DNA of 64,000 nucleotides from positions 186,001 through 250,000 of the forward strand of contig LSRY02000015.1 of assembly GCA_001643675.2 (NCBI GenBank), read 5' to 3'. Position numbers and translations under genes: made by a program. The stretch comes from Monocercomonoides exilis PA203 (lineage: Eukaryota; Protista; Preaxostyla). Position 1 is the stretch's first letter. The number at the start of each line of letters is the position of its first letter. Below, piece by piece: positions 1 through 64,000 of the stretch. The notes under the pieces are model-generated. The model was not told the origin of the DNA. It worked only from the letters and a program-made list of their open reading frames with translations, and made no database searches.

Positions 1-3000
1 GAAGACAAAGCAGGCGATGTTTTTAGCAAAAGAGGCTTCAAAAAAGTTTCAGACAAATTTGGCTGAAACAGCATTTGCTGCTTCTTCAGATGTGAATCAC
101 AATCATTCGCTGCATTCGGAGAAATACAATGCAACATACTGCCAGTTTTTCCGGCAGCACTATAATTTTTTCGCTCTCCATTGATTTCTCCTTCACATTC
201 TCCCTCTCCTTCTTTTTCTTTTTCTTTCACAAAAGCAAATCTATCAAACGCCACGTCAACTGCTTTAAACGTCAAATTTTCTTCTTTCTCTCTTGCTGGC
301 CCACAAAACACAGTGCGAGGCAGCTCCTTAAAGCAGCACAGTGCAACAGTCACCAGTGCAGCCACAAATGGATGAGAATTTGATAAGTCGATTGGTTCAA
401 GCAAAGAGCGGAACTGCGCATTCAGCGACTGATAGACATCAGGCGCATATTCTTCGATCTGCGCAAGGGAGGCGCTGCGGCCACAGCCAAATCTGCTGCT
501 TTTGCCAGAGAAATGGAAAGAGGGGACGATAAAACGATGATCTGGCGAAAGCGCATAATCGACACAGAATGATACCCCGCTGGTTGAAGTGAAGAGAACA
601 TCGGCTTTTGTGTGCTTTCCAAGCGAGGGAGACAGAAAAAGAGGGGGAGATGAAGCAAATTCTGATGTGATTGCATGGGATGGTGGGCGGAACAAGCAAT
701 CCGTGGTGTAAGGGGAATCAGACAGTGAAACAGAATCCGAGGCTGATTTGTTCGATAATGTGGCAGACGCAGCTGAAAGAGGCCTGACTTGTGGAGGAAA
801 CAAAGCAGAGAAAGCAGAGCCCGATCTGACTGATGGCAAAGGGGCAGAGGAATTCGAATAGTTTAAAGAAGGATTTGAAGAAGGATTTGAAGAAGGATTT
901 GAAGAAGGATATGAAGAAGGGAATGAAACAGAAGAAGAAGAATTTGACTGAAGCTGAGGACGTATGGCAGGGATGCGAGCGTCGGATGAAGCAGTTGGCT
1001 CTCTTTGAACACGCAGTCTCTGAGAAATGGAACAAGCAGAAGAACTTCTTTCGGTGCTGGATGGCATACGAATCTGCAATGGATAGCTTTTGACACAAGA
1101 CGATTGAGGAGGAATAAAGTTGGATGATTTGAGGGGAGAACAAGTCTGATTGTGATTAGAAGAAGAAGAAGAAGAAGAAGAAGAAGAAGAAGAAGAAGAA
1201 GAAGAAGAAGAAGAAGATGTTTGGCGAAAAGGTGCAGGTGGCAATGGAAGAGGGAGATGTTGAGAAGGATGTTGAGAAGACGAAAGAGGAAGAAGAACAG
1301 AAGGATGAAAAGTCGGAAGTACTTGTGTAACTGCGCTTGGGTTTTTGACCGGAACATCCTTTGAAGAAATATCTTTTGGCGAAACTGAATTAGAAGCAGC
1401 TGGATGAGATGGCAAAACTGGAAATGAATGCCGGTGATAAGCTTGGTCATGCAAAATTGTTCTTTCTTCTGTTTTGTCAGTCAAGTGTCTGCTCAATGTA
1501 GGTGTTTGGGAGATCTGATGCACTTTTTTTGTGGTCTGGTTGCTTTCTGAAAATTCAGGTTTTTTTGTATTTCTGTCTTTCCGCTTCTCCATGGATATGT
1601 CTGCTATTTGCTTTATTGGGCAGGCTTGATCGCATTCTTTCTTTTCTGTTTGAATCGTCTGTAAAGTATCAGTTGTCTGCTTTTCCTCTGTTTTTATGTT
1701 TGCGTCAAGCGACGAAACTGTTGACTCTTCAACTTCGATTTTGTGACTTTGTTCAAGTTGACTAAAAACAGATCCCAGATTCTGTGTCAGAAAAGACAAA
1801 GGGGGAGGAGAACATAAGCCAGTGAAAAGAGAAGAGCCATCAGTTGTATTCATCTTGTTGAACTCGAGAAACTTGTTAAATCCATCAGGCGAAGATGGCT
1901 CAGTCGGATCGTCGCTTGGAGAACGAAAATATGAAGGCGAAATATTAATCAAGTTAAACAATGATGCTCCTGGTGACTTTCTTGATTTTAAATGTTCGGA
2001 ATGCTCTTCAAAAGACAACTGCAGGCTTTCCGCTGATTCTGAAGACTGTGGTATCTCCATTTTGACATCACTAATCAGTTTTCCATAATCTGCTTCAATG
2101 ACTTCAGGATGCGATAAATCGCATATTTCTATTGAAGATGATGCGTATTTCGGAACAATACCGATTGTATTTTCCTTTTTATTATTCATTTCTTTCCAAG
2201 CATTCGCCTTATTCTCAGATTTAAATAATTTATCTTCAATTGCTGATGTTTTTGTGGTTCGAAGCAACGCGGCATCGATCTCAGAGTAATAGCAGCCGTA
2301 TGTTTCCACATGTAAAGGAGGCGTCTTTCTTAAAGATAATTCCTGTAGAGAACCCATAAGTGAACAATTTTTATTTGAAGTGTTTATTATTTTACTGTAA
2401 ACATTATGATCAGGATATTCTTCACTTTGGATCAATTGTTGATCAATAACTTCATTTTTTTTGCTCGTCGTTTTTTTCAACATGTCCTTTTCCGTATCAA
2501 TATTTTTTTGTGATGAATATTTCGAGCTCTGTTGAAAAAGATCCCGAAAAACTGGAAAATGCGATATATGTGCCTCATTATTTGTTTCTCTGGTAACTAT
2601 TTGTTCATTCCGAATTAAAAAACTATCAACTTCAATATTTCTTTCCGATTGATCGAGAAAATTCTGTTGTTCAAGCAAAACGTTTTGATTTGAACATTGA
2701 TGATCATCAGCCATTTGGATGTAAGGCACTGATTTTAAAGGCTCAACTATTTGCAGCTGCTTCGGTTGAACGGTCGATATGGCGCCAACTTCAATTTTAT
2801 TTGATAAGGAACTTAAGGATATAATTTCTTCTTTTTGTATTTGCTCCCTTAACAACTTCGCGGAATTTTCACTTGGAAAAGTCTCTATGTTGCACACTGA
2901 ATTACGGCTATCTTGCAAATCTCTTAGAGGAAGGTTACTTACATCACAAATATATGATTTATTCCGTTCTTGATTTGATTCGCATATTTCTTCATGATCA

Positions 3001-3381
3001 GCCTTTCTGACTTCCAATGAAGAATTGAAAACTTCAGTCAATTCAGAGCCTTTCAGAGTATTTGGATACTTTTCGAAATCGAAGGCTTTGGACGTATCAT
3101 GAAATGTTGATGATAAAGTGTTTATATTCGAATTATTGATGCTCCTTTTGATGATTGTTGATGAAAGTCGCATTTCACATTGAACGAAGATTATATTGTA
3201 AGAAGAGAAAAGAAGAGAGCACAGAAATTGATGAAGCTGCGAGATTGTTTAAGAAAAAAATACACAGCATACATTTTGTTTGAGGAAATTCCACGAGACG
3301 ATGCAATGTTCGCAATTCCGCTCATTTTGAACGATTATTTCGTAAATGGATCCGAAAAGCGGAAAAGAAAGGAAGAAGAAT
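1..3381 (-). CDS. Large Ser-rich hypothetical protein; 3' end lies beyond the window, further 5' exons probably up to ~5000
   Basis: The minus frame with codon starts at pos mod 3 = 2 read stop-free in every segment I translated from 3236 to base 1 (~1078 codons; MRLSSTIIKRS...NLSETFLKPLLLKTSPALS). The ORF track lists nothing in this frame, as expected if no stop occurs in the window. The (AGA)n tract reads poly-Ser. A 36-nt phase-0 GTATG...CAG intron at 3237-3272 removes an in-frame TAA. Confidence 0.75.
865..920. repeat. 12-bp tandem repeat (GAAGAAGGATTT)n, encoding PSSN repeats on the minus strand
   Basis: About four visible units. Confidence 0.85.
1158..1217. repeat. (AGA)~20 microsatellite, poly-Ser in the minus-strand gene
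   Basis: Seen directly. Confidence 0.95.
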
Positions 3382-5580
3382 CTGGAAAACGGTTATTCGA
3401 TTGATCTGAAAAAAAAAATGTTGAAATGCTATGGTGATGATCTTTCATCAATTTTCATATTTTGAAAAGAAGATGTGACTCAATTTCTGAGCATGAATTC
3501 TTCGCAAAAAATCGACTACAGACGCACATCATCCCTTATATGTTTTCCATAATTAATTGATTCAACATTTTGAAAACAAACTTCGAGTATGAACTCCTCT
3601 TGTCGTTTTCTTTCGAAAATTTTTGAATTGAGCCAATATCCCTCATTTTCAAACGAATGAATACTATTTTTGGCAAAAAATGGTGAAAACACAATAATTT
3701 TTAATTGCTTCAAGTTTTGCAACTTTTTGACTCTCACGAAAGACAAAATTTAGAATTTCTAAAAAATTGGTAGGTTTTCAAGATCAAACAAAGATCCAGG
3801 AACAAAAGCAACTTCAAATAATAGCAGGTTCACAGAAAATGTAGATGATATAATCATTGAATTGACAATTTTAGAAAATAAAAATGCAATCACAATAAAA
3901 ATATTGGATTCACTCAGAAACAAACAAATGGGAGATTCGGGATATATTTTGGATTTTTCAGATTTTTTAATTCATTTTTCAAATGCTACAAAGCTTGACT
4001 GATCAAAGAAAAAAAAGCTTTATTTTATTAAAGACAAATAAAATAAAAAGACCTTGAAAAGAGTCTCCTTGGCCATTATTCTCCATCAGCAATATGTATA
4101 GCTTTCCTCCGAAAAGAGAAGAAAGAGAGCATCTGCAATATGGATCCAAACATGAGCAATTTATTCATTAAATCAAATTAATGTGATTCCGCTTGAAATC
4201 TTCGAGAAATAGTGTAACTATAATTCTTTGAAACAATAATTATTGTCAGCTGCATTTGCCATAGAGAATACAAAAAAGTCCAAACACAACATTCACGCTG
4301 ATGAATTTCATTTCTTTTGCAATTTATTCTTTCTCCGAATGATGCTATCCTTCCATGATTGAGCAAATTCAATATTTGGTATATTTGTAATTGTTACCTC
4401 AAATCAGCCACAACTATTTATCAGCTTTGGATTTTTGCACTTGCAAAGGTTGAGAGAACATCATGTTATTATCATTCTTTTGCGACTGTTGTTTCATATG
4501 GAATTTCTCTCTGAATAATCGTTTGTAATTGTTTTTTTTCAAATTTTTTGTGTTCCACATTAACATTTTTAATTTGCTAATCATGTTCAAAAGAGTTTGT
4601 TTAGCATTATTTTGCTCGATTGCAAGTGTAACTTGATTGGAGGGAAATATTTATGTGATCTGAAGAACTTGGATATCGATCTTCTTTTGGATCATCGTTC
4701 TTGTTTTAATAGATCATTATGAGTTTATTTATTGAAATAGATATGTAAATGAAGCGCGATTTAAGAAGAGCATGACTATATTAAGAACATGGGACTGATG
4801 ATCAACTTTATTTTTGTACGAAATTTTTTCATCGCCTCAGATCCTGACATTTGCGAAATGGCATCAAGAGCAATTATTAAACTGGTTAAGATTAAAAGCA
4901 AAAACAGCTTGCGTTGTATCTTTGAATCAAACGAAACATTCGAATTTTGGGTCTTTTTGAAAGATTCAAAGTTATGTGAATTTTTCATCGAAAAAGTTGT
5001 GAAGCTATTAATTTTTTTTTAAATTGATACTAAAAGCACCAATTGCATTATTCTGTTTATGAAACAAACTTGTCGTTTTTGAAGAAAACTGAAATGTTTA
5101 ATTTTTTCATTTCAATGAAATCATTAATTTTTGTTGATAATTATCAAAATTATAAGTTAGACTTCAATTTTTCGAAATAGATTCTTTTATTTTGAAATGA
5201 TTATGATTTCCAAATAAAATTCTAAAAAAATTGTGCCATTATCAGATGATAATTACGAAATTTTGTTTCAAACGGTGTGATGCTCATTTGAAAAGTATTT
5301 TGACAACCATTTCAAACTTGAAAGGAAAAAAAAAATAGAAAGTGAAAACAGAATCCAAATACAGTTTTCTTTTTCTTTTCTTTCATGAATATTTACAAAA
5401 AAATAATCAAAAATCAATGTGAATTGCTCATCAATTGCCAACGGCATATTAAATACAAATCATGAAATATCAAAATAAGAGGTTCTCCTATCAACACTAA
5501 AGAAAAGGGGAAAAAAAAAAATATTAATTTGTAAATAGAGTAAATAGAGTCATAAGAAAGCGAATGGAATGTTGTAAACA

Positions 5581-7113
5581 TCACTCATCAACTTCGTCGA
5601 AGGTCTCATCAGCCAAATGGAAGAGAATTTCTTCGCCTGAAATAAATAAATTAAATAATAAAATAAACATAAACATAAACAAATAAATAAAATATGTTAT
5701 TTGAATAAAAATTTCTGATAAAACGAATAAGCAAACTTTTAATCGTGTCCGAAGATTCAAGAAGATTAAGTTCAATAGAATCTTCATGATAAGTCAAGGC
5801 GATGATCTTATGCAAAGACGTAAGCTAGTTTTTTCATTTCACAAAAATATTAAAAAAATAATAAAAGAAAATTGAAAAAAATGAATAAAAGGAGATAAAC
5901 TATTAATTTTCTAATAATAACATACAGCTATTTCACAAGCTCTCTTAACCAATTCCTTTGGCATTATCATTCTTTTTGCAGACTTTTCTTTTTGCTTCTC
6001 TTCTTCCTCTTCTGATTTTCCTTCATCTGCTTCTTTTGCTTTCTCACCCTCAATCTTCTTCAGCCCTTTGATTAAATGAGCAGTTATTAGAGCCGCAAAG
6101 GTATCACCTGTTCCTCCAAAATCGTAATCAAAGTAAGGAAACGTCACAGAATACACTTCATTTGAAACTTCTGCCTTTTTCGGATCATCACAAGAAGAAG
6201 AAGAATCAGACGAGCTTTTCTCTTCAGATGATGAACATAACTCATCATTTTCATAAGCAATGCTCAGAAATAGTGTCATTGTATCTGTCATCATTGCACG
6301 TGCAGATGGGGAATGAGAAGGACGAAGCAACATTTTGTCAGCACCTGCTGGCCTGGGAGAAGGAGAAGGAGTTGGAGGATCAAAATATGACCTTCCAACT
6401 CTTTTTCCATTTTTATCCAATTTAACGCTCTTTAAAATAATGATTGGAATATTATATTTTGCATGCAGTTCCTGAAAGCCACGTTTGACGTCCGATTTTC
6501 CATGAATTGGAACACCTGAAAGACATCTAAATCCAAAAAAGAATATCAACATTATCAATAACGAAAACACACTCGAATTCAAAAATATTCGGAAGACACA
6601 AATCAGCGTGTCGAAGGATGGAGGATTTGTATATTTCAACGAGATCCTGACTGACGTAAAACGAGTTATTGTCTCCCATCACTGGATCACAAACATAAAA
6701 AAACTGTTTCGCCTCTTCTCTGCAATTTAAAAGATATTTTCCAATGCTGCTCAGGACAGACGGTTGTCCAATGTATCCTGTGATAAAAAATCGGTGGTTT
6801 AGCAAATCATTTTCCTTCAATCCTTTAAAATACAAGTCGCATTCTTCTCCTGTTAATCTTGTTCCTACATGAGATGGATAATTTGATGGGGCACATACTA
6901 AACAAAATTTTAACATCATCAACAAATATTAGCAAAATGTTTCTTTTTAAAAAGCGTGAAAAATTCAAGATACAAACAATTCACTGAATTGATAAAATCA
7001 GCATTGACCTTGTTCAAAAAAAATATTGGCATGGCACATTTATTTCCAACAAATCCGTAGGAAACGTGACTTTGAAATGAAAGCACACGATAATCCATAC
7101 AGACGCTGGACAT
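5581..7113 (-). CDS. pdxK: Pyridoxal kinase (ribokinase superfamily), multi-exon
   Basis: Motifs RVLSFQSHVSYGFVGNKCA, ITGYIG, YVCDPVMGDN.SFYV, PNIFEFE and FGGTGDTFAA are spread over ORFs 6919-7113, 6527-6925 and 5911-6639, separated by AT-rich introns. Exon edges are approximate. Confidence 0.9.
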
Positions 7114-7316
7114 TTTTGATATTTTTAAATTTCAAATTAGGGGACAAATCAATAAAAAAAACACCTTTTTTTAATCAAAAAATCATTTTTGAGAAAATGG
7201 CATTAAGCACTAAATATCACGTGAGTTGTTTATGATAAAATAGAATGGTGAGAGTTGAAATAAGATTTCATGAGACAATTAAAAAAATTAAACTTTTTAA
7301 AATAAAGAAAATCAAA

Positions 7317-10300
7317 TTAGTTCATGTGAGGTGAATCTGTGCCTTCATTTCTTTCGTCTTCTGAGTTCGACCCATCGTTCCTCTCCTCTCCGCTCTCGTG
7401 CTTCGGCTCTCTTTTCCCGATCATCACTCCGACTTTCTCCACAATCTCCTCCCCGAGTTTCGTCGCCTCCTCTTTCAATGTTGCAATCACAGGCTCCACA
7501 ACTTCCTTCTCCTGCGACACAACTGCGCCATAAACGCTCTCTGCTGCGCTGCTTCTATCCTCCATCACATTCGTCAGCGCAGACAGCCTCTCCTTCGCCG
7601 CATCCATCGCCTCCTTGTGCTCCACACGGTGCTTATTCGCCTCTTTCTCAAAGGACGCCGCAACTTCTGCAGTCGATGCTGCCAATGCTTCCACCCTCGC
7701 TGTCAAATCGCCAATCGCTCTTTGCGTCCTCTGCGACGCCTCCTCCGCGTCCTGCTGCACCTCTGCTTTCAGCCGCTTCTCCAGAGCTGCACACTTCTCT
7801 TCTGCATCCCTCTGAATCTTCCTCCTCCTCTCGTCGCACTCCTGCAGCGTAGGGTTCAGCAGCAGCATCACCCTGTCTCTTCGGACCTCGTTCGCTTTCT
7901 CCACAAAGTCCTTCAGCGTCTCCACTTTCTCGTCGCACGCCAGCAGCGCCTGCTCCACGTCTTCAATAACTGCAATCCTGTTCTCCTCTTCGGAAAGATA
8001 CTTCTCAAGCTCCACCTGCACATCTCCAACTGTCATCTCCAGTTGCGATATCTTCTCCAGTCGCCCTTCTTCTTTCTCCTTCTCCTCCTGCAGCTGCTCC
8101 AGTATATTCTTGCATTCCCTCTCCAGCTCAGCCATCTTCTTCTCATAGACCGCCTGTGCGTTTTCGGCTGCCTCTTTGATTCGATCTTTCGCTTCTTCTG
8201 CCTCTTTCTCTGCAAACCGCTCTGCTGCTGCAAACTCGTCCGTCGCCCAGTTCTCCACGTCGCTTATCTGCCCCATCATCGCAAGCTCGTCTCTTCGCGC
8301 GCTTTCAATCAGCTCTGCACCAATCTGATCGAATATCTTGTGATATTTCTCTTCCATCTCGTTCACTTTCTCCTCTGCCACTTCCACAAGTGTCGCCACA
8401 CGCCCGCTGTCCTTCTTCACTTTCCCTGTCAGCTCGTTCTCCTCTTTCTTCAGCAGCTCCCTCATCTCCGTCAGCTCTTCTCTCACAGCCGCTGAATCCT
8501 TCAGATTGCCATCGATCTTGTCCAGCTTCTCCTCCGCCGACGCCATCAGCTGCACAATCTCATTCAACATCTGCTCCATCTGCTCCAATTTGTCGCTCTG
8601 TTGAATCGCTGCCTTCTCCGCTTCCTTCACCTGCGCATGCTTCTGCCCTACGGCGGCTGCTGCCGAGTCCACAGACTCACTCACCATCCCTCGCTGGCTC
8701 TTTCCCGTTCGGTCTCTCTCATTTGCCATCGACTTGATCTCTTCGCACAGCTGCTTCAGCTCCTTCTCCATCGCCTCTCCTCTCTTCGTCGTGCTCTGCT
8801 TCAGCTTGTCTGTCTCCTCCTTCACCCACCACGGCGCCCCTTCGTTCGTCTTCTCCTCTAACCCTTGCAGTGTGTTCTCTGTCATCTGCCCGATCGCCTG
8901 CCTCGCCTCGCTCGACATGTTCTCCCAGTCATTCGCTGCTTCTGCCCTCATTTCACCTAATTCTTGTCTCTCTCCCTGCACATTGTCATTCAGCAGGGTG
9001 ATCTGCGCTTTTGTCTTTTCAATCTGTTCCTGAAATGTCTTCCTCACTTTGTCATAAAGTGTAGCTATTTCCCTCAGTGTGGCTTCTGATGACTGCGCAT
9101 TCTTCACCATCCACTGCTGCATCTCATTGTGCAAGCCTGCCAAAAGCGTCTCCCTCTGCCCTCCTGTTATGTTCGCCCTCCTCGACACATTCCCATGCAG
9201 TGTCCTGTGCTCTTTCTCCTGCTCCGCCTGCTTCTTCCACCGCTCCACCGACTGCTCGTGGTCCACTCTGAACCGGTCCAGCAAGAGCGCGCTCTCTTCC
9301 TTCGTCTTCTGCTCTGACTCGCTCACAATCGTGTCTGTCTCCGCCAACTGTATGCGCGTCGAGCGTGTGTCGCCGTGCAGCTCCTTCAGCTGCTTCGAAA
9401 GCGCTTTCCCTTCGTCGGACATCTGCGCAATGGTGTCTGTGATCTTCACCCACTCCACATCCACTTCTCCTTCTGCCCCGACTCGCATCGTCGCAGCCGT
9501 GTTCGCACTCCACGCCGCATCCATCGCTCCATTCCCCTTCTCATTCGCTTCCAAAGACCTTTCTTTCTTCTTCTCTTCGCTTCCCAGCGCTGTCGGAGCT
9601 TCTCCGCTCCCTTCCTTCTGCTCTCCTTTCCCTTCCTCTCCTTCCTGCCCTTCTTCAGCCACATACGTCTCTCCTCTCAGCGCTGCTGCCTGTTGCGCTG
9701 CTGCCATCCGCCGCTGTTGTCTTCTCTTGCTGTTCTCAGCCTCTTCTTCAGCATGGCGACGATGATACGAGTCATCAAAGGAGTCAGGCAGCTCTTCAGG
9801 TGGCTGCGTTTCTTCTTCTTTGGCTTCTCCTTCTGCGCCTTTCGCCTTCTCTTTGTCTTTCTCTTTGTCCTGCTCTTTTCCTTCTCCGTCTTTGCCTTTG
9901 TCTTTCTCCTCGTCTGCCTTCTCCTTCCCGTCTTCTCCTTTCTTCTCTTTGTCCTCAAACGTCTGCGCCGTCTTCTGCGACGTCGGCGACTGCAGCGCAG
10001 CCTCTTTGCTCTCCTTCTCCTCTCTCTGCGCCCTTTCCTCGTCTGTCTCCCACGCGCGCTCCGGATCAAACGGCGGGCATATCGTGCATGTCCACAGGTC
10101 ATCCAGGATGTGCCGTGTGCAGTGCGTCTCCCCGTGCATCATCGCCAGCTTCCCTTCCTCCAGCACAAAGGTGTAATGCCCACTGCGCGGATATGGCGTG
10201 AACGTGTTCAGCATAAACTGGTCGCCCATGTGCAGCTGCGCCAGCCCAATGTCGTCGAGCGGGAATTCGAACTTCGTGAAGCGGTCGAGCACCACATCGT

Positions 10301-11748
10301 ACTCCCACATGTCGTCTTTCTTCTCCTTCGACGCATGGCCCCCAAAGATGATGATCCGCTTGTTCAGCGCCAGCGGAATCTTCTCCGCTTTTTTCTTCTT
10401 CTTCTCTTTCTCCTCTTCTTGCTTTCGCAGCAGCTCCTTCTGCGCCTCCACATCTGCCTGCTCCTTCTGCAGCCTCTCTCTGTCTTCCCTCTCTTTCCTC
10501 TGCTCCTCCGTCTCGTCCGGCGGAGGGAGCGGAGTAGGCTGTGCAGACGGCAGCGCCGACTGGCTGGGCGACGCGGGGGAAAACGGCTGGGCTGGAGAAT
10601 AGGCAGCGTCTGCTGCTGCTGCTGCTGACGGAGACATCAGTCCGCCTGGAATGCCGGCATCTCCAAAGCCAGGCAAGTCCTCTTCCCGCTTCTTCTTTGG
10701 CTTTGGCGGCTCCCGGTTCATCACAAGCGCCGAGTGGTTGCACCGCGCTGGCGGGCGAAATGACGAAACGCAAAGCTCAGTCCATTCGTGGGACTCTGGG
10801 TTGAAGCACCAGAGATCGTCAAAATACCCTCCTGCGCCTATTCCACCAAAGAGATAGAGCTTTTTACCAACCACACTCAAAGAATGGCCTGCGCGGGGAG
10901 CTGGAATGACGCTGTTTGTTGGACGAATCTCCGTCCAGCCTAATGTTGTTGTATCAAACATCCACATATCGTTGTAATAACCTCTTTAAATAAAAATTAT
11001 TTTTTATCACAATCGAAATAAAAAAGTAAAAAAATAAAATACCCATTCTTTCCAACAGATGCTCCTCCAAAAACAACCATTTTGTTTCCAAAACGAACTG
11101 CAGCATGACGATGTCGCGGAGGAGGAACTTCGCCATTCACTTCAATCGGTATCCATCTGTTTATTTCCTATAAAAAATTTTTGAAAAAAAAAAGAGATAA
11201 ATAAGGTTTCGTTTCGTTCACAAATCAATTAAGCACACAAGGTCAAGGATATGAAGATCGCTCATGCAGCAAATCTGATTATATCCACTTGAATATTGTA
11301 ATTTTAAGTTAAAATTTTAAAATAAATATTTTTTCCTTTAGTAATTCAAACCCAAAAACTATCATATCGGCTCCAAATAAAACAGCTGTATGGCCTGATC
11401 TTTGCATTGGAACTGGTCCATCTGTGCGGATCCTGTGCCATGTGACGCGTGCTTAAATAATGAAATTTTAAAGTGCATTATGCACAAAGCAAAGCAAATA
11501 TTAATCGGATAAAATGGTATAACATTGCACATTTTGAATATTTCTATTTTGAAAAAAATATTTATTTCCAAACTCATGTCCAATAGCCAAGCATCGTTGT
11601 AAGTTGTACTTGGTGTGGTTCCACCAAACATTATGACAGTTGGGCCTGCATTTACAAAACTTTGTCCTGTTCTTTTAGGTGGTGTAATTCCTGAATAGCC
11701 GGCTTTTTGCCAACCAAGTTTGATTTCATCCTCAGGGCTTGAAGCCAT
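7317..11748 (-). CDS. Kelch-repeat beta-propeller protein with long C-terminal coiled coil, multi-exon
   Basis: Kelch repeats (PPKRTGQSF...MFGG..YNDAW; PAPRAGHSLSVVGKKLYLFGG...FDDLW; PPARCNHSA...IIIFGG..DDMW; PYPRSGH). The 1216-aa last exon is E/K/A-rich and heptad-like. ATG at 11748. Confidence 0.85.
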
Positions 11749-13250
11749 TCGGCTTTCACAAATCAAAGAAAAAAAGTTCTAATAGTGGTTATGATCATTT
11801 ATTGAAAAATGAAGCTTTTAAAGCATGAAAATTATACGCCAAAATAAATAAATGATTTTTCATCAATTCTTTATCAAATCAAAAAAATTTCTTTTATAAT
11901 TACACAAAACTGATCAAGATCAAAAGAAAAGAGATGGAAAAAGCATTTACCTTCAAACCTGAGTTGGAACACGTGTACGAAGTTCATAAAGCGCCTCCAC
12001 CTGTTATTGTTTCCAAGGTATATTCGGTCGGAATGGTTTTGCTCTTTGCCATTTTTCTCATCATGGTTTGCTCTTTATTATTGTTGAAATCGAATGTTTA
12101 ACGCAATATTATAAATTGCATTCAATAAAAAAAGATAACATTTGTTGGATTACGTTCGCATAAGTCCTCTTCACTGTCTGGAAAGTGCTATTACTTCGGA
12201 TTCTTCATTTCTCTTCTTTCAGCTATTGCAGTTATTACACTTTATTGGTTTAACTACTACCTGCTTTTCCCTGAAATTATTGGTTTTTCCGTTTCTGCTC
12301 TTGGTGTAATGGTTTTTGGAAAACTTTATTTTGAAGAGCAACGAAAATTGGTTGTTTAAAAAATACTTTTTATTTCTCAATTCTTTTGCGTTCGATCTAC
12401 TTTTCATTAAATGAGTTCATTTCAAGAATTTTGAAATTGAACTTCTTATTGCATAAAAATAAAAAATGAAAATTATTGCAGTTAATATGAGGATCATTTT
12501 GTTTATGAAACGGATTTGTAATTCTACCATAGAGTGTCTAACAGGTCTGAAATGGTGTAATATTCATTTTAAAATATCATGCAAAACTCAAGGTTAGCCA
12601 ATGAATTATTGTGGAAATTGTCTTTCATTATTATTATTATATTATTTTTCTTTTTTTCTTTTTTCTTTTTTCTTTTTTCTTTTTTCTTTTTTCTTTTTTT
12701 TTCGTTCGTTGTAACAGAATAAATACAACATAAAAATAATAAAAGCAAACTATTGTGGAATTATTATATCATTTAATACTTGCACAAAAATATTTTTTTG
12801 TTTCAATTTTTAATTTTTTAATAATCTTATGAATTTATTATTTATTTTTGATCTATGTTTTGTTTCCTAAATATTATCGATCTTTGTTTGCTTATTTATA
12901 GCATAAGGCATTGAAACAAACAAAAAATAAGTTTTATTATTAATTATATTGTTTGTTTTATCTGATTTTTCTGTTGTTTTTTGCATTTCATTGTTTTTTG
13001 AAGAAAATAAAATTTTCTGCAATCCTCAGAACTTATGATTGATTATTTTCTGATTAAAATCTTCTCCATCAAAATTTTCAATTTGAGAATACTCATTGAA
13101 TATTGAAAAACGAACACTGAAAAGTTTCAACTCCAATAAAAATAATTTTTCTTGAATATTATCATGAATATCATCTTTAAAAACAATTATCAAGTTATTC
13201 TATTTGAATGAATAATTCGTCTCCAAAGAAATAAAACCTTCGAAGAATAA

Positions 13251-13686
13251 ACACTCCGAAAAAAGTCGTGATTTCAAAAATAATCATCTTCATACAAAGT
13301 TACAATTGCAAAACAAAAAGTGCATAACTCAAACAATACGAAAAAAAAAAAAAAAAACACAATGATTTTTATGAAAATGATCTTTTCCCACAAAAATTGT
13401 CATTGTATTTGTTTTAACATTTAATATAAAAGTGAATATTTTTGAAATCAAAATCTTTTTTTGTGAACAAACTATTTTTTTGTGAATAATCAAATTACCA
13501 ATAGTTCTTATTGAAATAAAAAAAGATTTGAATAGTCACAAAGGCCAAAGTTGGAAGCAAAAATAATTTTAGGAATTCTAATTCAAGTATTTTTTTGTGT
13601 TTGTAAAATTTGAACGATCGAAGATAAAGAAGAAACAAAGTTCACTTGGGTGATTATTTTTGAAATCATAACTTTTTTCGGAGTGT
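13251..13686. repeat. Imperfect 36-bp inverted repeat pair (MITE-like)
   Basis: acactccgaaaaaagtcgtgatttcaaaaataatca (13251-13286) vs tgattatttttgaaatcataacttttttcggagtgt (13651-13686); related motif copies at ~13438, ~13864 and ~14285. Confidence 0.7.
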
Positions 13687-14618
13687 GAATAATTTATTAA
13701 TTTTCTGCTATTTGCTCAAAAGTTTAAATTCAAATGTTCCGTGCTTTTCAATTGTGACAAACGCTGATATTTGTGATAAAAATAATATGCAATTATCTGT
13801 TTGTTGTATTTCCACTTTTCAGAATTCATTCAAAAACATTTGATGGTTTTTTTCATTCCGAAATTGTTCACAGAAAAAATCTGATTTCAAAAATAATTAC
13901 CCACTTTTTTTCAAATATATGATTTTATTTTCGATCACTTTCGAAAAAAGGCACAATTTTTTCTCACTTTTTAGAAACAATGACAATAAAAACTAACTTT
14001 CATCTGTTTTGGACTTGCTGCATGAAACATATTTATCTCAAAAAATGTTTCTTATTTGAAAATAAAAAAATGAATAACATTTTATAGAAAGTTTCATCAT
14101 TTCGAATGATTAGTCAATTAAATTTGATTAAATTTAAGTTCATCGCATATTTTCATTTTTCAGTCGAATTTGCAACAATGTTGAGCATGATCCGAAGATA
14201 TAATCATCTTCAAAATTAACAAATTTATAATTATTTGTCTTCTAAATACATTATAACAACAAATGTGTGAGAGTTATTGAAAACACAACTTTTTTCGGGG
14301 TGTTTTTTTTCAAAAAAAATTGTATGTTATCGGGAAGAGATTATGAGTGCAAATGCAGAATTAACATTAATGTTTCAAAAACAAATGTTTTTTATCAAAT
14401 GAAGAAGAAGATGTCTTATATTAGCTTTTCCACTTTTCAGCGTTCTTTTGGATATTCAAAGGAAATAAACGAACAGAAAATTTAGAATGAATAAATATAA
14501 TTTTAATAATAATTATTCAAATTAATTCGATTAATTTGTCGGTAATGCGTTTCCAAAAAATTAAATATTCCCTCTATATATTTTTATTTTTAATTTATTT
14601 TATGGGTTTTGATCAAAA

Positions 14619-15691
14619 TTGATTTTATTGCTCGTGATGTTTAGCTCATCAGAAAAGATGGAGTTTCAGAGCTCAATCGTTTGTTTTAATGATGACGATA
14701 AGGTATGGGATTGGTTCATTAATGAAATCGTCAGTGATCGCATTCCGATGTGCAAAAAGCACAGAGTCTTCAAACATATATGCAAAAATGGAAAATACAG
14801 ATATTTTTCCTGTTTGATGTGCAAGACAAAGATTAGCGTGCTTTGCGATACGAAATTCAGCAAAACAAAAATTGGATAGCGTGTCACTCTGCTTTTTTGC
14901 ATGTGTTACTGGATGACAATTCCTAATGAAACTATTGCAACGTTAATATTAATCGACAAAGACACAGTGGGATACTGGGGAAGTGTCATGAGAAAAACAT
15001 GTGCTGACACGTGGAATGAAAGGCAGTTGTCTATTGGAGGAGAAGGCAAAACAGGAGAAATTGATGAAGCAACATGGAGGAAAAGAATATTTTTTCGTGG
15101 AAGAAATGAGAAACTGATTTGTATTTTTGGAGGAGTGGAGAGGAAAGAAGATGGAGGAATTGGAGGAATTTTTTTGTGACAAACAGAAAACGAAAGACAC
15201 TCATTTCATTGAAACAGATGGATATAAAGGAAGGCACTTCAATTAAGTCGGATGAGTGGAGAGGACTTAATATTTTGGAATTTCTGGAAAACATGTATTT
15301 GAATGTTTGGAACAAAAGGCAATTATTTATTAAGTATTCACCGGCATATACCGATCCAATTGATGAGTTGTGGGATCATTTGCGCTATTCTTTTCCATCT
15401 ATTGGAACTCTCATTCAATTGATGCATGATTATCTGTTTCTTTATCTTGTCGATTCTTCATTAAACATCACTTTTTCTTATCTCGTTAAGCACATTTGCG
15501 TAGAAAATGATGAATATGATGATAAAGAAATCGAGGGAAACTTAATTGAAGCAGATGAATCTGAAGAAATTGCTGTAACTGACGATATATTGTGGGTGAA
15601 AGTTGAAAAGAAAGAACTGAATCTGAAAGAAACAATGCAGCAGGAGACTGTGAAAGTGCATCTGAACGTGTTCCCTTTAAATAATGATTGA
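14619..15691 (+). pseudogene. Decayed Merlin/IS1595(ISXO2)-family DDE transposase
   Basis: Cys-rich N-terminal zinc-ribbon remnant, then IGGEGKTGEIDE...RGR...IFGGVER, IKEGTSIKSDEWRG and TDPIDELW; broken by a stop and a frameshift. Confidence 0.8.
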
Positions 15692-15723
15692 TTGTTATTT
15701 CACATCATTTTTTTTCAAATACA

Positions 15724-16411
15724 GTCTAATCCGGATATAATCACATCGGATTTTGCACGACTTTTTGTGACAATATCCGATTGTGATAATATTCGATGCT
15801 GCTTCTCACAGAAGAAAAAAAAATAATTATTTAAATAATTAATTTTGGGTCAAATTTTTTATTTTTGAAAATTCTTCATAAAAACGCATTTTTCAATAGT
15901 AAAAACAATTTTTTGGATTTCATTATGTTATTTAAACTTATTTTCACATAATTTCGAAAAATCAAAAAATTGAAGATTTTGATCAAAAAATCGATTTTTC
16001 ATTGAAAAAATCACCAATAATGGAAAAAATTGTGATTATATGGGTAATAATTTTTGAAAAGTCGCAAATGTCTAATTTTCGAATAAATCTAAAATTTCAT
16101 ATCTTGATCAAATTTCCGTTCCCGCTCATGCAGCTTCACAGGAATGTGTAAAATAGCATTATCCAGAAATAGATTATATATAAGTAAAGTTTGGTCTATG
16201 CCAACAAAAATTTGAGCAAAATATGGTATTTTTGATTTATTTGAAAATTAAACATTTGCGACTTTTCAAAAATTATTACCCATATAATTTCAGCCCTGTG
16301 ATTATATGCGATGGAAAATGAATGAAAAATTGGACAAAAATGTCGGTGCATCGAAAAATGTGACTATAAACGAATGTGATTATATTCGACGCGATAATAT
16401 CCGGTTTTGAC
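15724..16411. mobile_element. Degenerate MITE-like unit with ~8 copies of a GTGATWATATYCG-like motif
   Basis: ccggatataatcac (15731-15744) is inverted relative to gcgataatatccgg (16391-16404); internal motif copies at ~15767, 15783, 16032, 16298, 16360 and 16376. Confidence 0.5.
16037..16286. mobile_element. ~250-bp MITE with TATATGGG termini
   Basis: tatatgggtaataatttttgaaaagtcgcaaatgt ... acatttgcgacttttcaaaaattattacccatata; a perfect ~35-bp inverted repeat that extends imperfectly inward. Confidence 0.85.
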
Positions 16412-17491
16412 AAAACAACTTTTTTCATATAAATATGATTATTATAAATCACAATTAATATTTTTTTCTGTTAATATTTTTGATCAAAAAAAATTTAAAA
16501 AAAAATTCCCCCCAAACCATAAACTTCACACATACAACAAGATAATAATATAAATGTCCAATGCGTTGTTGAATTACAGACAAAATTTCATTAAGATCTG
16601 AGGAGAAAATAAATTCAAATGACACCCAATGGTGAAAATGTCCACACATTCATTTATTGGATTTTTCTCTTTTCTTTTCTTTTCTTTTCTTTTCTTTTCT
16701 TTCTTTCTCACATTGTTTGTTTTGAAACTTGATGTTTCTTTTGTATTTTTTTTGTAAAGTGTTAAAATCATCAATCAACTAAATAATAGTTTTTTTCTTA
16801 TTTATAATCTGGGATTTAAAAAATGCAAAAAAGAAATGATGAATATACGCTTTGACTCAAAATCAATAAAAACACTACAATTGAGAGAGTTCTGTTAAAG
16901 TTATTTTTTTTTCGAAAAGCTGTCATCGAAATTAACAAAGTGTTCAATCACCATTGATATAAAAATGAATGTTATAAATATATGAAATATGTTTTCCTTC
17001 GATTTGATTTCATGTCCAAGAAACTGATAAACTTGTTCTGAATTATTATGAGATGATGATTAAAAAGCTAATGACATGAGTTAAAAAAATAAGCAAAAAT
17101 ACATTCTCCAAGTGACTATGACAAAACATTGCCTTGTTTAAAAAACAAAAAAATTCATTGATTCCAATGTGAATTCAAACGGTTTTATTTCCCTTCTTTT
17201 TATTTTGTAGATCACTTTTTTAAAAGTCACAAAGGTCTTATTTTTGGAGAATATGTGTTATTCTGTATTGTTGATCAAGTTATCATTCATATAATCTGAT
17301 TGCAGAAGTTAACACTTTGAAACATGATGATGTTCCTGAAATTTAGATTCATGTTCAACGGTGAAATTGTTCAAGAAGCTTTCAAACATTAGTCAAAAAA
17401 TGAAACATTTCTTTCAAACGGACTGATATTCATTTTCAATTTTTTGAAAATATTAATGAAAAGACATTTTCACATTTGTATTTGTGAAAGT

Positions 17492-19814
17492 GGTGAAAAA
17501 CCCGGGAGATCGTGGAAAATCCGGTAGAAAAGAACATTTTGTGACGTCAATTTCTTTCTTCTTTCTGGGACAATAGCACTTTTATATTCCATTTGGATTA
17601 CGTTCTTCAAATTTTTGAGTTTTAAAAAAAAGAGAAAACGAACAGATATAACATATTAATTATTGCAAGCTATTGATAAAAAATGCTTGAAATGTTTTGA
17701 TTGATAAAAGAATAAATTTCAGAAAAAATTGAACTTTAACGTCGGATTTTTTAAAAATGAAAAAAAACAGTATTTTTTTATCAGTTTTTTTCGTGTCCTC
17801 TGCATTTGAATCATCGTCTATTATCCTCCTTTTGAGCGAAGTTCGCTTGTGTCTAGGATCCTTTATTTCAGTTTCTTCGTAATTGAACACACAACTTATT
17901 TCATTTCCGTTCATAAAATCATCATTTATCTTTTTTCTTCTTTGCCTTTATATCTTTTTCTTCACACAAAGTGGTTCATTAATCGCTTTCTGTTCTTCTT
18001 TTTCAACTTCGTTGTTAACAGAACAGTTTTCTTTTATTTCTTCCGGTATCCTCATTTCATTCTCATGCTTTTCGTTGAATATCTCCTTCAATAGGCGATT
18101 ATCTTTTGGAAAAAATCTTTGAATATGCTTTGCTTCATTCATTGAGAAAACAAATTCAATGACGTCGATTTTTCTGAAGATCACGGAGAACTGAACACTC
18201 GATGCAACACATGTGCAACAGCCACAGGATATCCACCTGTATTCAGGAAGGCTGGTTTTACAACGGAAGGAGATGTTGCTGCTGACAAAGCTTTATGCAA
18301 AACGTCTGACAAAGCTTTTCTGAACGAAGAAGTTGAGAAATAAACTGGTCTCACGAAAGAGTTTTGTAGCACTTGTTTCAATCAAGCAAAAGCACAATTA
18401 TCACAGAGCTGGAGGAGGAATGCCATATTTGGGGGAAAATATTCGATGATCGCATTGTTCTGTTCTGCAAACTTTTTGACTTTTGAATTATGGTGCGTTC
18501 GATGGTTATCCAAAACAATGAGTGCTTTCTCTGATGTTGATGATTTTCGTTTTTCTGCTATCATAGGAATCCACTCCTTTATCATTATTTGTTGAAATAT
18601 TTCCGTAGAAATCCATCCAGATGTGGATCCTTTATAATTCACGTTGAACGAAGAAAGAAATGAAAATTCAGAAGGTTTCTTTTTTCGTGGATATATTAAA
18701 AAGAATGGAAGATGTGACTTATCTGCACAAATTAAAACGCAAATTGTTGCATTTTCAGTTTTCGGTGAAGATGATGGAGAAAGAGGTGATTGATTCTTAA
18801 AACAAATGACAAGTTTTGTGGTTCCATCACCAACTCGGATGGAAGATTCGCAGAAATTGAAGATATCTGTTGAGACTATATCATTGGATATGATAACAGC
18901 AGACAACTCATCAAACCACGCACATATTGTTTCCGTGGAGTGAGCGCATATCTTTGCTATTTCCATTAACCTTGGTCTCGAAGATTTCAAAATAAAGCTT
19001 CTTTTGATAAGATCACATGAATATTTTTTGTTGACTTTCATTTTTTTCTTCTTCATTCTCAACATCAGAATCGATCACTTCTTGAATCAAAATAATCTAA
19101 AAAATTATTAAATCATATTAAAAAGTCCGTAAACCAGAGATTGAATATCCTTGAGTCGAAATTTTTTTTGTTCAGACAATTAAGCGATTGTTTGATTCTC
19201 CACATTTTCAAGTTGATTTTTGGTTATTATTGTTGGCTTCCCAGCTTTTCCGACTTCACGCTTTGCTTTGATAGCAGCTAGCCATCTTGCCCATGCCCCG
19301 TTGGATATTGCATGCGACCCTCCGGTGACCTTCCACGATAAAGGATATTTCTTCTTTATTTCGAAAACTATCAGCGAAGGTGATGAAAATTGACGATATT
19401 CGGAAGTTGCTAATATTCGATGAAGAGAATTTGAAGATAATTTTTCTGATGATTCTATCATTATTTTTTGATCAAAAATTGAATTGATCGTATTGCGAAA
19501 AATTTTTATTATTGATAGCGAAAGTTTTAATATTTTTAATTAATAAAACCATCTTCCAAATAAATTTCAGGTTTTTATTAAATAATATTGCTATTCTTTT
19601 TCGTGGTTTTTTATTTTGTTTCAGACGAACTCACAACTCAAAGCAAACATCTGAATCAAAAAATATTGAAACAGAATCTTTGACGTATCAGGAACAAAGC
19701 ATTCATGAAGATAAAATTATGGTTTCAAGTCGAATAAGTGGGTATTTTCTTTATGAAAAAGGTTTTGAAAAACACAAACTACCGGTTTTTCTACAAACTC
19801 CCGCTTTTTCTACC
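17492..19814 (-). mobile_element. Decayed pogo/Tigger-like (Tc1/mariner, DDE_1) DNA transposon
   Basis: Transposase fragments at 18181-19461: DIFNFCES, TICVLICADKSHLPFFLIY, SGWISTEIF, ALIVLDNHRTH, YFPPN..LLQLCD. Imperfect inverted repeats at 17492-17527 and 19779-19814. Confidence 0.75.
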
Positions 19815-20879
19815 AAGGGTTTTTGTAGTTTAGTGAAAAATCAAATTCAAACACTCTCCAGTTTTCACTTCAAAATATGTAAGTTTATTATCTGTCTTTC
19901 TAAAAAAGAAAAATATTCAAACAAAATTTTTTCTTATTATTTAACAACAAGTCCACGAATTTTTTAATTTTGAATTTCAACTTATTATATTTGTAATATT
20001 ATTAATCTTCAATTTTTAAAAGACAAGTTATTCCATTTTAATTCAAATGAAATTTTGAGCCAAGAACAAACATCATCAATTGGAAACAAAAAGATATTTG
20101 CTTTGCGATTGTATTTCCAATCATCTTATTTCATTCATAACACTCGAATTTGAATTATTTTTGATGAATTGAATGGAAGTTAATTTTTCAATTGTTTCTT
20201 TGTTGAAAATTTGTGAATAAATCGAAATGAATGAAGCTGATTCAAAACAAAAGAAGATTTTGAAAAAAACTCAAAGTGTGAGTGACAAGTGCAAAGAAGG
20301 ATTGAATATATAAAAATAGTGCTTGAAAAAGCTGGTTGCTGATTATAAAAACTCAATAAAACTCAATGGAAACACATATTACAAACGCAAAAGATTTAGC
20401 ATTGAATAACAAATGAACAAAAAATAAGTAATAAAATGGTAACACGAAAACACAAAAGTGAAATATATAAATGGATTTGTGCGAAATGAAAATTGTGACA
20501 AACATGAATTATAACAAAATGGTCGAAAATCTTGTGACATATTTCAAAAACCAAGGCGAAGTCAGACTTCAGAAGAAACAAAAAGCACAGCAGTCCAAAT
20601 TGACAATTTAAATTAAAATATCAAACAAACTCAAATCTTCAATTCAAAACAAAAGAAAAACACTCAACGTGTGCACCTTCCCATTTTTCTAACAAAAATA
20701 TTTCTAGTGATATCACAAATCAAAAGAAAGAAATAAATCGTGGTGATTGATGGTGTCAGCCATTCACAAAAAATTTTTTTTCTACTCATTTTTCACACTT
20801 TTCCTCCATTAAAAAATTCATTCCCTTTTTTTCTGATTTTCAACTTTCTCTCTCTGATATGAAAGTTTGAACCTTCTTT

Positions 20880-23800
20880 TCATTTGACAGTTGTTGTGCT
20901 GTTTGTGCACAAAGAACCGTTTTCTTCACCATTCCCACTCTCAATCCCACTGTCTGGCTCAAGTGTGATTGCATCAGAAATCGTCATGATCAAAGCACCT
21001 GGTGGAAATCCCTGAATGAGCTCTCTTTTCAATCCAGTCAATGTTTCTCGACACTGGCTGTTCTGTTCCAGACAACTCTTCACAATGTCCAACTTCGAAC
21101 TCCCTCCAATTATCTCCAGTGGGGGTCTTTCTCCATTCACAATCTTCTGCCCAGCCACCTCTGCCTCGTATTCTCCAAATGGGATTTGAAGGGTCAGGCA
21201 CTCCCACAGCATCATCCCAATCGAGAATGACACCGATTCCTTTGTTGCTCCCATCTTCTTGTTCATCTGCAGCTCAGGCGCCTTCCACCTCAGGCACTCT
21301 TTTTTGAAACTATCTTCATCCTCAAATGCTGATGAGGGCAGAGAGTCCTCATCATCATCATTGCCACTGGCAGATGTCACAACTGTTGATGATGAGATGG
21401 AGGATGAATCAGAATCATCATCTGACAATAAGTCTGAATGCATAACAATGCAGATCACCATGTGCTCTGAGAACAATACAATGTGAGGGCTCAAGTTGGA
21501 AAGAGATTGAAGAGGGTTTTCCATTTCATCAAATGAGTGCAGTGCCAGATTTGCCACCCAGAACAGGATCTGGGCAGCTGTATGTTCTCTTTCTTTCAAT
21601 GTGCCAATAGGCATTTCCTTTGTCTTATTCAACCCATGAAGCAGCATGAACAATGAATCCCTCAAGTCCACAATCAACTTCTCATGAGGGGATGAACAGG
21701 CCATAGCATCCACCAGATTCGACATGGACGATGTTGTTGGACACAGATCGTCCCTTCGAACAAATGTTGAATCTGAGTCAGTTGAACAAGTCGAAGAAAT
21801 TGATGGTGATGGTGTTCTCTTCCTTATCTCTTCTTCCTCTTCCTCTTTCTCCAGCATCCATTCTGGGATCTTGTCTGAATCCTTCCCCAGAATGTATTCT
21901 GTTGAGCCACTCTCAGAGAGAAGATGCTCCGATGACTCCGAGTGTCCCAAACTTTTTTCATACACTCTCTTCTTTATCCTCTCCTCATTCTTCTTCTCTG
22001 CTTCCCTCTCTGCTCTCCTCCATTGCTCTTCAGGTGACATCTCCATCGTCACCATCTCAATCAGCTTCGGATCCTTTCTGATATTATCGTTCACAATCTC
22101 TCTCAGATCTTCTGCTTCATTCTTTGCCTTCCTCCACCGAACAGCCAGAACAACAGAAACAACAAGAACAATCAAAAGTATTATTGCCATGATAATAACA
22201 ATCAACAGCCAATACGATTTCCATTCTTTCCCTCCTTCAACAATCCTTTCATCTCCATTAGCCTTGAGCTCACTTCTGTTCTTCACAATGAAAGAATCAG
22301 TGGATGATTGCTTGTCAGCATCCCCAAACAGAATGCTCACTCTCACCTCTGCCTCTTCTTCTGCCTCGCTTATCATCTCCCTTGCCAATCTCCCTTCAAC
22401 TTCTGTCTCCGACACAAATCCACTCTCATCAAACTCATATTTCTCTATCTGCTTTTCAGCCCCAATCTGCTTCACAACCATGAATGACAAGTTGCAAGGC
22501 AACAGCAGCTTCCCTTTAAGCATAACCTCAACTTCTGCTCCTTCTTCCTTTGTTTCAACACCCTCCAACACTGGAATGAAGAATGAAGAAGCTCTTTCAG
22601 AAACAATCCCTTCAAATAAACATCCATCATTCAAAATCCACATCGATATGTCTGGGAAAACTCCATCTCCTCCTTTCAAACTGGAAATAGACAGTGAAGC
22701 AGAGTCAGAGCAGATGATATTTCTTCTCAATGATGGATATTTTGTATTCAATGGATTGTTGTTGCTGAAGTTTCCTGCTTCAATCTTCACATTCCCACTC
22801 GATATGGATAATCCACCTGAAGAAGCATTCAAAATTGTCACATCCTTCATCATCAGTGAAGAGTTGGTAGAATGAACAAGTGATCCATTCCATTCACATA
22901 TCTCATCAAATGTATTTTTTCTCTCGCTTTCACTTTCTTTTGAAAGAATTCCAACAAATCGACACGAATCCATCAAAACATCCTTCGTATTGTTCATCTC
23001 CATCATGCTTCCTTTGCTTGACAGAGAATTACAGTCTGAACAGGAACAGTTAGAAAGAACAATTTGAGCAGAAGTTGAAGAAGCGGAAAGAACAGAAGCT
23101 CCTTTTGAATTCCTCGAGCAGTTCTTGAATGACGAGCTTCCAACCGAAACACTTCCCGAAGTTGAGCTGCCAATCGAAATGATGCAACCTTCTGACAATT
23201 TCACTCCATTTGCATCAATTCCATTCAGCACAACACTTCCACATTGCCCAATTTCAACAACATTTCTTGTTGATTCAATCTGTTCCAGTTTCATATTTGT
23301 GAATGAGACCTCATCTCCATTTAGCAGAAATGAAGGTTTCTTGAACGAAAGGAGCGACACTGAGCAGTTGTCAACATGAACAATCCCCTTTGCAATGCTC
23401 AGTAATGTTGAGTTGAGAACAACAACAAGTTGATTGTTGTTTGACCCTCCTACAGAAGAGAAGTCAACAAATGAAAGAGAAAGCTGGCCACTTGCCTCAT
23501 GAATGATGGAACTGCCTGAATATGAAAATAACCGACCAAAGTTGAATTTCACACTCTCAATCCGAACTTTCTCTGAAGTTGTGAGAAGACTTCCCTTATA
23601 GCCAGAAATTGTTGAGTTCAGATGCACCAAAGCAGTTGAAGGAGACTCAAGTGAGCGGATAATCACATCATGCACATCACATTCCCCATTGATGATCGTC
23701 TCCTCTGAGATCAACAGCTGCGAATAACGAGAAGGAATGATGTGTTGAACTCCAACATCCAATGAGTGGCATGGAGCATTGAACTCTCCACATTGCTTGC

Positions 23801-26800
23801 TGTCTGTGTGATTGTCTGCAACTGAAGATACAAATATCGTTTCACTCTGGTATTTCACAACCCTCAGCAGAAGATCCTCTTCCCCAACAAAAGAGTCTGT
23901 TGTGGCACCCCACATAGCCAGATCCTTCACAAATGGTGTTCTGAAATCCAAAAGGAATTGCTCATCAACAATTTGAGTTTCGATTGAATGGCATCTCACA
24001 TACACATCTCTTCCCCTGAACGCAGAGTTGTCTTTGAATGTGATATTCGATAGCACAAAGTTCAGAGGCTGCTCAACTGTCGAGGTGCATTCCAGAAACA
24101 GCCACCCACCTCTTCCTGTGGTGGAGCAGAAGCACTCAGAAATCGTGCAAAATGAGCAGTCAAACTTTCCTCCCTCATTCAGCACACAAAACATCCCTCC
24201 TCCCTTTCCACACCTCGTTCCACCACACTTCTTCATCGTTGTGTTTCGAATCACAATTTTCAATGGATCATCATCGTTGCCATTTCTGATGATGGGAATA
24301 TCATCTGTTGTGTTCTGTGTGACTTCTTCGAATGAACTCCACTCAACAATAACATCTTGTTCAACTTCATTTTTTTCTCTCCCTGAACTCTTTGATATCC
24401 TCAATCCGCTTGATCCATCTAGCTCAATATTCTTCATTGTCAAATTTTTAACGTTCAGAATCGTAGAAGATAACACAGAAATAACATCCTTTGAAAAGCT
24501 AAGTGATTGCATTGACACAAATTCTAATACAACTGTGCCTCCATCTGCTTTTATCAGTCCAAAGTTGATCGTTCCTTCTCTGCTTTCTTCATTTTTTGTG
24601 AATGAGCAGTCTTTCAGAGTCAACAATCCTTCACTTGATCCAACATAAATCAAATTACTGACTCCACTTGTGAAGGATGATGGAACAACAAAGTCAATCA
24701 GTTCGAAATCGGTAATGCCAAAAATCTTCATTGCAGTTCCTTCTGCTCCTTCAAGTGATGAGAGACATTCCAAAGAACACATGTCTGCATTGTTTGAGCT
24801 TATTGAAAACCCACTCATATCAACACTCTTCTGAAGAATCGCTTTTTCAATGATGTTCATATTCTTTTCATTTCCCTCAGCCAATCGATCCAATGAATAA
24901 TCAATTGATAGACAAGGATAATCTGAGAACCCGCAAGTGCAAACATCTTTTCCATCATCTCTGATAAATATCTCTGATCCAAGTGTGCGCCAGAAATAGA
25001 TAAGTGGAATAGTATTCTCTGTATCATTCCCATCAAACCCTCTCATCGAATCCAAGGAAATATCTGACAGATTCTCAGAAACAAATGGAAGAGAGGTGTT
25101 TGTGATGCTCTTCGTCAAGTTGGATGATTCAACAAACAGGTCATTTCCATATTTCGCAACATTTGGCTTGTCTTCCTCAAAAACAGGGGATGATATCACA
25201 AATGAAGAATCATCGTCAATCAGCTTCAGTGCCATCCCTCCTCCAAACCCAGTCTTGTCTTCTCCAGCTGGTGCTGTGCATCCTGTAAATGTGCACGAAA
25301 TAACATTCATTTGAATGCTCCCTTTCAACTGGGCATTGATAGCCCCTCCTTTGCTTTCATCGGCCAAAACAGAACATTCTTCAAAATCACATTCTTCAAT
25401 ATTTATTTCTCCATTTGAATCTTCATCATTGCTGTAATCGATGCTCACACAGCCTCCACTTCCTGTTCTTCTTTCTATTTTTGTGAAATTGCAGTTCGTC
25501 ATGTTCAGCCATTTGGCACTCATTGAATCGGTATTTGTGCTGCTTCCAGTCAACAAGATCAATGGATTTCCATTCAAAGCGATTGAAGAAGCCGAAAACG
25601 AGTCAATGGCCAAAGTCCCAGATTCAACAGATAAGAATAGATATGCTAATTCCGATGAATGATCTTGAAGGAAAATGGAGCAATGAGACAAAGTCAGTTG
25701 TGAAGATGAAGAAATAAAAGTGGAGTGTAATGAAAGAGACGGAGGAAGAGAGAAGATGAGCTTTGATAATTCTGTTTCAACATTTGCTGTTATCATCGCT
25801 GAATTGGTCATTGAGCTTGCATCAGAGACTGTCCAGCCACTTTCATCATCAATTCCTTTAATTTCGTGTTTCTGTTCAGCAAAGGCCAATTCATCATTCA
25901 TCGTAATCATTCCACTCACAACAATTTTCTTTGTATCAGTTTGACGCGTGAGTGAGTGCTTCATTGTCAAGCAAGGAAATTGAACAATTCCACAATGTGA
26001 GTGATCGGATGCCTCCGAATCACTCACATATATTTCTTCTGGGGTGGGAAGAAGATAGATGCACAGAGGGATGACAACGCTCGTGTTTCCATTGTCGTAT
26101 CCTCTCACCTTGTCAAATGAATCCAAAGAGGCTGCTATGCATTGAATCTTTTGTGATTTTGCAGTCACTTCAAGGTTTGGAGAAAAGACAAAGATGTCAC
26201 TTCCCCACTTGGCTGTATTTGTCCCAAAGGAAGAAGAGATCAAGAAATTGGGATTTTCATTCAATAATCGAAGAAGGATTCCTCCTCCAAGACCATTGGA
26301 AGATGAACAAAAGCACCCATCGAAAGATCCACCTTCCACTTTCACTTCATTTGCTTCTCCCACACACAGCATCATCGATCCTCCATTATCTGAACTTGTG
26401 CTTCCACAACCTTCGAATGAACAAGAATCCAGATCAATGTTTGCCTTGTCGTTGGAAAACGACATCACAGCCACTCCATTCCTTGTTCTTTCTATCCCAG
26501 AAAAGGTACATTCTGAAAATGTCAATGAAATCTCATTTGTCGAAGAAAGCGAAATCAGTGAAGTTGTTGAGATGGTCTTTGCCCAATTCACACTTTCCAT
26601 TTGAAATATTCCTCCCTGAACATTTATCAGCTCTGTGGTGAATGCTGTTTCTGTTGAGTGTCCGCTTCCAACAGATATGTTCAGTCTGCTAACATGCATT
26701 TCTCCAGTTCCAGTGATCTTAAATAGCCTTGAGGCTCGATTATTGTCATATTTTGAGTCATGCACAAGGGCAAGATCATTGACAGTCAATGTTCCTGTCG

Positions 26801-28667
26801 AGACTGAAAAAAGAGACAACCCAGCTGCTTCCAATTCTGTCTGCACAGTTGTTGTTGAATCACTTTGGCCGTATATTGTGAAAGCATTTGTTCCACAGCC
26901 CACACTCTTCGTCTCTGTTATCGTTTCTGAAAATACTTCAACATTGGTGACAAAGTCTGGAATCAGTTGGGTGAGGCAATGGCTGATGGTGTTGCAAGGA
27001 TAGCTTTTATCCGTTCCACAGGCATATGAATCTTTGGCATTTGGTTGCTTTTGAATAGAGGAAACAAATCTCACTCTTCCAAAATCATTTCGAAGCCATT
27101 CACTTTTATCAGCAACAAAACGATGACTTGTGCTGACTCTGTTTGATGTTTGTCTTGTTGAGATGCAACTGGAATCAATATTGTTTGCTTCTGAATCATG
27201 AAGAGCAATATCGTGTCCCCCTTGCTCGCAAGAATTATTATGGAAAAAACAGAAGAAAAACAAAATTCCGTTATTATTTTCATTTATCAGTTGACAAACT
27301 GCACCTCCTCCACTCATCGAATAGCAATGACAAAACAGACAATTTGAAATTACAACTTTATCCGCTGGAAACCAATGCTCAATAGCACCTCCAGTGGATG
27401 AGATGGAATGATTTCCTCTGCAGAAAATAAAAAATGAATTCACGATGCATGGCCTTTGTTTTTTCGTCATTGTTGGGCGAAGATCAACTGCTCCTCCATC
27501 ATTGCCAGAGGAACAGTTTTGAAAAGAACAATCGTCAACCATTGATTGAAAGTTGACATTTTCAACCATAATTCCTCCTCCTCCACAATCTGTGGTCGCT
27601 GCAGCAGAACATTGAACGAACACAGAATGAAGGATAATGCATTCCGCAATATTCAAAGCATATATTCCACCACCTCTCGTTGAAGTGGCATTGCATCTTG
27701 TAAATGACGAATTTTCAACTCTCAGAATGGCATTTTCATTGTCATGAACATAAAGAGCCCCTCCTTGTGGTGCTGTGCAATCGGTCCATTCGCACAACGA
27801 AAATGATTGGCTATCGGTTATATTCATCTGTCCTTTTTTCTCAAGAGCATTCATTTCTCTTTTCCCGAAGCTTATTGATGTGTTTCTGCAGATAAATTCC
27901 TCTGACGAAAATGATCCACTTGAGATCCCTCCTTCAAATACATTCACACACGAATAAATGAGGCAGTTCTCCATTGAACTTTGATGGCAAAAATGTTCCA
28001 TTTTATAATCACTGCTTTTGTCAGATTTCACAGACATGTTCCTGAAGACACAATTATCAATCTGTTCACTTTTGCTCTGACCAGACAATAAGAAATAATC
28101 TGAGGATGATACAGCCAGATCTGCCATGATGGAATTTCTCAAAACGACCGAATTTGAATCATCAGATGAAAATATGAGGCTTCTGGAATAAAGACTGATT
28201 TGAGGGATCATAGTGAAATTCACAATGCTGATTGACCCACTTTGCAAAAGAAAAGGAGTTGTTGATTTTTGGTGGGAAACACACGATTCCATCATTATTG
28301 TTGACTTGTCTGCTATTTGCGCGCATGACGGAGAAGAATATTCAAATGCCAAATTTTTCAGTCCAACTGTGGAATTAATGAATCCCAAAAATGTATTTAT
28401 CACTGTCGATACTCCTGACAGCCACTTTTTCACTCCAGATGCACTCCGCTCAAATAAACAGTTGTCATCAACCTTTGATGGAAATTGAGCATCACTGGCA
28501 TTGCCTTGGCCTGAGAAAGCATGATTATTAGAAAAAAGAACATTTGAGGGGACACCTTCGCTTTTCCATGTGGAACTTCCAGAAACACCTTGTATTTCAA
28601 ACATGTTTGCAAAAAGCAAGCACGCCAAAAACCACAAATGTACATTCATTTCAATGAGATAACACAA
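20880..28667 (-). CDS. 2595-aa single-pass membrane protein: beta-helix/Pmp-like GGA repeats, CGxxxxPC motifs, TM helix, C-terminal TKL-like pseudokinase
   Basis: Signal-like N-terminus; repeated GGALY/GGGIY/GGAI motifs; four CGxxxxPC motifs; TM WLLIVIIMAIILLIVLVVSVVLAV followed by RWRK; kinase C-lobe motifs LRWKAPEL, FSIGMMLWECLTLQIPF, GERPP. Uninterrupted ORF. Confidence 0.85.
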   Translation of the reverse strand: MCYLIEMNVHLWFLACLLFANMFEIQGVSGSSTWKSEGVPSNVLFSNNHAFSGQGNASDAQFPSKVDDNCLFERSASGVKKWLSGVSTVINTFLGFINSTVGLKNLAFEYSSPSCAQIADKSTIMMESCVSHQKSTTPFLLQSGSISIVNFTMIPQISLYSRSLIFSSDDSNSVVLRNSIMADLAVSSSDYFLLSGQSKSEQIDNCVFRNMSVKSDKSSDYKMEHFCHQSSMENCLIYSCVNVFEGGISSGSFSSEEFICRNTSISFGKREMNALEKKGQMNITDSQSFSLCEWTDCTAPQGGALYVHDNENAILRVENSSFTRCNATSTRGGGIYALNIAECIILHSVFVQCSAAATTDCGGGGIMVENVNFQSMVDDCSFQNCSSGNDGGAVDLRPTMTKKQRPCIVNSFFIFCRGNHSISSTGGAIEHWFPADKVVISNCLFCHCYSMSGGGAVCQLINENNNGILFFFCFFHNNSCEQGGHDIALHDSEANNIDSSCISTRQTSNRVSTSHRFVADKSEWLRNDFGRVRFVSSIQKQPNAKDSYACGTDKSYPCNTISHCLTQLIPDFVTNVEVFSETITETKSVGCGTNAFTIYGQSDSTTTVQTELEAAGLSLFSVSTGTLTVNDLALVHDSKYDNNRASRLFKITGTGEMHVSRLNISVGSGHSTETAFTTELINVQGGIFQMESVNWAKTISTTSLISLSSTNEISLTFSECTFSGIERTRNGVAVMSFSNDKANIDLDSCSFEGCGSTSSDNGGSMMLCVGEANEVKVEGGSFDGCFCSSSNGLGGGILLRLLNENPNFLISSSFGTNTAKWGSDIFVFSPNLEVTAKSQKIQCIAASLDSFDKVRGYDNGNTSVVIPLCIYLLPTPEEIYVSDSEASDHSHCGIVQFPCLTMKHSLTRQTDTKKIVVSGMITMNDELAFAEQKHEIKGIDDESGWTVSDASSMTNSAMITANVETELSKLIFSLPPSLSLHSTFISSSSQLTLSHCSIFLQDHSSELAYLFLSVESGTLAIDSFSASSIALNGNPLILLTGSSTNTDSMSAKWLNMTNCNFTKIERRTGSGGCVSIDYSNDEDSNGEINIEECDFEECSVLADESKGGAINAQLKGSIQMNVISCTFTGCTAPAGEDKTGFGGGMALKLIDDDSSFVISSPVFEEDKPNVAKYGNDLFVESSNLTKSITNTSLPFVSENLSDISLDSMRGFDGNDTENTIPLIYFWRTLGSEIFIRDDGKDVCTCGFSDYPCLSIDYSLDRLAEGNEKNMNIIEKAILQKSVDMSGFSISSNNADMCSLECLSSLEGAEGTAMKIFGITDFELIDFVVPSSFTSGVSNLIYVGSSEGLLTLKDCSFTKNEESREGTINFGLIKADGGTVVLEFVSMQSLSFSKDVISVLSSTILNVKNLTMKNIELDGSSGLRISKSSGREKNEVEQDVIVEWSSFEEVTQNTTDDIPIIRNGNDDDPLKIVIRNTTMKKCGGTRCGKGGGMFCVLNEGGKFDCSFCTISECFCSTTGRGGWLFLECTSTVEQPLNFVLSNITFKDNSAFRGRDVYVRCHSIETQIVDEQFLLDFRTPFVKDLAMWGATTDSFVGEEDLLLRVVKYQSETIFVSSVADNHTDSKQCGEFNAPCHSLDVGVQHIIPSRYSQLLISEETIINGECDVHDVIIRSLESPSTALVHLNSTISGYKGSLLTTSEKVRIESVKFNFGRLFSYSGSSIIHEASGQLSLSFVDFSSVGGSNNNQLVVVLNSTLLSIAKGIVHVDNCSVSLLSFKKPSFLLNGDEVSFTNMKLEQIESTRNVVEIGQCGSVVLNGIDANGVKLSEGCIISIGSSTSGSVSVGSSSFKNCSRNSKGASVLSASSTSAQIVLSNCSCSDCNSLSSKGSMMEMNNTKDVLMDSCRFVGILSKESESERKNTFDEICEWNGSLVHSTNSSLMMKDVTILNASSGGLSISSGNVKIEAGNFSNNNPLNTKYPSLRRNIICSDSASLSISSLKGGDGVFPDISMWILNDGCLFEGIVSERASSFFIPVLEGVETKEEGAEVEVMLKGKLLLPCNLSFMVVKQIGAEKQIEKYEFDESGFVSETEVEGRLAREMISEAEEEAEVRVSILFGDADKQSSTDSFIVKNRSELKANGDERIVEGGKEWKSYWLLIVIIMAIILLIVLVVSVVLAVRWRKAKNEAEDLREIVNDNIRKDPKLIEMVTMEMSPEEQWRRAEREAEKKNEERIKKRVYEKSLGHSESSEHLLSESGSTEYILGKDSDKIPEWMLEKEEEEEEIRKRTPSPSISSTCSTDSDSTFVRRDDLCPTTSSMSNLVDAMACSSPHEKLIVDLRDSLFMLLHGLNKTKEMPIGTLKEREHTAAQILFWVANLALHSFDEMENPLQSLSNLSPHIVLFSEHMVICIVMHSDLLSDDDSDSSSISSSTVVTSASGNDDDEDSLPSSAFEDEDSFKKECLRWKAPELQMNKKMGATKESVSFSIGMMLWECLTLQIPFGEYEAEVAGQKIVNGERPPLEIIGGSSKLDIVKSCLEQNSQCRETLTGLKRELIQGFPPGALIMTISDAITLEPDSGIESGNGEENGSLCTNSTTTVK

Positions 28668-29081
28668 TTTTGATGATGAATGAAATTATTTTTTGAAGGA
28701 TCAAAATGGCCATAATAAAATATTTTTTCTATTCCTGATTGAAAAGAATATAAATATTTGACATTTCATTTCGATAATAATTCACAAAATATTTGATACA
28801 GCCTTGGAATAATGCTGTTTCTTCATATATTCCGCTTCATGAATCAGCATCTGACAATATCTGAAATAATCAAATTAAAAAAAATATAATTAATATTTAA
28901 TCAGAAAATTGAATGAGAAAAACATAAAAGTCTAATGGAAGGACTAAATGAACATATCAATAAACCTCATTGAATCAAAGCCAAGGATAAATTGAAGGGG
29001 GAAAAAATTTTATTTAAAAAGTCACACAAATCTGGCTAATGAATAAAAAATAAAGAAATACAAAATGATTCATCTCTTGAT

Positions 29082-32000
29082 TCATTCAAATGATGAGCAC
29101 TTCTTCACCCCCTGTTCTGCTCTTCCCAGAAAACAAAAGATAGTAATCCTTGGGCAATATTTTATTTTTTTTGAAGAATGAAGGCTCATCAAACAAGCCC
29201 TTTCTTCCTCTCTTCCTTTCCTCAATTTCCTCTTCTTCTCTCTCTCTCTTTTTTCCCGACAGCTCCAATCTTCTCTCTGATATCTTTTTTGTTGTTTATT
29301 TTTTCTTATTTGTTTCTCCTTTTCCTCATTCTGCACAAGCATCTTGGATGAATTGAACTTTGCCTCTTCTGCAATCTTCTCCTTCTCAACCATTTATCAC
29401 AAATTCTACTCTTTTTCTGAAGAGATCTGCTTGAGACTTTACTGACAGAAACAGCAGCAGATCCAGTGGCATTTCATCTGCCTCTCCTAATTTCCTCTTT
29501 GTTTCCTCTTTCTGTCATCTCCTTCCCAATCTGCTCCTCATGTTTCCACATTGTGGACTTTGCACATTGCTTTCCTTCCATCTTCAGCCCAGCCATCCAA
29601 AAATAACCATATTTCCTTTTTCTCTTCTCTCACAATCATTATCATCTTCTTCTTTTTCTCATTTATTTGTCAAAATGAACGAACAACATTTCTTTTCAGA
29701 CACGCTCAGCTCCTTTCTCCAGCAAACCGACTCTTTTGCAAAGTCTTCTGTGCCCATAAAGAGGATGTGGAATGCAGGCCTTCTCAACTGATATGCCAAA
29801 AGCACTTCAAAAAACAAAAGACAACAAACAAAAAAAGATAAAATTGAATGTGTTGAAATCAAAATCAAAAATCATTAATGAATTAAAAAAATATTTCTTT
29901 TTCTCCAGTAAATTTCATTTATTTTCTGTTTTCTTTACAAATAACAACAAATAAGAAATACACAGCCAAAGCACACCTTCATTTTTCTGGTCTTCGCTAG
30001 TCGGGATTCTTATTGACAAATATGAAATTGTGCCATCTTTTCTTGTTTTGTTGAAAAGCGTTGAAGTTCGTTTTCGACTGTGTGCAAAATGATGCATCCG
30101 TCTCTTTCCTCTTCCACTTTGAACCCTTCACTTAATCTTTTCATTTTTTTTCTTCTTCTTCTTTTTCATTCTCTTCCTCCACTTCATTGAGTTGGGAGAA
30201 TACAGAAATATTCTTCCCAAGAGAACCTCAGATCTCGATGATTCCATTCGATTTTCAAACAGGCAGTTTTTATTCAAAAAAAGTCAGGTCGATTCACAAT
30301 GAGAATAGAAACAGCACATACGAAGTCCATCGACTGGAATTGAATCGAAAACTGGCTTTCAAAGCATTCAAAAATGATGGTTGTATTTTTTTGTTGACCT
30401 TGCTTCATGGGGTGAGTGAGGTACATTTTCAGCTGGAGCTCAAAGCAAGCCAAAGACATGGAAGTTATTCCCAGTGGACTTGGTAGCGTCGCAGGGGTCT
30501 GCTGTATTCTGATGCAGCCACAGACATCTGCTCCGCTCTTGGCAATCGTTTTGTTTGAAATGGTCAAAGCAAGCTGGCTGATGAACACATCATTTCATCC
30601 TCTGTTCATCTGAGTGGCTGTGCAATACTGGATGAAATGAGCAGCCATGCAAAAATTCAAGTTTCTGAACAATCTTGAAATCCAATTTAAAGAAATGTTT
30701 GCACAAACAAATCCAAAGCCTTTTCTTGACAACCGAATGATTTTTAAATCCAGAAAGGAACAAATGCTCATATCTTGAGGATGTTTCATGGAAAATTCCC
30801 GTCAAATCCCTTGCTCATTTCTGGGTGGAGAGAAATGAAAGCATCAAAAAGAAAAAGTGGAAAAAATGCATTTCAGTTCTCACTTCACGAGAAACTTCAA
30901 AGTTTGATTCCTATTTGATTTTGAATATTCAAATCCACATACGCCATGTGTCTGGCCTTGTCGAAATACCTTTGCTGTTCTCAACCAATCATTTTTCAAA
31001 CATGTTTTATTGTTATCTTCAAAAAAACACTTGTTTCAGAGGCTGAGAATAAATGCACTAATTCAAATGTGGTTTCAACGCTTCCTTGCTCACAAAACCG
31101 TGAAATATCTGTATGGTCGCATTTCACATTTTATCAAGAGCATTGGAATGGATTTTTGTTTCATTTTGTTTTCTTATTTTTTCACTCTTTGATGAGAGCC
31201 TGATCATCAGCCATACTGGATTGAGCGATTGAACGAAGACAACCAATTGAGCAATGTGATGAAGAAGTTTTGCTTTCTTGTTCAAAAAATAAATATTGAG
31301 AGATCTTCTGTTCTTAATCTTCCATTGTTTTGCAGATTGCCATCTTGAATTCCTTTCTCTCTGACTGTTTTTCAGGCATTTGTTGTTTTTCCCATATAGT
31401 TCGAAGAATGGAGGTTGCTTGATTATCCCAAAAATTCTGCTGCAAAACAACTGTCGTTTGCGATTATTTCCCATCAGTGTCAATTTGAGAACATTGAGTG
31501 ATGACTGCATGAAAGTTCTATTCATCACGAGTGTTTTCGAGATTTGTGCATTTGAATGTTTCACATGAAAGGAGCATATGTTTGATGCACAATGTGTGCA
31601 TATATTTTTCATGATATTTTTGGAGATTGATATTTTGATGTTTTGATGAATATTGAAAAATTTTCTTGGAGAAATGACTTCATTCAGGGAGATTGCAATA
31701 AGGCTCCTGGAAAAAAATTCCAAGATGATTTTTTGGGTGGAACAACTTGGCTGGGTTTTGCAAGGCATCATCAGCGGAGTTTCAATTTTGACAATTCAGC
31801 TCATCATTGACTGAATTTTTGATAAACTCAGAAAATGACTTTGAAGCTTCTTCGAGCTTGTTTCCAGAGCAGTTGGCAGCACCATCGGCTTTTCAAGCGA
31901 AATGTGTTTCAGTTGAAGCGAGCATTCTTCATTGAACTTTCAGAGTGTAATATCCCAGTCATAGTTGAAGAAATACAATGCTATTTCATTGTCTGGCAAG

Positions 32001-32600
32001 TTGGCAGCAGCCATTGCAGAGTTCCGAGTGACTGAAGAAACTCACATAACAGGTGCTGTCGCTGCGAACAATTCTTCAGCAAAAAGTTGCCAATTCCAAT
32101 TGCTAGCACATCTTTCTGCACATTCGCATTTCATCAGAAAGACATTTATCCCAGTTTGTTCATTCGCAGCTGGCGATGACTGTTCTTTGTGAATTAGCCC
32201 AAACAAGTATTTTTGCTGATGCGGAAGGGATGCATCAAGGAAATGAATGAAAGCGGGGCGAAATTGGATTTGAAGAACAGGAAGAGAAGATATCTGAGAA
32301 ATCACAACTTTTTTTGTTGAAGAAGCTGTGATGTGCTGTGTAATTGCAGATGGAGGAGAACAATGGAGGGAAAACCCAAAATAACCTGGAAGCATCGCAG
32401 ATGCAGCCTTTCAGATAGCCAGAAAATCAGTGAGCAGTTGCGATTGACAGAATGGCTGATGCTGTTTGGATGAAGAAAACGAGTAATAGGCAACATTCAC
32501 TTGCATTTCAAAGGATTTTTTTTATTGAATGAGAGTCTGCCTTGTGAAGAATTGAAGGGAATGTTTTTCAGTGTGAAAGCCTTTCCAACATTGCATCTTT
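29082..32600 (-). pseudogene. Decayed coding-like sequence of unknown family
   Basis: Coding-like composition, E/K-rich fragments, only short broken ORFs. Confidence 0.3.
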
Positions 32601-33390
32601 TGATGATTTCATGAAAATTGCAATTTATTCAGAGCAAACATTTGGCTTTTGTTCTCGATTGAATGCTGGGTAATTGAACTCGAAAAGAAAGGTTCTTCTT
32701 CACTTCATTCACACTCAACACACACAAATCCTCTTTTCATTCCCAATCTTCTTCGCTCTTCGCTTATTCTTCCAATTCGCACAGACTCGATGAAAGCAGA
32801 GGAAGCAGCTGGAAAGACACCTTCACCGCAACAAGGGGCAGGAAAGGGATGCAGAAAACGGTTGCTGAAGGAAAGAGTATTTTGTGTTTTTTACAATGAG
32901 AAGACAATTCATTTGAAAATAACTTTTGTTGAATAAAACAAGAAATCTGAATGGTTTGAACAATTTTTCTTATAATTCATTGGTTGTTTTTAATGAAAGT
33001 GGAAGAAATGGATCGAAAAGGAGGAAAAAGGAAATGTTATTATTTATTATTTATTTATTTTTCATATTGTTTATTTGTTGAGGAAAAAGATGGATTTGAA
33101 TGCCTAAAAAAGATTCAAAGGTTACCACCTGCCAGAAAATGTCACAGAAGCAAAAGACAAAAATCCAAAGAAAATATTTCATCGGATTTTTGTGTTCAAA
33201 CTGATTGACATTTTCCTTTTCAATCAACGATTTTCTATCATCTCATTCAACGCATTCATTCATCTTCTTCTTCTTCTAACTCTTCCTCTTTACCCATTTT
33301 TAACTCCTCACTATAAGAAACCGTTTTCATCTGTTCCTATCACTCGGGAATGGCGATCTTTCACAGCTGATTGATCTTTCTGATCCTAAT

Positions 33391-34533
33391 GTGGATGCTG
33401 CGCTTGTATTTTCATTGGAGCTGTTATTTGACACGAAAGCCTATTTCAAAATGCTTCTTGTGGCACGTGCAGCACAGAAATCGTCTCTTCGCTCGGCTCA
33501 TTCGTCTTCGTCTTCTTCTTCAACTGGAGCAGCACGCCGATCAACTTCACCATTCCGGAGGCGGAGAAGCAACGAGAAGAAGGCAGCAGAAGATGATAAG
33601 CCATCACAACCGCCATCGATTGACCCTGCAGATGCATCGGTGACAGCTTCAAACACATCATCAGGAGCGATGTCCGACATTGAGAGGCGGCTGCGAATTG
33701 CGGTGTCTGAGGCAGCTGGGGTGTATGAATATCACAAGAAGTTGTTACTGAGAGCGATGAAGGGATATGTTGTGGCTCTGCAGGCGGTGCTGTATGGGGG
33801 CGTTGTGTGTTCCGACGATGTGGCGTTTTCGGCAATGCTTTCAGTTCCGCTGGTGGCGCTGTTTACGTCGCTTGCAGCACAAGCGAGTGCAAAGCAGGGG
33901 AGAAAGAGAATCTTTGCAGCGGAGGATGTGAATAGCATTCTTGTCGATCAACGATCAATCTGACTCTTCACTGCAGATATTGCGATCACAACAGTCGAGG
34001 CGTGTGGCGGTGAAGCTGGACGAGGAAGTGATGAAGTGATTGGGCGAGGGATTGCAGTGTGTGAAGTGGGAGAGATTGTGGAGAAGGGGCTGTCGGCAGC
34101 GGGGCTGAGGACGGAGGACGTGGTTCTGTTGCCTGAGGAGATTGCGCTGGATGTGCTGGAGGAGCGGGAAGAGGCAGAGGAAGGAGAAAGGGGAGGCAAA
34201 GAGGGAGAAGAAAGGGGAGAAGAATATGGAGGGAGAGTGGGAGGCAAAGATGAAGGGAGAGAGGGAGGTGATGGGAATGAGGAGAAAGGCGGGTATCCGG
34301 CAGCGCACAGAGAGTTTGTGGAGAGAATCAAAGAGAACTTGGGGAAGATGGAAAAAGCGATGGAGCAACTGGTTGTGGAGGCGCTTGGGCTGAGTTGGCT
34401 GAGGTTTGTGAAGGCAGAGGCTGACTGCAGCATGCGATGGAACCAGAAGTGTGCAGTTCTTCTCCATCTGATGGAATTCTACAGGAGAACAGGAGAGCAG
34501 AAAAAGCGCAGCAGATTTATCATTTGGGAATAA
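33391..34533 (+). pseudogene. Member of a lineage-specific multigene family (paralogue at 47800-48800); possibly broken
   Basis: IERRLRIAVSEAAGVY, KRIFAA and GRGIAVCEVGEIVEKGL match the second copy; likely short intron gtgaat...ctgac...cag at ~33928-33976. Confidence 0.55.
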
Positions 34534-35184
34534 CTTCAGACTGAAGTTCAGAAGTGGAAGAAAAAGTTTTGGGGCAGCTGAAAATATAGGAAATCAGTTG
34601 GGCAATGAATGGGGAACAAGTTTGAACGGGGGATTCAACAGATTTGGAGGTGGTGGAGGAGGAGAATGAGGATGAGAAGAAGATGAAAGAAGAAAAAGAA
34701 AAAGAAGAATATAGGAGTTCATGATTGAGAAGAGATAATAGATTTTCCAATTATCAAAGGAAAGCCACATATGTTTTTTCATAAACAATCTTCTGCAATT
34801 AAGCCTTTTTTCTCAATGAATATGAAACTCTTTTCTTCAATTCAAAAAATCAGTTTGAATCTGAAAAAAAAAGCAAGATTAACAAAAAGCTGCTCAAAAG
34901 AGCAGAAAACAGAATCAATAAGAGAAGATGAAAGAACTTGCGTGCATTTGTTTCACTCTCACGAAACTGCTTTGAAGATGCAAGTCATTTTGTGAAGACT
35001 TTTCAAGAAGATAAGAAGAAAATGAAAGTTATAAAAATTCCCTTTTAATTTCATTTCATCAAAAATGAAGTTGAAGAAAAAAATATAATTTTGGAAGCAA
35101 AAATCTTTGAAATTTTGTTGAATTGTGAAACGAAATAAAACAAAACAAAAATTTGAATTACAAAATATAAAGCATTTTTATTTG

Positions 35185-36617
35185 TTATGCATTAACAAAA
35201 TAATCTGAAACATTCGACGATAACACACGTTGAAATGTTCCGTTGAGAAAATAAAACATTTCACAAAAACTTGCAATGTTATCTTCATACCCTTCTTCTT
35301 CCATCTTTTCAAACACTTTCCTTTTCAATTCTTTTCTTTTCGCCTCTTCCATTTCGTCTCTCTTCTTTTCTTTTAAGCTTTTGGTGATTCTTACCAAAAA
35401 CAATAAGTATTTTCGTATTTGGGAGTTTTCAACATCTGATTGATAAAACTCCTTCAAGCAGAAATCAACAACCCCACCTTTCACCAGATCGTCTGCATCA
35501 ATATCTTCCTTTTCTCTCATTTGCATCAAAACATTCAAGCACAGTTGACGAGTATCTCTTTGATTTTTTGCAATTGAGCTGCACAGCCTCACAACACATG
35601 CAATATACTGCAAGTTATTTGCTTCATAATGAGTGTCCAGACTGAAATAATGATATGCAGTGGTGAGCCATCGTTTGAAAATGCATATTTCGTTCATTCC
35701 TCCTGTTTTCTCTTCAGCCTTCTTTCTTTCCACAACCCTTTCCAGTTCTTCTAATTCTTTTGTTGCTTCATTCGCAAAATCCAAGTTTCTTGCTATGTTG
35801 ATAAATAATTTTCTATTATCATTGCCAAATGTGAAAATGAGCCAAGCAGATTGGTAGGCAAGCAACGTGAGGTTGTGATGCTCTTGATGGAACCGGATAA
35901 TTCGAGTAATCTCTTTCCAATACAACACTTCACAGATTTTCTTTTAATATGAAAATATCAAAGATAAGATAAGAATTGACAAAAAAAAACATTGTGAAAC
36001 TTCACAAATTGCATTTTACACACCACGTGATAGAAAATGTTGCTCAAAGCAAGCAAAGCCATTTCAGCTTCTTTCTGCACTTCTTCCCCATTCCCTTCTC
36101 TTGCTGCAACCTCCAGCAGGCAGGGGATACACATTGAAAGCAATTCTTTTGGTACACAATTGTACCTAAAATGAAGCAAAAGATAACTTTCAAAGAGATC
36201 AACCGTCAACTTCTTATTTTTCCTTTTCCTTTTCGTTCCTTCGTTGTAAATCATCTTCACAATTCTCTGGAACAGCAAAGACCTACTAAAACTGGAAGTC
36301 CACAAATCTTTCATCACATTACAATATCCAATATTCTTCAGCAACAATACTGCAGCCTTTGTGGATAATTTCCTGTTTCCCATCAACTTGTCAATTTGAT
36401 CAAATGTTTCTTTTGTCAAAACTGAATCCAAATCCTTCCATTCCATTATTCCAATTAATTCATTCATTTCGAGAATTTTCTGTTTTTGAATGTTTCCGCG
36501 GCTTCGATCAATCTCAGAAAGTATTTCTTCAAAAAAAGGAAAAGAAGAAAAGAAAAGAAAATGATGAGCAATAAAAGCATTTCTCCGAAAAACAAACCTA
36601 AAAATCCATTCTCGCAA
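35185..36617 (-). CDS. Helical hypothetical protein of an expanded lineage-specific family, with introns
   Basis: ORFs 35958-36617 and 35185-35928; motifs IPCLLEVA...KEAEMALLAL, HQEHHNLTLLAYQSAW and KVFEKMEEEGYED are shared with the paralogue at 38865-39800. Confidence 0.65.
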
Positions 36618-38598
36618 GTTTCGTTCTTCATTGTTATCAAATCAGTTCAATCAAAAAAAGCAAACAAAAATCGAAAGATGTTTGTGGTCAAACAAATAAT
36701 GCATATTCAACAATTAAAAACATTTCCTTACCTTCATTTCAACACTTTAAAGCTGATTTCGAAGCCCTTAACAATTTTGAATTAAATATTTCTTTATGAA
36801 AAAATGATAATGGCACTGAGCTCTTTCGAAAACTTCAAAACGATAAGAATTGAGTGTATAGTATTTTTCAGAACATTAATTATGCATAAAAATGAAATTG
36901 CTCCATAATAATTTCAATACAAGAAAGATTTTCTGCTTAAACTTCAATTTGAAGAGATCTGAAAGAATGAAATGGTGAGATGCTTAACATGTTGAACATA
37001 AAAAGCAGTATCAAAGGAGCAACAAACCAGAACATCGAAAAAACGATGAATAATCATTTTGATATTTTGAGCCCGACGCTCGGATTGAAACCTTTAAAGA
37101 AAATAAAGCACAAACGTTGAAGTTAATTTCAATGGAGTATTCATTTTGGTTTATTCGTATTGCAGAAGCATGGAATTCTTCGAAAGAATTAACTGGTTGT
37201 TTTTGTTTTTTGAAAAACAATTACAATTATTACAAATGAAGTGTTTCTGATACTGCTTCGTTTATCGCTTCAAAAGGAAAAAATGCAATCTGGAGACTTC
37301 TGCAACATTTACAATTAATTTATCTTGAAAATTTCTTTTTTGTTCCTATTTACAAAAAAGAACAAAAATGAAACCTCTGATTCATTGAGACTTTCTTCCA
37401 AATGACATCCGAAGAATGCTGGAAAGGCAATGCAAATACATGAGTTTAACAGCTCTTTTAAAAATTGGAAAGCTTTCACGAGGTACATGAAGAATATTTG
37501 TGAAAAGAGGCAGCTGCTAACAAAAAGAGAGAACTGAATTGTTCAAATTTCTTGCAATTACTGAAGAAAAGAGACTACTTGCGGCTACGTGCGAACACTC
37601 TTTTTTCAATTTTTTTTTTAACGGAAGTTGACTCTAAAAGGCAGGCAAATGCAAGTATTTTTTATGTCGCGGTGTATCCTGATATGAAAAGCAGTTTAAG
37701 CAAAGATAATTCATCCAGAACAATGGGGCATTGCGCACATGAAATTTGTCTATGCAATCAACCGAGCTATGAACGATCATTTCAAACGACACTCCATAGA
37801 ATTAAACTCAACAAAGAAGAATTTCTGGTAAAAAAACGAGTTATTTGCAATCGCATCTGCAGCAAAGGAACTTGTGTGGAACTCTTTTTTCTTTAGGAGC
37901 TAATCGTTGCAAAAATTATGGTATTCGAAAAGGGAGAACAATTTTTGAATGCTAACAACATTGCATGAAGCTTCTGGAGCTATCTTATGAAGGCTGATGA
38001 ATGATGAGCCATTTTTCATTTTTCTGCAATTTCTGCTCCCACAAACACCAGCCAATAGAATGTTGAATCATTATTTTGCTTTATTCGAATGAAAATGTAA
38101 ATTACATTCAGAAAAATGAAACGAAATGTTTCAAATGCTCACACATTTCCGTTTTCAAGCTCATCATCTGTTGCTTCATTCACTTTCAATCCTCAAGATT
38201 AATCACCTTCTTCTTCTTCCTGTTTTTCATTATCATCTTCTTGTCATTTCAGAAAAACTCATTTATACAGAAAGAAAAACCCCCAAAGAAACCCTTACAA
38301 ATCAAAACAGAAAAATAGAAAATAAAGTCTATATTGATTTGCGTTCGGCTTGTTGATGAGAACGTATCTTCATATTTGTGAATTCCTTCGCTTTTTCATT
38401 CAACTTGCTTGGATTTGAAGAGGTCAGTGGAAAATGCAACAAAAATACGTTCAGATGAACAAAAGAACAAAAAAGAAAAAGAAAATTCGTTATTATCGAT
38501 GAATTAATTCAGAATTGCTTTATTTACAAAATTATTCTTATCGCTTCTTTCTTTTTGGGAAGGCTTTTGAAGAAGAAAGGAAAGACTTTGTCTAAATA

Positions 38599-38599
<1 letters not shown>

Positions 38600-38640
<41 letters not shown>

Positions 38641-38666
38641 TTTGTTTGTTTGTTTGTTTGTTTGTT
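38600..38666. repeat. Poly-T run followed by (GTTT)n
   Basis: Seen directly. Confidence 0.9.
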
Positions 38667-38864
38667 TCTTCATTTCATTTTGAAAAGAAGTGGGAAAAAA
38701 CAATTCACATATATATAAATAAATATTTGTTGCTTTGTCCCATAAAGGAGTTATGAAAAAAAGACTTTTTTTTTCAAACAACGCAATTGTTACTTGAATT
38801 GTGAAACGAATGAAAAAGAAAATGAAACTTTTGAGTTACAGAATTCAATACATTTTTTCTAACT

Positions 38865-39800
38865 AATTATTAACAAAATAATCAGAAATATCAAATGGCA
38901 ATTAACAATAATAATTTCTGTTAAGAAAATAAAACATTTCATAAAAACTAGCAATGCAATCTTCATAACCCCTTTCTTCCATCTTTTCAAATACTTTCCT
39001 CTTCACCTTTTTTCTTTTCGCTTCTTCCAATTCATCCTCCTCTTCTTCTTTCAACTTCCTTGAAGTGTTCATAAAGAACAGAAAGAAGTCAATTGTCATC
39101 TTGTAATCCAATGTTGACTGCTGAATCTCCTCCAAAACGAGATCAATCGTTCCGTCTTTCAACAAGCCATCAACTGACATATCTTTGCCATCAGCTGCTG
39201 CTTCAAATAAAGAAACACATTGATCGCAAAGATCTCTGTTATTTTCCTTTGCTGCTCGGAATACTTTCACAGTGCCGCAGATAAGCTCAACAATTTCTTC
39301 ATGCCACAACTGACAGTGTTCCAGGAAAAACGCCAACGTTCGAAGCCATCGCTTGAAGATTTTCTCTTCTCCACTTTCTTTTTCTCCTTCCTCCTCCTCG
39401 TTTCTCTTCCAATCAACATATCTTGTCAGCTCTTCCAGTTCTCGTGCTGCCTCTCTCGCAAAGTGAAGTTCGTTCACAATAACATCTTCCAAATCCTCAT
39501 CGTAAAATAATCGGTCGATTAAAAACTGCCAAGCAGATTGATATGCAAGTCAGGTGAGGTTGTGATGCTCCTGATGATGCTTGATAATCTTTTTGATCTC
39601 CTTCAAATACAGTTTTTGTTCAACATACTAAAAATAAAAACGAGAAAGAAATTTTTAAATCCACTAAAATGATATAATTTCATACTGTAAAATAGCTAAT
39701 ATTGCGCAAAGCCAATAATGTCATTTCCACTTCTTTCTGAGTCTACTTGCATTCCTCTTTCTTCATCGCAATTTTCCAGCTCAGATAACAATTCTTCAAA
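38865..39800 (-). pseudogene. Truncated paralogue of the 35185-36617 family
   Basis: HHNLT*LAYQSAW (in-frame TGA at ~39550), KVFEKMEERGYED; 5' part is degraded. Confidence 0.7.
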
Positions 39801-40769
39801 AATAATGAAAGAAAAAAGGAAAGAAACTCCATCATCATAATCTTAAAAATAACTATGATCACAAACCTGCAAACATTTGATAGGTGTTCATTCGCTGCAT
39901 TTCGGCAAGCGACGCATTCAGAAAACATCCATGATTTATCATTCATATCGAATGTGCACACGTTTGGATTGAGAAAATAGATGAGAAATAAAAATACTCA
40001 AAATAGCCCTATAAATATATGTATTTATACTGTTCTATCTTGTATTGACATTTTTGATTTATTACAAATGAGAAAACCAGCGTTTCAGATCGCACAGTTA
40101 TATTATAATGGTATCTTTGATCAAAATGACACACATATTAATTAATCTCTTCTTGATGTCGATTCGAATGTGAATTTTAACTGCAAAATAGAAACATAAC
40201 TTTTAGTGTATTCCTGAATAAGAGGAAGCGTTTCACCCATGCAGAATTTGAGAATGATAGCTAAATTCGTTAAACAATTTTGAAGGAAAAAAGATAATAA
40301 TAATGTTCATAATTGAAAATGTCTGACATTTTAAAATGTGTTGAAAGTTGAATAGTTTATTGAATTTTTCGATAAAATAAATAGGAGACAATATAAAGTG
40401 TTAGATATTCACTTTGAAAAAAAACAAAGAAATGAGTACAAAGCAATTCAATTCAGTATTGTTCAACAATAAAGCTAACTATTGAATAAATGAAATTTAT
40501 TGAGGCATAATGAAACTTGAAGGACATCAATGAAACTGAATAATATACATTTACTATCAATTTTTTATAATTAAAGATAGTTCAAAATGTGTGAAATAAA
40601 TGGATAAATTGACAAGGAAGTTTTTTCAAAAAAAGAAAATAATAGCCAAAACTTATAGAATTCAAAACACACACAATATTTTATCCTCATGTTTTGTCTC
40701 TATTTCGTAATTTAAATGAATGCATAAGTTAGTTGTCTTTGCAAAAATATTCTTATTTATTCAGAAAAG

Positions 40770-41011
40770 TGTCTATATTATTTTGAAAAGTTCCTTTTGT
40801 TCAATTTTCGAATAAAATAAAAATTTCATATTTTGATAAAATTTATGTTAACACTCGCGAAACTTCGCTGTAATGAAAACAAATTCAAGACAATGTTTAT
40901 ATTTCCATTTCAGTGAAGTTTCGTGAGTGTAAACATAAATTTTATCAAAATATGAAAATTTTATTTTATTTGAAAATTAAACAAAAGGAACATTTCAAAA
41001 AAATTTAGACA
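40770..41011. mobile_element. ~240-bp foldback MITE
   Basis: Arms of ~100 bp pair along most of their length (tgtctatattattttgaaaagttccttttgt... / ...acaaaaggaacatttcaaaaaaatttagaca); sister copy at 54096-54339. Confidence 0.85.
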
Positions 41012-41837
41012 AGTCTTATTTCGAGAGAATTTTTAATTTGAATATTTCCAATCAAAGTCATCATAGGATCACTATTTTTTGTTTTTAACTATTTTCTTCC
41101 TCACTTAAAAAAAAACATTTTTATTTTTTTTTATCCTTTCATATCAAAGGGATTATAATTATCAAAAATATCTTCATTTTTTCTTGAAAAAACAAAATAG
41201 TGAAAAATAACTTATATGCTTTTGGTTGCAGCATACCCTTATTGATTCTCTTATTTCGTAAGAAATTATATTAAATGAGTAGTTCTTTTTGAATAGTCGC
41301 TAATGTGTAATATCAAGGTTTAATATTAATGTTCCTTATTTGTTCGCATTTTGCAATTTATCCATCAAACTTTATCACTTTGTAAATTTGAATAAAACAT
41401 TTATGTGGTATGAGTGTAAGTGCAAAATTTCAAAGTTTGATGGATATAAAACAAAAAACAATCGAATCTGGTGTGTTCTGATTTAACAAAGTTTTTTTCA
41501 TTTTTGACTTTTCAAAAAAAAAAACTAAAATAATTTTTTTTAATGATTTGTATTGCAAATACAAAAGAAAGAGATAACAACTTTCAAAATACTTGTGAAA
41601 TTGAGTTTTTGTGTTTAAAAGAAAAAACTCACATTTGTCATAATAAATTATAACAGCAAAATTTTCATCATTCCTCAAACATTCATTTTTTTATTTCAAA
41701 ATTTTTTTAAATAAATCATTCGTTAAAATTATCGTTCAAAAAACTTTTTATATTTTTCGTTATATTTGTTTTATTTTCTAAATATTATTATTAAAAGATG
41801 TATCCCAAAAAAAATATCTGAAAATGATACTTTAATT

Positions 41838-41842
<5 letters not shown>

Positions 41843-41892
<50 letters not shown>
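41843..41892. repeat. ~50-nt poly-A run
   Basis: Seen directly. Confidence 0.9.
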
Positions 41893-41893
<1 letters not shown>

Positions 41894-42369
41894 AATTCAT
41901 AATTATTTGTTTTCCATAAACAATTGTATTTGTTGTTGTTGCAATTCTTCGAATCTTTTTCATGAGTCGTCATTTTACAAAATTTGAAAAGAATGCAATT
42001 ATCCACACTTTAAAAAAACATTTGGGGGATGATATGTACTTTCAAGCTTTTAATGCGCAAAGCAATATAAATTTGTTTCACTTATGACATTTTTTAACTT
42101 AACCACATTTCAAAATAAATTTTATTTACATTTCTGTCAACAAACATCGTTGATATAATCACATAATGTTTTTTAACCTCACATATATTTCAGAAAATTA
42201 ACCCATTTATTTCAAATTTTCAGATAACAAGAAGTCAATGAAAAATTCATAATTTTTTGATGAAAATGACTGAAGTCAAATATTTTGTCCCATTTGATTT
42301 CAAAAATTTCGACCAGTCAAAATTCTTTAAGAAAAAACAATAAAGTGATCATTATAGATTTATTCGTTT

Positions 42370-45300
42370 GAAAAGATAACAAACATTTCATTCCTTCTTT
42401 TTCTGTTGAGAGATGCCACTTAATATGTCATGTCCCTTGAAGCTAGAAAATTTATGGTGATAAGAAATTATCATAGAATAAATTGCGCAATGAAAACCAT
42501 GTTTGTGCAAGCAGAAAAAAAAATTCAAAAAAAAAATGAAAAACTTTGATTCCAGAAAACAAACATCTAAAAGGTGTTGGTGACAAAAGTGGTGTTCAAA
42601 GAGTGGAAATTAATTATTTGTTTTCTATTCTAATAAAAATGAATAACATTTTAATTGTCAAGAAAACCGCCATCAATTTCTTTTCTTCTTTAGAAAAGAA
42701 AAGACTATGCAGGAAGATGTAACTTTGTTATTTCGACTTCCACAGAATGATCAGAAATCCTATATCTTTGATTCTCTTTTAGCTTATGCCCTTGTGCGAA
42801 TAAGGAAAATGAACTTTTCTTCTTCTTGTCTGTGCTATTCACTGTTCAATCCGTCTTGGGTTCCATCGTCCTCTCTATGCATTTGTGACTTCTTTCCTCT
42901 TGTCCTTGTCATCCTGGCAGTCTTCGTTTTCACCTCTTCCACCAACTCCTCCATAGAAGCCTCAACTTCTTCACACTTGGATTCTTTTTCTGAAAGGGCT
43001 CCATCAGTGGATTGTTCTCTTTTTTCTTCCTCTTCATCACTAACTATCGGACTTTCTTCCTTTTCACAGTCACCAATCTTCTGTTCCTTCATTGTTCCAG
43101 CAATTACTCGTGCCATTGACGATGCCAAATTAATTTTGAAATAGTGCTTAACAAGAGTATTTGTCTTCGGTGAAAGCCTAGCAAACTTGGCAATCTGTGA
43201 AGGCGGGATTCCTGCTATTGTTAATGTTGACAAGGTTGCTGCCTTAAAAGAGTACGGCTTGAATCTCTGAGGAACTCCTGCTTCCTTCATTGCATCCTTA
43301 GCAAACTTGCGGATACCCGAAGAAGTAAGCGGCTCGAATGTTGTTGTGTTGAGCAGAAGTTTGTTGCTGTTCTGTTTTTGTTTTGCCAGAAAATACAAGT
43401 CTTTTATTGCTGAAGTTGGACATATTTGTGGGAGTTCCGGAAGAAAAGGAACTGCAATCTCTGATCGTGTGTGTGATGTTTTCAACACTGTATCCAACTT
43501 CACACCTTCCTCGTCAAACTGAGAGTTCACCACGTTGACCCGCTCCAGTTCTGTAAATCTGCAGGCAGAGAAGAGCATTGTTAAGGTGATAACCTTCATT
43601 TTCAATGTATTGAATGATAACTTGTTGTTTGGGCCTAACTCGGTGAAGTATTTTAACAAAATATTCGGATTCCAAATCTCTGGAGCCATCTTCTTTCTTG
43701 ATGTGTCGTTTCTTTGGAATGCACGGAATAGGATCTTGATGATAGCAACATCTCCCAATGATGTATTGAAGGCTAGAACTGAATAAAATGACACTGCTGC
43801 TCTTATCATCTGTATTACAGAAACCTTGAAGCCTCAATTCTTCATTGTGTAAAAACAACCGCGTATCTGACGGTCCAGTCCGTCAAGTTGTCTAGTATAT
43901 GCCCATGGGCACACTTCTTCCACTGGTCTGAAAAGTGCGCGAAACAGAATAAATATCCATCCCATGTCGTTTGTGCAATTCCAGCCTTGCACTCCTCTGC
44001 GAGCTCCAAGGGGACATTTCTTTCATGAAGCGCGTGCAGTCACCAGGCTTCTCCTCTCTCCTTAATGGATTCAGTAGGATAACTTTCATCTTCCCCGGAG
44101 GAAGGCAGGCTCCCGTTTTCTTCATCAATGGTCACTCCCGAAGAATCTTGGAGCTGTAATTCAATTTCAAGCTGTAATAATTACTCGTTCGAAGTGGGAT
44201 GTTCCAATTCTAACCCTTCCAGCTCGGCAAAAGTATAATCGCTCGAGCATTCTCCATCTGAGCCTTTCGTATTACCATCGGAATCAGAGGTATCTGTGGA
44301 TGAGCTAGAACACATTCGTTGCTCCAAGGAACTGTCAATCCGTCTTCTGCAATTGGACTGCTCACTCCACACAATCTTTCCACTTTGTGATTGCGTTTAA
44401 ACGCAAAAGCATCGAGAGTCGGTCTCACTTTCAACTGTGCATGAACCTCTTCGAGTGCTTCGTCCTTTATCTCGTAGTCGCCTGCTCTTTCCAATCGAGA
44501 CAGCGCATCCGCTCTGTGGTTCTTTCTTCCTGGAAGATGTTGTGCTTTTATTGTCAGATTCCTCGCCTCCATCCATTTCCTTATCTTGCGAAGCACTGAA
44601 CGAAGATTCTTCCCCGCGTTCCAACGATTTATGTTGAAAACCACTGAGCTGTTGTCCGATTGATGCAAGAGACGAGATATTTTGTTGTCCTGAATTGTCT
44701 GAGAAAATAAGGAAGCGAAAGCTAAACAACTTGTTGTTCTCTGAAGTTGGACGATTGACAGCGGGCAGAGTGGGGGAATTTGGCGTGCCAATCCATTATG
44801 TTGTTGTTCACTCTGAATGTTGCACCCCATGCTGTTTCCGCAGCATCCGTTGTTAGCGTTGCTTAAGGAGAAAATACTGGTTGAAGTTGTCGAGGCTTGT
44901 TCAGGATCAACACACATTTGCATTTATGAATCTCCCTCAACACAATAGCATTCATCTTCATCATCCCGCTCCATCCACATATCTTGGCATTCTTCTGCAT
45001 GAGACGACGAAGAACTATGAGGTGAAGTGACGCATCCTGGTTTACGAATCTTACTGCGCTGAGCTTTCCAACTGCTGAGGCAAAATCCTTTATTCGAACT
45101 GTTTTGGCTCTTATTGCCTTCACTCTCCATTGACTCAGCATCGCTTTGGGAGATCCCAACCTCTCCTCGCACAATTGAACCGTGAATGCTTCCGTGTCCC
45201 ATGCAAACCCCAGAAAAGTGAACTTTCACCTCGGGATAAATGAACAATTGTACTTGTTGATAATCAAGCCCAGATTTTCCAAAAATCGAGTTACCTCGCT

Positions 45301-46630
45301 TGTGATTTCTTTCAACACGCTGAAATCGTGATGTTGGAGAATTAGATCGTCCAATCATGACATCACTCTCACATTCCGTCTTATTTTGGTTTTTGTTGAT
45401 AATTTCTTCAAAAATTTTGTGAAAAACCTTGGAGGATCTGAGTATCCGAACGGCATGTCGTTGAAAGCATAGTCGATGCCTTCGAATCTGAATGTGAGAT
45501 GTGGTCTGAGTTCGTTTGAAACCGGAATTTGACAGTTCGTTTGAGACAAATCCATTGCCACAACAAAGTCGTTCCTCATTCTCAACTTTTCTTCTGTTCT
45601 TTCATTCTCGCATTTGAAATGGATTTTGTCATTGCTGCTTTTTGTGTTCTACAATCAAAAAAATAGACTACGTGCTCCAGATTTCTTTAACATGATGAAA
45701 ATGTTGTAATGAAAATTTTCATCTATGTGAGGAATTCTGCTCACAATCCCTATTTCCAGCTGCTCCTTCAATTCCTTTTGAAAGGACATCCTTTGTTTCC
45801 TGCTCATTTGAGATTCTCCGTCCATGAATGTCATATTTCCCAAACAATTTTTTGCCATTCGATTGCACCAATGAGCCTAGACTCCATTTTTGATGAGATT
45901 TCCTCTGTTTATTTCTCATCCACTCTTGAATACAATTCGCTGTCCGACCTCATATCTTTTCTTCTTCTGGATTCTTTCTCGTCTGGTCTACTATTTATTA
46001 TTCTGAATTCCCGCGGTTCGTCCTGTTGTGTTTTTCTTCCAATACTTTTTTCTTGGTCCTGTGCTGCGAAATATGGACTATTGAAAATTTCTCTGAAAAA
46101 ATACCTTTTTCCTCAAGCTATTTGTTGCTTCGGATGATATTTTTGGAAGAAGAATCCTTTTTAATGAAAAATAAAAGAATGTGTGTCCCTGTTGTCTCTT
46201 CTGTTTTCTCGAGAATTCTACCAAAATGTGTATTTGGACCTGCGTCAAAAGTCTTCCTGCTGAAGCAGACTCCATTTTCTTTGCTTCCGCAAAACCAAAT
46301 CTTGCCTGAATTCGTTCTCTTCTTGCCTCCTGCATTGCTTGTGCAATCAGAATCAAGATGTCTTTTGCAATTTCATCAACGGCATCTGCCTTCATCTTGA
46401 TTCTTTGTATCGATAACAAAATGGCTTTGTAAGCAGGAATCAGATATCTCTCCGCTTATTCCCCCGCTTAATCCAATGCATCTTTATCCCAATATTCCGT
46501 TCAAACAGCTGCTGGAAGACTGTGGCCGATAATAGAGTTGAAATTGAGCTTATTACAGAATGAAGATACTTCGTTTATATTGGATCTTAAATATTTTTCA
46601 TCGAAAAGTGATATTGTTGGTTCAGCTTAT
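42370..46630 (-). mobile_element. DIRS-like tyrosine-recombinase retrotransposon copy 1 (degenerate, 5'-truncated)
   Basis: Gag fragment (EARRERIQARFGF), RT (DLSQ, MPFGYSDPPRFFTK, S*LDD), RNaseH (SDNSSVV, RADALSRLE), MT-like (LDAFA...AHPQ), YR 42835-43809; ITR-like motif at ~42390-42436. Confidence 0.9.
42835..43809 (-). CDS. Tyrosine recombinase (catalytic part) of DIRS copy 1
   Basis: SACRFTEL, LKTS, PYSFKAA, FARLSP, KHYF. Confidence 0.8.
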   Translation of the reverse strand: MIRAAVSFYSVLAFNTSLGDVAIIKILFRAFQRNDTSRKKMAPEIWNPNILLKYFTELGPNNKLSFNTLKMKVITLTMLFSACRFTELERVNVVNSQFDEEGVKLDTVLKTSHTRSEIAVPFLPELPQICPTSAIKDLYFLAKQKQNSNKLLLNTTTFEPLTSSGIRKFAKDAMKEAGVPQRFKPYSFKAATLSTLTIAGIPPSQIAKFARLSPKTNTLVKHYFKINLASSMARVIAGTMKEQKIGDCEKEESPIVSDEEEEKREQSTDGALSEKESKCEEVEASMEELVEEVKTKTARMTRTRGKKSQMHREDDGTQDGLNSE

Positions 46631-47799
46631 ACCTCTGTGACATGACAAGAGAAAATTGAAAAAATGACAAAATGACTGACATGATATTAAGGACTTGTCA
46701 AAAAGGGTAATTTATAACAATTTCATAATTCTTAATAACGAAAATAATGAATTTGAAAATCTTCATGAAATAATTCTTATTATTTTGTAAAAATCAAAAT
46801 CAAAATAAAATGTTTAGGTTCCCAATATTTATTTTATTTGACACGAAATGTCAGTTGAGGAATATTCTTGTCACAATTTGTCATTGACAGTCACTGACAA
46901 TAAAGAAAAAACAACCAGATATTACAAATGCTATCAACAAATCTTTTCCATAGTGCTTTGAAAAGTCATTATAAGTTTCAGCAATAGTTTATTTAATATA
47001 AATTTTAAAAATATGTATATATATGGGTCATTCTTTTTGAAAAGTCGCAACCGTTTAACTGATCTGAAAATCAGATCATAAATGATCAAATAATTTTGAT
47101 CATTCCGTTCCCAAAATATTAAGAGAAATATTTTGTATTATTGTTTATTACACTGATTCACAAATATTAAGTTTCAATAACACCAGCATCATATGAAGTT
47201 TTTATTTTTTTATCATGCTTTTGCAGGAAAATGCCCTTTTTGTTGATATAAGAGACAAACAATAATAAAAAGTTATTTTCCGTTTTTTCACTTCATCCAT
47301 TTGAGTGAACATTTTTATTTTTTGAATATCAATATTACTTTTTCCATTTCACTTTGTTAGAAATTGAATTGATAAAAAAAGCTTGCATTGGAATAAAATT
47401 CTTTAAACTAATAATTATAAAAAATTCGTCAATTCATTGCTTTTAAAAATTGAATTGTATTTTAATAGTTGAGTGCATAGACAAAAGTTTGAATTAATGC
47501 TGAAATATGAAAAGAAACAAGCAATTTTTCATTGTACAGCATATGGAAATGATTTGAAAAAAATGAACTTGTTTCATAATTTTTGATTCAAATCATGAAT
47601 CACATCCTGAATTGTTTCATTTCCACAATTGCATTATGTATCATATCATTTCAACTGAATTCATCATCTGAAGAAATCCTCCTCAATAATTTCTTTATTT
47701 AAAACATCTCTTCTCTGTTGTGTATTGACGCATCATTCTTGAATGCAAATATTGCTTTTGTACAGTTTTTGGAGCAACCTTCGATTACAAAGCCTTTTT

Positions 47800-48800
47800 A
47801 ACAAAAATCTTCTTGCGGCCCGGATTGTGCGTCAGTTGTCTCTTCGCTCTTTGCATCCATCTTCTTCTTCATCATCGTCACATCTTCTTTTTCGAGAGAG
47901 AGATAAGCACTCATGTATTCTTTGCTATTTCTGTGATTGAGGAGCGAAGAGAAGACAAAAGCATGAGATGATAAGCCATCTTAATCTTTATCTTCATCAT
48001 CAGCTCGTGCGATTGACTCTTCGGATGCATCGGAGGTGGCGGAATCATTCACGTTGGAAGCAGCGATGAATTACATCGAGAGGCGGCTGCGGATTGCAGT
48101 GCCAGAGGCGACTGGGGTGTATGGGCGGCATATGCCGCTGTCGCTGCAGCTGCTGCTGTCGCTGCGGGTGCTGCAGACGCTGCGGGGATATGTTGTTGCA
48201 CTTTCTGTGATGCTTTCAGTTCAGGTAGTTGCCCAGCTTCCGTCGCTTGTAGCGTCGGTGGGAACGAAGTTGGGGAGCAAGCGGATCTTTGCAGCTGCAG
48301 GTGTGAATGCGTTCCCGACAATCAAAGATCTGTCAAACTCTTCAATGCAGATATGGTGTGTCTCAGATGTAATCTTTGGTGGTGAAGCTGTATGACGAGG
48401 TGATGGGGCGAGGGGTTGCATTGCGTGAAGTGGGAGAGATTGTGGAGAAAAGAATGGAGTCAGAGGGGCTGAGGATGGAGGATGCGGTTCTGTCGCCAGA
48501 AGCGATTGAGCTGGCGGTGCTGAAGGAGCTCGAAGAGGCAGAGGAATGTGAAGGGTTTGAGACAAAAGGCGGCTTTCCGATAGCGCGCAGAGAGTTCGTA
48601 AAAAAACAATCCAAAGAGAATCACAGGTAGATGGAAGAAGCGATGACGCCGTAGATTGTGGAGGCGCTTGGTTTGGCTTGACTGAGGTTTGTGAAAGTGA
48701 AGAAATAGACAGTGATTTCCTCGGAGCGTCGTCTGCCACAGATGATGTACTCTGCACTCGCTTTGCGTGCCTGCTGTGTTACATTGAAATACGTGAGAAA
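47800..48800 (+). pseudogene. Degenerate paralogue of the 33391-34533 family
   Basis: YIERRLRIAVPEATGVY, KRIFAAA, GRGVALREVGEIVEK; stops and frameshifts. Confidence 0.7.
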
Positions 48801-48987
48801 TAAGAATGTTACAGTAGGAAAAGAATATGAGTGTTTGAGTATTTCTTTAATGAAAAGTCGAATTGAAATAACTGAAGATGTTTAGCAGTTGTGAAAATCA
48901 GTTGATCGTTTGACAATAATTGAGGGAAAAGGCAAATGCGATGAAGAAGTTGGGCAAGAAAGTTGTTATTTTTGAGCTGAGTGAAAC

Positions 48988-49055
48988 ATGAAGAAGAAGA
49001 TGATGATGATGAAGAAAGTGAAGAAGAAAGCGATGAAAATAAAGATAAAGATGGA

Positions 49056-49096
<41 letters not shown>

Positions 49097-49259
49097 GGAA
49101 GAAGAGGAAGAAGAGGAAGAAGAGGAAGAAGAGGAAGAAGAAGAAGAAGTTGAAGAAGAGGAAGAAGAGGAAGAAGAGGAAGAAGAGGAAGAAGAGGAAG
49201 AAGAGGAAGAAGAGGAAGAAGAGGAAGAAGAGGAAGAAGAGGAAGAAGAGGAAGAAGAG

Positions 49260-49295
<36 letters not shown>

Positions 49296-49830
49296 AGAAG
49301 AGGAAAGAAAACAAAAGGAAGAGGAGGAGAGGAAAAAGAAGATAAAAGAAGAAGAAGAAGAGAAAGAAAGGATTAGATTGAAGAAAGAAGAAGAAGAAAG
49401 AAAAAGAAAGGATGAAGAAGAGAAAAAGAAGAAACTGGAGGAAGAAAGAAGAAGAAAAGAATTGGAAGAAAAGAAGAGGAAAGATGAAGAAAAGAAAAAG
49501 AAGGAAGAGGAAAGAAAACGAAAGGAAGAAGAGAAAAAGAAGAAAGAAGAAGAAGAAAGAATTGAAAGAAAAGAGGCTGAAAGAAAGAGAAAAGAAGAAG
49601 AGGAAAAGAAAAGAAGAGGAAGAAGAGGAAGAAGAGGAAGAAAAAGAAGAAGAAGGTGAAGAATAAGAATAAGAATAAGAAAAAGAATAAGAATAAGAAG
49701 AAGAAAAAAAAAAGAAGAAGAAGAAGAAGAAAAAGAAAAAAAAAAAAAGAAGAAGAAGAAGAAGAAGAATAAGAATAAGAAAAAGAATAAGAAAAAGAAA
49801 AAGAAAATTTAAATTAGAAGAAGAAGGATT
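48988..49830 (+). repeat. Purine-rich low-complexity tract ((GAAGAAGAG)n poly-E, E/K/R-rich, (AAGAAT)n)
   Basis: Seen directly; frame breaks between the poly-E and EKR segments. Confidence 0.9.
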
Positions 49831-52076
49831 AATAGTTTTCTGAACCAATTGGAGGAAGAAGGAAAGAGGAAGATGTGAGCAAAGATTGGCTTTGGGGTTT
49901 AATTTGCGATTGAGTTTGAAGTAAAGTGTTGGATTTTCCTTCTTTTGATAATGATGCAATATTCATTGAAGAATATGAAGAAGAAGAAGAAGAAGAATTC
50001 TATCAGAAAATCGGTATGTTTGTGGTTTTCCTATAATGTGTAGATTGACGATCTGTGCGCTGATCCAAAAAAACCCTGCGGTTGAAGTGGACGCAAATTG
50101 CAGATGGGCAGACTTTGGATGTGCAGGACGAGATGAACATGCAGCTTTTGAGAAGCCGGCTGGTTGTACGTGTGAAATGGCGGAGATCTTGCTAAGGCTC
50201 AACGACGAAGAGGTATTTGGCTCTGGAGTATTTGGAGATCTTGGTTCCACATGTGATAAGGAATGGTGTAAATATAAAGAAGGCAAAGGTGAGAGACTTT
50301 ACCGATAAGTTTTGTACGCTTGTCGATGGGATCGAGGAAAAGCAGAGAAGTGTGAGTTTGGTTGTGGTATCTGAATAGGTTGAAAGCAGCTGATAAGTCA
50401 TGCGAACACATATATCCGGCTTTATCTTTGAAAGCTGTGCTGTGAAGTGGCAGCATCTGTTGGAAAGAAACGCAAATGATTTGGTCACAACTTTAACGAC
50501 ATCGGAAGAGATATTTGAGGTGACACAAAGGTGAAACAAAAAAGCAGAAGAAGACAATGAAAAGAAGATTCTGGTCAACAGAACAGCGATGAAGCTTGCG
50601 CATGTGTTTGGTCGAGTGTTTGCGGGGCGCTTGATACCGAGACGCAGCTGACCGGGTTGGAAGAGGTGAGACAGGCAGAGGTGCAGACAGCGAAGGAGCA
50701 GGAATCGTTCAACGCATTAGACAAGAAGCTCGGAGCAGAAGAGGAGTTCATTCAGAGAAGGCAGTCGAATGATATGTGCCGGTCGATCAATGAAGTTGCG
50801 ATACTTCGTGGGCCATTGCAGATTGTCCGCGCTTTTTCAGCGGCTGCTCAGATGGGTGTTCCGATGTTGTTGAAGATGGTGGCAGAGAAAGTGTATTATG
50901 CCTTTATCTCTTCTTCTTCTGCTGCTTTATCTTCTGCATGTGCTAATATTTCTTTTAGTGGTATTAAGGAAGAGATAACGCATGTTGCGAAGTTTCAGGA
51001 GGTGAAACATTCGAAGAAGTTGATAGAGAAATAATATCATCACGTAGCGTCTTTTTTAACTGATTTAAATGAGCGGAGCCATTTCTATCCAGATAATGCG
51101 AAGAATCTGCTTGCGGGAGCAGAAGAAGGGATAGCACATGATATTCGTGGGTGTGTGAGGGTTCTTCCTTTTGTGCCAGCAAATACGATAAAATGCGCAG
51201 ATTATTTTACGACTGGGGAGTTTTCAGAAGGGTTTAAAGATGTTAGTATGTGACCGGCTTCTATGGAGAAGCCATATGAGATTATCAAATGACGAGGAAG
51301 TTCTGCAATTTGTAGCAAAAACACAGCAACTATGCTGTATGTGAAGGATATGGAGATTGTCGATGAAAAGAAAGAAGAAGAAGAAGGAAAAGAAAAAGAA
51401 GAGAAGAAAGAGTTGGAGTTATATGGGCAAGACAAACTCGCGGAGATGAAACAGATGATTGTGCAAGAGTTTGCGTTTGATGTTAATGAAGTGTGAAAAG
51501 TGAATGAGAAAGGGAAGAAGGCGAGGAAGAATGCGGAGGAAGATAAGATGCATGCAGTTCTGGAGCATGTGTAATACGTGGTGTTGTTGAGTACGATATC
51601 AGCGCAGAGGTTGGTGGATGTGAGGATGCAAGTTTCTTGTAGGTTTGGTCCCGCTTCAAACTGGTTGTGCAAGGAAAACATAGAGCATTGTTCTGGAAGA
51701 GTGTGGAACACAGATGCTGCAATATGTATTTTATTTCTCGAGGAGGGGGAGTTTGTGCATTTCCCTGCGCAGGTGGTGATGCTGGATCTGTTGTGCGCAG
51801 CAGCCGAGAGGAAGGGAACAAGGTGATGGTGGAATCAGAATGGAGGATGCTGGAGGCAGAGCGGAGAGATTGGTGTGATGTGTTGAAGGAGGCGGGAAAG
51901 AAATGTCGCTGGAGTTTCTGGAGAAGGAGAACCTGCACCGAGCAGATGTGGACATGCCGATGATATTGTGGCGGTTGGAGGAGAAGAGTGTGTTTGAGAG
52001 CGTGATTGGGTGATGTTGCCAGTGTGTTAAGTGGACGGTGACGAAGGAAGAGGTGTGTGTGCAAGAGAATCGCCCG

Positions 52077-52830
52077 CTAATCAGTGTTCAGATGATTGTG
52101 TTTGGCAGAGAAGAAGAAAAAGAAGAGGAGGAAGAGAGATGATGTCGAACAAGAATACGATGAAACGAAAATAGAGTGTGAAGAGAGAGAAGATTGATAA
52201 GAGAAGATAAGTTTTGAAAAGATTGTTTTAACACTTGTTGTGATCATCACTGAATTGGATGTTGAACTTGCATCGGAGACTACACAGCGGCTGACTTCAT
52301 CGTTTCCTCTGATTTCATGTTTCTGTCCAGCTAAGGCCAATTCATCGCTCATCTAAATCATTCCATTCACAACAACTTTCTTTGTTCCTGATAACCTTGA
52401 AAGAGAATGTTTCAAGATCAAACAAGGAAATTGGACAATTCCACAGTGAGAATGATTTGATGCATCAGAATTGCTCACATATATTTCTTCTAGGTTTGAA
52501 AGGAGATACATGCACAGAGGGATTGCTAAACTCGTATTTCCATTGTCATATCCTCTCACTTTGTCAATAGTATCTAAAGAGGCTGTGACACGTGCAATTT
52601 TTCTTGAAGTTGCAATTTCTTCAAGATAAGGCGAGAAAACAAAGATATATCTTCCCCACTTGGCTGTACTTATTCCGAATGAAAAGGATATCAAGAAGCT
52701 GGGATTTTCAGTAACAATTGAAGGTGAATTCCTCCACCAAAACTGTGGAATGTCAAGGAAAATCGGTTATTGCAAAATCCTTTTGCAAATACGCTTTATT
52801 CGCCACTCCCACACACAGCATCATCGAGCA
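52077..52830 (-). pseudogene. Internal fragment of a paralogue of the 2595-aa membrane protein
   Basis: TAKWGRYIFVFSP...DKVRGYDNGNTSLAIPLCMYLL..EEIYVS.SDASNHSHCGIVQFPCL matches the protein encoded at ~25700-26380. Confidence 0.85.
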
Positions 52831-53443
52831 TCTTTTAGCCTGTGAAATACTTCCGCATTAAGATAACGATAAATTTTTTGCATTGTAATTTGCATAAATA
52901 ATTGATATAATAAATGTTAACTATCTTCTGCAAACTTATCAAGCAAAAAAAGAAAGTTTTAATAATCCATCGAAAAATGAAACGATCATACCAAAGTTTA
53001 ACGAAAACCGTATAATTTATGTATTTTTCATGTTAACCTTACTTGTGCGTTCTATCCTCGCTTTCATGTTAAGTTCAGGTATGCAATACACAATGAAAAA
53101 TTCTATTCAAATAAAATTTTGAATTAACATTGAAAATCAAGTTTGTCAAAATAAAGAATCGAAACTCACCTTGCACATTTCATGAATCAGCAATTACAAA
53201 ATAAACTGAAAAACGCTATCGCATATTTATCATTAATTCTCAATTTTTAATTTTGATCAAAAAAGTTGAAACATAATTTTTTGAATAATATATATCTTCT
53301 CATAAAGAAGTTTGTTATGAGCCTACTAACATCACTGTGTAAGTTTTATATTTTCATGAGAATTATGGAAACGGAGTGTTTTTGAATTAACTTTCATGGG
53401 ACAAATTTTTGATCTTCAGCGACTTTTCAAAAAGAATGACCCA

Positions 53444-53853
53444 TATAGTTAGTGTTAATAATGGTGGACACTTTCAATAACTGTGGACAGTCGCATTATC
53501 TCAACAACCATTGATAGTAGCATTTCGACAATAAACACAATTATTCTTCCATTGAATACAAACTTATGAGTCAGACAAAAATGAAACAACTTTCTCTGCA
53601 GAATGAAATAAAAGACATTTCAAATTTTCGGAGAAACCCTAAGATATAAATTTCACATAGTTTCTCCGAAAATTAAAAATGATTTTTTCAAAATTCTGCA
53701 GAGAAAGTTGTTTCATTTCTGTATGTCTTATAAGTTCATATTCATTGAGGGAATAATTGGGTTTATTGTTAAAATGCAACGATCAACGGTTGTTGAGATA
53801 AAGCCATTGTCCACAGTTATTGAAAGTGTCCACCATTATTAACACTAACTATA
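53444..53853. mobile_element. ~410-bp foldback (near-palindromic) MITE
   Basis: tatagttagtgttaataatggtggacactttcaataactgtggaca is perfectly inverted at the other end (46 bp); imperfect pairing continues ~190 bp to a short loop at ~53640-53660. Confidence 0.9.
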
Positions 53854-54095
53854 AATATATATATTTAATTTGTTGTTGTCGTTGTTGTTGTGACAGACGA
53901 GGCTTCAAGTTATTTGTCAGGTCACAGAGGTGTAGTTCAGCTTTAAAGATTGATGTGGAAATTTCGTCCATCGTTTGAATCTCCTCTTCTTCTTTTCAAT
54001 CTTTGTTTCCATTGGTTCACTTCTTTCCTGACTCTGTTCCAAGGACTGACACGGTTGTGTGAATATTGTTGAAAAGGTCGAAGATGGTGGAAGCA

Positions 54096-54339
54096 TATGT
54101 CTTATTTTTTTTGATAGTTCCTTTTGTTTAATTTTCAAATAAAGAAAAAATTTCATATTTCTATCAAATTTCTGTTCACGTTGACCAAATTTTTCTAACA
54201 TGATAAAAAAATCTTGATAATGTGAATGATTCCATTCTCATGAAATCTGGTGAGTGAAAACAGAGATTTGATCGAATTATGAATTTTTTCTTTATTTGAA
54301 AATTTAACAAAAGGAACTTTTCAAAAAAATTTAGATATA
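54096..54339. mobile_element. ~240-bp foldback MITE, same family as 40770-41011
   Basis: agttccttttgtttaattttcaaataaagaaaaaattt ... aattttttctttatttgaaaatttaacaaaaggaact. Confidence 0.8.
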
Positions 54340-55144
54340 CTGCTAGAGGAAATTGTCGGCCCATTGCCAAACACAGCTTGGTCAGAAGAAAGTGCAATTC
54401 CTGAAACATTAGAAGGTTGGGGAGTGCCAATCATTCTTTATCACGAAAAGCGACATGACCTATAAAGTGGAATATCTTGAAAAGAAGAGAATAAATTGAA
54501 TGGCAGTTTCTTTCATAATAAAAATGTGTTGCATTTGAATAGTGTTAAAAACAGCACAAAACACAATTTTAAAAATAACTATAACATTTACACTCGAAAT
54601 AATCTTTTTTTATTTACAATAAGTTTGATTATTCTGTTGCTCAAGAATCATTTCTTCAAATTCAAAAAGCTCATTCTATTGGTTTCATGAAACATGAAAC
54701 AGCATAATTCATCGATTTGTGAAATCTTGGACTAGAGAAACCCTTTTTTTTACAAAAAAGAAATTAAATTATAAATGGAAATTATGCAATAAAAATACAA
54801 TATTGAAAGAGAAAATGGTTATTTCACTTCCTTCTCTTATATTGATGAGAGCGCCGCGTTATGGGTTAGTAACCCAGCTGATCAAAATGGCACTTAATGA
54901 AATGGTGAACAAATGAGCAAATGAAAATTTTAAAAAGAGACCTGACACTTGGCAAATTGAAAATTATTCCAAATGCAGTGAAAACACATGTTTGAAACAA
55001 GAAAAATACAATTTTTTGAAATTGAATGTTTTAAAATATATACTCTAAAGAGAAGGAATTATAAGCGTTGAATCTCTTCCCTCATTGTTATTCAGCAATG
55101 ACGAATTCATAAGGGGATGGGACGAAACACTTGGGGAGGGAGAA

Positions 55145-55197
55145 AGAGAAGGATGTGAACTAACCATTTTCTCTTTCAATCAAAACACAAGCATTTT
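55145..55197. repeat. Internal complementary region (ICR) of DIRS copy 2
   Basis: agagaaggatgtgaactaaccattttctctttcaat (55145-55180) is the near-perfect reverse complement of 54802-54837. Confidence 0.75.
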
Positions 55198-55219
55198 GAT
55201 TACAGAGAAAACATTGATT

Positions 55220-56194
55220 TCACTTCCTTCCCTTATATTTTTGAGAGCATAGATAATTGGGAAGATTTGACAATGTTAATAAGCTTGAACAAATATTCTT
55301 TTCTTCGTGTTGCTTCTTTTCCATTTCTTTTCTTCTTTGAGATCTTGTGCAGATAATGAATTCAATCTTAGCCTCGCTGATAACTGTCTGTGAAGCATTG
55401 TTTTCTTCATTGTCCTCTGGTTCTTCAACTTTATCTGGGAATGCAAATTCTGTTTGTTGTTTTCGATCTCCGTTTTCACATATTTCCTTTGTTGGTGTTT
55501 GCTCTTCTGAATTTGAACTGGTATTTGTTTCGGAATCGGATTCCGCCTCAGAATCTGAATCGGACTCTGACGCAGACCCACTTTTTTCAGGTTGGAGAAC
55601 AGTTGAATTGCATCTTGCTATCACGTGGGCCAGCTTGCTTGATACATCTGATTGGACGTAATGCTTTGTGATGGTGTTGCTTCTAGGAGAGAGTCTGGCA
55701 AACTTAGCAATTTGGGCTAATGGAATTCCTGCCATCGTTAGCGCAGTGATTGACGCATGCTTCAATGAGTAAGGCCCGAAACACTTTGGAATCCCAGCAT
55801 CCTGTAACATTTCAGCTGCATAATTGCGAATCCTTCTTGCAGAGAGGGCAAGATGAGTTTTCTCATCAATGAATAGTGAAGTAGTATTTGGCTGAGATTC
55901 TTTGATTCTGTTCCAAAGTTCCTTTTCTGAAGCTGCTTGGCACACAAGCGGCTGTTCTTTTAGAAAAGGGATGATAATATTTGTTCGTTCTGTTGATGTT
56001 TTTAATGATGAATCGAGTTTTATTGAATTGTCTCCAATAGTTGAATTCTGTAGGTTAATCCTTTCCAACTCCGTAAAGCGACAGGCGGAGAACAACATAC
56101 ATGCACATATAGCCTTTTTTGTCAATACATAAAAGTCAAGAAACATGTTCTCTCCTAATGATGTAATTTTTTGCAGCAGGAGTTGGGGGTTCAA
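55220..56194 (-). CDS. Tyrosine recombinase (catalytic part) of DIRS copy 2
   Basis: SACRFTEL, LKTS, PYSLKHA, FARLSP, KHYV. Confidence 0.8.
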   Translation of the reverse strand: MNPQLLLQKITSLGENMFLDFYVLTKKAICACMLFSACRFTELERINLQNSTIGDNSIKLDSSLKTSTERTNIIIPFLKEQPLVCQAASEKELWNRIKESQPNTTSLFIDEKTHLALSARRIRNYAAEMLQDAGIPKCFGPYSLKHASITALTMAGIPLAQIAKFARLSPRSNTITKHYVQSDVSSKLAHVIARCNSTVLQPEKSGSASESDSDSEAESDSETNTSSNSEEQTPTKEICENGDRKQQTEFAFPDKVEEPEDNEENNASQTVISEAKIEFIICTRSQRRKEMEKKQHEEKNICSSLLTLSNLPNYLCSQKYKGRK

Positions 56195-59148
56195 GATCCC
56201 TTGTTCGTTATTTTTCTACCAATTTTCTGATCTTCGGAATGATTATAATAGTCTTTGCATGAGTCCAGATTCTCCCAGTCCTCGATTGCACAGTAATTCT
56301 GAGATGAGCGATAATGCAGCGCATGTTTGTCTGAGCGTAGAAGCCTTCTTCCCTTTGTCTTTCAGGCTAATGAAAATGGAAGTTTATTTTTCAACCCACT
56401 CACTCCAAGCTTCAGGTGGTTATCTGTTCATATTATCTTCCCATATTTCACCAAACGCTTACAACAATATATAAATCCTCACACCATGCTTTCGGCAATG
56501 AAATAATTGTATTCATCGATTTCCCTTACGGAATATCCCTTTGAAACAAGCATTTTCCGAAACCATTTTTCTCCTTGCGATTCTAAGGATTGATGAGAAC
56601 TATTCTCATTCTGTTTTGCGGGAGACTTGCTTCCATCCGTTTCATCCATCTTCCATCCTTCAAAACCTGGTTCTGTTCTTTCCATCTCCATTCGCAGTGT
56701 CTCGACATTCTTATCAGTGGTTCCCATATCTGCCCTCTCCAATCTGGCATCAGAAGAAGAACATGTGCATTTTCCTCTATTGCTTTTAAAATCGTTGGGA
56801 CTATTAGTGGAATCGGTGGATGGGCTTAAATAACGCCTCTTTGCCATGATTGTTGGAGTCCGTCTTCGTTGAGTTTGCTTCATGGACCGCACCATCTGTA
56901 AGCTTTCGTGTTCTCGTTCGTTGCAAACGCATCCAACGTTATTTTGAGATTGAGGTTTTCCGTGATCTCGTTTAGCTCTTCTTGTTTAATGGAGAAATCT
57001 CCCCCTCTTTCTAGCCTGGATGGAGCATCTGCTCTGACATTCTTCATCCCTGGCAAGTGTTGGGCTTTTATTTGAATGTGATTGTTCTGTGCAAGTGTCC
57101 ATATTTTCATCAGCAACTTCCTGAGGTTTGTTCCTGCATTCCATCGATTGACATTGAAAACCGCTGCTGTATTGACTGGTCTGATTAGCAATCTGCAGAC
57201 TTTGTTCACCTGAAGAATGTGTTTGAAATGGTTGAGCGCTCGATTGATTGCAAATAATTCCCTGAAATTCGAGCTCTGGCATCTCAATTTCCCTGGAAGC
57301 GATTGATGGAAATCGTATTTCTTGTTGTTCATTTGAAGAACAGCTCACATAGCTCTCTCTCTGACGCATCTGTCGTTAAGGTTGCTTGCTGCTGGAATAA
57401 TGAGCAAAGCTGTCTCGGTTTGTTCGCATTCAGCCTCGATATCCATTTTTGAATGCTCGGAAGGATTGATGGGTTGATTCTCATCTTTCCTTTCCACCCC
57501 ATCTTTCTGACCATTCTGTTCAGCAGCATGCATATCGATGGAAGAAGGAGTGAAGCTTCCTTGAAAACGAAGCGAGTTGCACTTAGCTTGCCAATGTACG
57601 ATGCGAAATCTCTCACTCTTGTTTGCTCACATTTCAGTGCTCGGCGCCTCCATCTGTAGCATTCCGTGAGCAATTCTTTCTTTCTGTCTTTCTCTAAAGT
57701 TGCGGTGAAGTTGGAAGTGTCCCATGAATATCCGAGGAATGAAAAACGATTTGATGGTTTCATGAGGCTCTTTTCCAGATTAACAATATGTCCAATCTTC
57801 TGAAATATACTTATAACTTCTTGTGCGATTCTCTTTTGTTCTTGCTTGTCTTGATGGAGCAAGACAATGTCGTCCAAATATGCGACAGCTTTCACATTCA
57901 ATATTTTTCGAATGAACGAAATGACATTTCTCATGGTTTTTGTTAATATTCTTGGAGAGTCCTTGTTACCGAAAGGCATGCTGGTGAAGCAATAAAAGTC
58001 TTTGTTGAACTCGAAGCTTCGAAAAGGAGTGAAATCCTCTGAGACCTTGATGAGGTTGAAAGCTTGGCTTTAATCCCGAGTGACAGCAAAATCCCCATTC
58101 TTTATAATTCTCTCCACAGATCGATGATCCTCTTGTTTGAAGTGAATTGTTTTTATTGCATTGTTTAACCTCCTGCAATCCACAATCTGTCTCCAGCTCC
58201 CGTTCCTTATTCTGACTACAAATATTGGATTGAGAAATTTCACTTCGTTTTTGGTGATTTTCATGACAATTCCAGTTTTCACTTGAACTTTGATTAATTC
58301 CGCCAAAGCTTCCCTTGCTTCTAGTGATTGCTTCGGTCTCCTGCAATATTCCAGAGAATTGATAAGGGTTTTGCGAGCTTTGGCACTCCTCCAAACCGGA
58401 ACAACTCCTCTTTTGATGATCTTTTCTCCTCCCGCCATTTTCCAAACCTTGGCAAATAACGCTGTTCTTCCACAAATTGTGAAGTTGTGTTCTATTGAGA
58501 GTTTGTTTTGTCACCAGAACTCCCTCTTGAGTAACCCCTTGGAGCTCTGCTTGTTATGAATGATCGTCTTGCGCTGGTCGTTCGGGGACTATCTCGAAAA
58601 AACCGATAATTCTTTGTTCCGCTTTGCATTCCCCTGGTTTGTTTCTTCCTTGCATATGAATTTGTAATGCTTGCCGATCCCCATTTCAATTTTGTGGATG
58701 TTTTCTTTGATTTTTTCTAAATTTCTTTTTGTCTTTGAGTTAACAGCGATGATGAAAACTCGTCTTTCATTTTTCCTGCTTCAGAAAACCCATATCTTGC
58801 TTGTATTCTAACGTGTCTAGCTTCTTTCAGAACTTGGAATTAAAACAAACATGAATCTGCTATCATTTCTTTTGTTGTATTTCCTGACTTGATTGTTGAG
58901 AATGCCGAGAAAAGCGACTTTATTGCAGGATAAAGATATGTTTCTGTTCGTTCTCCTGCACGATCGAGCGCGTCTTTCCAAAACACTTTGGATCTTGTAA
59001 ATGGTGGTGGAGCATTCTGGATAAAATGACTCAAATCTTCATCTTTCATTAATGAAAGCGCTTCGTTAATTTTATTCCTTGGAAGATGCATATCGTAAAG
59101 AGAAACATTTGGTAGCTGCCAAAATATTTCGATAAATGTTTGCAGCAA

Positions 59149-59245
59149 TTAAAGTGCATAAGCACCTTAATTATCAAGAAAGTGTTTCATCAATTCCTTC
59201 TCTTTTTGAGAGACGCCACAATCTATGGGTCAGTCGCCACATTTG
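59149..59245 (+). repeat. Left terminus / left ITR of copy 3
   Basis: 59176-59245 is inverted at 63662-63730 (one indel); 59147-59213 is perfectly inverted at 63429-63495. Confidence 0.95.
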
Positions 59246-59249
59246 ATCA

Positions 59250-60164
59250 ATGATGTCTGCTTCGCAATTCCCTCCGATTGTTGGACATACGCCGTCGGCT
59301 GATTCTGCAATGCAGCACAGTGGGGCGCAAAGCCAACCAGGGACCTTGTCACAACCTAACATCTTTTCTTCCTCTTCAATTTTTTCACCTTCTTCATCGG
59401 AAGGTTTAGTACAGGAGTTGACCCCTTCAGCTGACAGAAAGGAGAATGATGATTTCTTAGACATATCACAACTTATTTGTCAGGAGTTTGAGGACATTTT
59501 CGGACAAACGCCGAATATTTCAATTTTTGATCTAAGGATTTCCCCAAGATCCGTTCAAGTTGTTGTTGAGGAGTATAAGACACAGGATTTTAGCCCGTTG
59601 TTATCGCTTGAACCGCACACTGCCAAGAGAACAGAAAACTGGATTAACGACGCATTAGATCAGGCGGGGTACAAGGTGGAGATTTTTCTTTTCCAGGCGA
59701 TTAAAGCTGCGCTCATAGGTTTAGCCGAGATACCGACTTCAAGTGAAGGTGCAAAACAAAGGCTTGCTGACATCTTGATAATGATTACCAGGGCTCTTCA
59801 AGAGGCACGAACGGTTCGAATTCAAGGCAGGTTTGGTTTCAGGGCTGCCACAGCGATGAGCACTGACGCTTCTACAAGAATTCTCACAGAGAGACAGGAA
59901 CTGATTCTCAAAGAAACAAGGCAGGAAGCCAAGCTAGAGAGAGGCTTCCAGAGACCAGCACTTCCTATTACACGTGTTCAGGCTCCTGTTAGAGAACAAC
60001 CAGGAACACTTCAAAGAAGATTTAGTTATCCCATTTCTCACACAAATACACGGTTTTTTCGGAGATACCCCCGGTCCTCAGCCCCCACAAGAAGACAGCA
60101 ATTCGGAAGAAGGAGGAACCAGAGCAGTTGGAGCAGGAGACCAGGGGTGCGTCAACAATTTTAG
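59250..60164 (+). CDS. Gag-like ORF1 of DIRS copy 3
   Basis: 304-aa ORF starting right after the ITR; Arg-rich C-terminus; DALD.AG and EAR..RIQ.RFGF motifs shared with copies 1 and 2. Confidence 0.85.
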   Translation: MMSASQFPPIVGHTPSADSAMQHSGAQSQPGTLSQPNIFSSSSIFSPSSSEGLVQELTPSADRKENDDFLDISQLICQEFEDIFGQTPNISIFDLRISPRSVQVVVEEYKTQDFSPLLSLEPHTAKRTENWINDALDQAGYKVEIFLFQAIKAALIGLAEIPTSSEGAKQRLADILIMITRALQEARTVRIQGRFGFRAATAMSTDASTRILTERQELILKETRQEAKLERGFQRPALPITRVQAPVREQPGTLQRRFSYPISHTNTRFFRRYPRSSAPTRRQQFGRRRNQSSWSRRPGVRQQF

Positions 60165-63100
60165 GTCCAGTTCACAAGGAAACAGAGCAGATGAGGCACA
60201 TTGGAGGGAGAACCGCTTTGTTTCTCTCAGCATGGAAGCGAATCGGAGAAGAGAAATTGATAAGCAATGGAGTGCAGGCCATGTGGAAAAGCAAACAGTC
60301 CAGGAAAGCTCTCAGCAGAGCCCAGTTCAGAGATGGAGCGTGTCTTCTCAACCAACAAAAGATCGAGGAATTCAAGAAAATATTAGAAGAACAGTTACGA
60401 ACAGGAGTTGTTATCCCAATGGAGCAGAGGGAGGTCAAACACAGAAACAATGTATTTCTCATTCAAAAGAAGTCAGGCAGCTGGAGACAGATTCTCGATT
60501 GTTGGAAACAAAACGCAGCAGTGAAGAGAACACATTTCAAGTGCGACGGAGAAAAAACAGGAGAACGACTAATAAGACGGAAAGATTACGCAGTATCCCT
60601 AGACTTGGAACAAGCTTATTATTTAATTCCAGTTTCAAGAGAACTAATTCCCTATCTTGCTTTCAGATTCATGGGAAAAGACTACTCCTTCAAAGGCATG
60701 CCTTTCGGCTTTGTAGATGCACCGCGCCTGTTCACACATATAATGAGGAAGGTGACAGAATAGATAAGAAGAAGATGGGATGTCAGAGTCGTTGCCTATT
60801 TGGACGATCTTCTTTTTCTGCATCAAGATCAAGAAGTCTTGAAGAAAATAATTCAGGAAATCATCTCGTTTCTAGAAAGCCTTGGCCTTCTGATAAACAA
60901 AAAGAAATGCAACCTCATGCCGAGTTCGCAGTTCAGCTTCCTTGGATTCGAATGGAATACAACCAGCTTCGATGTGTGTCTAACGAAGGAAAGAAGAAAG
61001 GCAGTGCGAGAGCTGTGTCACAAGTGGGAGAGAAGTTGCATAAGAGCCAAGACCGTCAGAGTGAAGGATTTCGCATCATACGTGGGAAAGCTCAGTGCAA
61101 CGCGCTTCGTTCTTTCAGACGCATCTTTCCACCTCCAATCCATCTACAAATTGTTGCAGAAAGGAGTTACGACAGGCGGATGGGATGGAATGATGAAGCT
61201 GAATGCGTCAATCCTCCTGCAGATAAGAAAATGGAGATGGATGTTGATGAAGAACCCCAGACGCAGACTAACTCCAGTGTTTATTCCAGAAGCAGTGCTA
61301 ACCACAGATGCATCAGAAAGCTCCTGGGGAGCAACCCTCAGACTAAACAGAATGTCACTAGATTGTCACAGTCGTTTTCCATTCGCGGTGAAAAACCAAT
61401 CATCCAACTTCAGAGAACAAAAAGCTGTGGAACTTGCCCTTACACATTTTGCACCAATCCTAGCAGAGAATCGGATTTCACAGTTGCAACTTCGTTCAGA
61501 CAACTCAGCAGTTGTTTTCAACGTGAACAGAAGGAATGCAGGAAGGAATCTCCGTCAAACACTCAAAAGGATATGGACATTGAAGGAGAAACTGAAGATA
61601 GTCCTGAGAGCAGTTCATCTCCCCGGATTGCAAAACACAAGAGCCGATGCTTTGTCCCGCCTGGAAAGAGCAGGAGACTACGGCATTGCAGACAGCGAGC
61701 TCAAAGAAATCTTGTCAGTTCTTCAAGTTACTCCAACGCTGGACGCCTTTGCAGCTCAACACAACCACAAGGTCGATCGTTGGTGCGGAATTGGAAGCCC
61801 ATTGGGAGAAGACGGTCTAGCATATCCATGGAAGAACGAGTGCGTTCTGGCACACCCCCCAGTTCCCCTGATTCCAATGACGATTCGGAAGGCACAGAAG
61901 GAGAGAGTACCAGTAGTATTACTCCTGCTGAATTGGAAGGGGCAGGACTGGGATGTGCTATTGGAGAAGACGCCTCATCGGACATTCAAATGGAGGAGTC
62001 TGAGAACAGTACTGAGAAAGGGTCCATCAATGGCAAGCACAGGTGCATGTCTTCCTCCAGGCCGGTTAAGAGTCATATTCATCAATCCACCAGAGTTAAA
62101 GGCGAGAGCTGGTGGAGAAGGGCTTTGGAAGAAAGATCTTTCCAAGTTTCATTGGCAGAGGAGTGCATATCGGGAATTGCTCAGTCGACGTGGGATGGAT
62201 ATTTATTCGGCTTCGCACACTTTGGAGAACAGTGGGAAAAGAGTGATATGGGCATAATTCCAGAGGATATTCACGAGTGGGCAGCTCGATGTTCCAGTAT
62301 GTTTATTACACTGAGAGACAATGGAATGAAGCTGTCATGTTTGCAGCTCATCCGCTCAGCAGTTTCATTTTTCACAAGCTTGGTTTACAACACAAATTTA
62401 GTGGATATTCCGATAATAAAAATATTGTTTAGAGGGTTTAGAAGAACAGAGAGGACAAGAAAAAAGAAGGTCCAAGAAATTTGGAATCCGAAGACCATTC
62501 TGACATTCTTTTCTAATCTTGGAGAAAATCAAAGCTTGAGTTTCAAACATCTGACAATGAAAGCCATTGTGCTCACCATGTTATTCACTGCGTGCAGGTT
62601 TACAGAGTTGGAAAGAGTAGATATGGAACGATCCAGATTCGAGCAGGAAGGAATATATCTAGACACAAGGCTAAAAACATCACTTAATCGAACAGAGATT
62701 GCTGTTCCTTTTTTAAATGAAAGCCCTTCAATTTGCCCAGCTTCGGCCATTCAAGTTTTGTGGAAAGAGATAAAGAAAAGAAAACCAGATGGAAATTAAT
62801 TGTTTTTGAATACCGAAACTTTTCACCCTCTTACAGTGAAAGGTATTAGACGATTGGCAAATAAGAGGTTGAAGGAAGCAGGAATTCCAGGCCATTTCAC
62901 TCCTTATTCAATAAAGGCTGCAACGCTTTCAACGCTAACGATGTCTGGAATTCCACCAACTCAGATTGCGAAGTTTGTTCGTCTTTCCCCCAGAACAGAC
63001 ACTTTGGTGAAGCATTATGTGAAGGCCAATCTTGCTTCAACCTTGGGGAAAGTGATTGTCTCAACTATGAATGTTCCCAGTGAAGAGTTAGCAAACAATC

Positions 63101-63423
63101 CGTGTGCAGAAAATGGTGTCAAGAAGTGCGTCAGACCAGACAGAGACCAGAAGAACAAAAAGGAGAGACGAGAAATGGAATCTGGGATGGTACTGAGGGA
63201 TAAGAAACGCCTGATGAAGCCAGGTTTGAGTGAGGAAGAAGCTAAAGATACTGTTGAATTCCCTTCCAGAGTAGACGAGCCTGATGAGGAGATGGAGGAA
63301 CAGAAGTCACTTGGAGAACAATTCATTATTCGAACAAGATCACAAGCAAAAAAGGAGGAAGAGAGCAACAACGCAAAGAAGACGCACACTGTGGTAGTAA
63401 TGATGGCTTCATCATCCAACTAA
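59974..63423 (+). pseudogene. Tyrosine recombinase ORF of copy 3, overlapping the whole RT ORF; one in-frame TAA at 62797-62799
   Basis: 941-aa ORF continued in frame by a 207-aa ORF; TACRFTEL, LKTS, PYSIKAA, FVRLSP, KHYV. Confidence 0.9.
60128..62257 (+). pseudogene. RT-RNaseH-methyltransferase-like ORF of copy 3, with one in-frame TAG at 60761-60763
   Basis: KKSGSWRQILD, LDLEQAY, MPFGFVDAPRLF, AYLDD, FLGF; TTDAS, SSNFRE, RSDNS, ADALSR; LDAFA...AHPPVP. ORFs 60128-60763 and 60800-62257 are in the same frame. Confidence 0.9.
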
Positions 63424-63428
63424 TTGAT

Positions 63429-63529
63429 TCTCTCAAAAAGAGAAGGAATTGATGAAACACTTTCTTGATAATTAAGGTGCTTATGCACTTTAATTAAAAA
63501 AGAAAGTGGAGAATCAATTCCTTCTCTTT
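63429..63529. repeat. Internal complementary region (ICR) of copy 3
   Basis: First part is the reverse complement of the element's first 67 bp; second part is the reverse complement of its last ~36 bp (4 mismatches). Confidence 0.92.
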
Positions 63530-63661
63530 GCCCACCACCGTTTTCACTCCCACCCTTTGAAGTTCTGTTTTCAAAACTGTTGATGTTTTTGTTGTTCCTT
63601 CTCTTTGCGCCTTTTGGTTTTAGAAGCGCAAAGTGGTTTTTATCCAATTCACCAAAACACA

Positions 63662-63736
63662 CAAATGGGCGACTGACCCATAGATTGTGGCGTCTCTCAA
63701 AAAGAGAAGGAATTGATGAAACACTTTCTTTTTTAA
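63662..63736. repeat. Right ITR of copy 3 plus short ttttaa extension
   Basis: caaatgggcgactgacccatagattgtggcgtctctcaaaaagagaaggaattgatgaaacactttctt is the inverse of 59176-59245. Confidence 0.95.
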
Positions 63737-64000
63737 AGAAGACTCTCCTTCATCTTCTTTAATTCGTGCTGGATCTGTCCGGCTATCAAGCTCCGACTGA
63801 ACGCTTGATTGGGAAGCGGAATAACTCCCTGATATTGAAGGAATTGCACTCGGAGGGCCACCAGAAAGCGGAGCTGACAAGGTTCGGTCGCGAGTCCGAT
63901 TCCCATGAAAATAGTCGACATTCTTCTTTGTGATCAGCGATCGTGACTAACCCATAACGTGGCGCTCTCATAAATATAAGAGAAGGAAGTGATATAAATG

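Follow-up and report, generated by a model that had tools for sequence, protein, structure and literature searches.

The closest described relatives of the element analyzed here are the DIRS1-like elements (Dictyostelium DIRS-1; Piednoel et al. 2011, PMC3266345), with which it shares ITRs, an ICR made of two overlapping arms that match the termini, and both a left and a right extension. Extensive overlap between long ORFs is likewise a described DIRS1 trait (PMC3266345). In the published model of DIRS integration, a short sequence at the element junction is shared with the target and no target-site duplication (TSD) is formed (PMC3266345, PMC7192593). Most DIRS1-like elements are reported to carry a 3-bp NTT or ATT junction (PMC3266345), which is a descriptive regularity rather than a strict criterion; at the locus presented here the junction is 2 bp (AA, and AT in the family of the host element). 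Nesting of DIRS-1 in other DIRS copies is known in Dictyostelium (PMC7192593, citing Cappello et al.). That DIRS1-like elements occur in Excavata was regarded as unconfirmed by Piednoel et al. (PMC3266345), and the genome paper of Monocercomonoides exilis does not mention DIRS (PMC8767320).

Two other groups, the Cryptons and Ngaro/PAT, resemble the present element in encoding a eukaryotic tyrosine recombinase (YR) and in inserting without a classical TSD. Cryptons, however, lack an RT, and Ngaro and PAT have split direct repeats in place of ITRs and an ICR. Classical tyrosine recombinases (lambda Int, Cre/loxP, XerC/D) need 6-8 bp of identity between the cleavage sites. To our knowledge, few DIRS elements allow empty and filled sites to be compared to the exact base, and no reconstitution of their integration step has been achieved.

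We have analyzed a 64,000-nucleotide stretch of the M. exilis genome (the window) in which one DIRS element lies inside another. The organism is an oxymonad (Metamonada), unlike the catalogued hosts of DIRS1-like elements, and structurally complete elements of this kind are here documented in a lineage where their presence had been uncertain.

The inserted element and its host element

With its ITRs, ICR, RT and tyrosine recombinase, the insert belongs to the DIRS1-like elements. The element that harbours it is an older DIRS-like element of a different family. The features of both are as follows, in window coordinates.

59149-63734, plus strand: inserted DIRS-type element, 4.6 kb, bracketed by AA at 59147-59148 and 63735-63736
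59147-59148, plus: left shared AA (proposed crossover position), which opens the stretch complementary to ICR arm 1 and is single in uninterrupted host paralogs
59149-59175, plus: left extension, outside the ITR and complementary only to the ICR
59176-59238, plus: left ITR, 63/63 nt complementary to 63668-63730
59247-60161, plus: ORF1, gag-like, an open frame of 305 codons
60026-62254, plus: frame for RT, RNase H and a putative methyltransferase, with one in-frame stop at 60761-60763
59938-63420, plus: long frame overlapping the RT frame; its 3' non-overlapping part, 62257-63420, is the tyrosine recombinase, with a stop at 62797-62799
63429-63529, plus: ICR, with arms 63429-63495 and 63494-63529 sharing TT at 63494-63495
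63668-63730, plus: right ITR, 63/63 nt complementary to 59176-59238
63731-63736, plus: short right extension TTTT and right shared AA (63735-63736)
54802-64033, minus: whole host element, whose termini begin and end with AT
54802-59148, minus: 3' part of the host element, with right terminus (AT at 54802), ICR, YR and RT frames that are degenerate, and the C-terminal portion of ORF1 (59148-58840)
55144-55248, minus: ICR of the host element, AT overlap at 55179-55180
63737-64000, minus: 5' part of the host element, with the N-terminal portion of ORF1 (63880-63737) together with the left ITR

The complementarity of both ITRs and of the ICR arms was established with a repeat finder. Arm 1 of the ICR is complementary to the left end of the element (59147-59213) at 67/67 positions, and for arm 2 the complementarity, to the right end (63701-63736), is 89%. 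Exactly 2 nt are common to both arms, TT on the plus strand and AA in the termini, so that the ICR reads as the joined ends with AA present once between them, CTTTTTT-AA-TTAAAGTG; the sequence-only reading had proposed this same ICR-encoded junction. The junction CTTTCTTTTTTAA|TTAAAG is common to more than 18 ICRs of the family, which has about 22-25 copies in the genome. Assignment of the AA to the ITRs was considered and rejected, since the two AA are direct and not inverted and one of them pre-exists in empty sites. Unlike those of catalogued DIRS1-like elements, the long left extension folds, together with the AA, into a terminal hairpin (59147-59172; DNA fold -5.7 kcal/mol, z = -3.75).

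ORF1 of the insert is homologous to the interrupted ORF1 of the host element (tblastn 2e-22), and neither matched a Pfam family. The RT is well supported: the two parts of the frame match RVT_1 at 1.2e-9 and 1.5e-11, each exceeding the 29.6-bit cutoff. RNase H-like matches in the same frame are weak (RVT_3, 0.0037). The segment after RNase H (61664-62254) has a sole Pfam match, to Dam (PF05869), at E = 0.2 and 11.7 bits; it sits where the methyltransferase-like domain of DIRS1-like elements is expected, but the score lies under the cutoff and is not significant. The YR of an intact family copy (L034:1818-3197:-) matches Phage_integrase at 1.5e-8 with 35.1 bits (cutoff 27.1), whereas the window copy reaches only 0.09 because the stop splits its frame. 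None of the frames yielded an integrase (DDE) or endonuclease domain.

Inspection by eye of the A1 consensus for the R...HxxR...Y catalytic signature of the YR points to ACRFTEL for the arginine, FTPYSIKAA at the HxxR place and LVKHYV for the tyrosine. The family has YSIK in the position of HxxR, unlike the DIRS1-like elements compared, and its catalytic competence, judged from this motif, must be considered unproven. A profile of the YR alignment matched no PDB sequence, even at E = 10, and an AlphaFold model from a 5-sequence alignment was unusable (pLDDT 33).

The host element is matched by the insert proteins exclusively on the minus strand (tblastn: ORF1 as above; RT 2e-43 and 1e-69; YR 1e-41 and 6e-26). 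With 34-47% protein identity and opposite orientation, the target is a different DIRS family, as had been supposed. Its reading frames are fragmented, and both it and the insert are now dead copies with in-frame stops. Its left end, ...GTTTTGAT at 64033, lies 33 nt past the window. The termini and ICR of its family follow the same logic as those of the insert family, but with AT. The window has three DIRS copies within 21 kb. The first of these (about 43090-46620, minus strand) is probably truncated, as no ITR pair was found in 42300-47400, and so the window yields no third junction.

Junctions and empty sites

The left junction of the insert reads ...TTGCAGC-AA-TTAAAGTG, with the AA at 59147-59148, and the right junction ...CTTTCTTTTTT-AA-AGAAGAC, with the AA at 63735-63736. 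Both are as they had been described when a DIRS nested in a DIRS at an exact AA was noted at 59140-63745. The flanks of the insertion site abut without a gap in 14 uninterrupted copies of the host family (L062-L075). In 6 of the 14 the site is TGCAA|AGAAGA; the others have TGCAA|GGAAGA, |TGAAGA or |CGAGGG. This comparison had been set beforehand as a refutation test, and the uninterrupted copies proved contiguous, with one AA and the core GCAAAGAAGA retained. The paralogs share 83-93% identity with the host copy and for that reason lack the exact 15-mer tgcagcaaagaagac. The insertion is conservative: the target brought one AA and the ICR junction another, and either junction now has a single AA.

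On the minus strand, 63880-63737 encodes ...ARIKEDEGESS and 59148-58840 encodes LLQTFIEIFW..., both in frame 1. ORF1 of the uninterrupted copy L063 is continuous across the site (...EDEGESSLQQAFIEIF...), and the paralog ORF1 is colinear, codon for codon, with the two pieces in the window. Removal of the insert therefore restores the gag frame of the host element, as predicted; this restoration follows from the exactness of the insertion and is not a separate phenomenon. Two further empty sites were found for the insert family within the window, each with one dinucleotide. Insertions L016/L033 correspond to window 54247-54336 (CAAAT-AA-AGAAAAAATT) and L008/L040 to window 47015-47104 (GATC-AG-TTAAAC). 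The three sites are independent and agree; they are paralogous rather than orthologous.

We consider it highly probable that the locus arose by conservative integration, at the junction AA, of a DIRS1-like element into ORF1 of a DIRS-like element that is older, belongs to another family and lies on the opposite strand. The ends of the element, joined as the ICR spells them (…CTTTTTT-AA-TTAAAGTG…), would have exchanged strands with the target C-AA-A inside the shared AA. Such an exchange leaves one AA per junction, with no base gained or lost. The enzyme was most likely the family's own tyrosine recombinase, acting in cis or in trans. This footprint is exactly the one that the published model predicts (PMC3266345; PMC7192593). 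Like the DIRS1-like elements, the element integrates without a TSD, at a short stretch that has the sequence of the circular junction (PMC3266345). The mechanism is the published one, confirmed in a new host, with nothing mechanistically new, and the concept of DIRS movement is unchanged.

Target preference across the family

The junction sample comprises about 18 independent insertions of the insert family; the unpaired right ends of L009, L010, L013 and L019 were left out. At the left flank, 16 of 18 insertions have AA, where the background P(AA) is 0.12 (p = 3e-13); at the right flank, 16 of 16 have it. The two left-end exceptions read TA. In the 14 paired insertions both junctions are exact, without deletions or filler bases, and no direct repeat longer than AA occurs. 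A longer TSD is thus absent at this locus, as claimed earlier, and likewise at the other insertions of the family. With the target logo, the three independent empty sites of a single family support the model of a junction-identical short sequence without a TSD.

The targets resemble the element's own junction beyond the AA, and this resemblance is new here. It is oriented and covers some 18 nt (T-run, Y, AA, W, N, AA). The match between target and element junction averages 8.64 of 18 flanking positions, compared with 5.18 for 16,327 random AA sites located within these flanks (p<5e-5). The AA alone is invariant; the flanking positions are preferred, not identical. A third junction base, T at -1, is found in 11 of 18 targets and is C at the window target. 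A 3-bp junction as in the literature is accordingly rejected at this locus, where the target has CAA and the junction TAA.

The nesting itself could reflect active targeting of DIRS sequence by the insert family, as proposed for Dictyostelium DIRS-1 and as the sequence-only reading had suggested for related elements. The nested case in the window, with its three DIRS copies in 21 kb, could be read in this way. The flank of L032 has another DIRS end 1.2 kb away and that of L016 has a YR-like frame, while 3-4 pairs of RT loci less than 10 kb apart were seen among 86 scored, where about 0.9 were expected. However, only 1 of about 18 independent insertions lies within DIRS coding sequence, and the 14 other copies of the host family are empty at the site. 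The window target is among the least junction-like of 14 scored and, at 5/18, no better than a random AA site. With a minimum of 86 DIRS RT loci, and a maximum of about 500, in 82 Mb, the chance of one nested insertion is roughly 0.1-0.4, and shared AT-rich, gene-poor landing zones could yield the clustering. Targeting of related elements was not borne out, and we regard it as unlikely.

Origin of the footprint

The donor in the proposed exchange may have been a closed double-stranded circle, although a linear cDNA with the same ends would leave the same footprint. Dictyostelium DIRS-1 cDNA is in fact mostly linear and single-stranded (PMC7192593), which counts against a closed-circle donor. 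It lends some weight to an alternative in which microhomology repair by the host linked linear cDNA, single- or double-stranded and with AA ends, to a break in the chromosome, without site-specific recombination between circle and target; 2 bp is a typical microhomology length. Repair of this kind, however, sits poorly with the exactness of both junctions in all 14 paired insertions. An oriented, junction-mimicking target preference over ~18 nt is not expected from random breaks, and the YR gene stays open in several copies of the family. We therefore consider repair of linear cDNA improbable.

An ordinary 2-bp TSD is very improbable. A nuclease making a 2-nt staggered cut at a preferred AA, followed by fill-in around a linear TTAAAG...CTTTTTT, would duplicate the AA, and the arithmetic fits: the empty site has a single AA, and so does each junction. 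Against this, the ICR has exactly one AA between the ends in every copy, so the AA belongs to the element's own joined ends. Furthermore, L005 and L006 show TA at their left junction but AA at their right junction and in the ICR; a simple duplication would give TA twice, and the pattern is the expected one if the element supplied the right AA. The lack of a DDE integrase or endonuclease domain noted above also argues against it. Lastly, although the assembly is Nanopore-based and repeat-rich (PMC8767320), an assembly artefact or chance juxtaposition is scarcely credible, since about 20 other copies have the same base-exact element ends and the host frame matches the paralogs codon for codon.

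Conservative exchange at the shared AA resembles classical YR integration in being reciprocal, between a donor site, circular in the proposed scheme, and a target site, with no bases gained or lost. In both, the two products carry the shared core and pseudo-sites resembling the donor site are used. The present system differs in an obligatory identity of 2 bp in place of a 6-8 bp overlap region, in having no evident symmetric pair of binding arms around the crossover, and in a catalytic motif that appears non-canonical. The data show that an identity of 2 bp can be enough and that targets bear a likeness to the junction of the element itself; the wider resemblance may reflect binding of the recombinase to a pseudo-site. 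More tentatively, the YR of this oxymonad DIRS family, with a non-canonical active-site motif, might need only 2 bp of identity and select ~18-nt pseudo-sites that mimic the junction, and the terminal hairpin, which starts from the crossover dinucleotide, might belong to the site of recombination or of priming. In that case the family would represent a natural minimal-homology eukaryotic integrase system and would provide base-exact empty- and filled-site evidence for DIRS integration in Metamonada. Two right ends of the family have T7 instead of T6; as the assembly is Nanopore-based, T-run lengths beside the right AA may be unreliable.

The nested element, its host and their junctions

Besides the insert, a DIRS1-like element (59149-63734, plus strand), tblastn with its proteins identified two more DIRS-like copies in the window, both on the minus strand: the older element into which it is inserted (the host) and a separate copy, here copy 1.

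Features of the three DIRS-like copies
59147-59172, plus: insert hairpin, AATTAAAGTGC-ATAA-GCACCTTAATT, z = -3.75
59247-60161, plus: insert ORF1
60026-62254, plus (frame 1): insert RT frame, with RVT_1 matches before and after its one in-frame stop (60761-60763)
59938-62796, plus: insert 953-codon frame, overlapping the RT frame and continuing to 63420 after a stop (62797-62799)
59148-58720, minus: host ORF1 (34% identity, 2e-22), the alignment beginning exactly at the junction
58606-56532, minus: host RT
56416-55616, minus: host YR
55144-55248, minus: host ICR, uniting both ends with an AT overlap
54802 and 64033, minus: host termini, the latter 33 nt past the window and read from locus L031
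64033-64012 (L031:1973-1994), minus: host left-end hairpin, ATCAAAAC-ACAAGC-GTTTTGAT, z = -2.8
~43090-46620, minus: copy 1

The insert has the anatomy described for DIRS1-like elements (PMC3266345): ITRs together with an ICR, ORFs that overlap over a long stretch, and an extension on the left and on the right. Pfam assigns no family to its ORF1. Weak RNase H-like matches and a sub-threshold Dam match lie at the positions of the DIRS RNase H and methyltransferase-like domains. The recombinase is the 3' part of the 59938-63420 frame outside the RT-frame overlap; its Pfam match in the window copy is weak (0.09), but this part is open in several other family copies, and in one of these the Phage_integrase match (1.5e-8) exceeds the gathering score. 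The host belongs, as first proposed, to a different DIRS family in opposite orientation (34-47% protein identity); it has AT at both start and end, and its frames are fragmented into many pieces, marking a degenerate element. Copy 1 shows 51-67% protein identity to the insert. No ITR pair was detectable in 42300-47400, and copy 1 is probably truncated, adjoining a Pack-like TIR element (start near 47020).

Both junctions read as initially described, with AA at the left (59140-59160, ...TTGCAGC-AA-TTAAAGTGCAT) and at the right (63722-63745, ...CACTTTCTTTTTT-AA-AGAAGACTC). The repeat finder gave a perfect 63-nt ITR (59176-59238 and 63668-63730) and two ICR arms. The first (67 nt, 63429-63495) matches the complement of the left end (59147-59213) at every position; for the second (36 nt, 63494-63529), complementarity to the right end (63701-63736) is 89%. 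The arms overlap by exactly two bases; thus the ICR spells the joined ends as CTTTTTT-AA-TTAAAGTG, with the single AA proposed for the circle junction. The AA is the limit of complementarity at both ends, which the neighbouring C59146 and A63737 do not extend. In the window copy the right ITR (63701-63730) complements the left ITR exactly; its sequence, GATGAAACAC, is a variant also seen in loci L033 and L035, whereas the copy's own ICR arm (63500-63529) and most family copies (L032-L048) read GATTCTCCAC. This suggests either that templating of the right end by the ICR is limited to the outermost ~14 nt or that the ITRs have undergone conversion.

Empty sites and the family survey

The two host flanks were used as separate assembly queries. 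Their matches abut exactly in other host-family copies (e.g. C1:391743-392041 and C1:391478-391742), and 14 such copies were fetched (L062-L075), representing at least 11 independent loci; four, on contigs C1 and C27, have one flank in common. Six of the 14 have TGCAA|AGAAGA at the site; the rest have TGCAA|GGAAGA, |TGAAGA or |CGAGGG, or are more diverged. ORF1 of L063 (...RIEEDEGESSLQQAFIEIFGQ...) is codon-for-codon colinear with the window pieces ...RIKEDEGESS and LLQTFIEIFWQ..., bearing out the in-frame rejoining of the host ORF upon removal of the insert. This makes the original target C-AAA-G. The filled site has two A residues on its left side and three on its right, two of them contributed by the ICR junction; no base was gained or lost. 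Two more family insertions hit repeated DNA with an empty paralog inside the window, each colinear and with one dinucleotide.

Filled sites and their empty paralogs
L016/L033: filled CAAAT-AA-(element)-AA-ATAAAAATTTCAT; empty (54247-54336, minus) CAAAT-AA-AGAAAAAATTCAT
L008/L040: filled GATC-AA-(element)-AA-TTAATATTTTGTGAC; empty (47015-47104, minus) GATC-AG-TTAAACGGTTGCGAC

A short palindromic MITE-like repeat occurs in several copies (window 54104-54330 and 40817-41014; L024:2094-2219), with arms (54104-54152 and 54282-54330) 92% complementary; one copy elsewhere, on C11, took a DIRS insertion.

The insert's family has ~22-25 copies in the assembly. Independent left junctions carry AA in 16 of 18 cases (background P(AA) 0.12; p = 3e-13) and TA in two. 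All 16 independent right ends terminate in AA, a reading that in the two with 7 T rather than 6 (L035, L041) depends on homopolymer length in a Nanopore assembly. The extra T may be true slippage or Nanopore homopolymer error; the ICR of L035 has 6 T despite 7 at its right end. No direct repeat beyond AA was seen among 14 paired insertions, in agreement with the proposed absence of a longer TSD. A 2-bp duplication does not fit the two TA-left cases, which have AA at the right junction and in the ICR (L005/L038, C25:1835362-1839951; L006/L039, C21:774560-779149). Both could be explained by exchange at a TA in the target, which has just one base in common with the junction, and they fit an exchange in which the element supplies the right AA.

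Several DIRS copies also occur in pairs with identical flanks, on C1 (383099 / 391743), C27 (812525 / 821698), C80 (1302163-1306435 / 1338017-1342288) and C52 / C38, often inverted and ~9-40 kb apart or split over two contigs. Such pairs represent either segmental duplications or haplotypes left uncollapsed.

Target-site preference and genomic distribution

In a target logo built from the family flanks, T accounts for 58% of bases from -12 to -3 (background 34%). Position -1 is a pyrimidine in 17/18; on the other side, +1 is A or T in 15/16, +3 is A in 14/16 and +4 is A in 13/16. This oriented pattern mirrors the element junction TTTCTTTTTT-AA-TTAAAGTG. Of 18 flanking positions, real targets agree with the junction at a mean of 8.64, and 16,327 random AA sites from the same flanks at 5.18 (sd 2.14); none of 20,000 resamples reached the real mean. 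The window's own target scores 5, the random level.

Targeting of related elements, at first raised as a possible reading of the nesting, is not supported. Of ~18 independent insertions, the window copy alone falls inside DIRS coding sequence; among the others, one lies 1.2 kb from a DIRS end and another ~0.8 kb from a YR-like frame. At least 86 DIRS-like RT loci were scored, from 503 first-look candidates, and make up at most ~2-3% of the genome, so that one nested case in 18 is unremarkable. Three to four RT pairs among the 86 lie <10 kb apart (expected ~0.9), a weak hint of clustering, not targeting. C21 alone carries 7 of the ~22 insert-family copies (94876, 297154, 320196, 362877, 503859, 546242 and 774560); local hopping may account for this, or the chromosome may be rich in repeats.

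Comparison with known DIRS elements

In the published model, two ICRs overlap on a 3-bp circular junction that recombines with an identical genomic sequence, giving integration with no TSD, and most elements start and end with NTT (Piednoel et al. 2011; PMC3266345). The mechanism of the sequence-only reading is thus the textbook one. Three independent empty sites, together with the family survey, support its conservative recombination footprint at AA; a circular donor and YR action are what we infer from sequence. Malicki et al. restate a preference of DIRS-1 for insertion into existing DIRS-1 copies and describe its cDNA as mostly linear and single-stranded (PMC7192593).

The insert is a new, well-documented DIRS element of a kind already known. 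It differs from described DIRS1-like elements in its organism, Monocercomonoides exilis; such elements in Excavata were considered unconfirmed by Piednoel et al. (PMC3266345), and the Nanopore assembly paper does not mention DIRS (PMC8767320). Unlike the 3-bp junction of the model, the core here is 2 bp, AA in the insert family and AT in the host family. Where tyrosine recombinases have HxxR, the insert family has YSIK (A1 consensus). In both families, and in contrast to published DIRS, the long left extension folds as a terminal hairpin beginning at the junction dinucleotide; the two hairpins are unlike in sequence and alike in structure, and may have a role in priming or recombinase binding.

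Another DIRS family was recognized by RT matches at 55-57% identity (e.g. C31:753985, C17:1203498 and C36:1243728). Most of its copies have exactly one in-frame TAG within the RT/RNase H match, and two have none; this TAG is either a stop from a defective master copy or programmed read-through.

Follow-up and report, generated by a model that had tools for sequence, protein, structure and literature searches.

A contig of the mitochondrion-less protist Monocercomonoides exilis carries a DIRS1-like element of 4588 nt, here called copy 3, which occupies positions 59149..63736 on the plus strand of the window (the whole 64,000-nt stretch of DNA that was analysed) and is inserted into the gag region of another element, one on the minus strand and from a different family. 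DIRS-type retrotransposons are copied via RNA and integrated by a tyrosine recombinase, and we are highly confident that copy 3 is one such element of the ITR/ICR type (inverted terminal repeats plus an ICR complementary to both ends), itself disabled by stops and likely to belong to a family with a DIRS-1-like life cycle. A first-pass annotation had described a full-length DIRS-type element with ITR-ICR-ITR architecture in an oxymonad-like host; the DIRS1 layout is present with all its structural features in copy 3 and in 16 full-length sisters, and M. exilis is indeed an oxymonad. The element type is well known and the advance is incremental; a literature search found no earlier paper pairing DIRS with Monocercomonoides, oxymonads or Metamonada.

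Reading frames and protein domains

The first frame, the gag-like ORF1 (59250..60164, plus strand), is open over 304 aa, shares 34% identity with its counterparts in window copies 1 and 2 and weakly resembles ORF1 of the relatives L028 and L037; a Pfam search with it matched no family. The pol frame (60128..62257, plus strand) starts with a reverse transcriptase at ~60455-60952, which has YLDD at 60797-60808 and matches Pfam RVT_1 at 1.6e-28, exceeding the curated cut-off. It continues with an RNase H at ~61301-61660, where columns D439, E475 and D503 and an N..AD..SR motif are conserved in the alignment with relatives. The MT-like domain that appears to follow RNase H, at ~61690-62257, is assigned with moderate confidence. 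It aligns with the domain of the relatives, with the conserved motif columns present, and Pfam Dam matched in 4 of 13 aligned relatives, the protein of window copy 3 itself lying below the Dam threshold. A model of the domain (pLDDT 83) matches only methyltransferases, namely PCIF1, KsgA, M.TaqI and Dam (E from 6e-4, TM 0.43-0.50), all of the N6-adenine/SAM type.

The recombinase frame (59974..63423, plus strand) overlaps pol over a long stretch and has its catalytic domain at ~62545-63018, with Arg-I at 62590-62616, YSIK at 62902-62922 and KHY at 63007-63018. The homologous frame of the sister L003 matches Pfam Phage_integrase at 2.1e-8 (34.6 bits against a cut-off of 27.1), and the catalytic domain, when modelled, finds structural matches in Cre, XerA, lambda Int and Tn1549 Int (E 3.5e-6, TM 0.57-0.67). 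Among solved structures, phmmer gave no match, and a profile search gave a weak integrase match (E 0.29) that served solely as a check of the column alignment. The three ORFs read from the sequence at first pass were all located: a putative gag, the RT(YLDD)-RNase H-MT-like ORF and the tyrosine-recombinase ORF, the latter two backed by RVT_1, Phage_integrase and the models. Frameshifts are absent from all three frames of copy 3, and its only disabling changes there are one in-frame stop in pol (60761-60763), private to copy 3, and one in the recombinase frame (62797-62799). Programmed read-through of these stops was rejected, as they are confined to 1 and 2 of 23 copies, respectively.

Copies, families and age

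The family of copy 3 comprises at least 23 copies that are 85-97% identical and retain the termini and the ICR. The 22 other copies have ends identical to those of copy 3 and lie on many contigs amid unrelated flanks, which points to a transposing family and argues against spread solely by segmental duplication. Natural variants include right termini with a left-type block, four copies sharing one 264-nt deletion and one fold-back copy. Two loci stand apart: L007 is flanked on both sides by the same 1498 nt, inverted and without a mismatch, and in L014 245 nt of the 3' part recur inverted and unchanged.

Copy 3 had been called young on the strength of a perfect 67-bp ICR match and a single stop in each of two ORFs. 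Both observations hold, but the age is only moderate: the nearest copy differs by 2.8% and its terminal branch measures 0.013 (1.3%). A genome-wide search for intact copies, proposed along with that first reading, came back empty, none of the 23 sampled copies having all three frames open together; the search scored the best candidates only and could have missed intact copies.

This raises a serious alternative, that the family is a fossil, a past mover of which no copy can move now, even in trans. We lean against this reading while granting it substantial weight, as not one of the 23 sampled copies is free of stops and frameshifts, and terminal branches within the youngest cluster measure 0.4-2.5%. 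Against it, each frame is open in some copy or other (7 copies for gag, 3 for pol, 1 for the full recombinase), the proteins of DIRS-1 act in trans (PMC7192593), and the copies L013 and L022 are only 0.44% apart yet have different flanks. Other DIRS families of M. exilis, moreover, retain open recombinase frames of 1137-1227 aa, and the scoring limit just described leaves room for intact copies.

These other families are numerous: at least 150 recombinase loci were scored in the genome, out of 399 candidates. The window alone holds three copies that are just 34-67% identical in protein and belong to different families, so that the description of them as clearly divergent was borne out. Copy 1 (~42555-46620, minus strand) represents a divergent DIRS family, and no convincing terminal repeats were found in it.

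Termini, ITRs and ICR

At the left end, all features lying on the plus strand, a left extension (lE) of 27 nt (59149..59175) complements the ICR only, not the right end, and holds a small hairpin; the centroid fold retains no structure other than a short stem where the left terminus begins. A comparable hairpin can be read from the sequence of copy 2, within its own lE. The left ITR follows (59176..59245), of which 63 nt (59176-59238) are 100% complementary to the right ITR (63668..63730). The pairing extends to ~70 nt at 69/69 with one gap (element positions 28-97 against 4514-4582), in keeping with the ~70-bp ITRs first proposed. A short right extension (63731..63736) ends in the AA common to element and target.

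The ICR spans 101 nt (63429..63529, plus strand). Its left half (63429-63495) is 100% complementary to the left terminus over 67 nt (59147-59213), while its right half (63494-63529) pairs with the right terminus (63701-63736) at 89% over 36 nt. Since the two halves adjoin, the ICR spells the reverse complement of the right end joined to the left end, as had been read, and its centre would mark the junction of a circle; short-read contigs of other copies end precisely there, at 63494-63496. The ICR folds into a long hairpin (-31.7 kcal/mol, z = -9.9).

The first-pass annotation had named missing ITR/ICR matches elsewhere as the finding that would speak against it, and the same pairing recurs in all 16 full-length copies. 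Their ITRs are 91-100% complementary, left terminus and ICR pair mostly at 97-100%, and right terminus and ICR at 100% in eight with few lower values, the right terminus agreeing with the right ICR half at 34-36 of 36 positions in most. The left and right ITR versions diverge in a 5-nt block, each version fitting its own ICR half, and the perfect ITR match of copy 3 arises because its atypical right terminus bears the left-type block.

Such ends bear directly on the class of the element. PAT-like elements, Ngaro, VIPER and Cryptons all have a tyrosine recombinase in common with copy 3, and PAT-like elements share the MT-like domain as well. PAT-like elements, Ngaro and VIPER have split direct repeats, however (A1-B1...B2-A2 in PAT-like and Ngaro), not ITRs with an ICR; to our knowledge, Ngaro and VIPER lack the MT-like domain and Cryptons lack a reverse transcriptase. 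The non-canonical recombinase motif of copy 3 might suggest that it is PAT-like, Ngaro or VIPER rather than DIRS1-like, which we nevertheless consider very improbable: its ends are inverted repeats plus an ICR, and the MT-like domain further separates it from Ngaro and VIPER. The only direct repeat of at least 30 nt within copy 3 is a 38-nt overlap between ICR and right ITR, and a PAT/Ngaro type was rejected on the inverted ends without split direct repeats.

Insertion site and target preference

The DIRS1-like copy 3 interrupts copy 2, a minus-strand element of another DIRS family, whose 3' part (54802..59148) includes its own right terminus (54802-54873) and ICR (55144-55248), and whose 5' part (63737..64000) continues past the window end to window-equivalent 64031. 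Five uninterrupted paralogues of this host element join window position 59148 straight to 63737; with no extra bases between them, the boundaries of copy 3 are fixed to the base. Comparison with these empty-site paralogues gave no target-site duplication at copy 3, only the shared AA. Across 18 insertions the left junction is always AA or TA, with A at -1 in 18/18, A at -2 and a pyrimidine at -3 in 16/18 each, A at +3 and at +4 in 15/18 each, and T-rich positions from -12 to -7. For the family of copy 3, then, the anatomy, the exact and duplication-free insertion, the target preference and the tracking of each terminus with its own ICR half are directly demonstrated.

The name 'Transposon Ty3-G Gag-Pol polyprotein' that sister copies carry at NCBI would make copy 3 a Ty3/gypsy LTR retrotransposon. 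The RT and RNase H are Ty3-like and give weak matches to Ty3-like polyproteins, but the reading is scarcely credible: long direct terminal repeats and a target duplication are missing, Pfam finds no rve integrase domain in the proteins of copy 3 or its sisters, and in the RT tree the Ty3-like sequences group by themselves with 100/100 support, apart from the DIRS-like ones. An LTR element was accordingly rejected for want of LTRs, integrase and 4-6-bp duplications.

That the repeat pattern is due to chance or to the nanopore assembly has a negligible probability and survives only for single bases and for L007 and L014, whose perfect inverted duplications are suspicious; the stop at 60761-60763 is absent from short-read contigs, whereas the 67- and 63-nt matches are found at corresponding positions in 16 copies from different contigs (on which ground chance repeats were rejected), a 126-nt short-read contig crosses the left junction with no differences, albeit with only 25 letters inside the element (<31, the bridging threshold), and a metagenome contig from an unrelated source has the same architecture.

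Relatives within and outside M. exilis

The RT tree sampled relatives without family labels together with Ty3-like outgroups, the metagenome RTs L038-L040 being compared pairwise instead. Four M. exilis families and one other NCBI assembly form a 100/100 clade in it. The RT of copy 3 shares no more than about 32% identity with any named relative. A word-indexed protein search with the recombinase returned M. exilis proteins only, and the outside relatives were reached through exhaustive profile search. They are L038-L040 from JGI metagenome 3300042619 and L028 on contig WPCJ01145137 (GCA_009771425.1), whose RT/RNase H/MT-like proteins are 38-42% identical over ~640 aa; the three JGI contigs are 38-40% identical to the copy 3 protein. 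Their DNA is unrelated to that of copy 3, with a G+C content of 46-57% as against ~43%. L038 has the layout of copy 3, with a 63-nt match of left terminus and ICR, 55-nt ITRs and a 35-nt match of right ICR half and terminus, all at 100%. The recombinases of L038, L039 and L040 bear the Y-K signature seen in M. exilis, and L028 has PYTIK and ARLSP motifs, with a stop at the Arg-I codon of its frame. The suggestion of a diversified, possibly undescribed clade likewise holds, given the protein divergence, the number of loci, the RT clade and the literature search that found no such description.

The recombinase active site

The recombinase of copy 3 has Arg-I, Lys and Tyr, with YSIK in place of HxxR and Arg-Leu in place of Gly-Trp, and the canonical HxxR and box II His/Trp are lacking in its family. 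The substitution by YSIK is found clade-wide, and in this respect the shared unusual motifs first reported are real; they are not unprecedented, since variant HSTR motifs and left extensions are already on record for fungal and amoebozoan DIRS1-like elements (PMC3266345). Because the HSTR motif was reported in just 13 of 28 DIRS1-like elements (PMC3266345), a non-canonical motif does not bar membership of that group. Lys at the first place is accompanied in 69 of 75 sequences by Arg at the second, a residue that occupies this second place in just 4 of 66 canonical sequences. The second catalytic Arg may thus have shifted from HxxR (now YxxK) to the residue preceding the box-II Trp/His position. 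A tentative reading, to which we give slightly less than an even chance, unites the elements of M. exilis with their relatives from metagenomes in a deep, undescribed DIRS1-like lineage that works with such a rearranged active site. The exact, duplication-free insertions argue for an active recombinase, while the lost HxxR and box II Trp/His mean that, judged from the sequence, catalysis is not guaranteed.

Comparison with known DIRS elements and a proposed life cycle

Copy 3 resembles DIRS-1 of Dictyostelium discoideum in its three overlapping frames, which encode a gag-like protein, an RT/RNase H/MT-like pol and a tyrosine recombinase, in its inverted terminal repeats with an ICR complementary to both ends, and in the missing target duplication. 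DIRS-1 often inserts into copies of its own kind (PMC7192593), much as copy 3 sits inside copy 2. Copy 3 differs in having much shorter ITRs (~70 nt rather than ~300), AA as the shared junction, YSIK instead of HxxR, and its extension at the left end, with just 6 nt at the right, where that of DIRS-1 lies. Left extensions, among the elements surveyed, were seen only in fungi and amoebozoa (PMC3266345). AcasDIRS1 of Acanthamoeba and AmDIRS1 and AmDIRS2 of Allomyces combine one with a long ORF overlap, as does copy 3; AmDIRS1 also has a 2-nt junction, and AmDIRS2 has SDLK for HSTR, with Lys at the Arg position as in copy 3 (PMC3266345). The host of copy 3, in contrast, is a metamonad, and kinship with these elements, drawn from published tables, is a lead.

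The scheme of lE, divergent ITR, conserved ITR and ICR (PMC3266345) fits the architecture of copy 3, and experiments have shown that DIRS-1 cannot do without its ICR (PMC7192593). By homology with DIRS-1, RNA and cDNA steps, a circle and recombinase catalysis are likely. A transcript without the outermost parts of the termini would be reverse transcribed by the element's RT/RNase H, and the ends of the single-stranded cDNA would anneal to the two ICR halves, which would template the missing terminal bases and join the ends. The circle would then be closed and made double-stranded, with a junction of T-run, AA and left end. The recombinase would finally cross it with a junction-like chromosomal site (T-rich, pyrimidine-A-A, then A-n-A-A), leaving no target duplication and one AA on either side. 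Contigs of four DNA runs from one sample, compared with 58900-63950, contained no joint of right end to left end; as rare molecules are lost from such contigs, the result speaks only weakly against a circle. The sole joint in them (63528/63701, opposite strands) is simply the complementarity between ICR and ITR.

Implications

A 2011 survey confirmed DIRS1-like elements solely in unikonts, judging the excavate record uncertain as it consisted of degenerate Naegleria copies known from similarity searches alone, and noted that confirmation in excavates would shift the origin of the group earlier (PMC3266345). M. exilis, with dozens of structurally complete copies in several deeply divergent families, adds a clear-cut metamonad case to the record of where tyrosine-recombinase retrotransposons occur and how old they are. 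Counting ~4.6 kb per locus, the loci (150 scored, 399 as candidates) would amount to roughly 0.7-1.8 Mb, of the same order as the 1.4 Mb of 'LTR elements' reported for M. exilis (PMC8767320), part of which they may explain. Gene models named 'Ty3-G Gag-Pol' or 'uncharacterized protein' can be corrected, and the natural copy variants offer ready-made material for studying how DIRS ends are restored by the ICR. If a structurally intact DIRS1-like lineage does exist in Metamonada, it would place the origin of these elements nearer the eukaryote root, or imply transfer between distant protists.

Organisation and coding capacity of the element

Copy 3, the DIRS-type tyrosine-recombinase (YR) element under study, occupies window positions 59149-63736 on the forward strand (4588 bp), and its layout can be read from three inverted matches. 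The left terminus (59147-59213) pairs perfectly over 67 nt with 63429-63495, the inverted terminal repeats (ITRs) at 59176-59238 and 63668-63730 pair perfectly over 63 nt, and 63494-63529 is an 89% inverted match to the right terminus at 63701-63736. Because the two internal pieces adjoin, 63429-63529 spells, in reverse complement, the right end followed directly by the left end, and it is an internal complementary region (ICR) as in DIRS1-type elements. The ITR-ICR-ITR layout with an ICR spelling the joined ends, proposed in the first-pass annotation, is confirmed by these repeats. The left extension (59149-59175, forward strand) is 27 nt and the right extension 6 nt, while the ICR halves measure about 66 nt and 36 nt; the ITRs of about 70 nt each compare with 66-316 bp in the DIRS1-like elements surveyed by Piednoel et al. 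(2011, PMC3266345), and the total size lies within their range of 3974-6283 bp. As single-stranded DNA the ICR is predicted to form a single long hairpin (-31.7 kcal/mol, z = -9.9), which is to be expected, as the ICR halves mirror the ITRs.

Three forward frames, in none of which copy 3 has a frameshift, make up its coding capacity. The gag-like ORF (59250-60164, forward, 304 aa) is open, and a Pfam search found no family for it. The pol frame (60128-62257, forward) carries Pfam RVT_1 with YLDD at 60797-60808, RNase H motifs downstream of the reverse transcriptase (RT), and a C-terminal domain that aligns with the methyltransferase (MT)-like domain of DIRS-type relatives; 4 of 13 aligned relatives reach Pfam Dam, and a structural model of the domain (pLDDT 83) matches only methyltransferases in the PDB, with modest scores. 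The recombinase frame (59974-63423, forward) spans all of pol, a "long ORF overlap" that is found in half of the annotated DIRS1-like elements (PMC3266345). Its uninterrupted homologue in a sister copy scores over the cut-off for Pfam Phage_integrase, and the modelled catalytic domain (pLDDT 86) finds structural matches in Cre, XerA, lambda Int and Tn1549 Int. The DIRS-type YR retrotransposon recognised at first reading from its gag, RT(YLDD)-RNase H-MT-like and YR frames is real and well defined.

The single stop reported in each of two ORFs is true of the assembly, at 60761-60763 in pol and 62797-62799 in the recombinase frame. The pol stop occurs in copy 3 alone among 23 family copies. At 60759-60761, the third position of which begins this stop codon, all contigs from three of four DNA runs read three letters unlike the assembly, and the fourth run has zero depth; these contigs may derive from other copies, and they leave the pol stop neither confirmed nor refuted.

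As far as sequence can show, copy 3 appears to possess all the features that define DIRS1-like elements, and it very probably shares the mechanism of DIRS-1. Among other classes, Ty3/gypsy identity was ruled out, there being no LTRs, integrase or target duplication; a PAT-like or Ngaro identity was rejected for want of split direct repeats, and the MT-like domain also excludes Ngaro and VIPER.

Insertion into another DIRS element

Copy 3 sits in the gag region of copy 2, a minus-strand element of a different family, with termini and an ICR of its own, whose two parts lie at 54802-59148 and 63737-64031. In five paralogues of copy 2 at other genomic sites the sequence is uninterrupted and the equivalents of 59148 and 63737 are directly joined, which implies that the insertion was exact and without target duplication. 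Of the two AA pairs that flank copy 3, one on each side, one comes from the target and the other from the junction of the element. In 18 insertions of the copy 3 family that were compared, the target is T-rich from -12 to -7 relative to the insertion point, has a pyrimidine at -3 (16/18), A at -2 (16/18), A without exception at -1 (18/18), A at +1 (13/18), and A at both +3 and +4 (15/18 each). These preferences make the target resemble the element's own junction, in which a T-run and AA lead into the left end. Such a junction-like target is what would be predicted if a circle underwent conservative site-specific recombination with a chromosomal site that matches it loosely, and the pattern agrees with the 2-3-nt junction rule of DIRS1-like elements (PMC3266345, PMC7192593).

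An unusual motif at the recombinase active site

The recombinases of all M. exilis lineages, which are 35-67% identical, have Pro-Tyr-Ser-(Ile/Leu)-Lys at the place of the HxxR found in a frog DIRS recombinase and in a solved integrase, and Arg-Leu at the place of the canonical Gly-Trp; they retain Arg-I, the beta-hairpin Lys and the Tyr. In copy 3 the region lies at 62902-62994 on the forward strand. Covariation was assessed in 163 proteins (150 listed by exhaustive search, together with the M. exilis proteins): of 75 sequences with Lys at the Arg-II place, 69 have Arg immediately ahead of the box-II Trp/His place, and only 4 of 66 canonical sequences have that Arg. This suggests a relocated catalytic arginine. 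The pairing is a clade signature and may go back to a single evolutionary event, and so it falls short of proving compensation. "HSTR" is kept in 13 of 28 annotated DIRS1-like elements, and AmDIRS2 has "SDLK" (PMC3266345); given such variants, the motif of copy 3 is unusual, not unprecedented.

The copy 3 family in the genome

The M. exilis assembly that was searched, in which the window is C9:186001-250000, comprises 82,301,135 bases in 101 contigs, and the PA203 nanopore assembly has been described as 82.3 Mbp in 101 contigs (PMC8767320). The host, at first called only oxymonad-like, can be named as M. exilis, since proteins of sister copies are 100% identical to NCBI entries labelled as this species. 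NCBI names on the sister copies include "putative Reverse transcriptase", "putative Transposon Ty3-G Gag-Pol polyprotein" and "uncharacterized protein MONOS_...", and none of their gene models is labelled DIRS or tyrosine recombinase.

At least 23 near-full copies, 85-97% identical, lie on many contigs with unrelated flanks. The layout extends beyond copy 3, as ITR/ICR matches are present in 16 full-length copies: identity between the two ITRs is 91-100%, pairing of the left terminus with the left ICR half reaches 97-100% in most, and pairing of the right terminus with the right ICR half is perfect in eight and near-perfect in most others. In most copies a 5-nt block differs between the two ITRs, each version being complementary to its own ICR half, which corresponds to the "divergent ITR" of Piednoel et al. 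(PMC3266345) and is direct sequence evidence that each end stays in step with the ICR rather than with the opposite end. Copy 3 is atypical in carrying the left-type block on its right terminus, and for this reason its ITRs are perfect and only 32 of 36 positions of its right terminus agree with the ICR. The left-type right terminus is also found in copies other than its nearest relatives, so that this variant has probably arisen more than once.

None of the 23 copies is free of both stops and frameshifts, and each of the three frames is open in some copy, on separate copies. The suggestion that copy 3 is young does not hold in its simple form: it is part of a star-like burst, yet at 2.8% from its nearest relative and with a terminal branch of 0.013 it is not freshly inserted. 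Near-identical pairs of DIRS copies with the same flanks were also seen (C80:1302164-1306218 and 1338234-1342287; C38:848834-853428 and C52:22686-27279; C1:382899 and 391743; C numbers denote contigs), some of them inverted and tens of kb apart, implying that part of the copy number reflects segmental, often inverted, duplication and not transposition.

Variants bearing on the mechanism

Four sister copies lack the 264 nt between a 38-nt direct repeat that the left ICR half shares with the right ITR (L009, C21:94876-99180; L021, C21:546244-550563; L022, C21:320198-324517; L023, C47:641425-645745). The flanks differ from copy to copy, and in the tree every one of the four has a full-length copy as its sister, which argues that the loss is recurrent; it took place either during end restoration or through later slippage. 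In the full copy L014 (C27:598698-606289), a 245-nt inverted copy, 100% identical, of its own right ICR half through the right end adjoins the left end. Fold-back priming, in which the 3' end of a minus-strand cDNA starts synthesis on the ICR and runs to the template end, would be expected to give this shape; as the copy is otherwise old, its perfect identity may just as well point to a recent rearrangement or an assembly artefact. The sister copy L007 (C80:641638-648987) breaks off at the ICR centre, element position 4347, and its flanks, 100% identical in inverted orientation over at least 1498 nt, make a perfect palindrome with a 4.2-kb spacer between the arms. The locus may be a real inverted duplication that used the inverted repeat of left end and ICR, or else an artefact of the nanopore assembly.

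Diversity and relatives

The three copies in the window are clearly divergent, as first noted, and belong to different families with 34-67% protein identity. Copy 1 (42555-46620, minus strand), the third family, lies within this range of identity to copy 3 and has an ICR-like stretch at 42555-42697; terminal inverted repeats were looked for and not found, and the copy is probably truncated or eroded. A recombinase profile search of the genome gave at least 150 scored loci and 399 candidates, and many scored loci carry open frames of 1137-1227 aa. Other M. exilis DIRS families, with uninterrupted recombinase frames, look better preserved than that of copy 3. The genome paper gives only "LTR elements 1.41 Mbp" (PMC8767320), and these loci, of about 4.6 kb, could be the source of much of that figure.

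Among the closest RTs outside M. exilis, identity is 42% to one contig of assembly GCA_009771425.1 (WPCJ01145137, L028), 38-40% to three contigs of JGI metagenome 3300042619 (L038, L039 and L040), 31% to one Logan contig and about 32%, over part of the length, to frog proteins. The element on metagenome contig L038 is complete, shares this architecture and has repeat sizes similar to those of copy 3; by eye, its inner ITR resembles that of the M. exilis families. In a maximum-likelihood RT tree, from which the metagenome RTs (L038-L040) were left out, four M. exilis families and the GCA_009771425.1 contig form a 100/100 clade separate from other DIRS-like sequences and Ty3-like outgroups.

Our literature search found no earlier description of DIRS elements in Monocercomonoides, oxymonads or Metamonada, and excavate DIRS1-like elements were considered unconfirmed in a 2011 overview (PMC3266345). 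Copy 3 represents a known kind of element, and it brings the DIRS1-like retrotransposons into a lineage from which they had not been described before.
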